The position numbers and the translations under genes are program-made. A stretch of 54,337 nucleotides of DNA, the filler included, from Sphacelaria rigidula (Eukaryota), in assembly GCA_964200075.2 (NCBI GenBank). It is 5 parts of 5 records of this genome, joined end to end, with 100 filler letters (N's around TTAATTAATTAA, not from the genome) between each part and the next. Parts side by side here need not be neighbours in the genome. Positions count along the whole stretch, not along the records: positions 10,889 to 21,676 come from CAXNAA020005911.1; 4 more parts are not named here. The stretch is one strand, 5' to 3'. Positions 1 to 54,337 of this stretch are shown here, piece by piece (position 1 is the stretch's first letter; every line of letters begins with the position of its first letter). The notes beneath the pieces were generated by a model. The model searched no databases. It saw only the letters and a program-made list of their open reading frames with translations, and had not been told where the DNA came from.

Positions 1-292
1 AGTAATTTCCAGACGAATCATTATTTGTCCGACCCTTGAATGTTTTTGATTGAACACGATCGCTCTCATCGTTCTCAGATACTGATACGCCCGTCCGTGC
101 GAAAACAAGTGGTGTTTCACGACCACTAGCGCCTGGCTTTGCGTCAAATCGACAAATAACTAGTGCCGCATGCGTGACGAGCGCGCGCTGGTATTTCCTG
201 CGCCGATAACCTATTTCTTGTCACGCTGAACCTCTAGACAGAAGTGTCAGCGTAAGCCCTCCATGATCCATACCATCGCTAACCTGGGACAG

Positions 293-448
293 ATCGGCTG
301 TGTGGGGGGACCTCGGAGCGGCTTGGCCGTCTTATCCTTCGGCGAGACACGACTTGCTGCATCTCTATAATAGCGATGCTACCCCGTTGCCCACGCTGAG
401 GGTGGAGGTGTGGCGGTCTGCTCTGCGCGTGCTGGACGACTTGCTGGG
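293..448 (+). CDS. Exon: C2 domain part
   Basis: GCTAAC branch point, CAG acceptor, SAVW...LRVEVWRSALRVLDDLLG, GTGGGT donor. Confidence 0.75.
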
Positions 449-3400
449 GTGGGTGTCTCAATTCACGTGTAAGAGAGGCGGGTGGGTCGGGCAGGTCACT
501 GGTGTAAAAACAAGCGGATCGTTGGCCAACATACCTATAGCATGTTTGTGCATGAATATGCTGGTGCTATACTCCTGTGGTTGTCATTGAGTTTCTACAC
601 GCAGCACCGATTAGAAGGAAAAGACGGCGCGACTTTTCTCTATATGCGTCGATGCTAATCGTATAGCGTTCAACCCTAACCCGAACTCACCTCAGGTACG
701 CCTCCATTAACATGGCCCCGCTCTTGGCACGCCCCGGATCAACATCGGAACGATGGCACGTACTGTCCAACCCCAAGGATGACCCCTCGCGGTCCAACCC
801 CGACTTGGCAAGTGGCCCGATCGCTACCACCCAAGGGTCTCTCCCTTCCGCGGGTATCGTCCTTCTTTCGATGGGATTCACGCCGACAGGGACACCGAGT
901 GTCCGCTCCGCATCTCTGTCGGTGCCTCCACCCCCGATTTCGGGAAACGGCGCACGGAACGATCCTGGGGAGTCCAAGTCCTCTGGTGAGTTTTGGGAAT
1001 CGAGCGCAAACAGCGTTTGGTGCGATTTTTGATGGTCGCCATGATTCCATATCACGATACAGTGTAGATTGATGGTGACTAACGTGAACATTCGAGGTAT
1101 CAAGCATCGCAATGTGTGTACACCATAATTATCCTCTGTATATGGCTTGTTCCGAAACGTTACGAGAAACATATATATATATATATATATACATACATTT
1201 GATGCTTGGCTTGCACCTGGCGTACACAATAATGATATGGATTTGTGGTTGCTTCTTCGTTCGATATACTGTGATTTTACGCTGCCCCAGGTGTTGCTGG
1301 GTCGGCTGTTGCGGTAGGCGTCGCCAGCAGTGCTCATTCATCTAGGTTACCTGCAGCCATCGATACGAGTACAAGGGAGGAGGATGTCGGTCCTACCGAT
1401 CAGTCAAGGCAGCAGCTCCAGTCGTCGCCCCCACAAGTGAACGACCATCGGGAGGCAGGACTCGAGGACAGTCGACAGCCGCGACAAAGCGCCAATCCTA
1501 CCGCGCGGGGTGATGGTAATGGTGGACACGACGTGCCGCCCGCCACCCTCGCCCCCGCCGGTGCAACTGGTGCCGGTAGAAATCGTAGAACCAACCAAAG
1601 TATCCTGCGCCCGGACCGACCTGCCAGTGTTAGTGACGAAAAGCAAGACCCTGTCGTGGTGGCCATGGGCGAAGCAGGCGATAAAACCTCTGGGAATGAT
1701 GAACGACGTCGCTTCGACATCGGCGGTCAAAACGGATCTCCCTTGCCTGAAGTGGATCGGGTAGAGGGTGTTTGGGGTGGTGTGGTCGGCGGGGCTGCTG
1801 GGGGTGGGCTGACGGCGGCCGCGGCTGGAGGGGTAGACGTTCGCGGCGATGAAGTTAAAGAAGTTGACGATGACGGTGTTGATGAGGGGGGGGGCAGGGT
1901 GCACCTTTTCCGGGTGAAGAGTTACACGGCGCCGGTGTGGTGCGAGGTGTGCCGGAGGATGCTCTTCGGGGTAAGGGAACCGCGGCGTTCCGTGATTGTC
2001 TGTGCTTTCGTAATCCATCAATTAATGGATCAATCAAGTAGGTAATTCCTGTGTGTTGTGTGTGTCGATGAGATCACAACCGCCTGGGTCGTTTTCCACG
2101 CTGCAGTACCTCGACACTGAACCTCTCCTTTTGTCTTTGTCTTGCCTACTGGCAGGTGCGAAACCAGGGGTTTTGCTGTGAGGCGTGCTCGATGAACGTC
2201 CATGCGCGCTGCCAGTTGCGGGCCAACTTCCTACACCCGTGCCCTGGTCGCGGGAAAGAGGTGAACGGTGGAAGTGACTCTGCGTATCTGGACATACTTA
2301 TCCAGCCCGCTCGTCGTGTAATTTTGCCTCGGGTCGGAGGTTGCACGGTACCATTCATGTGCCGCAAGTCATCTTGGCGGTGTTCGAGTGCTCCTCTCCC
2401 CTATATGAGGCGAGGTCCTCTTTTTGCCGTGGCTAGTGACACATGACTGTATTGAAGAAGACAATGGACGACGCATGACATGGAGAGTGCGGATAAAAAA
2501 CGTGGGGGTTGCGCAGTACTGTAAGCTCATGTACTGTATGCTAAAATCGCTTGTTTTTTTAACTTTTGGTGAAAGCACTAGAATAAGATGAAGATGCCAC
2601 GAACAAGAAAATGAAAGGCGTGTGCCTGGTGCAGCATCGTAAGCTGCTCGTAGTGCATGCTGAAATGGCCTGCAGATAGGAAGGCCCGTGGTCGTTACGA
2701 TGAAGCAAGCGCCTGAAACGTGCGCCATATGTGGTGTTTTCCCGACGGAAATGGGACAGTCGCGCGCGGCTACGTATTTTTGTGCTGGGAATACCATCGT
2801 GTTAACATTGTCTTGCCCTACACCATGCCTAGCACCCTCTTAATTGTAACCAAGTACAGAAGAGGTCTCCATGCTCCCCCTGCGTGCGCTCCATCCCCTT
2901 TCCCCTTTCTGTGCTCCCCCATATGACATGTGACCCATAGCGACGAGAGCAGGGAGGAAACAAAGTCGGTTCATCGAAGAACGTTTCCCGAAGGAGCAGT
3001 AGCCGAGAGCTGGACCAGGCTGTCGGCTTGTTGCAGGTACCAACACACGCACGTTGAATAGTACGCTCACGAGCGAGGGAGAGAAAGAACGCGTTTGTGC
3101 TTGTGTCAGTGTGTTGATGATCGCGCTCGCATTGCTACGTGGCCTGTAGTTCCTGCTGAAAACATCATCTCGCTATGAGCGGGAGGTTCCGCGCTGTGAG
3201 TCGGGGTCTGGAAGATCGAGCGACTCGGCTCTTGCCTCCGATGCAATACGTATATATAAAAATTATGAGTATATATATATATAAAAGGCCCCGGAAGACT
3301 AGATGACACTAGTTCGACGGATCTAAGCTAGGGCATGGCCTTAAGAGATCTCCCACGTAGCTCTAAAACAAGGCAATGTGGTATGAAGGTGTGACTGACA

Positions 3401-4528
3401 CGGTCCGACTAAAACGCTAAATCATGGCATTTCTGTGCATCGTCGTTCCCAAAGTCTTATCCTTCATTTCAAAATCAAACATCGTACTTGCAAGTGCGGG
3501 GCTTGACAACACTCCGACAGCTGTCGTCCCTAGCGCCAACCCTGGGCCAATCCCCACCCCCCATGGTATCCGTGCTCCCTATCCTCTTTCCCTTATGTGC
3601 AGATCCATCTACGATCCGCTCATCGCTGCGGACCGAGCTGCCGTGGCGCACACTGCATCGCCGGCCAAAGCACCGAAACCGTCGCTGAGCTACAAAGAAA
3701 ACCACGAACCGGCACGTATCACACCGCGAACGGGTCCGCCGCACCTTCCCTTTTCCCGACAGTAGCAGCCACCGGAACACTTACTCGAAGCGGAGAGGGT
3801 TCGGATCGCGGCTTTCTCACAGGAGTAGATGGGGCCGGTATCGTTTCTCCCGGAGGTCGCCAACTGCTGCCGTCCGGAGGCCGCCCAGGGCGGCAACAAC
3901 ACAGCCATGGTTACTTCACGGGCGATCACTACTGCAGAGTAAGGGTCGGGCGGAAAGGGGCTGCTGCAGGCGCGGTCGAGGTGAGGCACGAGGGGGGGCA
4001 CTATGTTCCGTGCCTTTTGTTGCATGCTCTCTCCAAAGAACGAGGGCGCGTCATGTTTCCACACGCGTGACATGTGTTGGCGTCGCAGAGAAAATGTCTC
4101 CCCTGCAACAGTTCCGGTGAAATATGCCACCTTCTGTGAACCGCTGATCCCTTTCCAGACTTGACTCAGCGTAACTTTCCTAATTTGTACCGTGGAGCCC
4201 AAGAGGTATATGTCTCGAATCCTCGGTCAGACGTCGTCGAGGTTTGCGCTGTGCCCTACCGATGGAATGTCGGACTGTGGGATTGTGATCGTAGGGTACC
4301 ATATAGGCACGCGTACTGTAGTACGCATGACTTTTTGAAAATCTTTGATTGATGATTTTTGACTATCGATTGTCGCACTTCAACTGACCCCCTAGGGATT
4401 CGGCCGTGGTCACATGATTGACGTACCCGAGACAAGACAAAACTGGAACACTGGGTGAAGAAAAAAGAAACGGAAGTGGTAGAAGAGAACAGAGTAGACT
4501 AAGACAAAAAGGAAGAAGAATGATAATG

Positions 4529-4591
<63 letters not shown>

Positions 4592-6523
4592 GTAATAAAT
4601 GTCCGGCATCTGCCACATGAGTTCGGCGGACAAGGTCTTGCGCAGAAGCACACTCATACCCAGTCGTGCAAAACAAAAGGCCTGAGGACAACAGCTCATT
4701 ACTGTTGTGATTATTTTTTCGAGAAAAAATGCATTAGCCGCGCACTGAAGATCGTGTTGTTGAATTCTTCTCACCGATTGAAGCTTCGCGGCTGGAAAGC
4801 ACGTCTTTTGATGACGCAGCCTTCGCCGTACCGGGAGATTTCTGCTGGCATGTTGCAAGGATGACCTTCGATTTTGTTCCGCTCCATGTATTGTTTTTTG
4901 TCACGAGGTATATGCCAGGCAACCCACTTTGTACGACTACGACCCAAAGGCAGTCTTATTCCTCGCTCTGCCATGTTGTCTCTCCAGGTATATACCCGAT
5001 CCTCCCTTCCCCCCTTTTTTGCGATCTTGACCGCGCGTTTTTTCTGTGGGCAATTATTAAATCCTGGCAGGTGGTACGCACTGAGGCAGTGTTCCAGACG
5101 CACGACCCCCTGTTCGATAAAACCTGGGTGTTCGTGGCGCCGTCGTACGACAGCCTCATCTCCGTAGATCTTGTAGATGCATCCACGGACAAGTCTGTTG
5201 GGGTGTTTGAAACCAGCGTCATCGCGCTTCTGCAGGTGCGATGGTACAGCTGTGATCTATCGGAGGAATGAGTGACGGGAATCGTGCATGTTCATCGCGG
5301 GGATGTTGATCTTGTGACCACAGCTATTGATAGTTTTGTTGCCAATCAGCTACTTTGAGATAAACCGTCAATTATTCACCAATCAATCAATCAGTCGCTC
5401 AAAAAATATGTGGATGCAGGAGTAAAGGACTTCTCGGATAGAAGATTTCTGAATGCTCATCGAGAGTTCCATTCTCCACAACGGGCTACCTGCCCTGATC
5501 TCGGACTCCAGCTAGTTCCCCAGCACGAATATGGTTGTCCTCCAGGAACGTGTTCATTTTTGAAGAAATACGCACGATCTTGTGGGATACATGGACGTAA
5601 TTTTTCTCATCACCGTCGGTGTTATACTCGCGGGAGGTACTAGCTGTGCGGAAGGCTGTAAGGTCTCATGTACCGGTTGTATGGACACTTGGTCAACTCT
5701 TGTGTGTGTGCTTCCCTCCGTGCTGTACTCGTTTTACACCCGCCGTATCAGGTCTTCTGAGGGCTGTGTACCGGTCTTTTTCATGACTGAAATTTAGGGA
5801 GTTGGGTTTCATCAGTACCCTGATGCACCAGTAGCAATTTGGCGCGCTGGAATATATATATATATATATGTCAGTGCAAAATAAGCCCTTTCGCTATTTT
5901 GTTGAGACCCGCTGTGATCCCTTTCTCAGGATCGGCCACCATAAAACAGAAATAAGGTACACACGTATCTAAAACCCCAATGACATGTGGCGCTTACACT
6001 AGGCGGAGTACGATGCACGCGCAGTGGGCCATAAGTCTCCAAGCGAACAACTACGGAATCGGAGACTGCTAGCCCCTGGTGCTGCGGAGGACGAGGAAAA
6101 CGTCACGGGCATACTTGAGGTGTGACGTAAGAGATATCACATGAGGGTTGGAGCTGCGGGAGAATGAGAGTCAGTCCTTGCATTTAGCATGTACTGTAAA
6201 TCACTTCAAGCCAATGCGAGGTGCGGCACATCTCTCAGTGCCCTCCCCCCCTCCGCCACCTCCGCCTTCTTTGCCTTTTAGAAATATGCTGCACATTGGC
6301 GCAAGGTTCGATTTCATACCGAAGAACACACGACCCTACCCTTTTCCTCCCATGATTTGGCCTTGTATATGGTGAGAGGAGAAGCATCAATACCTGTCCC
6401 CTGTGATTCTCCGCGATATCAAGGGCATCGTGCGGGGAAAATGTCAGAGTAGCAATGGTTGGAAAATAGAGGAATAATCCGTCTGTGACCACGGGTTCGC
6501 GAGATCGGACTAGTGTGCGGAAA

Positions 6524-6579
<56 letters not shown>

Positions 6580-9210
6580 ATGATTAGAACAACAGTAATC
6601 CTTCCCAAGTGACGGCCGTGATATTGGATGACACGTACACTAACTCAGTAAGTAATACTAACTTACACGAAGTACACACCAGGTACCATCAGAATACCAA
6701 GTTCCGGCTGAGCGATGGTGATTTCTGACAATTTCACGGTTAAGACGAATAAATCGTGATTCAACTCATACTCATCATTTCAACGAACGATTCATACCAT
6801 TCGTACAATATTTGTAATTTACACAGGTTTTGAGGTCGTGACTGGTGCATTACACCGTGAAATATACCTGTTTCCTACCTCCCGTTCATACAGGGTAAAT
6901 CCTTGGCACATATTCATTCCCTGTACAAAATGTGGAAATTTATCGGTTGCACAACATCCCACTCTTTACTTTCATGAGGCGTGAATGGCATGTACATGTA
7001 TAACATGCGTGAGTCGTGCGAAGACGAAGAGTCGGCACATGGTTGAACCCTCTCATTTTTTGGGCATTGAATCAGGCGTACTTTTGTCCCATCTGTAATG
7101 CGGTTGAGATGTCTGCACTGCATATGTTATCCACCGTCGGGTGCATACGGGACCAACAGTCGGTATATGGTTGAATCCTCTCATGTCATGGGGAGTCAAC
7201 TCATATAAATCATGGTTTGTCCTAACCGTGGACAATTTGCGTCCACAGCTGTATTGTCGGCGGCGCCCTGGTGGTCAAAATTAAAATGGTACACGTGAAA
7301 TCACACTTACTCTTACGGAAGAGTGCACGGGTTCAAATCCCGCTAGATGCATTTTTTTTTGTCGGGGAAGGGGGGCGGGGGAGAGTTATGTGACTTGTTT
7401 CGCTGAAAGCGTGAGGGCGTCATCAGCAAAGATGAAAGCGTTTAACGAGTAACGAGGCCGTGCGGGAGTGCCGATTCCATCCACGACACCAAAATGTGAG
7501 GAGTGTACCGGGAGGGGGGAGGGAGGAAGTGCACCGGAGGAAAGATGAGTTCATCCCTTGAGAGTTGAGAGTTTGGTCTGGTCTCGACATAGGGATGGGT
7601 TTAAATAGTGAGGCAAAATAAAGAAAAAAACTATATACGATAGTGGTCGCGACATACCCTTGCGTTCGCATTACACACTTGACCGGGCGCAGAAACCGTA
7701 GTGAAGAAGAGTGACGAAATCTGGACTATGGGGTTCTGTTGCCGTCCCCAAGCTGGGGTAGGTTCAGCCTGATGTAACTTTTCTTTTTTTTCTCCTCACA
7801 CTTTGGATTACTCCCCTTCCTTGGGATGAGTCCGTGGTCTCAAGGGATCAACCCATCTCTCCGCCGGTACGTGCCTTTCATTTNNNNNNNNNNAAAAACC
7901 CAACGCATCAGGAATCGAACCCCCGTTCTCTCCACCCTAGTGGTGACAGGCGGACCATTACACCACCGGGGTGCGGCATGCCCGCGCGTTTTTCGGGCGT
8001 GTGGACTGTTTTTCCTAGTTGTAGCCGTGCCTACGTATCGAGGGTTCTGTTCTTGATCGAGTGCATCCATCCCATCTCACCGTGATGGTGATAAACATAA
8101 GCATCCACGAGGATATGGCATTCAGTGTTGTACTTTACAGTGATGGACTCAGCACGGCAGCGCGAGGGAAGACGTCGTCGATGGCGAATGTGAGCCGCGT
8201 TAGGGTATCGTCAGATTTTTTTCAAGGGTGCATGATGTGCTGGGTTGTGAAGAAGATATTTGCCTCTCTCCCACGAGTGGCGCCAAGATGGGGCTTTTAC
8301 TAGAGGTGCAGGCAATGTCTTGGATTTCTAACGGCATCGCTACCCCCACAGGCATTGAGCTAGCACGGTACATCTGAAAAAAAAAGGGTAGAGCGGAAGC
8401 ACGGTAGATGACTAGAATCACGTTTTGTGATGCCAATCGATTACCCCGATAAAAAAAATGTTCCATATATTGCATTGCAAAATACTGGCGATACGTGGGA
8501 TTCGACAAGGGATATGGAGGCGTTTTCACGGTCCTACGCAGTGCTGCTGTCCTCGTAGGACTTTGATATACCGCAATTGACAACATCGCCGCACAAGGTG
8601 TTCATCACATGCACCCGATAAGCCAATCATTCAATCACGAAAAGCACAGGACTATTCACACAAGAGCGGAACACACATGAGATATAGAATTCGACGAGGG
8701 ATAACGAGGCGTTTTTCGGTTCTCAAACAGCATTTTGGGCCCCGTAGTCAACACCTTTTCCGGTTCAGAAAACAATACCAGCGAAACAGACGTATGGACC
8801 GCCATACAAGACATACCTTCCATGGCGACAATGTGGGATATATCGTGCGCAACCATTGGCTAACCAGACAAGGACGACTACGTTTTCAACGAAAATGAAA
8901 CGCAGATGAGGCTGGAGTTTGACGAGGATACCGAGGCGTTTTTTGGTCCTAACGGGATCGTGGGTCCCGCTGGCAACAAGGCTCTCCGCAAAGTTCCCTC
9001 TCGACAACACGCTGATGTAAGCGTGGAGACTCTCAAGTCGCTGGTGGCTAGAGTGAAGGGGATCATCCGCTGGTACATCATCGCCAAAAATGGGTGAGTG
9101 AGAGACAGCGAGGAGATATATTGTGGTTTCGTTGACTAATGCCGATAAAAATGTTTGGTATGATTCCATGTGCTTCTGCTACGCAGGTTGTTTCCCCCCG
9201 TTACCCTCCC

Positions 9211-9250
<40 letters not shown>

Positions 9251-10668
9251 CGCACTTTCACTGACCCCCCAGGGGTTCAGCCGTGGTCTCATGATAGACG
9301 TACCCAACAAAAACGAAATTCAAACACGCTCTAAGGAGAAGAAATAGGAACAGAAAAAATAGGAACAGAAAAAATAGGAACAGAAAAAATAGGAACAGAA
9401 AAAATAGGAACAGAAAAAAAAGGAAAGAAAGAGGGGTCGAACAGAACGACATAGCCGACTAAGTCGTGACAAAAAAAGAGTAATGACAATTCAACACAAG
9501 CAAAGCACAGAAAGAAATGGCCGACCTGAAGCAAGAAAAAGGAAGACAAGAGGAAAGTACAAAGCGAATAAAAAGAATACAATGAAACGATGGGAGAAAA
9601 AGCCATGTGGCTCCTTTGTGTATTTTGTGTGCGTGGAGAATGACTTGAGTTTCGCGGAAGTATGCCTTTTTTTTCTCCTGTTGTGAAGCAGTATGATAAA
9701 TTTAAGAGGACCCGCCGGCGTTCAGAGCGCTGAGTCGATGCTAATAGTGCAGTGCCGTGCAAGAGATGTACCGGACAAGAGGTGGGTTGATCGTTTTGGG
9801 ACAATGGGCATATCTCGAGGAGAGCGGTGTGTGTGTGTGTGTGGTTAATATGTACGATGACAAAGAACAGAAAAGCTTGAGCATGTTATGTCGTGGGTGG
9901 GGTTGGTGATGTTCTTCCTTCGCCGAGCAGCACTTGAATGTTGATTGGTTGATTGTTGTTGTCGATCAATTGTCGTACATGCATTTATCCACCACGGATG
10001 CAGACGTGGTCATCAGATAGATGCAGGTACTCAGGGGATATAAAATGGGAAGCACTCGCTGAAGGACACGCGAGATGCGGGAAAGATGGGCGACAAAGAA
10101 GAGAAAAACTCAGAACGGACAACAAACGTTCAACCAACCATCCTTTCCACACAACACGGATGCTTGGAACCCCCGTACACACACCGCCCTCCACTCTCTG
10201 CGTACATTTTATCATTTTCATGCCGCAAAAAATCCGTATATCTGACAAGCATATGAGGATGTCGCGATTGTACACTCAAGTCTTGCTCAAAACGTCGTGT
10301 TTGGGCTGCTTCTCTCCGCGTTGATGTAAGGTACCTAATGATGCAACCGCCGCCTGCCGCCCCCCCCCCCCGCTCCCCCGTCCGTGCAGCTACGAACATG
10401 GGGGGTTTGTGGGGTACCACGCGTGGACACCCATAAGCCTTGTGATGTCGTGGGAGAACACCGCGTTATCATCCATCAGCCTCGTTGTGTTTGTGTACCT
10501 CTGCCTCGTGGCCAACGCGGAGTACATTCTAGCTCTGCTGCCCTTTTCGCTGCTAGTATTCATGACCTGGGGTTACCTGCAGAGGAGAAGTGGCGCTTAC
10601 GTTCAAGGTTGGATCTCCGGCGAGAGTACTTCTGTTGGGGGAGTTAAGGATCATCACGCAGGATTCCG
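293..10668 (+). CDS. Partial multi-exon gene: C2-C1-C2-transmembrane protein, MCTP-like (5' and 3' ends outside contig)
   Basis: Phase-consistent GT-AG exons 293-448, 696-985, 1357-1970, 2156-2260, 2941-3036, 3603-3980, 5071-5235, 6003-6119, 8906-9093 (or -9072), 10390-10668. Motifs: C2 (LRVEVWRSALRVLDDLLG; DHYCRVRVG...RTEAVFQTHDPLFDKTWVF), C1 zinc finger, and MCTP-type 'MSWEN' followed by hydrophobic helices. Confidence 0.85.
696..985 (+). CDS. Exon: end of first C2 domain
   Basis: CTAAC...CAG acceptor; GYASINMAPLL...ERWHVL...GIVLLSMGF; GTGAGT donor. Confidence 0.8.
1357..1970 (+). CDS. Exon: low-complexity linker plus N-half of C1 domain
   Basis: In-phase CAG acceptor; HLFRVKSYTAPVWCEVCRRMLFG; GTAAGG donor. 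Confidence 0.85.
2156..2260 (+). CDS. Exon: C-half of C1 domain
   Basis: VRNQGFCCEACSMNVHARCQLRANFLHPC after polypyrimidine tract and CAG. Confidence 0.88.
2941..3036 (+). CDS. Exon: linker into second C2 (…AVGLLQ)
   Basis: Phase-0 exon TAG|…CAG|GT; joins to IHLRSAH to give a C2 first strand. Confidence 0.65.
3603..3980 (+). CDS. Exon: second C2 domain with long loop insertion
   Basis: IHLRSAH…GDHYCRVRVG; CAG acceptor, GTGAGG donor. Confidence 0.75.
4345..4455 (-). mobile_element. Non-LTR retroposon 3' end, copy 1
   Basis: Shared ~85-bp block (GATTGTCGCACTT.AACTGACCCCC…GACGTACCC) with 9214-9330 and 29234-29330; degenerate (CAAT)n tail. Confidence 0.7.
4521..4597. repeat. (TAA)n microsatellite
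   Basis: Direct reading. Confidence 0.95.
5071..5235 (+). CDS. Exon: second C2 domain core
   Basis: VVRTEAVFQTHDPLFDKTWVF…ISVDLVD…KSVG. Confidence 0.85.
6003..6119 (+). CDS. Exon: end of second C2
   Basis: Phase-0 exon AEYDARA…VTGILE, continuing into MRLEF. Confidence 0.65.
6524..6579. repeat. (ACT)n microsatellite
   Basis: Direct reading. Confidence 0.95.
7262..7360 (+). other. Pol III B-box-containing SINE-like segment
   Basis: GGGTTCAAATCCC followed by a T9 run; weak A-box upstream. Confidence 0.35.
7894..7972 (-). other. tRNA-derived (Asp-like) pseudogene or SINE head
   Basis: Minus strand: A-box TGGTGTAATGG, CCGCCTGTCAC anticodon-arm-like segment, B-box GGTTCGATTCC, T-run; cloverleaf not intact. 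Confidence 0.5.
8906..9093 (+). CDS. Exon: pre-transmembrane region
   Basis: CAG|MRLEFDED…SVETLKSLVARVKGIIRW; GTGAGT donor at 9094, alternative same-phase donor at 9073. Confidence 0.75.
9214..9330 (-). mobile_element. Non-LTR retroposon 3' end, copy 2, with (CAAT)n tail
   Basis: ~9 ATTG units directly abutting the shared block. Confidence 0.75.
9341..9425. repeat. 15-bp minisatellite (AAAAAATAGGAACAG) x~5
   Basis: Direct reading. Confidence 0.9.
10390..10668 (+). CDS. Exon: MCTP-like transmembrane region
   Basis: LVMSWENTALSSISLVVFVYLCLVANAEYILALLPFSLLVFMTWGYL; GTGAGG donor. Confidence 0.85.
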
Positions 10669-10788
10669 GTGAGGTGTTTATCGTTGGGTGCATGCTATGT
10701 CACCGGGAACGCGTGGGGGAGGGGGGTGTACTCATGATCATGCATGCCATAGTCATCAGACCATTGACCTCGCATCCCTACAAAGCCG

Positions 10789-10888
10789 NNNNNNNNNNNN
10801 NNNNNNNNNNNNNNNNNNNNNNNNNNNNNNNNTTAATTAATTAANNNNNNNNNNNNNNNNNNNNNNNNNNNNNNNNNNNNNNNNNNNN
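10789..10888. other. Artificial contig spacer (N44-TTAATTAATTAA-N44); same at 21677-21776, 32565-32664, 43452-43551
   Basis: Identical 100-nt spacer with six-frame stop linker. Confidence 0.97.
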
Positions 10889-11042
10889 TACATTTACCAA
10901 TACACGTTTGTCTCCCCCCCCCCCCCCCCCCCCCCTTAAGGCAAGCAACAAATGAGTACCCCCCCCCCCCCCCTCCCCCTCCGTGCCGCCAATACACGCA
11001 TCACCAATCCTGGGAGAGGACAGAGAAACTTAAGGCTGACAG

Positions 11043-11237
11043 AAAGGGCGTGCGTCCACCCGACAGAGGTGCTCTCAGTCCTGAACACCCTATCCAGCAC
11101 GCTCATCTTCAACAACGCCAACCAAGAGGAACGAATAGCGTTGGCCAGCCGCTTACGGCATTGGGTAGTCGACGACGGGACGTACCTCATTCGAGAGGGC
11201 GACGGTGATAGTATTCCACCCGCCATCTTCATGATAG
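11043..11237 (+). CDS. Exon: N-half of cNMP domain (5' boundary uncertain)
   Basis: LIFNNANQEERIALASRLRHWVVDDGTYLIREGD…AIFMI; GTGAGG donor. Confidence 0.75.
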
Positions 11238-14200
11238 GTGAGGAAGCACGGATAAGGAGGATCGGACCCTCTCTGCAAATGAATACGGTCAAGGTCGCTA
11301 CACCTGAAGCTGCAAACGATACCATGGTGTGCTAGGAACAAAGCGAAGCAACACGTCGTCTTCGACACGTGCGTCTCGTTTATCATCACCGAATACGGTT
11401 GGAGAATTGTCTCAAACTAGCGGATAGAGAGCACTTGTAGCTTAAATGGAACCTGTTAGCTTAGTCGAGTCATAATCGCATGGTGTTGTTTCTATTCCCA
11501 TCAACAGGTCTCACATTGCGTTTCCGTGAATAGTCAGAACTTTTCAATCCCCTGTTCTTCGCGTCTCTTTCGTAATTTCTCATGTCAAATTCTAATGGGA
11601 GTTCGCACGACCACCCGATTAGAGCTTGTCGTTGTGCTGACCACAATCAACTTTGTCGGTGTCTCTCGTGCTTCGTTCGACTTTTTCAACGTCTGAATCA
11701 CATGTTTGGAGCACATTTTCGGTTTTCGTAACGTCCCCACCGTGTTCCCCCCACGCCTGTAGCATTTACCCCTAAGACTTGACAACACCTATTCCTTGTG
11801 GGAATAAAATGGAGTGTTTGTCAATGACTCTCCGCTACCACCAACCAGCGTCCGGCAAGGCAACGATATCCCTGAATCGGAAACTCGAAAACGGGTCGAT
11901 CCAGGAAGTCGACATCAAAGACATCAGGTACCCAAACTACTTCGGGGAGGGGAGGGTGTTGGCAGACCAGTGCGCTTATGCGAGCGTGCGTGCAAAGCAG
12001 CAGCTGGTGGTGTACTACATCATGCGAGCCGATATTGAGGAGCTTGTGAGGTGAGAACTTGTTCCTTTTTTTTGCACACCTCCCCCCGGGACGAGTCAGT
12101 GGATATCGAGGCATCGACCCCTCTCTTCCCCGGTCAATCTCCCGTGACATGGACATTCAGATTTGTGTGGGAAATGACGGTACTCGGGTGAAATTGTCAT
12201 TTGCTATACTGCGCTGCACGCGGTTCGACCGTATGTATATATGTACATATGTGAGGAAGGCATATCACTAGATTAGTCAGAGACCTACGGGGGAGACTGC
12301 CGTTCTGATGCCGAAGGAAATCCGAGGTTGGCGATGATTTCCTCTTGTATATGTAGGCAAGAAGAAGTCAGACGAGAAGTGATCGCCAGGGGCGACCAGT
12401 ACTTCGGGGGATGTTGGACCGTCCTGATATTAGGCTCTTCCTGACATTACCCCGAGTTGTCTTGTTACGTCGGCATTACAGGGTCCTCGGTAATCTGGTC
12501 CTTCCGGCCGTGTCCTACGTTGTCCCTGCTTGCGCTGGTTCTTCATACCACACCCTGGACAATATGTGGTCAATACTTGCGATACACAATAAACGTACTG
12601 CATAAAGTAAAGGCCTATTGCGCCTGCCGAAAAATAGGCGCAATAGGCCTATACTTTATGCAGTACGTTTATTGTGTATTGCAAGTATTGACCACATATT
12701 GTCCAGGGTGTGCTTCATATATGTATGGCATCAGTCTCTGATATGTCACTGCAACGAGATATCTTCCACACATACACGCGTTTTTGTGTCAATCGACACT
12801 CACCACGTGTGACAAATTTACGGAATGGCCTTGTCCCTTCGTTTTTTTTCGAGTACTCGTACGATGTAAGGGAAATGCGGGCTGTCCGCAGAGAACAGGG
12901 ACGAAATGATGACGCATTGAACGTGCTGTGGAGTACACAAGACAGACGAGATACTCTGCACGGTGTTATATCCTTCCATGATTCCGGCCGTTTTCTTCAT
13001 TTTGTGCCGTGCTGTGTTGGGCTGTGTTGTGTTGGTCTGCGTTGTGTTGGGCTACGTTGCCTTGCCTTGCTGAGAACGCCGGGCAGGTGGGCAAGGAGGC
13101 TCGGGTTCAAGTTGGGCGATGGTCCGATGCCCCGTTCAGTACTGTCCCGTTTATGCCGAGGGTGGTGTGTAAATGAAGAACAGCAGGGTCTTCCCTAGCG
13201 CGAATTTCGCAAGGTCCTCCGACCAGATGTGTTCATTTGGTTTCGTGACTTTCCTTCGTGGCAATTATGGGAGATTTTGACGTGTACCGACTACGATGGC
13301 ATCATAGGGGTACGATGCAACAGTAGCTGGGAACCGCCACCCTTCCTGGGTTGGAAGCTACGCAGCTACTCGCATATCGTAAGTTGGCCATTGAAGTGCA
13401 TCGCGCATGGGAATTCTCGGCGCCTCTATTTCGTGGTACAGGATTGTTGTGTGCCGGAACCTATGCAAGGCGAGAGATGAGCAGCGTATTTGCCCTTGAA
13501 ATCCGTCATGGCGGCCTGGCAGCTTCATATCACCCGTGACAACTCACCTACATCTCTCCAAACGAGCTACTTACTGTGTATGTTCCGTTTATATTTTCAA
13601 TTCGGTTTTGAGTTATTTTCGCCCTTATCAGCTCGAAGTGCTCGCTCACGTCGGAATCGTTCCCGTGTATGCACACCGTTCCTCGGTATTCCTTTTCGTT
13701 TCACAGCCCCAAAACACGCGCCCTAATGCTGCGGGACATGGAGATACGAATGTTCCAGAAGAGTAACGTGGACGACTTGTTCGGTGTTATCCGAGACAGT
13801 CCGTCGGGGATGGAGTGTCTCACACGCTTCGCTAGGGAGCAGCGGATGGACGGTGATGTAGTATTTTTCAACGATGTTGAGGGTAAGCGGATCACTATCA
13901 GAAATTGAAGTGTGGAATAAAGATTGCGACAGTGGTAACGTGGGGGGAGGGGGAGGGGGAGGAGTACAATACAGGGCTCTTGTACTGCACTGGCATGCTC
14001 GTGTTTGTATACCGTGAACATTTCGCTGCGTGGCTCCATTATGACCACGCTAGCACATTCACCAAACGCTCCCTTCCGCGTGGGAGGAGCACAACTGTTT
14101 CTAGCGGTATGAGAGTGCGCGACGCTCGACAACAACATTCAGCGTTACCCAACACCCTAGATACTCCACAATTGCTCTCGGTTGAGAGTCATTTTGCGCG

Positions 14201-15793
14201 CACCACTGCTCCGTCTCTCGCCTTTTTGCTGAAAAACAATTGCCCACGTGACGGGGGAAAAAAGAGTACAAGCGGACACCGCATGACCCCGAGGAGCGCA
14301 AAGCCCGTGCTCAGCGCATTTTCGACGACTACATATCACCGAGCAGCGGAGGGGCGATGATGATTTACACCTCCGAAGCTCAGCGCAAGGCGATAGCGGC
14401 GGGGATGAAGCACATTTGGGGGAAAAGCAAAAACAAACGGAAAAGCGACGAGAGTTCTATCCATCGTCGACAGATATCGGGGATTTTTTCGTGGCGGCAT
14501 GGAGGGGAAACGGGCGACTGCGAGACTGCGGCAGGCAGGAGTAGTGGCAACGCCAAAACTCAACCACGTCGATGCGGGGGGGTGAGCTCAGATGGAGACG
14601 ATGGAGAAGAGAAAAGACGTTCGGATTCTCAACAACATCCGGAACGGGGCGGGGGCGCTGTGCGGAAGGTTGAAGAGGACGACAACGACGACGAAGATGA
14701 ACGGGGGCAGCAGAGCGTAAGTGGGCGCCGAAATCCCCCCGATTTCGCAACGAATGATGGTGGCGTACATGGCGTCCCGGAAAATGACTGTGATGGTGAT
14801 CGTGGCGGTGTTGATGGTAGTGACAAGAGCGCACAAAGAGAAGAACAGGATCCGGACGGTATAGAGTATGAACGCACTTCACGACTTGATACCAGAGAGA
14901 GCATCGAATCGTTGCACGGTTCGCAAGTGTCGGCCACCTGGAACGAGGCCTCGGCGCCCGAGCATCGCCCATACTTGGACTCGAGAGCATCCGACGGCGT
15001 GGGTATGGATGGAGAGAACCCGAAAGAGGCGGCTGATCTCGAGCGAGCGTTGTCTCTGTTCGACGAAGTATTGGATCAGAACGCGATCCCTACCATACGC
15101 CAGCATAGTGAGTTTGACAAAAAAAACAAATTCAAATCGTGTATTTTCTCGAAAAGCTGCGTTGCCCGCGACAGCGCAACTCGGGTTGCCGAGGTTTTCC
15201 GTCGATGTCTGTCAGCAGTATGCACAAGACAAGCGGTTGGTTGCAGGAAGCCAGAACCAACCATTTGCTCTCCGCTTGTGCGGAATTTACACGTAGCCTT
15301 CGAAGTTCGTGATGTGTGAGCGACCATTAGAAAACGTTCGACGACCGTCCGTGTGCCCGCCCACCCGCTCCTGCCGCCCCCCTCAACCTGTTCTACGTTT
15401 CCTGCCAATACACATGCGCCATGAATATGCGGACAAACAGTCATCCCAAAGTTCCTCCAAAGCACCTACTACGAGCTATTCCTGGCGAAACGCTTTCCTC
15501 TCCTCAGCGACACCGGCAAAGACGTCAACAATGCTGACAGCAGGATATCTGTCTCGGAACTTCTTGACGAGAATACCGTACGGCAGCGATTCTTTACCAC
15601 TGACAACGCGCTAGGTGAACGTTCCGTGTCGGACGTTAACATGGTGCGGGCAAGGCATCATTCGGAAAGCGCGGCGACGGCAGTGGCGGCGGCGGTTACG
15701 GCCGCTGCCGCTACCGCAGGCGAAGGGGGGGAGATCGGCGAAGGTGGTCGGCTTAGTGTGGGTGTTGGTGGCATCATCAATAGCCAGGTGTGA
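11043..15793 (+). CDS. Partial multi-exon gene: cyclic-nucleotide-binding (cNMP) domain plus RGS domain protein
   Basis: Exons ~11043-11237, 11849-12050, 13707-13882, 14265-15107, 15441-15793, all phase-compatible. cNMP motifs LIREGD, FMIASG, YFGEG. RGS motifs GMECLTRFAREQ..DVVFFNDVEEYK, AQRIFDDYISP, SLFDEVL, IPKFLQSTYY. Confidence 0.82.
11849..12050 (+). CDS. Exon: C-half of cNMP domain
   Basis: SGKATI…YPNYFGEGRVLADQCAYASVRAK…YYIMRADIEEL. Confidence 0.85.
13707..13882 (+). CDS. Exon: RGS domain N-terminal helices
   Basis: LFGVIRDSPSGMECLTRFAREQRMDGDVVFFNDVE; GTAAGC donor. Confidence 0.8.
14265..15107 (+). CDS. Exon: RGS middle helices plus ~200-aa acidic/disordered insertion
   Basis: EYKRTPHDPEERKARAQRIFDDYISPSS…; later ALSLFDEVLDQNAIPTIRQH; GTGAGT donor. 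Confidence 0.8.
15441..15793 (+). CDS. Probable last exon: RGS C-terminal helix and tail
   Basis: IIPKFLQSTYYELF resembles the RGS 'YPRFLKS..Y' motif; frame open to TGA at 15791. Confidence 0.7.
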
Positions 15794-18700
15794 TGTCAAG
15801 GGTGCCCGTCATTTAAAAATCAAGACAGCTAAACCCCTAACGTTGACATTTGGAGTTTGGGGGGGGGGGGGGGGGGGAAGGGGGGCTGGATAGGGGTGGT
15901 GTCCAGCGAATGTCGTGCCCCCCCCCCAAAATATGCGACGTCAATGGTCGTATGACTACGGCACGGAAGACTATGAGGCCCAACCCCTCCTTCAGTTTGT
16001 GGAGGTACTCTCCAAGATTTGTTTGATAGCGCTCGCCTGCAACTGCGTACTTGGGGGTGTTATAGTATGGTATGCGAATATACTAGACTTGATCACGGTG
16101 TGAAAAACTACGTGATCGTGCCGTCATATGATGAACATTTCCGTGTCTTGGCGTGGTATCGATGATTGCCGTGATTTCGCTCTGACTAGAATATTATACG
16201 AAGTATTTCCTTTCAGTTGTCCTTTGATGCCTGCAAGCTATTGTACTGTACATGATCTTAGTTTCGTGTATGTTTAGTGTGAAGATTTACTCGGTTGAGC
16301 TCAACGCGATGTTGCAATAGTCACTCATTTTTGTACTTCAGTGTAATACATTTTTGTACTTCAGGGTGTCTAAACGTTGTAATCTTCCCCCTGGACGGGG
16401 GACGGGGTGAAGGTATCCTGATTTCCGATCCATGGATACCCTCGGTGATGTGGCTGCATCTCGTGAGTCATATCTGTGTCTTGTGTCTGTTTTCAAGTAA
16501 AACAGCAACACCGTTCAGTCACTCCATGAAACCGTAGAACACACGCTTCCCAGGCGACTTGAAAAACGTGCTCTATACGTACGGATTCACAGAGAACATG
16601 GCTAACCAAAGATGTGATGGTTGATGCTTGCCTGTTTAGTCATGCCCTCGGCTTTCGTGTTGTATGAGGACATTGTTATCCGGGAATTGTGTCGAATGCA
16701 AGTGACCAAATGATCAAGACAGTGTTCAGCGATACAACTCATAGCGTGTTGAATACACTTGCAACAGGCAGTACAGGTCGACGGATATTATTTCGTTATG
16801 TTCAGTACATGAATATGGATCACTGCGCTTAAGAAATTGGCGGTACTGTGTGCGACACAATCCGCACGCATGTATCATACAGTGCGCACCATCGTTCCCC
16901 TATGTCGTACCTGTGTCACTTTTATTCCCAAAAAATGTCAGTTCAGTAGGCATCTTGACCGTAGGAAAGTTGTCACAACCAAGTGCCTTATATTTTCGGG
17001 CGGGTGGTGAATATTTTGCCCCAGGTACACGACTTTTTGCCACTGATGACGGGAGAACAAATCCAAAGAAAACTAATCGTTGTGAACAAACGTCATGGTC
17101 TTCACACAGAAAACAATATCTACAGGAACCTAAAAGGTAGAGTCTAGTGCTCACTGCAAAAATGATGACAGACTGATCGTCGCTACCGCCGTTGTACACG
17201 CAATTGCTGCATGCATGTTGCATCTCGCGTGCGTCATGCATCGGTCGAAACCAAAACCCCCCCCCCCCCCCCCCCCCCACACCAGGACCACCCCACCCCC
17301 CCCAACGCCACCACCGCCCGCGAANNNNNNNNNNCGCCCGGGGAACCCCCAATTCGGGCGTGCCTGGGACACCTCAAGGGGGTCAGGCACGGGCCGAAAC
17401 CAGCCCCCCCCCCCCCCCCAAAAAAAAACAGAACGCGCGCCCTCAAAATCGGCAATCCTGGTCTGGGAAATATGGCAAACCCTCGGGAAGCGCGGTGGAC
17501 TACGGCATGGGGTTGAACTCCGGGCTTGCGTCACCAATATCCGAGCATCCAATAAAAAGCGGCGAAGTGAAGACGGGGAAGCAGCTGAGAAGAGCAGAGA
17601 GCGGCTACGTGACACTGGACCAAGATCGATGCGACGAGATGCTGGTGGTAGTTGCTTTTCGACCAACGGGCATTGGGTGGAAAATATGGAGGGCACGGCT
17701 AGCTATGTTGCAGGCCGCGAGGGACGCCTGCGGGCTGATGTAGCTGGAAGCACATGATTTTTATCCATAATTATTTTACCGTTGTTGTATTTAGCTCGTG
17801 CGTACTTTGATCGGGTGGGAGTCGTCAGCAGCAGGTAAACGGGAACGTTCTGGTCGCCGACGCCGTGAGACCTACGCATGAATACGTCTCAAGCAGCATG
17901 TTGACGAATCTTCTCTATACCGCCGATGTTGCACAGCTCCATTTTTCCACAGCTTGTGCCTTCGACTTTTCGCCGCATGATTTCGCTCAAAAATATGGAG
18001 GACTAGTTGGGTAGGGGGGAGAAGTGGGAGGGCGTGGCCGGGCTAACGTACGAATTACGGTATGCTTGGGATTCGATGATTTCCGCTTTTTCACTGACTA
18101 ATGACAAATACATGTACTTGGCAAAGGGGGTCTGCGGTTCTGTTTCATCCGGGGTGTATTCTGCAGCAGAAACAAATAGTTGGCGCCCCCGCTTGATTGT
18201 GCTACTTTCCCAGCGTAATACAATAGACTAGTGGTCCTGTGCATCCCATCCAGACTTGGCATATATGACATTTTCTACGTGTGGAGTGATTGATGTCGCT
18301 GCAGAAATAATTACTACTTCGGTTGTTTCGGTGAACGTGACTCTTCTCTTCTCGCCCTAACCCCGTCGCATGCCCACCATACCTCTCCAGTATCGCAGCG
18401 TCCCACCCCTCGTAAACGTAGACACAGAGCACTACCCCCCGCAATGATACTGCACTAAATGTGGCCGCCGCTCGAACACCAAGAGAGCTATATTTCGAAG
18501 GCTGCATAATCCCGCGCGAATTGTATGTCAGCATAATATATAGAAGCATCGTCATTGATAACAGCAGAGCACATATTTACCCGCTCCATGTGTCCGACTT
18601 CCTGGCGGTCATTGCTCATCATGCTAGAGAAACCCGGCGAGTCAATGCTCAAGTGCTCTCCCTTTGCTCGACGAAGAAAGTCGCGTCATAAAAGGGGAGC

Positions 18701-19204
18701 TGGTCTCACGCATCTACACATAGATATGGCTTGTGCCGTCGCGTCGAGCGCGGCGCCCGAAATCGTTCGACTCGGTCGTGCATTCCAAAAGAGCCACGCG
18801 TGACCTTCCGCCCTCTCCTTGACGCGGGCGCTCGAACTCCACCTGCACCAATGCAGTCGGGTGGGCGGTGCAAACAGAGGCAGCAGGCCGCGTCGCAGGC
18901 TATTATTGGCAAGAGTATTATTCCAGCGTTGAATGTAGGATGGATACTTTTTCCTGGCGAAAACCATCAGGAATGATGAACCCGCCTGAAACTGTATGCA
19001 CGTCGATCACTTTGCCCTAGAGGCAGCACAAGCTACACCTGACTGGATGCCATCTCTTTGATGGCGCTACAGTATTGCATTGTCACTCTGTCCCGAAGAC
19101 AACCAGCAGTGAATGAAAAAAAAAAACTTTCGGTGTGCTATACTCTCGACGAACTTCCGGGATAATGAACTCTTTCCACATCCAATACAAACCACTCTCG
19201 TCAC

Positions 19205-21638
19205 CTCTGCCAAAAGCCCGTCCGTGAATGCCTGATGGACAACCTCTCGAGCCTCGCTTTCGATCATCCGAGGCCGTTGTCGCCGCAGCCACAGAGCCGG
19301 TAATCTCATCCTTCTCGACGTCAACGCTCGTAGCAACACTCTTAAACCCGAGGCCCTAACGCTGTTACCCCCCAGCCTTAGACATCGTAGCACCCCTGGA
19401 GGCAAAATTTGGATCGCATTCGCTGCGCACTGGATGTCGCGATCGGTCAAACCACAATCCTCCACCGACAAAGACGAGAGCTCTGGCATGCGCTGGAGGT
19501 GCCTAAAAAAACAGTCCCATGCTTCGTGCGCGGCGGCAGCAACCAAACCCGCGGCGGTTGCCGGTACCGGCTCCGCGTAACTCCCCCCCGCGGGTTCCGT
19601 TTCGGTTAATAAATACGCGGCTAGTGACAGCGATCTAGTACTTCTGGTGCCGTGGTACCGTTGTCGGCCAAGGCAACAATGACTGAGGGATAGGCTGCGC
19701 AGGCGCGAGCAGTCTGGTGAGGAGAGGGATTTCGCTAGGGCCATTATTCCTCGCGGTCCCACCGTACAGCCTTGCCCTCCGATGGCCAGAGTGGTGAGCG
19801 TTGATAAACAGTGCCGATTCCTTCGCATGGCGGAGCTGAGAACGGAGAGTCCCAGATCTCCTAGAGGCGAACACCCGTGCACAATGATGTGAGTTATATT
19901 TGTTCCATGTCTTCCCGTAGCTATCTTCGCTGTTTCAGGCATTGCCACTGACAACTCATCAGTGCGCGACAAAAGAGCGCCGTCGCATGGGGCAACTGGA
20001 AGCACTTTTGTATCGAATTTGTTCTGGCTTTGTTCCTGCGCGCACGCCGCTATGTTTCCCTCCGTGGTGTTCTGTTCTTTTCGCTCTTCTGCTGATACCA
20101 CTGCTGACGTACCTCTACACTCCGAAGGGAGGCCAAGTCTCGAAAATAGGCGGCATGCGGATGCGGCGTCAAACGAAGGACTCGAAACGACCAATCTCGA
20201 GCATCGGAGTGCTTGCGCGAGAGAGGATTCGGTGGCGACTGCCGGCGGCACCCAACGCATCTGCACTCCCAACTTCCTTGGGACCAGGGTCGCGGACGAT
20301 TGAGGTGAAGGCAATGGCGGTAGTTTCTGCCGTTGCCTGCTGTCTTCTGTCTTGCAAATCTCCTCTGTGTTGCCAGGCTCCCAGCGTTCCGCCGGGCAAG
20401 ATTGCCACACATGACGACCCGGTAAGCTTGCACCAGACGCCCCTCTCGTGGAACGGCAGCATGCTGTGGCGGACAGCTCAAATACGTCTCCGTTGGTGGC
20501 GGTATCGCTTCGAGTACTCCCATCAGAATGGTCACCCTGATTTTTCACGCCGCTGGAGCTGTCGCGGCCTGGCGATGGCCGTGTCCGTAACACGTCGCCA
20601 TAGGAACCAGTATCGTCTATGCATTTAGCGTATGATCTCGTTTCCCAGAGAAAGGCCGCTCGGTTGGCCGATTCAAACCCTTCAGTGTACCCCTTGTCCA
20701 TCGGATTGTCTCTCCTGGTCACCACTCCTACCGCGCAGGAGGGGCCTTCCATTGATCTCATACCGTCATCGTCGCCCGCCAGCGCCCAGTTGTGATGGCC
20801 CTTCTTGGCGTTGCAATTTACGATCTGCGGGAAGTGCTGCCGATGTAGCCGGTCTAGTATTGCCGTCATCTGCCATCTCCCCTTACACCCCCTGAATAAG
20901 GCCTGCACGGTGGTAATAGCTTTCCGACGCCGTGAAATCCGGCGCCGGGCGAGGAGAATACGGCAGGCGCTTTGGACCGGGAGCGCCGAACTTTGGATCG
21001 CATTCAACCGCTGCTCTGATGCCTCTTTGGCGGTTGGCCCCAAGCCTCCAACATTGGAGATGGTCAACATCCGACTGTAGCGAGAATGTCGACCAGACGC
21101 AAAAGCGAGCACCGACTCGAAAAAGTGTAGTTAGTAATTAGTAGAGCTCACAGGATTAGCATTATTTTCGCACGCAAATATCCAGCAACGCGTCAGGATC
21201 GGTCGATGGGAGAAAGCAAATGAAGATCAATCGTTTACGGGAATACGCCGACGAGTGCACGGCGTGAAAAAATTTCCCTTGACCTTTCCCCTCTACTTCT
21301 GGCATACACATATTTGCGCTACCATACAGTCAATTCGCTGGCGGTGTATTATTCATCGGCTGCAGCGCTTCGCGTTTCACTTGTCAAAGTGCAAACTGAA
21401 ATCCTTGGTAACATCAGCGCATAGAAACTCCGAAAAGGGAAGAGTACCTAAGCTCCATGGCACCCGCAACGGCAAAGCGCAGCGTCATCCAACGGTTACG
21501 CTCCTTCCAGTGCCTCATGAACCGCTGAATTCGCAAAGCTGCGATTTGTGACTTGACGGCCTCTTCAAGCATGCGGGTGACTCTATGAGCTTTCCACCCT
21601 CTCTGCACTCGCGCAGCGGCCAAGCTCTCGAAGATGTA
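19205..21638 (-). CDS. Partial gene: IQ-motif (calmodulin-binding) plus RI-like leucine-rich-repeat protein
   Basis: Exons 21638-21448 and 21074-19205 (phase-2 junction). IQ-like motifs AARVQRGWK, ALRIQRFMR, ITTVQALFRG. LRRs LRSLSLSHCCLG, LSSLSVEDCGLTD, LRCLRLGGNSV. A further 3' exon may be 18985-18686. Confidence 0.8.
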
Positions 21639-21949
21639 CTACAACACGAAAATGGTGACGCAGCATGGAGGGGGGGNNNNNNNNNNNNNNNNNNNNNNNN
21701 NNNNNNNNNNNNNNNNNNNNTTAATTAATTAANNNNNNNNNNNNNNNNNNNNNNNNNNNNNNNNNNNNNNNNNNNNCGTCTCGAAAGGGATGCGTGGTCA
21801 ATGGTCAAATGACTAAGGCAAGCAACAAATGAGTACGCCCCCCCCCCCCGGTATCGATCAAAGGCACTTGCGGACGGTACTTCCCTCGAGTTTTTGTCGC
21901 ACACTGGCTAGCTCCTCAAACCTCAATTTACTGATCAACCTCATTTTAT

Positions 21950-23830
21950 AGAATCCCCCGTTTTTTTCGCCACACGATGAACAACGGTAGAGTTTTTACA
22001 ACCGCATACAACACTAATGGGGATACAGAGAGTTTCTTCTCCATGAAAATACATGTTTTCCAACCTGCAAAGCGTTTCATGCGCATTGTTTTCTAATACA
22101 AACGGTAACTTGTCGATTTCTGTTCCATTCACCACGGATTGCCTGATGCCAATCCCAGAAAAGCTTGGTATTGCTGTTCGACGGTATCTGCCCATGTTTA
22201 ACCGGACCCCAAGCGGCCACCTTCCCTCAGGTCTTGAGAGTCGTTTAAATTGGGTGGATGTAGTTGAGATAAACCAAACTGTTTAGTTTTCATACCTGTT
22301 GCGAACTTTGGTCGGGAGTAAGTACGGTAGAACAACGAACGCTAGCTATGATCGGGCTTGCCTACCGTACTACCGACAGTGTTGCGTGAAAGGCACAACA
22401 CCTTTGCTGTCGGCGGTTGATAGCTTGGGTCTAAAATGCAACGGCAAGTGGTTGACCGTAGAGCTTATCGTCCCAGCTTGCCATGCATGACCTCCTCACA
22501 TAGGAAATTTTCTGGAAAGCTACTCATACTGTACCGACGTGTTCACGCGACCAGCGTGTGTTCCAGGTTGCAGCATGGACGGACTCCCATGCGCCACGCT
22601 ACAGTAGTGGGCGGTCTAACTATTCAGCGGGGTTTGGGGGTTTTCCTCGCGTACTACTCTTCGATAGGACTCGAAAACGCTAGCATCGGTAGATTTTGGT
22701 ACAATAAACAGATCATCCTCAAAACACAGTGCCTATGTCTGTGCTAGTTGTTGTTATCGGGAGAAACGAGTGAATACCTCGTTGATTAGGAGGGTGTTGT
22801 TGACCGTGAAACACAGTTTTTCGGCTCTAGTGCAATGAGTAGGCGGAATTTCGAAATAATGAACTGTAAATTTTTTTTGAAATATGATCGGGACAGGCTA
22901 GATCGACCGAAAACACCGAAGAGTAAGAATCTAGGCTGAAACGTCTCAGGACCCCCGATTACCGATCAGCCCGTAAGTCACTCAATATTGAGTACAGATG
23001 AGTTTTTTTCTTGTAATGCGGAGCGGATACAAATATTTTTTCCACTCCGCATGTCAAGAAGGTCTCTACAAGTTTTTGATGTCTCATACATCCCTCTCAA
23101 CTGGCGTGTGGCACGCTCTTGTCGTCGGGCACCCAGAGGGTCAGATGTGTGTAACAATAACGAGGAATAACACCCCCCAAGTTCAAGCTGAATCTATTTG
23201 TTATTGCCGCACCACCGCCCTCGCTGATATGTATGTGACAGAGAACAGTAGTAACGGTGACGAGAACATTGCCCGTTTTTCGACGACATGTTCTTCAGCG
23301 CACAGAGACGCGTCCCGTTCAATAGGAGAGGAAGAGAGAAGAGCAATGCTACGGTAGGGGTGCACTTTTTTCGCGAAATTTTGTCTGGTTCAGGGGCTCC
23401 TCACTCTTCTAGACGCACAAGAATATGGGTCAGGGCATCCCCGTTTCCAGATTTATTCGGACTATATAAGTCGTGTTTTGGATGAGAGAAGGGGCTCCTA
23501 ACAGTTCTAACCTCAGAAATTATTTCTGTACCCTCTTCTCTTCTTGCCTACCGTAGCATCACTCAGAAATCGGTCTTCGCATTGGTGAGCTCGATAGGCA
23601 AGAAGAGACGAAATCTCTCCGCAGCTCGATGTTCTGGCACATGGGAAATTGGGCACATGCTGGTAAAATCCATAATGCCAGTCTCTCGAGCGATTGGTAA
23701 TCGCCGAGCGAGGACACATGAAGGATACGGGCGAGGAGCTTTCTCTCTGCCGTTGCTTCTCTCTCTGGTGATATCGTCATCGACACGCGTGTACACCGCA
23801 TTGGTTAGGTGCACCTAGCCACAGCTGCTT
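21950..23830 (+). mobile_element. Divergent copy of the 45300-46860 repeat
   Basis: Shared blocks CAACGGCAAGTG.TTGA, ACTCCGCATGTCAAGAAGGTC and ATCGTCATCGACACGCGTGTACACCGC in the same order. Confidence 0.7.
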
Positions 23831-24541
23831 GACTGCTGCGGATATTTGGGGGGGGGAGATTACTCCCCTCGGTCGTAAGTGTTTCGCGTCATCCCTGCAA
23901 AAAAGAAATGCCACTTGAAGCTCATTTCCGAGATAGACCCCATTTTCCAGGATGCACTGTTGAATGGTATTCCGTCCTCCGGAGGGCCATTTGCGAGGTC
24001 CAGATGACGAACATCACAATAGAGGATTTTTAAGCAGGAGCCGAATGGCCGCGTGTGTTGGGAACCTGCACAGGCGAGCATCGCAATACTTTCGGGCGAA
24101 AAATCAAAGGCATTTTCAGGCCCTGATGTGTGGCCTCGCTCACTCGAAGACAACAGCAATTAATTTTGGAAACCCGTATTTTTTCCGAACAATTTTGACC
24201 TCCTTTAATTCTCTTTTTTCAGAACCCCCTGTCAAGCACGAGATTTCACAAACTGCGGGTGGATTTGTTGTGGTATAAGCGAGGCAGCATATCACCGTCG
24301 GAGAGAGCATTTACATATTTTCCTAAATATTTCGATTCCCATGAAGGTTCCCAAGGCATATCCTCGAAAGCAAATACATCCACGATTTGTGAAACTCCAT
24401 CCATTCTAGATGCTCCTGACTCTGCTGGCAGTGCTCCGAGTAGTTCTGGCGATGCTTCTTTTGAACCTGATTTTGGTTGTGCTCGTTATCTTTGGTGCGA
24501 ATTTACACAATTTTCTGCGGCCAGAACGGATGAGCCTCTCT

Positions 24542-24992
24542 AACAGCCCATCATCGAAATTGAGGATGGAACTTTTTATTCAAGATGAGAACCCGGAGGA
24601 TTGAAACCTTCGTATCCACACCAAATTTTCGAAATACGGTTCCATTCCTTCACCTACTAGTAGCTGTTGACAACTGCTACACGCCCTACAAATTTGGATT
24701 TCGATAACCGAAATGTTGCGGGGTCCTAGATGAAAAAACAATGTTGGGGAATTTAGGTGATCCGATCGGATCGCCGAAATTCCGCGAATTTGGCTTGTCA
24801 CCTAGGACCTCAACATTTTGGTCATCTAAATCCAAATTTGTAGAGGATGTAACGGTTGTCAATAGCTACTATAATAGTCGTTGAAGGAGGAATTTCGAAG
24901 ATTTGGTGTGGATACGAAGACTTTAATCCTCCGGGTTCTCATCCTCAATGAAAAGCTCGAAAGCTACATCCTCAATTCGATTATTGGCTATT
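24542..24992. mobile_element. Foldback MITE, family A copy 1
   Basis: Whole element is an imperfect palindrome centred on TCCGATCGGA; TSD CTCT; homologous to 35167-35598. Confidence 0.85.
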
Positions 24993-27751
24993 CTCTGGTG
25001 ATTGTTGGATTTTGTCAAACCCAGACAAGTTCATTTCTCCTAGGCCGGGAGGCCTTGAATACACTAGGCAACCGGTGGGGGAGCGGAGCCGTCGACGTAA
25101 AACGATGGGGGGGGGGGGGGGGCGTACTCATTTGTTGCTTGCCTCTAGACCGAGGGATGGGGTGGGGGAAAACAAAAAAACGTTCACTGTATAAACTCGG
25201 TGTCGATCATACTTCCACAAGTGCCTAGTCAAAGTCAATCAGGTCCACGGTATACCTTCGAAGGGAAGCAACGCCCTGACACACGGGGTCGCTTACGCGA
25301 GAGAAAAACACGTTCATCTTAGCTGTTTGATGTTCTGTATAAATAGTATTCAGTTGTCTCACCCGTGGCACCTGAACAGCTATCAACTCAACTTTCGGTT
25401 GTGGCACCTGCATTCTGTGCTGCACCATCTACGCTGTAAGATCGACCTGCTCTGGCCAGCCAGAGGGCACGGTGTCCATACACGTACATTCGCCCGAGAC
25501 ATGTTGGATCGGTAGATGCCGAACTGCGGGGTTTTCGAATCTGGGTTCTTAAGAATGCTCACGCAAAACATTGCCACATTGCCGAACAAAAGTAGGCAGC
25601 CGGTGGGGGGAGCGGAGCCGTCGACGTGGAACGGCAATTTGTATTTGTGTGGTGACTGATACAATAATAACTGACGACGCGTTCGAATGAAAGCATGAGC
25701 CAGTCGGAGTATATTCCAATCCCCCTGCCCATGATTCAAACAGCTCCACTCGTCTGCACGTGCAGTCGTGGCACGTAGCGCATGCCAACGACACGCACAA
25801 TAAAACGTGCGAGGCACAACAACGATGATCTTCGTCTTTCCTCCCTCTTTTCGACGTGTCAAAACATCATTTTGCTTCTCAACATGAAAAAAAAATGCGG
25901 CCTGTACCTAGGATATACTCCAAACCGTCACGGGATTATGTCTACTACCGTCATATTACTTTGTGTTGTCTAGTATTGCCCATCTGCAAACAAGTATCCA
26001 TCGAACTCAAGTATATGTCTACATCCCTCCCTCTGAATACACCAAGACCTTTTCGTTTTACTCCTTTGACCGCCAGGGTCGGTCATCTGTTGAGATCATC
26101 TCCACCTGAAAAATCGATGTCAAGACCCGGATTACCCACCCTGGAGGTCCAAGGGTTGAACCCATCACAGGATACGAGTGAGGTACCAGAGTAGAGAAAC
26201 GAAAAAGGGTACAAAACCGTAATCTGAACCACGAGACCTTGAATGCCGTTTCGGTACGATGACAACATTTTTCTTCAAACATATAATCCATACATATATA
26301 TATATGATTACTCCAATCCCCACAACGTAAGAACTACAAGCAGCTTACTACCCCCTGACATAGAGACGAGACAAGATGGATCAATACACTCGATCGCGAG
26401 ACATTGGACCACCACCACTACTACAACTGTTAACACTTGGCCCGCGTATCGGACACAAAAAGGAGCTCTCGCCGACTCCACCAAGTCTTGCTCTGAAAAG
26501 CGATCGATTAGGGCATACCTTCTGTAGCATGTCCTGCAGTGCTGCTACCCCTACACAGTCTGTACTCAGGTGATCGCTCACCTCTCCGAAAAACTCAGAG
26601 TGTCAGAGGGATGACTTTGCTGAAGCCCCGTTTACATTATTCTTCTTTGCGACTCGACGTGTTTCACCCATTTATCATGCCTGTCACTCAGACCTGTAAC
26701 TCAGACCCTTGGGCGCATACGAATGTACACCCGACTCTGCACACTCATTTTCCCAGTGGATATATGGCGCCGTTTCAACGGACGATGGAAACACACACCT
26801 TGACTTCGGCAGTCGAAGCTTCAAAGCTTTCAAGATACTGCAACAGCTTAACCCCATTTAGCCTGAAAGCTTTTTGGATCTTTATCGAAGGAACGTTCAT
26901 TTTCCACAACAAAGCCGACATTCGCATTGGTAAACATGACCTTGCTGGATAATGTTACATGCTTCGGATTCAAAGGGCTCCAACGACGCCTCTGATTGAA
27001 TGACGCGACGTACCGTGCAGCGTGAGGAGTTCAAAGATAGAGGTGAGGTTTAGGCCACGGCCATACTTACGACCCTTCGCATATTCTACGCGTGCCCGAA
27101 AAATCACAACACAGTGGATACTATGCAACCCTGGTGCGTCTCGAGTATTTTTTTCTATAAAAGTGCATTTAATACAACAGGTCTCAGATGTCGATCAGGT
27201 CATGCACCTCTACCGAACCTCGTCGACATTAGCCGTGTTCAGCCAGGCCGTACACCTGTACAAGTCACAATTCATCACAAGAGTCATCCTGAGTGTACGA
27301 CACCCGGGGCATTCGCGGTGCTTCAGGACTCACTAGCTAGGGCGCCTCAAGTACGCCACTGGGCGTACACGACTGTAATTGCTACAAAAGGCCCGAGACA
27401 CGAACTAAATCCACGGAAAACCTAAAAATAATTTACACATAACACAAACTTACACGAGAAGAGGATAAAACAGAGGAGGAACGAGCTACAACGTACGAAA
27501 ATAATGGAACACTAATATTAACAGCTTTGTTCAATCAATCGTACAAGAATGATGCTGTGTATATTTACAGCAGTGAGATCAATCGCCAAGGCGAGTCAGA
27601 GTCACGTCGAGTTATGTCTGGTCACGTCGAGTCACGCCGAGTCAAACCAAGGCAAGAAAAAAAAAACGAAAAAAATTACAAAAAAAAACTGACAAAGGGC
27701 AACGTGAGCAACCAACAAATGGGTAAAAGCCTTTGAATCTCGTACATGCAG

Positions 27752-28160
27752 GTACTTCGATACCGACACAGCGTCTTACTGGAACATGACTCCTTGTGGG
27801 CAGGAGGAGCATATCTTAAGAAGTCAGTACTTGTTCAAAGCCGAGGGCGAGGAGGGTGGGGGGGACACTAAAAAAACTGAAAAATATTCTTGGCTTGAAT
27901 CGTTCGCCGAAGCAAACCACCGGAGAAAACGGAAGGCATTGCTCGCTAATATATCGATTGAGGGGTCGTATTCCTCTGTTATGCCTAACCCTGCACGCAT
28001 TCCCGCCGTGCTTGATTTATCAAGCCCCGACATCCCCGAAACATTTGGGGAAAAAGACGGGAAAGACCTCTCCTCAGGTGGTGTACAGATATCAAAACTT
28101 GGAGGATTACACAAAAATGGTCGGTTCGTGCCGCCGCGTCCCCCGCCCGCTAGCCGTTGA
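27752..28160 (+). CDS. Probable terminal exon of an unidentified gene
   Basis: TGCAG acceptor, then an open frame with protein-like composition (YFDTDTASYWNMTPCGQEEHILRSQYLFKAEGEE…) to TGA; upstream exons not identified. Confidence 0.45.
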
Positions 28161-28192
28161 TATGGTTGATCCAGACCACGCCAAGGTTTGTT

Positions 28193-31100
28193 TCACTCGG
28201 TTTGAGTGAAATCTACGTGGGCCGCGGGAGGTACCCTACCAACACCCTGACCTGACCCCAACACATCTAGGGCACCTACACCCCCGTACGACACGCCGGC
28301 TCCGTCTCGTCCGCTAGATTTCGCTGCGCAACCTCCGACCGCCGCCGACGCCGATGGAGTACCCGGCTTAACCGCGACCGTTTCGCGGAAGCCGTTGCTA
28401 CGAGTGCGATTCATAGCATTGTTGCTGTCGGTGAAAGGCGAGAGAGGAGTGGAGGAGGGTGTCCCCCAGGGACGTCCTTGGCCAGGAGCTACTAGCACAC
28501 CCTCGTGACTATCGCTGCCGTCATTGCTCGTGATCATTCCCCCTTTACTTACAACACCTTCTTCCCGAGAACACGTAACTGCAGCTGAGGTGGTAGCCGT
28601 GTCCATGTAGACCGTGCTGCTGTCGTCTTCCTTGCCACTGCTGGCAGCGGTCTTCGCCTTCTCCTTGTTCAGCGAAGGATGCAGCACCGACAATGGGTCA
28701 GAGAAGCTCGTTTCGGCCGCTGTGAGCGGCATGGTGGCGTCTTCGTCCAGCTCCAGGTGGAATGAATCGTTTGATACCAGAGAGTCATCCGACATTTCGG
28801 AATTATTTCCGTCTTTTCCGTGGCAGCTCTCTTCCTCGTCTTCTGGCTCATTTGCAGACTCTAGACTGGCGCCATCCAGCTCGTCTACATCTACGAATGA
28901 ATTCATGATATCAAGCCCCTGCGTTGTTGATTGTGGAATGGTTCAGACAGTGCGGGTCGAGGGCAGCAGGGAGAAGCGAAGTGAGGGGGGAAACACGCAT
29001 ACCACGAAACAAGACAGGGGCAGAAGTACCGACAAGATAGAAGCAATACAGACAGAAGAGCCGTCTTATAGCCCAAAAATGGAATCAAAATCTTGTTGTT
29101 CTCAGGTTTTGATATTCGCCTTCAGGGTCAACGGCATCATCTTACAAATATAAACGCGGCGGAAAAAACGGCACAGTCAGGGCAAGAGCATGCGGAAAAA
29201 AACGGGATAATACCGCTTCGTTTTCTTTACTGAATTGATTGATTGATTGTCGCACTTTAACTGACCCCCCGGGAGTCCAGCCGTGGTCTCATGATAGACG
29301 TACCCGAGACAAAACAACACTGAAACACTCGCTGAAGAAAAGAAGGAACAGAAATATCCGTTGGTATTGTGCGTATTTGTTGTCCTCTCAAGCCCTTGAG
29401 CAGAAGCTGCAGCAAAAAAAAAAAAAAAAAAAAAACTTGAAAAAAAACTTGAAAAAAGCGGCGCCGACAACAGTTGCCATAGGCCTGTACGTAACGCAGT
29501 ACTTTTTACTGTCTAATGCAACTGTTGACCATGTGTTGTCCAGGATTTGGAACCATCTGACAATTGGGACGTGGGTTGAACCTCGGTGAAGAGACACAAC
29601 CTGGGATTTTTCCTCACAGAGTGCCCAACAGTGCAGAGCCAATATGTCGTGAAAACACAAAGTTCGACGTCACAGTCGACGAGCAAAAGGGCCCGCCGAA
29701 CCGCCCTTGCGATAAAAGGCGAGCACCGCAAAGGGAACGTGGAGTAGTAAATGAAAAACAACTCCTGTGTTGACCTTCTCCTGTGTCCTGTGTGACCCCG
29801 GCTGATGCGCCCACATATACCGAAAGGTGTAGACTGACGTCCAGAATGGGTGGGATGACGGCACATACACAGGTATCCGTCCTGGGATATCCAGCATGAT
29901 CGGCACTCGGCGCCGCCGATACCTTGCAAGTGTTCAGCGCTTACGATCATCGCTTTTACAAAAATTCGCATCACTTCTTCAGTCGTCCAACCTTCTATAT
30001 TTTTGTTTCTTACGAGGCCTTGAGGCGTATTTTCTATTTTCATACCGCCCGCGTGTATCCTATCGTCGTGAATCTCCGTGTATAGTCGTAGTGCATTCTA
30101 CGTCTACATATATAAAGTCATAGTACATTGTACGTCTGCATATGTATAGTCATACTTCATTACGCATCTGCATCGTGTCCGCAATGCATTGACGTGCACC
30201 TTGTCGCTGACCTTTCCATACCAACAGTAGCTATCACCCAATACGTACGTGCCCTATCGTAAATACTCTAACGGTTGATGCTGGGCCCAGAATCTGTCGA
30301 TCCATCTGCGGATAGTGCAAAGGGTCATTATCCATGACTGCAAATCCTGGATGATTACACTACATCGTCAAAAATGTGTACTATGTACAGTATCGACTAT
30401 TGCGTCTGTTGCAATACGCGATAGATTTCACACAATGTGTAGTACACTTGTTGACAATGGAATATTTTGTCCAGGGTGTATAATGCTGTCGACATGATAT
30501 TTTTCTTGCCACCGGCGGCGCTCTCGCGAGGCCTCCTCACCACCCGGGGGGGGGGGGGGGGGGGGGTCGGGCGCGGCGGTTTGGCACTGAACTGGATCGG
30601 CGGCATAAAGGGGAAAACACCGTTGTTGTGGCCGCCGGTCCGCGGCGGGGGCCTCCTCGCACGCGGGGGGGGGGGGGGGGGGCGGGCGCTCGTCGCCGAT
30701 GTTATGCACTTGATCGGCTTCGCCGATTAACTGGAAAAACATCGATGTTCTGGCCGCTGGCGCAGCCAGTTTGAACTTAACTGACCAGAGCAGCCAGTTC
30801 AAGGCCCCACTAACCTAATCCTTAGACCCCAATACGGCGTGTGCAAATACCGTGGAGATCTGTGGGTATCTTATCGCAGACCTTCATACGGCTTGTGCAA
30901 TAACCGTAGATCTGTGAGTGCCTCGTCGTAGATTTCAATGAAATGTACGCAAATACCGCAAGTGTGTGGGCACGACATCGTAGATCCTGATACGCTGCGT
31001 GCAACAAGCAAAGGATCTGTGAGCACCTCCTCATAAATATCAAGTAAGCTGTACGCAAAAACCGTAGATCGCTGCGTACTGTATCCTCGATTTCAATGCG

Positions 31101-31311
31101 CTGTGAAAAAAATAGCATACTGTAGATCTAGTCAGCACCTTATCGTAGATCTCCATGTCTTCGTGTTCGTTCATGAGCTGCATGGTGAGCCCGAACCCGT
31201 CGCACTGCTCCACCATGGTGAGGTACTTCTCCAGCATTTCGTCGCCGTCGTCTCCCTTCCCGCCTTCATCCAAAATGGTGTAGAGCAACACCAGCATCAC
31301 CACGAGATTCT
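28193..31311 (-). CDS. 3' part of a divergent importin-alpha-like (ARM repeat) gene with long Ser/acidic C-terminal tail
   Basis: Exon 31311-31139 (KYLTMVEQCDGFGLTMQLMNEHEDMEIYDK) splices in frame to exon 28918-28193 (GLDIMNSFVDVDE…). This resembles the importin-alpha C-terminal motif 'IEE.GGLDKIE.LQ.HEN.EIY.KA..IIE.YF'. Confidence 0.7.
29234..29330 (-). mobile_element. Non-LTR retroposon 3' end, copy 3
   Basis: ATTG x4 plus the shared block, within the importin-like intron. Confidence 0.72.
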
Positions 31312-32814
31312 CTGTTCGAGATGAATCCCACATGACACATGAAAATACGTCATTTTCAAACCACTTTGATACTCGGAGATCTTGGGATCTTTCCTGACCT
31401 GAAGGAGCATATGCTTGTCAAAATCAAGCGACAAACGCTATTTGCAATGGTACTTTGGCACACATCACATGGATTCGCTGGGATATGATTACTTGGCGAC
31501 TAAGGAATTCAATGAAAACAAAAAACAAATAAATGTGGTCTAGGCAAAAAAAGCACACGGTAAGTACCGCCAGTCCCGCAATATATATATATATATATGT
31601 GTGTGTGTACATCATAATGATTGTGATCCTACCACAAAAAAATAGCACCTGACCCGTGCAACATTGCAACTTGTGTATACGTACATCCCATGTAGACATA
31701 TCCACGACAGGGCAGAACAGAAGGGAACACATTTTATTTGATTGATTGTTGCATAGCACTGCTAGAACTAATCCTCGAGGTTGCTGTTCTTGCCTCAGTT
31801 CGCACATCCTTCCTACAGCGCCTACAGCGCCTGCTGCATTGTTTGGAATCCTTGCATTTCTTCACACGTCAGACAAGCTCAGCAGCTACTTGAAATAATT
31901 AATCGAACACAACTCTCATAATTATTGGTCCAAGAACACTATGAACGTGACGGCGGGGTCAGAGAAGCCAAGGCGCTACATTTTCGCTTCTCTGCGTGCT
32001 CGGCGTCCAGCGCTGTGGGGAGCAAGTATGGCAAAAGGGGCCAAATAAGCTGGCTAATGATCCGGATGAGCACACTTTTTCATCAGAATTAATACTCAGA
32101 CACAGTGTAGCTCCTAAGCAGTCTGACGTGTGGAACTTTTCATACATGGTGTGTCGCGGAAAATTTTGCAGCGATGAGACACTATATCTTCAGTATGATT
32201 GTCCACCGAAAAAACGCGGAGAGCTGAAAATTGAAGTAGATCCGTCATGCACGTGCATTCCGTTCACGTACAGTAAAAAGAGCCCGACGACGACCAGGCG
32301 GTAGTACTGTACACTGTACCGAGTGAAGACCATCAGGGATATAGCCACCGTCACGCTTTTTGTGGCGACCCAAATTTGATCTGATGCACATGCTGATTTT
32401 GTACTGCTACCGAATTATGCAGGTGATATTTTTTTGCAAATTCTTGAAAAACCGTGACATTTCAGACTCTGCAATACACTTTTTTTCAGCATCTCACACA
32501 CATCGAGTCATCTTACGATAGGGGGGGGCGGGTATTTGGTTGCACGAAAAAAGAGGCTCATAAGNNNNNNNNNNNNNNNNNNNNNNNNNNNNNNNNNNNN
32601 NNNNNNNNTTAATTAATTAANNNNNNNNNNNNNNNNNNNNNNNNNNNNNNNNNNNNNNNNNNNNCTTTCCGTCTTTGTGGGGCTGCGCCGTCACTGGTCT
32701 AATTCCCCTGCCCTCCATGCTCATGAGTACCCCCCCCCCCCGTCCTCCCGTCCGTCCCTGCACCCCGATGTCTCTATGCGGAATCAACCGATGCGTGGCA
32801 AAACTGTACCGCAC

Positions 32815-35800
32815 CTGAGATTACTGAAGTGCCTGACCAAACAAGGAGGCAGCACTAAAACCAGGACCATGACGGGCGTAACGGCGTAGAACGATTGCCA
32901 CCAGTGCAACGCGCCATCAATGCCCGCCCACTCCTCCAGCATGGACGTGGTGAGGCTTCCAACCAGTACCACGTAGGAGCACACGGCGCCGAAGTTTTGC
33001 ACGACAATGGAGCTGTCAACGATCCATCCTCCGTGCGAGCCGAGCGTGCGCTTGGCCAGGGCGGAGAATTCCAACTCCTCGAGAGTGCCTGCCTCGCCGG
33101 CTGAGGTCGCTTCCGCCGCGAGGATCAAGGCCACTGCTCCCAAGTATACGGCACAACCTGCGATGAGATGGAGGATGGCAAATGTTTATTGCAAGGGCAG
33201 GTCGAGTAGAGTATATACACTCCATTGCGGGGTATTTTGAAAGTCGTACTCAAAGTACGCAGATTGGGGGTAGGGTTTCAAAGAGCAGATCGAGTAGAGC
33301 ATTCTCAATTGCGGGGTATTTTGAAAGTTGTACTTAAAGTACACCAATAGGGGGTAGGGTTATAAAGGGCAGGTCGAGCAGAGTATATACTCAGTTGCGG
33401 GGTATTTCGAAAGTCGTACTTGAATAAAGTCCACAAATCGGGGGTAGGGTTTGAGGCATATCTTTCCAGTTGTTTTTTGGGTACGACTCGTAACACTCTA
33501 CCCTATTTGAGTACCTCAAGTACGTCTTTCGAGCAACCGTTGCTGCCTTCGACACAATCATTCGAAGTGTAACATCCGTGCCTTTTGTGGCGTTGTCGTA
33601 AAAAGTAGCTGGAGTCGCCACAAAAAGCAGCTCTACCGTGGCAGGTTATCGGCACACACCCCTGGACGGAATGCCTGCGCATGATCTTAGAATTAACAGA
33701 CAGCCATGCGCAAGACGTGTAAGAGAAAGAGCATGCGACGTGAGGCTGTGAGATTGTGACCTACATACCCCAACACTGACTTCCATCATCGTTTTTGTTC
33801 TTGTTTTCTTCCTCGAAGGAAGGAGGAAACCTCACCCAAAACTTACCCCGCAAGCGGGTTCGTGCGCCGATTACCCGAAGGCTCGGCTACACCGCGTCGC
33901 GGCGGTACAGCATGCAGGCCCATAAACGGGAGGGGCCGCTGCAACTCGTACATACTCGGGAGCGTGCAAATCAAGGGAACCATAAGATGTATTCACCTTC
34001 AGAAGCGATGCTGGGATAGAGTGAGATATATGACGTGTGAAATGGAAAATGACCAAGGGTAGGTCGAGTAGAGTATACTCAATTGCGGGGGTATTTTGAA
34101 AGACGTACCTGGGGTATTCAAATTAGGTTGGAGTGTTGGGAGTCGTACCCAAAACATAACTGGAAAGTGATCCCAAAAGCCCTTCCCCCAATTCGTGCAC
34201 GACTTTCAAAATACCCCGCAATTGAGTATACTCTACTCGACCTACCTGTGAAAATGACTCTCAAGGTCTACCGGTGAAATATAGGAACAATGCAACTGAC
34301 ACGAATAGAGCACCAAGCACCGACAAAAAAGAGAAGAAATGCAACTTCTGTTTGTCGTAGCTGTTTTGTTTGCCTTGGACAAAGCAACAGTCCAGTATTT
34401 TAGAGAGATGTGAAAAATAAACGGGTACCGGTTATAGCCGGTGACAAGGTTCCGCGGTAGCTTACATGGAAATTCCAGGTAATTTTTACTTCCGGGGGGC
34501 TCTGAGAGTAAGTACATCATTTGACGGTTTTGATTCTCTCGAAACTTCAAATTGAACGTGACATTAAAATTTGGACAGATATACGCAGACAGCAGCAGCA
34601 GGTTGCATGCAAACACACAATACAGGACATCCGGAGAGCTGATCCGAACGAAACAAAACACACCAACAAAATTAACAAATAACGCGAACATACGTGGGAT
34701 TTACATAACACCTCGGGGACGGTACTTTTTCGTCCCCGGTAGGTTGCGGTTGACTGCTTCCGAGATAGCCCCCCCCCGAACCGGCCAAAAACGTGCACGG
34801 AGGCGATGATCATAAATGCCGTTAGAGTTGGTTTCGTGCTGCACGACGCGACTCATTTGGGCGTTATAGCTGAATTCGGACTGCTACACGCCTCTCATGT
34901 GGGAGAAATTGCTGCAAACGAGCGCAAAAGTGGAATCGCAGCCGGTTTGTCGGACGGTATCCGGTGCACTTTTTGTGGGGGTGCTATCTCGGCATTAGTC
35001 GGTTATAACCGGTAGGTTACATGGTCGACACCCGGTCTTTCACATACCTGGCATTTTATTCCCTGTGTGCAAAACTCGCCAACAGACACCAACACACACA
35101 CCAACACACACACAGACAGTAAAGGCACACGAGAAAACACGCACACACGCGTGTGCTCTGGTTTTCAACACGGGATTTTACAAATTGGGGATGGATATTT
35201 CATTGGGGATGAAAACCCGGGAGATTAAAATCTTCGTATCCACACCAAATCTTCGAAGTATTGCTTCCATTTCTTCACTTGCTGGTAGCTATTGACAACT
35301 ACTACACGCCAAACAAATTTGGATTTCGATAACGAAATGTCGGGGTCCTAGGTGAAAGAAAAGTATTGGCGTCCGATCGGACCCCTGAAACCCCCCAAAA
35401 TTGTTTTTTCACTTGGGACCCCGACATTTCGGTTATCGAAATCCAAATTTGAATGGCGTGTAGTGGTTGTCAATAGCTCTCAGCAAGTGAAGAAATGGAA
35501 GCAATACTTCGAAGATATGGTGTGGATACGAAGATTTTGATTCTCCGGGTTTTCATCCCCAATAAAGGATCCGTCCCCAATTTGCAAAATCCCGTGTTTT
35601 TCGGTGATAACTCACAAGCAACGATGTAGAGCACAGTAGACGCAACCACCCCACTATCCCTGAACGTCTGCGGCGTGTTGAGGATTCCGGATCCGATCAT
35701 GTAATTCAGCACAAGGAGCACCGTCACCCATCGGCCGTTGTCGGTGCGTCGAGAACCCCTCTCGAAAGGTGACTGAGGCGGCCTACTCGGCGAATATTTA

Positions 35801-35925
35801 TCGGCGGCGAAGCCGCGGGTCGCCTTGCGCACCCTTTTCCCCGCTTCTAGTGCTGCAATTGATTTCCTGCTCGCTGGCGATGATTCCAGCTCGTGCGTCG
35901 GAATCGCTCCGTACGTTTTGGGCAT
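32815..35925 (-). CDS. 5' part of amino-acid transporter (Aa_trans/AAAP, SLC38-like)
   Basis: Exon 35925-35616 with VLNYMIGSGILNTPQTFRDSGVV; exon 33157-32815 with FSALAKRTLG…IVVQNFGAVCSYVVLVG…LPPCLVRHFSNL; phase-1 junction fits. Confidence 0.9.
33192..33530. repeat. Tandem array (~3 x 85-90 bp) derived from the hAT-type MITE arm
   Basis: Repeated GCAGGTCGAGTAGAG…TTGCGGGGTATTTTGAAAGTCGTACT…GGGGTAGGGTT. Confidence 0.8.
34054..34250. mobile_element. hAT-type MITE
   Basis: CA…TG termini, long TIR (GGTAGGTCGAGTAGAGTATACTCAATTGCGGGG), 8-bp TSD AAAATGAC. Confidence 0.8.
34752..35000. mobile_element. MITE family B copy 1
   Basis: TIR GACTGCTTCCGAGATAGC / GCTATCTCGGCATTAGTC; TSD GGTT; homologous to 42235-42485. 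Confidence 0.85.
35167..35598. mobile_element. Foldback MITE, family A copy 2, in transporter intron 1
   Basis: AACACGGGATTTT…AAAATCCCGTGTT, centre GTCCGATCGGAC, TSD TTTC. Confidence 0.88.
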
Positions 35926-37080
35926 CGTTCAGGGGCTTTTGCCTGGATCTTGGTATCTGTCCTCTTCTTCTCGCTGCTGTCTGTCGAATTTCCTAAAAAT
36001 GGATGGACCTGCTGGTGGTGGAATTTTTTTCGCGCGGGTTTCGGTCGTTGACGGTGTTGACAACGTTAACAATGGATGGTGATGGGAACGTTTTCACGAA
36101 CGTCAACATTAAATATACTGTATATATATATTGAATGGAATGAACCCAGATTGTGTGTTCTGTGGGACATACCCGTAAAGCGGGATATTGTGGTTGGTAT
36201 ACTAAGCCCAGTAAATTTTACCGGTATTGGGCTACAAATGTTCATGGTTGATATTACTTGATTTGAGTTTGTACAGCGAGAATCGGATCTGTAGTAGGGC
36301 TGACAGTCCCGTGTGCACCTCGCCTGCGCAGAACGCGTTTTCGTTCAAATCGCCGCCTGTGGCGCCGATTTGGGGTCCACCAAGGCCATACTTTGCCTAG
36401 GCAATGTATGTACAGCCCTTGCCTTTGGGTTCTCGGTATACGTTGGGTTGGGATTAGGGTTAGGGGTAGCAGTACTTGTACAATTGCGTCAACAATGGAC
36501 ATTTTGTAGCCCAACACCGGTTGACTAGCCTCATTAAGACCCACTTTTATAACAACAAATCTCGATTTTTTTGGGACCCCGATTTTGAAAAAATCGGGGG
36601 GAATCAAATTCGTGGACTCAAAATCGGGGTAACCGTTTCATGGTACAGATTTGTGAAACCCTTTTGTACACAGACGGTCATTTTCTGGATGAGTGTGGTA
36701 CTGCGTACTCGTGCATGAAGCCGAAGAGCAGGCAGGCGGTAAACAATCCTTCGAGTGCAGTGTCGTACCTTATTACCCTTGGGGTAATACAGACAGTGCA
36801 GGATACTTCATCAGAACAGTACACGATAATGCCGTGTGGTAGTTTATGATGGCACAGCCGGTGTTGCGAGAAGAGAGAACAAACAGTGCGCGAGCAGAGT
36901 TCAGTAGTGCAGTGCCGTACATCACCCCCCAAGTACAGCGATAATAGCTAGGAGAGTACAGTAGCGTTTGTTATAGCGATACATATGGCAGCGCAGCATA
37001 AAATATTACCATCGCCGCAGGGTATGGCGTCAGCAGCTGGGGCGGGTAGTAGGCACGCCCTGTGCTGTCACGAGACTGTC

Positions 37081-37322
37081 TTCTACTGCCGTTGCAAAAA
37101 TATCAAACGCCTCGTACTCTAGCATTGTACGTCAATGCACGTACGTCACCCAAAAAAACTCGGAGGGAGTCACGATCTCGGGACGGTTTGTCCCCCGATT
37201 TTTCTACCGCCGTTGCAAAAGTATCAAACGCCTCGTACTCTAGCATTGTACGTCAATGCACGTACGTCACCTAAAAAAACTCGGGGGGAGTCACGATGTC
37301 GGGACGGTTTGTCCCCCGATTT
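37081..37322 (+). repeat. 121-bp tandem duplication within a CCCCGATTTT-rich repeat
   Basis: 37081-37201 is nearly identical to 37202-37322. Confidence 0.85.
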
Positions 37323-38864
37323 TGAAAAATCAGGGGAAATCGTCCCGACATCGTTACTCCCGGATTTTTTCGCCCCCGATTTGGTCCAAATCCGTGTCCA
37401 TAAAATGCGTTCCCCGATTTTTTTCCCTCGATGCTCGAAAAAATCGAGATTCATGCCTGCCATATAAGTGGGTCTAAATCTCACCGGACTGTGTATCGAG
37501 CATTCCAGTATGGTTCGGCACGGTATCGAGCCCTGTTCCGAACACTCCGCTATCATGGTTCGGAAGGGCATTATTTATCGACAAAGTACGTCTTTCATAC
37601 TGTGTGTAAACACCCGAATTTCAGCCGCTATACCCTAAAAAATACAACCTTGAAATGGACTACACTCGGGAACGCCAAAAGAGGAAATTAGTCCACACAT
37701 ATCTGGCGAAATACTTGATGCCTTCAAGCACCCAGAGATGAAAGAGGACTATCTCCGCTTCCCCACTCATTGTTTATCAAGTGAGCACGGTTGGTGCTCA
37801 TTAATCGTGTCATGCCGATTAACCCTCTGACCACGGAGTGGTCCATTCAAGTCCATCTGTGTCAGTCTATAATATTGTGCTCTGGTTTTCTATACGGTGA
37901 CTCCGAAGGTAAAGCTATCAAACATTGCGGGGTCGAAGCGTTGGACAGATTATACCGATTCAGCAGACGTACACTCCGGACTTTCTTCTGTCTACATCTA
38001 CATGATAATTTTTCCGAGCTGCTACTGTGCTGTTTTGTCTGGCTACAAGTAAGTAGATATTCCCCCCAAACCAGGTTCAACCCCAAACAGCGCTTTGCCC
38101 AAACCTACACCTAATCATGATCTATGACTTTGCTGTCAACCCAAGGGTCCGTCATGTCTCCACAGCAAAACTTTTTCTCTTGACATATGTTGGTGCGATA
38201 CCACACACCACTTATACCGGCAAAACCTGTTTGAGCCAAAAGCCATTTTGAAAACTCGTTCGGGACTTTTTGAATCCTGTCTGGGCGAACCGTCCACGGT
38301 TTGGACGCATCATCGCCGGTTCGAATCACCAAATCCACGATTTCTGAAGCCCGATTGATCAAAAGAGAGAAAAAAAGTCGACCGCTGGTCAAACAGGTCT
38401 CCGCGCAACTTTTGCGCCATTCCACATGCCTGGGCTGCGCGTACCTGGGTTGCAACACTAAAAACAAAGCGGAAGGATTGATTCATTCCGTACGAATCAA
38501 AAACACTAAAATCAAGTAATTTCCCGACGAATCGTTCATTCGTCCGACCCTTGGAACCGTCAATCCGTCTGCTCGAAGCGTAACATGAACAAACGTAAAA
38601 ACGAACCGCAGAGGCGCACGTAAAAGTGTGACACGACACACGATCTGCCACACAACCACACATGAAGCTGAGAGCCCTACCGACGCCGCGAACCAAAAGC
38701 ATGCAGCTCATCGAGCCGTAGCTGTTGACGAGCTGAGCACGTCGTGCGTGGCTTTGACCAAATCTGGTCAGAATTCGACAACAAACGACAAATTTGAAGA
38801 CGCGAGCCAAAAACATCCATACACAGGGCTAGGCCGCTTCTAATAATGGCGAAAAAAATCTGTA

Positions 38865-39285
38865 ATTTAAAAACTGTCTTCTTGGTCCTTTTATTAGTCG
38901 TCGTTTTACGGCCTCCAAGGCTGCTAGGCGGATTCTGACACCTTGGAGTGACTTCTTCTACTCGTTGAGACGGGTTCAGGACATCTTTGCGTTTCCCGGT
39001 GCCCGCAGTTCTTAATTTGACCAAATTTGCATTTTTGTCCAAGAACGGTCAAGAACGGTTGAACTCAGATAAAACTGCCAGTTTTTTTTCTGGACTTCAC
39101 CTTCCTTGGACAAACATGCAAGTTTAGAAAAACAGAAAAAAAAACTGCGGCCACCGGAAAAATTAGAGGTGTCCTGGAGCCGTCTCGACGAGTAGGGCAA
39201 GTCATTCCAAGGTGTCAGAATCCGCCTAGCCCTCTTTTGGGGCGTCCAATGAGGCATAATGATCAAAAAGGCATTTTTACACTCT
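38865..39285. mobile_element. Foldback/MITE-like inverted repeat
   Basis: GCTAGGCGGATTCTGACACCTTGGA (38923) vs TCCAAGGTGTCAGAATCCGCCTAGC (~39206-39230); ends approximate. Confidence 0.7.
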
Positions 39286-39441
39286 TGAAATTTGTTCATC
39301 TTGTGTGCTCTAAAAAGAGGTCTTCAGCACCAGTACGTTTGTGGTTTAGATTGACACACACGCAGTCGCTCTCCTTCCGTACTCAACACATTTCCGTCAA
39401 CCAATGCTGTGATGTGTTGATGAGCAACGGGTAACGGTAGC

Positions 39442-39742
39442 AACAACGCTTTCGTGAGATTGAGAGTAGAATGCTGATTGAGCGCGGCTTTGATCATTCG
39501 CTTTAACTCAGCCAATTTTTCACTCCGTGTGTGGCTTTTCTTTGTCTCCGTCACTAGCTTGTGCTTACAGCTACACGTCGATATCCTACTCAGGGATATC
39601 AAGGCCCTCAGTGGCGAGCTACTAAATAAAGCATATCGGGCCTCACGGAGGTGCATTTCGGAACTGAAACGATTCAGTCACTCATTAACTGCGTGTCACT
39701 CTCGATCGTACCCTCTACTCTCAATCTCACCAAAACATTGTT
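39442..39742 (-). mobile_element. MITE family C copy 1
   Basis: TIR AACAACGCTTTCGTGAGATTGAGAGTAGA; flanks TAGC/TGGC; inverted relative to copies 2 and 3. Confidence 0.8.
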
Positions 39743-39778
39743 TGGCGTGCGTGGGTGGCGGTGGTGGTGGTGGTGGTG

Positions 39779-39814
<36 letters not shown>

Positions 39815-40204
39815 AGCTCCGTGTCTGATGTCTCGCGTGTTCCCTTTCCTCATTTTTTTTGTACCAACGCTTTATTACGTAAAGCGATGTTGGATCAATG
39901 AGTCTGGGAGAGTCGCCGCGTTTCTCCACCTGCGCACGGAGCTAGCTGACTTCGGTCTGGACAACAGACGCAAGGTGTTTGGTTAACGGTTCGAACTGGT
40001 CCAGGCCGTTCCTTATGGATACATACATGTTGGGTGCAACTATGAAACATCTCTTGACATAATACCTTTTTCTTTTTGGCAACTCGGCGTCGATGCTTGC
40101 CCTAGAAAGTGGCAAGATGGATTGTGCCAACTCGGAAGGACGTGTTGCACTCTCCGAGAGGATTCCAGGGTTTTCGGTCAATCTTTCGTTACAGCTCGGT
40201 TTGA

Positions 40205-40732
40205 ATTTTTCTCGGTTCGGACGAATCATTGCCGGTTCGAATCACCGAATCCACGTTTTTCCTGGCCTGATTGCACAACAAAAAGAAACAAGTTGACCGC
40301 TGGTCAAAAAGATCTCCACGCAATTTTTGCGCCATTCCGCGTGCCTGGGCTGCGCGTACCGTACCTGGGTTGCAACGCTGAAAACAAAGCGTAAGGGTTG
40401 ATTCGTTCGTACGGTACGAATCAATGACACTAAAATCAAGCAATTTCCAGACGAATCACCAATTCGTTCGACCCTTGGAAATTTTGAAATTTTCAAGGGT
40501 CGGACAAATCAATGATTCGTCTGTAAATTACTTGATTCGAATCGTACGAATCAATCCCTAGTCCTTGTTTTCAGCGTTGCAGCCCAGGTACACGCAGCCC
40601 AGACATGTAGAATGGCGCAAAGGTTGCGTGGATACCCCTTGGACCAGCGGTCAACTTTTTTCGGGCAATCAGGCCGAAGAAATCGTGGATTTGGTGATTC
40701 GTAGTCATGATGATTCGTCCTAACCGTGAAAT
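40205..40732. mobile_element. Foldback element, with half copy at ~38295-38560
   Basis: Arms invert around CCCTTGGAAATTTTGAAATTTTCAAGGG; left arm repeated at 38295-38560. Confidence 0.75.
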
Positions 40733-41869
40733 GTTTTGGCCGGACCAGCTATAATAGCGTTTTTCATTACAACCCAACAGTGACCATGTGTCTGGAAGTG
40801 AGAGTCGTAAGTGTGTTTTCGGGAGAAGTCGAACGATTTGGAGGGTTGAGAAGACACTGCTATTAATACTGCTGCCGCCAACAAATCACACTATAATACC
40901 TCTACAGTAGGCGCACGAAATATCAACAAAGTGCGCTGGAATCCTCCTCTCGGAAAGTGAAGCATGCTTCCTTCACATCGTACAATCCGCTCAGCCCCTC
41001 TGCACGGCCAACACTGGCGCCCAATCGCCACGAAAGGCATGTTTCGCACAGATTCCCTCCCGCCGCTCAAAATTGAGGTAAAATAGCCCCGTCATTAAAC
41101 GGGCGTACAGCGTCGGTGGAAGCCGCTAGAGAGTTATCCACGCAGCAAATCAAAGTACTAAAGCGCTGAAGTACAGCAGACCATGTATCGAGACGGGATA
41201 GAAAATATGTATGTATGTTGGCGAAATCTGTTTGCAAACAGATCGGTCCTCAAGAGGCCGCATCTTACGGGTACTGTATACAAGTATACCTGAAGATGTT
41301 CACATATACAACATACATAATCTCGACAACACTGAAGCAGGCGAACCGACTTTTCAAGTGAACCTGCCTGGATAGATATCAGCAGTAACACTTCAGGGGT
41401 GTGACAGGTAGGGTGAACACCCGGGTATTCATTCTCCAGAAATTTGAGTTGCGATGGTCTGGTCTCTAAACCCTACCACAATAATATATTGTCTCTCCCT
41501 TGTCCAAAAAATAAAATTCGATCCCAACCCACCATCCAACCGTCCATCCTTATACAATCTTTAATTAATTAATACGAAGTAATTATATATATATATATAT
41601 ATTAGATAGGATAGAGTTAGGTACGGGTGCAATATTCTCCCCAATACCTGGGGACTGTTGATTAATGAGTACGATCTCAACACTCTGCCCGAGTTTTGGG
41701 TACTCTTTACTAGAGTACGATTTTTCAATATACCCCAAATGTAGGAAGGACCCTACCCAACACCCGTGTAACACTCGAACACTTGCACATTACCTGGAGA
41801 TTCTGATTTTGTATGTAGTCCCACACCATGATGGAAAGGCACTGCTGTACGTAAGCGTGTTCTATTGAA

Positions 41870-42169
41870 AACAATGTATACGTGAGGTTGAGAGCAGAGG
41901 ATACGATTGAGAGTGAAAATCGGTCAATTAGTGAATGAATTGTTTCAGTTCCGAAATGCCCCACCACGGGGGCCGATATGTTTTCTCTAGTAGCTTGCCA
42001 CTGAGGCCCTCGATATCCTTGAGTAGAATATCGACGTGTAGGTTTAAGCACATGCCTGTGATGGAGGCAAAGAAAAGCACGCGAGTAATGAAAAAATGGT
42101 CAAGTCAAAGCGAATGATCAAAGCCACTCTCAATCGGCGCTCAACTCTCAATCTCACGAAAACGTTGTT
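41870..42169 (+). mobile_element. MITE family C copy 2
   Basis: Same TIRs and internal sequence as 43708-44007. Confidence 0.8.
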
Positions 42170-42234
42170 CATATGTTCATGTGGAATGAGATGAATTCAG
42201 CAGCGAAAATCGCATTATTTCACTCGGCGCTTTT

Positions 42235-42485
42235 GACTGCTGCCGACATAGCCCCCCCCCCGAACCGGCCAAAAACGTGCACGGAGGCGATGATCATAGA
42301 TGACGTGAGAGCTGGTGTTGTGCTGCACGGCGCGACTCATTTGGGCGTTATAGCTGATTTTGGACTGCTACACGCCTCTCATGAGGGTGGAATTTCTGCA
42401 AACGAGCCCAGTAGTGGGATCGTAGCCGGTTTGTCCGACGGTCTCCGGTACACTTTTCGTGGGGGGGGCTATCTCGGCAGTAGTC
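42235..42485. mobile_element. MITE family B copy 2
   Basis: TIR GACTGCTGCCGACATAGC / GCTATCTCGGCAGTAGTC; TSD TTTT. Confidence 0.85.
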
Positions 42486-43243
42486 TTTTGTGAGTTTTAA
42501 TCTGGGTCTATGCTGTTATTTTGTTTTTGTTTGAAATCTGCATACCTTATTATGGGTAGCTAGCCCATGACCATCAAAGACGTCCGCATCAGATGCCCAG
42601 TACGAATGTACCGCGCAGATATCGGAACGGTTTTCAATGTGAAGACAGCAGCAGCAACAACAACAACAACAACAACAAGCTGAGAGGCACAGAAGGTCAA
42701 CGACAATGTCACCCATTGATTATGAAAACAACTTCGTGGTTATATGTTACACGAGCGACGGGCAAGCACTGTTTCGCCTTTGAACCTTCTTTTCGGGGGT
42801 GAAAAAAGAAAAAAACTCTCTCTCTTGATATGTCGGCAGGGGATAGGGGCGAGGTTTGACAAAAAATAGTGGCGAGCTGCATGCGTATCACCCAAAAAAC
42901 ACTCATCGGCAAAACCTCACGCCGTTTCAAGGATTAAGATCCTGAATTTTTGCATAGATGTTCCCTGGGACATTGTGCAACTTTTGAAGGTCGAGGTGAA
43001 TCGACTTTTCGATTTTTACACCGTTTTTCGAGGGTCCCAGTTTTTCGGGGAAACATCGATCCAATCGGGCCCCCTCAAAACGGTAAAGAGAAAACTAAAA
43101 AAAACCTCAGTCATCCAAAGTTGTGTAACGACCCATGGCACAGTTGTGTAAAATTTCAGGGTAGAAGGCCGGATGTTATGGCAAACAGATTTTTGGCCCA
43201 CGGATTGTTCACTTCTGGGAGGTTTGAACCACCTTTTGACCCC

Positions 43244-43451
43244 CAAACAGGGAAAGCCGCCAACACACGTCCCGGACACTTTGCATCACCCCACAGAGAG
43301 GAGCCTAGCCTGATTTTCAGTTTCGCTTGGCTCCGAGGTTTCGAGATTGGCTGCTGAACAAAAATTCGTGCGCAAAATCTGTGCTTGCCGACCCCTCTCT
43401 GTGGGGTGATGCAAAGTGTCCGAGACGTGTGTTGGCGGCTTTCCCTGTTTG
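43244..43451. repeat. Near-perfect ~58-bp inverted repeat running into contig end
   Basis: CAAACAGGGAAAGCCGCCAACACACGTC…CACAGAGAG and its reverse complement at 43395-43451. Confidence 0.8.
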
Positions 43452-43707
43452 NNNNNNNNNNNNNNNNNNNNNNNNNNNNNNNNNNNNNNNNNNNNTTAAT
43501 TAATTAANNNNNNNNNNNNNNNNNNNNNNNNNNNNNNNNNNNNNNNNNNNNATAATTCACCACGAAGATCGCATATTATTGGCGCTAGATTCCGCCGATT
43601 CCTCACTGGAGGGCCTCTGATTGGTTGAATTTCACATTTCACTACAAAATGTTATTCCCATGTATGGGCGTTGTGCCGTATAGAATGTGTTTTTATTGCA
43701 CACTGAG

Positions 43708-44007
43708 AACAATGTTTTCGTGAGATCGAGAGTAGAGGATACGATTGAGAGTAAAAAGCGGTCAATTAGTGAATGAATCGTTTCTGTTCCGAAGTGCCCC
43801 TCCACGAGGCCCGATATGCGTTCTGCAGCAGCTTGCCACTGAGCTCCTTGATGCCCCTGAGTAGGATATCGACGTGTAGCAATAAACACACGCTAGTGAT
43901 GGAAGTAAAGAAAAGCACACACGGAGTGAAAAAATGGCTGAGAGCAAGCGAATGATCGAAGCCACTCTCAATCAGCGTTCTACTCTCAATCTCACGAACA
44001 CGTTGTT
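43708..44007 (+). mobile_element. MITE family C copy 3
   Basis: AACAATGTTTTCGTGAGA…TCTCACGAACACGTTGTT; TSD TGAG. Confidence 0.85.
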
Positions 44008-44580
44008 TGAGGTGATATGCTTAGAGTCGAGTATCAACTAGCTGTCGCAGTTGCGCCCATATATGTTGGGGCAGAAACAAAATACAACAACGACACATCA
44101 GTAACGTGTGTGTTATGCTTTGCTTGATATATATGCTTGATTTTATTGACTTGCTATTTTACAAAAATATTGTATCGCTATGACGGCTTATCTACGGGGG
44201 TGTCGGAAATTTTACACACAGCCTGAAGCTTGGCTGCATGTTCCGTGTTCTTGATTCCGACTCTGCAGAAAATAGCGGTACAATCTGTGACGCTTCAACG
44301 AAAACACGAATCATGCAGTGACGTTTCATGTGTATCTTCGATTGATAATATCCTTGCACGTTTAGCCACATTGCTCATAGGGTATTACAGTAAGAAACGT
44401 GCTGCCATGGTTTCTTACACAATGGAGTACAGTATCAAGGTAACTAGGTCTGGTCTTGCGTACGTGCACTGACTTGGTTTTTCCTTCCAGGATTGAGAAC
44501 ACTTGGATACGGTCACCTTGGCCCCCAACACTGCCACTCCCGTCGTTCCCTTCAGCTTTCTGCTTTAGAAAGAGACTATG

Positions 44581-46860
44581 CTATCCAATCGCACCTTGGG
44601 GGTGTTATTGACATTGTTGATTCTACCCGATCTCTGCACCTGTGTGTGCACAACAAGAACAAGAGTCTACCACACCCAATTGGGGGGAATGTACGAAATA
44701 TCAAACACTCGTGGAGACCTTCTTGGCATGCGGAGTGAAAAAACGTATCTCTGGTGGTGACCTGACTGTTGCCAGCGTGATCCATACAGGGGCTGTCATC
44801 CTGTAATCTGAGATTTCCTCATGTACAACTGGTCGGGTGCTCAGCAGGGTGTGTTTGTGTGTCTGTGTTTCTTGCGAGAGTTACCGTGTTAGGAGGGTCA
44901 TCCTAAGCTGAGGCAAGATATGATTATGGTTTCACCAGAAACAAGGGTGTTCTGTGATCAATAACTCGTCGTTGCATTTGTGGCCCACGCCGTCAAGCGC
45001 TGACCGCAAAGGCCTTGCCTCCGAATAGCCTCCAAGCAGCGTAATTAGCAGTACGTAAGACGAGCCTGGACATAGCTTTCGTTGCTCTACTCACTGCCTA
45101 GACAAGAACAGTAGCACCGAATTCTACAACTCTTGTACAATTGGATAGTTTCGATTATTTTATCTTATTCCACAGTATCGACACGGCTCTCAAAATCTGT
45201 CGAAGGGTGATTTCTCCGGTTCCCACGAGGTATAAGAAAACGGTGACAATTTTTGTAAGCTCTTTACAACATGGAAGGTCACAGAGATTTTTCTACGAAT
45301 GAAACTCTGTAAAAATGGTGACAGCTTTTGTAAGCTCTTTAGGACATGGAAGGTCACAGAGATTTTTCCACGAATGAAGTTATGTGTATTTCCATCTGCA
45401 AAGCGGTTTCTCGGCACGAATTTTCATTTCGAACGTGAACCTGTCCATTTCAGTTCGGTTCTAAACTGTACGATTTATGCAAATTCCAGGATAGTTGGGC
45501 ATATCTTTTCGACAGCATCTCCGTTTGTTGAAGCGAACGCAAAGCGAGCATTTCCCCGCTGTGTTTGGTACCCGTTTTGATTATATTGAACTGTTCAACT
45601 CTACAAAGGTTGTAGAATTCGGTGATACTGTTGTTGTACAGGCAGTGAGTCGAGCAACGAAAGCTATGTCCAGGTTTGTTTGACGTGCTGCCCAGTACGT
45701 TGAGCTGGAAAGCTATTGTTAGGCAAGGCCTTTGCGGTTAGCGCTTAACGGCGCGGGCCACAAATTCAACGGCAAGTGATTGATAAGAGAACACCCTTGT
45801 TCTTGGTGACACCAAAACCCATATTTCGCCCTAGCTTAGGATGGTCCTCTCACATGGTGATTTCGCAAGAGACACAAACACACACACACCCTGCTGAGCA
45901 GCTGAGAGTGATGCTACGGTAGGGGTTACGCGTTTGAAGCGAAAATGCTTCTCGGGGTTGCTCGGGGTGTCGGACGGGTTATTTTCTGCATCTGCATCAT
46001 TTTTACTTGAATAATAAGGGAAATGATGCCGATTCACGAAAAGGCCCCTGCGTGCAAACACCATGTTCCTAGGAGTCCGGTCCCCGGATATTTAGGTTGT
46101 ACAGTAAGCTCCCTATATTTGTGCTCCTACAAGAAGGAGATCCCCAGAGACAAAAAAGTGCAATCCCTACCGCAGCGTTTCTCCCGACCAGTTGTACATG
46201 AGAAAGTCTCAGATTACAGGATGGCAGCCCCAATATGGGTCACGCTAGTAACAGTTGTTAGCCCACCGCCAGAGGTACCTCTTTTTACTCCGCATGTCAA
46301 GAAGGTCCCCACGTGTATTTGATATCTCGTACCTCCTCCCAAATGGGGTGTGGCAGACTCTTGTCCTTGTTATGCACACACAGGTGCAGAGGTAGGGTAA
46401 AATCAACTATGGCAATAACACCCCCAATTTGCGATTGGATCTTATTGCCGTAACACCGTCTTTGCTCGCATCTATGTGTGTGACAACAGTAGCGGTGACG
46501 GAAACATCGCCCTGCTTTTCTGCGACGTGTTCTACAGCGCACAGAGGCGCATCCTGCCCAAAACGAGAGGCAGAATGGAATCGACCTTTGCATTTGTCAG
46601 CGCTACAGACGACAGACGACGACCCTCGGCATCCCGATCTCCGGGGGGCTGTGCAGCAGTAACCCGCCTGACGGCACATGGTAAATTAGGTTTGTGCTCG
46701 TAACCTGATATGCCAATCTTTCTCGCGATTGGGAATCGCCCAACGAGGATACACAACGGACACGCGTTAGGAGCTTCCTCTTCGCCGTGGCACCTCCGGT
46801 GGTATCGTCATCGACACGCGTGTACACCGCGTTCATTGGTTGCACCTAGGCACACCTGCT
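44581..46860. mobile_element. Large degenerate foldback-type repeat
   Basis: 44581-44837 is the reverse complement of 46183-46440; 44838-~45150 is the reverse complement of ~45580-45900; central 75-bp tandem duplication; divergent copy at ~21950-23830. Confidence 0.75.
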
Positions 46861-47239
46861 AAACTGCGACAGAGACGTTGTCGAGAAGATGTTTTCCCTT
46901 GGCATAACTGTTTTGCGGAGCAGTGCTGCAGTTTTCTGCTCGAAGAAGAAACTGAGTGTGTTTTGTCTGTATATTCGGCCTAGTGAAGCGCCAGTGGAAA
47001 CCATCATCTTCTCTTATTCTACTGCACGAAGTAAGTGTTTCGCCAACACTGTGCATCCTCTGCGAACTCTCTATTAGAGCTTGGTTGAAGTGGTGTTCCT
47101 CTTTCGGCGGTTGAACGTTGTGCTGCATACTGGTGTAGGCAGACTAGCTACAGCCACAATTCCAATACGGATATGTTCTTGGCCGCAAGGACCCTCGGAG
47201 TGTAATCATGTTTTCAATCCTGTGCGTACTTGTCTGCCC

Positions 47240-47488
47240 TGTGACGAAATCACGCCGTCACGTTGAGATGGTAGTGGTGATCTGGAAAATGACCGTTGGT
47301 AGTAATGATCTGGATAATTACCGTGGATACTAGGTTGATACCCTGGCGTGTCTAGGAGGCTGTGCCTACGAGGGCACTCCTGAATAATGAGAATGTTGCT
47401 AAAGCTGACAACTGAAACTGAGGCCAGTAAGACTGGGGAGTCCCTCAACAGCAGTGATCCATCAGTGCTTCTACTGGCTGGCGTCACA
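47240..47488 (+). repeat. 5' LTR
   Basis: Direct repeat of 50213-50460. Confidence 0.93.
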
Positions 47489-47790
47489 ATATCGGTATTA
47501 GTGCTAGTGCTAGTGTTAGTGCTAGAAATCTGCTGGAAAGGAATTCGGCGGAAGGAGTTGGGTAGCTGACCTAATAACCCACGGACGCGTGGAAAGGGTT
47601 CCAGCTGAGGCGGCTGCAGAAAGGCGGCTGGCCTGTGATTGATCCAGACTGGAGACTTGCTCAAGCTGCCTGCAGCGGGAGTTTGGAGGCTCCTACGACT
47701 GAGTGGTGCGGCGATGAAGCAAGGAAAGTGCAATTTGCGAAGGTCCGCTGGCCTGCAAAGGTTCGCAGGTAGCCGGTTACAGCTACAGCT

Positions 47791-49034
47791 ATGGCTACCG
47801 ACTCAAGAGGTACGTCCACCGTGACACCCGTGTTCATGCAGGAAGAGTTGCGACCTTCCCAACACGGGGACAGGTACTCAGAGAGTGCATCTCGCACTTT
47901 TTACACGAGGTATTTGGAATAAAAGAAGCGTGTGGAGCACGCTAATGCAGGGGGTGCCGTGCGGCATCAGGTGGTGACAATGGCTCAACCAGTGCCAACT
48001 CATCTACAGAGAGTGTTCGCTCGTTCGGAATATAATGAGAACACTATCACCCCGCCGCAGTTGGTTGCGGCGATCAAAACGCTGGGCATGCGGCGGGCGC
48101 CGAGGTAGATCTAACCCAAGCGTCCTCGGCCTTGGCGAAAGCTGTCGCCATGGATTCTCGGGGGGAAACGGTCTTGGAGCGGGTGGAGCCCATCTTGGCC
48201 AATTTGGAGAAGAGCTTCACGAAAAATCCGAACGTGGGACTAGTATAACGTTCCCCCGATAGTGAGTTCATTCCCGGCCTGGCAGCAGTAATCATCAAGG
48301 CTTTGATGGAGGGGTTGGCACCAGAAGAATTGAAGCAAGCCGTGCTCATCAAGCTGCAGCACCAAACAGACTTGAAGGCCGACGCTTACCTGGTGATGAG
48401 CACCGTCGTGGCCAAGGCCAAGGAATGGCGAAAAATAGAGGTATTGGGCCAGTCGTCCACCTCTTCGACGAAATCTTTGCGCAACCATGGCTCGAAATCA
48501 GCCGGTTGCGCCGCGAGTATTACTTGCCACCGCTGTGGCCAGGTCGGCCATTACGCGCGCGATTGCCCAACGATTTCTCGTGGAGAGTCTGGGCAGTCAA
48601 GTACCGCGCGCCATCAGCATCGTCAGCACAAGGGCCAAATACGAGGTAATCGTGGTGGCGGCGGCGGATCCTCCGGCGATGGAGGGTCGCAGGCGAGCCC
48701 TCAGCAGCAGCCGCAGCAGCAGCAGAATCAGCAGCAGCAGGGGCAGTGGCGTCAGCATGGGCCTGGCTCTGGATCCGGCGCCGCCGTAGGTGCTGCTGCT
48801 CCGCAGCGGGCGGTGCAGGTGGATCCGACTTCTGCAGAGCCGAACACTGCGCCGGCGGCGACACCGGCAGCAGCGCCAGGCGCGACGCCTGTTGACGCGC
48901 TGGTCGGAGGGTCGCCAAATTCTTGGGTTGCTAGCTGGGGGTCATACCCGCCGGTGGTGCCGTTTGAACCTGCCGGGGCGTCTTCGCCTGCGCAGCACGC
49001 AGCCGTGGCGTCAAGTGGGATTAGCGGGATATAG
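47791..49034 (+). pseudogene. gag: gag remnant with CCHC zinc knuckle
   Basis: CHRCGQVGHYARDC in ORF 48303-49034; upstream part interrupted by stops/frameshifts. Confidence 0.8.
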
Positions 49035-50212
49035 GTCAGCGGAAGAAGTTCCCGAGGAGCTTACCGACAGACACAGTCCGGCGGACTTATGTCGTCCGAA
49101 TCAACGGCAGCGTAGAGCCATTGTGCTTCGGTCTGTATTGGATTCTGGCACTCATTTCACTAGTCTACCGGTGCAGATGGTTGAGATGCTGAAGCGACAA
49201 CTCCCGGGTGTGCCGCTGCGCATCCCGTTTTCGCTCGGGGCGCGGCAGGCAGTCACCGCGTCAGGTCAGCATGTTTCAGTCACGGAGCGTACTGTTCCGT
49301 TGCAGCTAGCCTTCAAGACTGCTTGGGGCCTGCCGTTGCCTCCGATCTCGTTTGCAATTATGCCAGGGTCGGATGGCGTTGCTTTTCTGGGGCTGCTGAC
49401 GATACAGGATCCAGGAGTCGACCCGTATGAGCGGTAAAAGGACTCCATCGAGACGCGGATGTCTCCGCCTGGTCCGCACGTGGCGACGCCCGCCTTTTTG
49501 GGCAATCGTCGCGTGAGCTTGTCGGTGGATGCTTTTTAGGAGGCTGGGGCGCAGGTGACCGAGGAGCGGGATGCGGCGGTGGAACGCTTAGTAGAGCGCG
49601 GCCGGGATATATTCATTGATCCAGCCGAAGAGGAGTCCGCTCGGAAGGTCGCGCTGGAGGAGAGCGTGACGGATGCTGTGGCGAAAGGCCTCAGCGTCCT
49701 CAAAGCAGAGCGCCTGTGCGGCATCTTGCATCGCCGCGTCAACGCGTTTCGTCGTGCGCTGCGGGGTGATCCCCCTGCGCGCGTGGAGCCTATGCATGTT
49801 CAGCTGAAACCTGGGGTATCCGCGGTGAAGGCGAAGCCGCGGCGGTACGATCCGGTGAAGTCGAGCTGGTTGGCATTGTGGATGGCTGCTCTTTCGGCGC
49901 TTGGGTTGGTAATCTGAAACCTGCAGGCGGTATGGTCCAGTCCGGCGATGGCGGTTCCCAAGAAAGACTCGTTTCGCCTGGTGAGTGACTACAAGGCCGT
50001 GAATGATCAGGTTGAGAAGTCGCCGAGTGTAATGCCCAATCAAAAGTCAGACATGCGTGATCTCTTGAGTGCTCGTTTTTTTGTCAAGTTGAACATCCTC
50101 CAAGGTTTTTGGCAGATGCCGTTGGTGGAAGAGGCGCAGGAGATTTTTACAATCACGACCCCATTAGGCTTGTTTACCCCGAAGCGAGTACCGCAAGGCG
50201 TGTTGGGGGTGC
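49035..50212 (+). pseudogene. pol: pol remnant: aspartic protease and truncated reverse transcriptase
   Basis: VLDSG; WSSPAMAVPKKDSFRLVSDYKAVN…LQGFWQMPL…TPLGLFTPKRVPQG; in-frame stops; no YxDD, RNase H or integrase. Confidence 0.88.
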
Positions 50213-50460
50213 TGCGACGAAATAACGCCGTCACGTTGAAATGGTAGCGGTGATCTGGATAATGACCGTTGGTAGTGATGATCTGGATAATGACCGAGGA
50301 CATAGGCTGATACCCTGGCGTGTCTAGGAGGCTGTGCCTACGAGGGCACTCCTGAATTATGAGAATGTTGTAAAGGCTGACAACTGGAACTGAGGCCAGC
50401 AAGACTGGGGAGTCCCTCAACAGCAGTGATCCAACAGTGCTTCCACTGGCTGGCGTCACA
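50213..50460 (+). repeat. 3' LTR
   Basis: Direct repeat of 47240-47488. Confidence 0.93.
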
Positions 50461-53040
50461 GCCCACATGATCAGCTGAATCGCGATCAGTGCCGGCCTCG
50501 ACAGCCACGCTAAGCCGTGTCACCGTATTCGCCGAAAACCACGTACAGTAGTATGATGCATTTTATTAGACTCCTCGGCACCCTCGGCACTTGCACAGCT
50601 CGTGAGACCTCGTGTTCGGCAAGCTCATGCCGTGCAACTGACTGTGCCAAAGTCAAGATTGAGGCGTTTTTCGCGGCAACCCAGTAAGTGAAGGCAACAC
50701 GCGGTGGAAGCACCAAACAAGCCATGGAAGGCATCACACTATCTTGCACATAGCTGACACCACACCCCCATCACATTACTTTGCCACAACCACTGCTAAA
50801 CCAAAATTTTCCTCAAACCATACGTCACTTCCTCAAACCAGTCTTCGCTTCCTCGAACCACGCTTCGCTTTCCTCAACTCGCACGGTGCTTCCTCAACTC
50901 ACACTCCGCCACTTGAAGCAAAAGAGGACCCTTCTCCCCCAGGCATGCGCCACGAGTACAAGCTGCTGGAGCTCTGCTATATCTTGGAGACTAATTCGAA
51001 ATAGAGCCCCCTGGTACTACACGCGCCCAGTGTGCGCCTTCTACAGGTTCGTCAACACGTATGTGTAACAGTGCAGCGGCGAAGAAGGGAAATCGAACCT
51101 CGAGCGAGACTTCACAGCCACACGGAACCATTAACCGATTATCCCTTCTCCGCCATAAAGTTAAATGACGAAAAGTCCTTACATATATATATATATATAT
51201 ATGCATTGCAGAAAGTATCGATGTCCCTACCCCTCCAAAAACGATTCATCATAGTCAGGTAGGCAACCGTATACGAGTGTCTGCTCGGAACTGACAAGTC
51301 TGCGAACTACATTCGTATCTGCTTCATCACCACCACAAAACTCGCATGCCACTGGTGAAGCCTCAACTGTAGAGTATCTCACCCGTCACGGGGCAACTAG
51401 CCGTCCCGTGCATCCTGCATCTTAGCCTCAAGTAATCCTGCCTCTAATGACTAACAAGCTATGGTCTACAGATCTGCTTATGTACAAAAAAACGTTCAGG
51501 GGGTATACCGCTGCGCATTGCGCAGAACCTTCCTGGTGAAGAACCTAGCCGTGCTTTCGAGCCCGTCCTGTCTTCCCGGTACGCTCCTACCTGAAAACTC
51601 CGCACTATATAACGTAGAAAACGGTGATGTATAAACATCTGTGAGGAAGCCGCTGAGTACTCTGTAGATGTCGCCGTGTACAATCTTAGGCAGACCGTAT
51701 ATACACGAGGGCACCCAGCCTCGCCATCCTCACACACACCGGTCTAGCGACGTCACATTCTATGCGCCAGAAGAACCTGAATCATACTAGGAACACACTT
51801 ACACCAAGAGAGGCGTTGCATATACATACGTCGGTTATCCACAAAAAATGCAACATCTGTGGACTACAGTAGGCTAAGCATACGCCCAAACTATACATCA
51901 TGCATGTTCCCTAACCGGCCTCTCTTCTCTGGTGCAGAAGATTGGTGGGGAAAAAATTATCCTCTGTCTACCTCGATCGAAGAGTGCGCTACAAGTGCAT
52001 CTGTGAATGTTGGGAGCAATTCACATCCGGCTTGCGCAGAGTTGGGAACACAAGTTCGCATTTTGTTTTTGGTACTTGGCATCGTGGAAGGGGGGCGATA
52101 TGCATCACAGAGAAGCCGAAGAGCACATATATCCAACGTTTTGGTGTCGCTCCTAATACGACGCGAAGCGTTTTGTAGCTGATAGTCATCCCTTAGCGCC
52201 TGAGAAGTATTGCGGCAAGAACATCTCGTAGCTAACCGCCGACGTGTTGATCCCTTATTACCACCTCATGATGGAACGCCCACCATCTCGGACTCGCCCA
52301 TTCGCGGGAAACCCTCTGCTGCTGTTGTTAGTGGCGATCGAGCTTGTTATTCGCCTGATGTATGCATACCAACCCGGCGGCCATTGAAGCGATGGCACGG
52401 AGAGGGGGAGAGCGTATGATATGAGTGTGTTATTCTGGTCACCAGTCAGTTGTGCGAGCCATGTTCTACTATTTAGTGCCGTACAACATGCCAGAAACAT
52501 TCAGTAAGCGCACGTGAGGTGTATTTTCTTTTTTAATTATCCAAATCTTCGCTAGAGCACAGGGTATACATGAATATACCGAGCTAGAACAACCAGAGGG
52601 CGGGGGTACAAATATTGGATACGACACCGCATGATATCCCGCTTGTCCTATCTTTCTCCCATTTTTTGTAAACATTCACTGATATCTGCCGCGCGAAATA
52701 GCTTGCTGCACTGCCCATCCTTCACCTTTAGGCAGGAGAAAAGCGTATAGCGTTATCGTGTCTGGATTTGCTCGAGGACGTACTCCTCCCGAACAAACCC
52801 ATCACGCTGTAACGCATACAGTACTTGCGACAACGCACCTTCACCGCGAGAATCAAAGATACAAAGTGTTGCATACATAAGGGAAGATATGCACACATGT
52901 ATAAATAACAGGCCAGATAGACATAAAAGTGACGACAGATACTCGACTCTCGTTTGGGTGTTAGCATTTAACTTTGCCGAAGAAATACAAAAACCTCCGG
53001 GGATGACTGGTCCTTCACACACCATACGGTGGCGGCGACG

Positions 53041-53160
53041 GGGGGGGTGTACCCATGATCTTGCATGCCTCATTTTTAAACCATTGACCTCACATCTCTA
53101 TAAAGCAACGACGGAGCTCGCCGGGTTTTCGCTGGACCAGGCTCGCCGGGGGGGGGGGGC
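53041..53160 (+). repeat. Poly-G-flanked ~120-bp dispersed element (also at 10721-10788 and 54229-54337)
   Basis: GnTGTACTCATGATCATGCAT…CCATTGACCTC.CATC.CTA.AAAGC…GGACCAG in three copies. Confidence 0.75.
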
Positions 53161-54337
53161 AGGGGGATTTTGTTCGGACGAATTATCGCCCAACAATAGC
53201 CACTGGTTTCGAGGCCTTGCTTGAAGAAGTGAAGAAGTGCCGGGGTTCATGGATTTCATGTTGAGATACAGCGACATCTCAGTGGCTTGACGACGTTTCA
53301 CCCCACAAGACTTCACAAACTGACCTGTGCCTCCGTGCATCACACCTACGAACCCCGTTGTGTTTAGCATCAACTCGTGCCTCACGTACCGTGGGATGGT
53401 TCCTACCTGGATCGCCAATTCGGCGAATAGCGCTAGCCGCCTAGCAATCGGAACAAGCCTCACCTTGATTCGTATCATCTCATCCGGCGAAAACGTATCT
53501 AGTACCATCTGCTTTTGGACGACGAATGAAACTTCTTGCTAGTTTTCTCCTCGCCGCTGTCTTGCCGTGCCGCCATCGCTCCAACAGGCGCGTCTGGATC
53601 AATCCAAGAGCGGGTGTCAAAATGGTAAGATGTCATGTTTTGTCTGGCCTTTTTGGCACACACCTACAGCTACGATATAACTCTTCGATGGTTTGTCCGC
53701 TCCATATTTTGGAACGTCATTTCGATTCAAGATGTTGCTAGAGGCGCCGTGCTTCCGAGAAATACCGGGGATGGTATTGAACACCATCATCTCGTGCTCG
53801 TAGCTCTCAGATTATGCGAACAAAGTACCCGAGGCGTCTTACTCTCCTTCAACACCTATAGTGGACATTACCTCGATGCACCATATACGCTGGCGTTGTC
53901 GACGACTGAGTGCGGTCATTTCTCCCGGAGACTGGTAAAATGGATGGATTGCGGGAAGATGTAGTGTTCACGTACTGCTGCGCAGCAGCATTGCTGGCAT
54001 AAGAGGACCCTGGACGTTGAGCAACACCAGGAGGCACGACGGATGCTGATTGCTCGCTACCAGTTGACGCGAATAATCCCGTACCGTGCCCCCGGACATC
54101 CAGTCTCGACTGCTGGCAGTCATCACCCGGCCCGTGCATACAGACCAGCAGACTCTGGTGACATGTGCAGCTGTTGGCGGCGGTTAGTGGCGGTATTCCC
54201 TGGTAAGCGAATGGGTGACGTCGCCGTAGGGGGGGGGGGGGGGTGTACTCATGATCATGCATACCATAGTCATCAGACCATTGACCTCGCATCCCTACGA
54301 AGCCAGGATGGAGCACGCCGGGTTCTCGCCGGACCAG

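Follow-up and report, generated by a model that had tools for sequence, protein, structure and literature searches.

Fusion of a cyclic nucleotide-binding-like domain with an RGS domain in Sphacelaria rigidula: a spliced gene of an uncharacterised stramenopile family

Does a brown alga encode, within a single polypeptide, a cyclic nucleotide sensor that switches a regulator of G protein signaling? The question is raised by a gene of Sphacelaria rigidula for which the original prediction proposed five phase-compatible exons encoding a cyclic nucleotide-binding domain (cNMP-binding or CNB domain) immediately followed by an RGS domain, the whole acting as a ligand-gated RGS module in stramenopile signaling. 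The window (the whole stretch of DNA analysed, 54,337 nucleotides) consists of five contigs of ~10.79 kb separated by linkers of the form N44-TTAATTAATTAA-N44, and the gene is located in the second of these (10889..21676). The left edge of this contig cuts the gene, the 5' end of which lies outside.

Gene structure and transcript evidence

The gene encodes, on the + strand and in GT-AG exons, a cNMP-binding fold, one long helix and a complete RGS fold; the five introns in the window are all GT..AG and phase-compatible. The first visible exon (11024..11237, contigs X1 record 1 and X2 record 6 on 11023-11237; acceptor ggacag, donor gtgagg, phase 1 at the end) covers the cNMP-binding fold from its N-terminal helices to its first strands (...LIREGDGD...IFMI); it starts at 11024, not at 11043 as predicted. 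Exon 2 (11849..12050, X1 record 4 on 11847-12048) encodes the remainder of the beta-barrel, the phosphate-binding cassette YFGEGRVLADQCAYASVRAK (residues 105-124 of the annotated protein, P0001) and the B helix, and exon 3 (13707..13882, 176 nt) encodes the long C helix, or lid, with an invariant Arg156, followed by RGS helices 1-4 with the motif MDGD. Exon 4 (14265..15107, within 14264-15107, an unbroken piece of both X1 record 4 and X2 record 9) contributes RGS helices 4-6 with the loop motif IYTS (P0001 234-237), a disordered acidic insert of ~150 amino acids and RGS helix 7 (LFDEVL); exon 5 (15441..15787, seen in the spliced contigs, donor CCAG/gtgtga) contributes RGS helices 8-9 (IIPKFLQSTYYELFL) and a low-complexity tail, and ends at 15787 rather than 15793. 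Thus, the five predicted exons are present, but the gene is longer: a sixth exon (coding part 17432..17743; contig pieces 17435-18044, with three letters unassigned, and 18036-18299) encodes a 103-aa tail, ...ARDACGLM and a stop, with the CaaX box CGLM, the 3' UTR extends to at least ~18299, and at least 499 nt of transcript upstream of 11023 are absent from the gene contig (X1 record 1, 714 nt). Intron 2 contains an inverted repeat (12549..12712, no strand assigned; 77 nt, 97% complementary) that is part of a high-copy repeat outside the coding gene, with a DNA depth that reaches ~146,000, versus ~60, in bins 12209-13000.

Exons 2 to 6 are joined in spliced contigs of two runs, X1 and X2 (the records of X8 are identical to those of X1, so X8 represents the same data); contigs of X5 read through the introns. 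The 2183-nt X1 record 4 matches 11847-12048, 14264-15107, 15441-15787 and 17435-18044, and the last three of these pieces recur in X2 record 9 (1905 nt). The link from 12050 to 13707 is based on record arithmetic and depth, with no listed piece: X1 record 4 has 177 unlisted letters between its pieces on 11847-12048 and 14264-15107, equal to exon 3 plus boundary ambiguity, and the depth in bins 13529-14056 is consistent with coverage of exon 3 by a contig as deep as this record. The junctions, for which RNA-seq had been proposed as a check, are supported by the spliced contigs over exons 2-6; no listed contig bridges 11237 to 11849, where two contigs end exactly at both splice sites and the junction codon yields the conserved Ala of 'MIASGK'.

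These data bear on the possibility that adjacent cNMP and RGS genes have been wrongly merged, or that a chance ORF pattern has been taken for a gene. Lone exons indeed give sub-threshold Pfam matches only (2 of the 6 single-exon ORFs scanned: 22.6 bits to the cNMP-binding profile PF00027 for exon 2, 12.5 bits to the RGS profile), and one join lacks a listed piece; against this, a single contig combines exon 2 with exons 4-6 and leaves exactly the length of exon 3 between them, at least five other genera and a cluster of 336 proteins share the domain order, and both domains fall within a single BLASTP alignment. An artefact of either kind is extremely improbable and close to refuted; the cNMP-RGS gene of S. 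rigidula is genuine, expressed and spliced.

The protein annotated on the contig, P0001 (610 aa, 'unnamed protein product, partial [Sphacelaria rigidula]' in NCBI), derives from a public gene model that is wrong twice; the contig recorded for P0001 measures 10788 nt, as does 10889..21676. The annotated intron 14858-14986 is false: it is retained in X1 record 4 and X2 record 9, and P0008 and P0009 carry this segment in frame. The model also misses the conserved C-terminus with the prenylation box: 42 of the last 43 residues of the exon-6 tail are identical in P0046, which likewise ends in CGLM, and CaaX-type ends are present in further relatives (CSIM in P0006 and P0011, CTIM in P0065, CAIT in P0060, CIIS in P0064). 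The annotated ends of P0001-P0004, of which P0002-P0004 are further brown-alga models, contain no CaaX box. Judging by the CaaX motif, the Sphacelaria protein is probably prenylated and membrane-tethered.

Two complete folds in an old family

As predicted, the domains are spread over exons and emerge upon splicing: both Pfam profiles match P0001 above the gathering cut-offs, PF00027 with 30.1 bits (cut-off 27.5, residues 53-141) and PF00615 with 36.0 bits (cut-off 23.9). The Pfam search, with E up to 0.1, detects no other families in P0001. The AF2 model of the protein has pLDDT >90 for residues about 10-255 and 410-460. It contains an eight-stranded beta-barrel with flanking helices like those of solved CNB domains; the top structural match is PKG (3shr_A, Z 16.2, rmsd 2.0, 121 aligned), and among the matches listed by a Foldseek search of PDB (ranks 1-49) all are cNMP-domain entries, with E about 1e-8. 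Next after the C helix (143-161) comes an RGS helix at 166-171; at pTM values of 0.59 and 0.62, the model leaves the mutual orientation of the two domains unfixed.

The PF00615 match is partial (profile positions 6-82 of 117) because of the insert in the RGS fold. The predicted structure nevertheless points to a complete RGS fold of nine helices divided by the acidic loop: RGS4 (1agr_H) matches residues 164..450 with Z 13.9 (rmsd 1.9, 116/116 aligned) and SNX13 (7wf6_A) matches 165..459 with Z 14.0 (127 aligned), both alignments spanning the insert, and RGS3 (2oj4, Z 13.6) and SNX25 (7sr2, Z 13.3) follow. A Z of about 13 can arise by chance in helical bundles; these matches, however, cover the whole domain, and Pfam is concordant.

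The cNMP-RGS family has an old origin and a wide distribution. Ectocarpus sp. 4, Scytosiphon and Ascophyllum have orthologues in which both Pfam domains are present (brown-alga E-values from 1e-118 to 1e-122), and further relatives occur in Tribonema and Chrysoparadoxa, besides P0011, P0060, P0064 and P0091; a single BLASTP alignment of P0001 with P0064 crosses both domains (21-228 versus 39-251, E 3e-17). P0001 and P0064 share an ESM Atlas cluster of 336 proteins, mostly Oomycota (cNMP 100%, RGS 96%), automatically named 'Cyclic nucleotide-binding/Regulator of G protein signaling domain-containing'; the feature score of P0001 against this cluster is 0.94, with 173/256 features in common. These stramenopile proteins have in common both domains, their order, collinear homology and, in several cases, a CaaX end; the brown-alga branch differs in the long acidic insert. 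Between Sphacelaria and Ectocarpus, 102/132 residues are identical in the CNB part and 50/89 and 30/52 in the RGS parts, compared with 27/129 in the insert and 19/85 in the tail. High conservation of the CNB domain would also fit a real ligand site.

The search for this architecture across stramenopiles thus finds that the pairing recurs, but also that it is already known, from at least five other ochrophyte genera, and so is not as unfamiliar as had been supposed: it is annotated on the Sphacelaria gene itself and in the cluster, and in the available text of a survey by de Mendoza et al. (2014, PMC3971589), cNMP binding is one of the domains named as accompanying RGS in divergent taxa. The pairing is therefore already catalogued in stramenopiles, and the Sphacelaria gene adds a member to an uncharacterised family. 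The expectation that no protein with this direct pairing has been characterised holds, in that the literature searched yielded neither such a protein nor a functional study.

Replacement of ligand and G-alpha contacts

The roles assigned to the key residues follow standard work on PKA and on the RGS4 and RGS9 complexes. In the CNB cassette, we take Gly-Glu to hold the ribose 2'-OH and Arg to bind the cyclic phosphate; in the RGS domain, the G-alpha contacts are presumably the SEEN loop, an Asn in the loop between helices 5 and 6, and an Asp/Arg pair in helices 7-8. The Gly-Glu pair (G107, E108) is invariant in 10/10 aligned members. Where PKG II and Plasmodium PKG have the cassette Arg, P0001 has Ala117, next to a Cys; in a survey of 22 distinct family sequences from outside the oomycetes, the Arg is found in one, P0064 (PRTAS), and absent from 21. 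The Ectocarpales have an Arg one position ahead of the canonical site (SRAYASV); together with the motif GEGR and the lid Arg156, both conserved, this makes a shifted phosphate contact, and hence real cNMP binding, possible.

The RGS domain of P0001 departs from the canonical G-alpha contacts in a similar manner. MDGD aligns with SEEN of RGS12, RGS18 and CG5036; IYTS stands at INID of RGS9 and INVS of P0064, the register being set by eye since MAFFT misaligns this loop, so that the Asn position is Tyr (Met by a gapless count), neither Asn nor Ser; and His438 and Lys442 occupy the Asp and Arg positions of P0064 and RGS9 in helices 7-8. P0064 aligns with RGS9 (E 2.9e-10) and keeps most of the contacts, including the Asn (I-N-V-S) and the D..R of helices 7-8. 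Thus, compact P0064 retains both the cassette Arg and the RGS Asn, whereas the brown-alga branch has neither; other, clade-conserved residues have taken the places of the cassette Arg and the G-alpha contacts throughout the brown-alga/xanthophyte branch.

These substitutions are the principal evidence on whether the protein is a classical cyclic nucleotide-gated GAP, in which cAMP or cGMP would bind the CNB domain, move the lid and switch the RGS domain on or off as a GTPase accelerator for G-alpha, so that the second messenger would feed back directly on the G protein. Two complete adjacent folds, the invariant ribose-contacting pair, the canonical residues of P0064 and the G-alpha reported for Ectocarpus in the available text of the same survey (PMC3971589) are compatible with such a mechanism; the Ala and Cys in the Sphacelaria cassette, the three altered RGS sites and the absence of the cassette Arg from nearly the entire set speak against it, and for the Sphacelaria protein we consider it unlikely. 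Given its canonical residues, P0064 suggests that the ancestral family may well act as a gated GAP. For the brown-alga/xanthophyte branch, the replacement of the cassette Arg and of the G-alpha contacts argues against a classical cAMP/cGMP-switched GTPase accelerator. The ligand-gated RGS module originally proposed is accordingly borne out in its parts, both folds being encoded in one brown-alga transcript, and not in the residues that would make it work in the textbook manner.

The same substitutions might instead point to a scaffold of the RGS-homology type that has nothing to do with heterotrimeric G proteins, with the helical domain binding other partners or membranes, as do the RGS-like domains found in sorting nexins, Axin and AKAP10, and the CNB-like domain serving as a protein-interaction module. 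The nominally top RGS match, SNX13, fits this reading, as does the statement, in the available text on fungal RGS-LOV proteins, that their RGS domain inhibits membrane binding internally (PMC6099885). However, SNX13 is tied with RGS4 (Z values within 1 are ties, so that no RGS subfamily can be assigned), the family includes relatives with canonical contact residues, and a prenyl anchor would put the protein where G-alpha is; we find the scaffold slightly harder to accept than the classical GAP.

The explanation that we favor, with a probability of roughly 0.6, is a derived regulator or adaptor, membrane-tethered and with a non-canonical sensor, rather than a classical cAMP/cGMP-switched GTPase accelerator. 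The layout of the family is fixed and comprises a disordered N-terminus, a single CNB fold, the long lid helix, the nine-helix RGS fold and the CaaX tail. The prenylated protein would sit at the membrane, where the RGS-fold domain might engage a G-alpha subunit or another partner, and the CNB-like domain could control this engagement through the lid helix, at most four residues from RGS helix 1, a logic shared with EPAC or PKG. The sensor domain could respond to another small ligand, bind cyclic nucleotides weakly and non-canonically, or be a fixed regulatory module.

A more specific and rather speculative version holds that the CNB-RGS-CaaX family consists of small ligand-gated, membrane-anchored RGS proteins and that the brown-alga/xanthophyte pocket, with the Arg lost and GEGR and Arg156 fixed, has been re-tuned to a ligand other than cAMP or cGMP, by analogy with trypanosome PKA. 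The family would then provide direct feedback from a second messenger to G-alpha, an arm of a type uncharacterised in any organism, and, in brown algae and xanthophytes, a lineage-specific sensor with control over G-protein or related signaling, zoid behavior being one example.

Should the CNB sensor drive the RGS output, a single protein would form a shortcut from cyclic nucleotide or small-ligand signaling to heterotrimeric G proteins in the stramenopiles, which include brown seaweeds and oomycete plant pathogens, among others, and in which G-protein signaling is poorly understood. The brown-alga branch has altered exactly those residues that the textbook mechanism would need, so a canonical member (P0064 or an oomycete protein) is the apt object for testing that mechanism, and the brown-alga form for a derived function.

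Comparison with known systems

In EPAC (RapGEF3/4) and PDZ-GEF (RapGEF2/6), a CNB domain controls a GTPase regulator. As in EPAC, the lid helix of the CNB domain leads into a GTPase-regulating domain, and the EPAC2 regulatory domain is among the structural matches of P0001 (1o7f_A, Z 13.5); the CNB-like domain of PDZ-GEF is not known to bind cAMP, which parallels the missing cassette Arg. The RapGEFs, however, act on Rap through a CDC25 exchange domain, whereas the Sphacelaria protein has its output through an RGS fold and, with two Pfam families only, lacks DEP, REM and CDC25-type domains. RGS-homology and CNB domains also meet in the complex of AKAP10 (D-AKAP2) with the PKA regulatory subunits, and one RGS-like domain of AKAP10 is split by an insert; there, the link is a non-covalent one through an amphipathic helix and the CNB domains bind cAMP canonically, whereas in Sphacelaria both domains belong to one polypeptide. 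For the CNB fold, to which the claim of homology is confined in this case, a cassette without Arg is shared with the cAMP-independent PKA regulatory subunits of trypanosomes (6ftf, 6flo, 6h4g), kinase regulators rather than RGS proteins, which bind nucleosides rather than cAMP; 6ftf_B is the second-best structural match of the P0001 CNB domain (Z 16.1), and a triple mutant that includes T318R figures in the title of 6h4g.

The combination of a small-signal sensor and an RGS domain in one chain is also seen in the fungal RGS-LOV protein BcLOV4 and, within the same lineage as Sphacelaria, in helmchrome (named in 10.1101/2024.02.19.579948), an RGS+LOV protein of stramenopile flagella. For RGS-LOV proteins, membrane recruitment is viewed as the route to G-alpha (PMC6099885). 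In these proteins the sensor is a flavin-binding LOV domain C-terminal to the RGS domain, whereas in the Sphacelaria protein a CNB fold precedes the RGS domain and the candidate membrane anchor is a CaaX box.

Gene structure and transcript evidence

The window consists of five pieces of ~10.79 kb rather than one genomic stretch, joined by identical 100-base linkers (N44, TTAATTAATTAA, N44) at 10789-10888, 21677-21776, 32565-32664 and 43452-43551. The pieces are separate contigs: features read over a linker are artefactual, and a gene that reaches the edge of a piece is truncated. The gene of interest lies on the plus strand within the second piece (10889-21676). A search with the protein encoded by its longest exon identifies one match, P0001 (610 aa, 85% identity over 100% of the query), which is named in NCBI ‘unnamed protein product, partial [Sphacelaria rigidula]’. 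The exons are located at 11024-11237, 11849-12050, 13707-13882, 14265-15107, 15441-15787 and 17432-17743. All introns in the window are GT..AG and keep the phase, and the junction codons yield residues that fit the orthologues, namely Ala in MIASGK, Ser in ELVSP and Ile in QHIIP; the junction Glu in VEEY is Glu in Scytosiphon and Ala in Ectocarpus and Ascophyllum.

Transcript evidence comes from four of the eight public sequencing runs that contain this stretch, of which X1 and X2 (among X1-X4) are taken as RNA by guess only; X8 represents the same data as X1, given that the record lengths and depths are identical. An assembled contig of 2183 nt (X1 record 4) covers 11847-12048, 14264-15107, 15441-15787 and 17435-18044, and another of 1905 nt (X2 record 9) again covers 14264-15107 and 15441-15787, followed by 17435-17835, so that exons 4-6 are joined in two contigs. 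The link from 12050 to 13707 called for in the original prediction is indirect, with no listed piece placed over exon 3. The first two pieces of X1 record 4 are separated by 177 letters without a listed placement, which correspond to exon 3 (176 nt), given that the boundary letters are ambiguous, and the depth of 4.74 in the bin 13529-13792 and 6.28 in 13793-14056 is approximately that expected if 13707-13882 is covered by a contig with a depth of 14.2; both fit inclusion of exon 3. The junction 11237/11849 is bridged by none of the listed records, and contig ends fall at both of its splice sites, 11237 and 11847. The spliced contigs point to a processed transcript, the type of the runs itself being guessed; their derivation from a DNA retrocopy is a formal possibility. 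The deep run X5 reads straight across the introns (e.g., record 17, 12739-15962).

Intron 1 (11238-11848) is covered by unspliced contigs at about half the spliced depth (~6 against 12-14 in X1 and 3.9 against 8.7 in X2), and the other introns are nearly bare of coverage. This signal, for which contig depth is a poor measure, could reflect either pre-mRNA or retention of the intron, in which case the protein would be truncated within its cNMP fold.

The originally predicted outer bounds, 11043 and 15793, are replaced by 11024 and 15787. Letters 500-714 of X1 record 1 (714 nt) lie on 11023-11237, so that the first visible exon starts at 11024, directly after the acceptor ggacag, and a start at 11043 is rejected. 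The same record implies at least 499 nt of transcript upstream, beyond the contig edge; the Ectocarpus orthologue carries ~130 low-complexity residues ahead of the domain. Position 15793 is the stop of the open reading frame, and the donor of exon 5 lies at 15787 (CCAG/gtgtga). A sixth exon follows from 17432 (acag/aac; three record letters before 17435 are without placement), with read-through to at least 18044 and a further contig reaching 18299. Its reading frame terminates in ARDACGLM, with the stop codon at 17741-17743. The database fragment P0046 shows 81% identity to this exon, with 42 of the last 43 residues identical and the same ending. P0001 stops at 17599, 48 codons short of the conserved CaaX (prenylation box) terminus, and thus lacks 17600-17743. 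Furthermore, the 129-nt ‘intron’ 14858-14986 of this public model is retained in both spliced contigs and is also present in frame in P0008 and the related P0009. With the start of exon 6 shifted by three bases, the partial protein supported by the contigs comprises 697 aa.

Several other features of the window were recorded. Poly-C/poly-G tracts of 10-22 nt (15 in the window, including 10914-10973, 15859-15877, 17257-17278 and 17404-17419) are frequent close to the ends of contigs and within introns, where they cause many false joints in the DNA contigs of X5. Intron 2 contains a near-perfect 77-nt inverted repeat (core 12549-12712, 97%, 10-nt loop), and the X5 depth reaches ~146,000 in the stretch 12209-13000, compared with ~60 around it; this repeat looks like a very high-copy, MITE-like element. 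A 687-aa open frame on the minus strand (19067-21130) converges on the 3′ end of the gene; its sole Pfam match is a sub-threshold IQ motif (17.7 bits), by eye it has a leucine-rich-repeat-like appearance, and it is probably a separate gene. Among 28 other long open reading frames of the window, Pfam yields two matches, neither related to the gene analyzed here. The plus-strand frame 48249-49034, located where the GC content of the window peaks (0.61), encodes a CCHC zinc knuckle (32.6 bits) and may be a retroelement gag-like gene.

Domain architecture and relatives

The pieces originally noted appear in stop-to-stop reading frames of the plus strand, where each signal by itself is weak. When six single open reading frames are scanned, Pfam reports one cNMP_binding match (22.6 bits, cut-off 27.5) and one RGS match (12.5 bits, cut-off 23.9); the spliced protein P0001 passes both cut-offs, with 36.0 bits for RGS and 30.1 bits for cNMP_binding. 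The originally predicted succession of a cNMP domain and an RGS domain across spliced exons is confirmed once its boundaries are corrected.

The AlphaFold2 model of P0001, built from an alignment of 70 rows, reaches pLDDT values over 90 at ~10-255 and ~410-460, and drops below 50 at 267-394. Its elements run from a beta-barrel plus helices (16-140) to a long helix (143-161), which is followed after four residues by a set of helices (166-252) and, beyond the disordered loop, by the helices at 410-456. When the PDB is searched with the whole model by Foldseek, cNMP-domain entries occupy every rank from 1 to 49, with no RGS protein among the matches listed; the RGS matches come from an exhaustive structural comparison. 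The latter retrieves cGMP-dependent protein kinase, PKG (3shr_A, Z 16.2, rmsd 2.0, 121 aligned residues, model 15-141), for the cyclic-nucleotide-binding (CNB) fold and, for the remainder, the RGS domain of SNX13 (7wf6_A, Z 14.0, rmsd 2.1, 127 aligned, model 165-459), RGS4 from its complex with G-alpha (1agr_H, Z 13.9, rmsd 1.9, 116/116 aligned, model 164-450), RGS3 (2oj4, Z 13.6, rmsd 2.9, 127 aligned, model 155-457) and the RGS domain of SNX25 (7sr2, Z 13.3, rmsd 1.9, 117 aligned, model 158-452). The full-length match to RGS4 bears out the predicted RGS fold, which in the model is complete, with an acidic loop inserted between its helices; given that the RGS matches are tied, no RGS subfamily can be assigned. 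A complex prediction without alignments for the CNB part (8-162) and the RGS part (163-462) scores 0.14 and 0.03, short of the 0.34 mark.

Orthologues with both domains are detected by a word-based search in Scytosiphon, Ascophyllum and Ectocarpus sp. 4, the last with a protein of 700 aa that appears to be full length, together with a Tribonema protein in which Pfam detects the cNMP part only. An exhaustive HMMER search yields 118 matches at E <=0.001 (8 at E <=1e-30), many of them single-exon fragments. Both Pfam domains are found in the longer matches P0011 (JGI), P0060 and P0064, and both regions align in the Chrysoparadoxa proteins P0012 and P0091, which score for cNMP only; in 46 further representative matches, Pfam finds cNMP only in 39, nothing in 7 and RGS in none. 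P0064 is a compact protein of 352 aa without the insert (RGS 66.4 bits, cNMP 64.3 bits) that aligns with P0001 across both domains in one alignment (E 3e-17); its AlphaFold2 model, made for the question of domain orientation, has pLDDT 79.8 and pTM 0.62. A homologue search started from P0064 gives three matches, two of them cNMP only, and no further two-domain relative. P0001 and P0064 fall in the same ESM Atlas cluster, which consists of 336 proteins, is automatically named for both domains and has Oomycota as its commonest phylum. Given the spread of two-domain relatives and this shared cluster, the pairing is old within stramenopiles, and the Sphacelaria gene belongs to a widespread stramenopile CNB-RGS family. 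In the annotated protein P0026, the Tribonema minus paralogue, the cassette start YFGEGML occurs three times in tandem (285-320), owing either to a small duplication or to an error in the gene model.

de Mendoza et al. (PMC3971589) name cNMP binding as one of the domains that accompany RGS in divergent taxa; their supplementary figure S6 shows the RGS architectures and may name the taxa with the cNMP-RGS pairing. The term ‘RGS’ is absent from the accessible part of a large brown-alga genome preprint (10.1101/2024.02.19.579948). In full-text literature searches, no work on the function of a cNMP-RGS protein came up. The original view of a pairing without a characterised member is therefore upheld as far as function is concerned; the architecture itself is widespread across stramenopiles and catalogued already, so that novelty is low, yet the pairing is uncharacterised.

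Conserved residues and predicted function

Conservation within the protein is highest in the cNMP-like domain, where 102/132 residues are identical to Ectocarpus, compared with 27/129 in the insert. In cyclic-nucleotide-binding domains, the Arg of the phosphate-binding cassette binds the phosphate of the cyclic nucleotide. In HMMER alignments, the cassette Arg of PKG II and Plasmodium PKG is opposite Ala117 of P0001 (YFGEGRVLADQC-A-YASVRA). Among 22 distinct family sequences with the motif (excluding the cluster twins P0125-P0130 and the unrelated P0072 match), this position is Arg in P0064 alone (TPRTAS), and the preceding residue is Arg (9 sequences), Pro (5), Lys (3), Cys (3, among them the Sphacelaria gene), Ala (1) or Val (1). 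The cassette Gly-Glu and Arg156 of the lid, the long C helix, are invariant (Arg156 in 10/10 aligned members). The motif GEGR (107-110 of P0001, window 11944-11955), where canonical cassettes have GE-L/I-A, and Arg156 (window 13747-13749) are conserved in the family and might substitute for the lost phosphate-binding Arg.

The RGS domain of P0001 contains MDGD (189-192) where RGS12, RGS18 and CG5036 have SEEN. The entire domain of P0064 can be aligned with RGS9 (E 2.9e-10), and this protein retains the Asn in I-N-V-S and the Asp and Arg in RQDMIARF; P0001 and the brown-alga orthologues have I-Y-T-S, in a register that we set because MAFFT mis-aligned the loop, and RQHIIPKF or RQNIVPKF. The SEEN, Asn and Asp/Arg positions are G-alpha contacts in the RGS4 and RGS9 complex structures. 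CaaX-type endings are found in the window reading frame and P0046 (CGLM), Tribonema P0006 and P0011 (CSIM), P0065 (CTIM), P0060 (CAIT) and P0064 (CIIS), and argue for a prenylated, membrane-bound protein, located where G-alpha subunits act.

Thus, the gene is real and spliced, and encodes a protein with a CNB fold, an RGS fold and a conserved CaaX end. The brown-alga branch appears to have exchanged the canonical ligand contact and the G-alpha contacts for other conserved residues, which makes a classical cNMP-switched GAP less likely than a derived regulator or adaptor. Of the ligand-gated RGS module originally proposed for stramenopile signalling, the sensor-RGS pairing is retained and, for the Sphacelaria gene, the derived role is the more likely one; in canonical members such as P0064, the classical cNMP-switched mechanism is plausible. 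The structural neighbor 6ftf, a trypanosome PKA subunit described as ‘cAMP-independent’, shows that a pocket lacking the cassette Arg can be re-used. The lid helix would couple the RGS domain to the sensor, as it does in EPAC or PKG.
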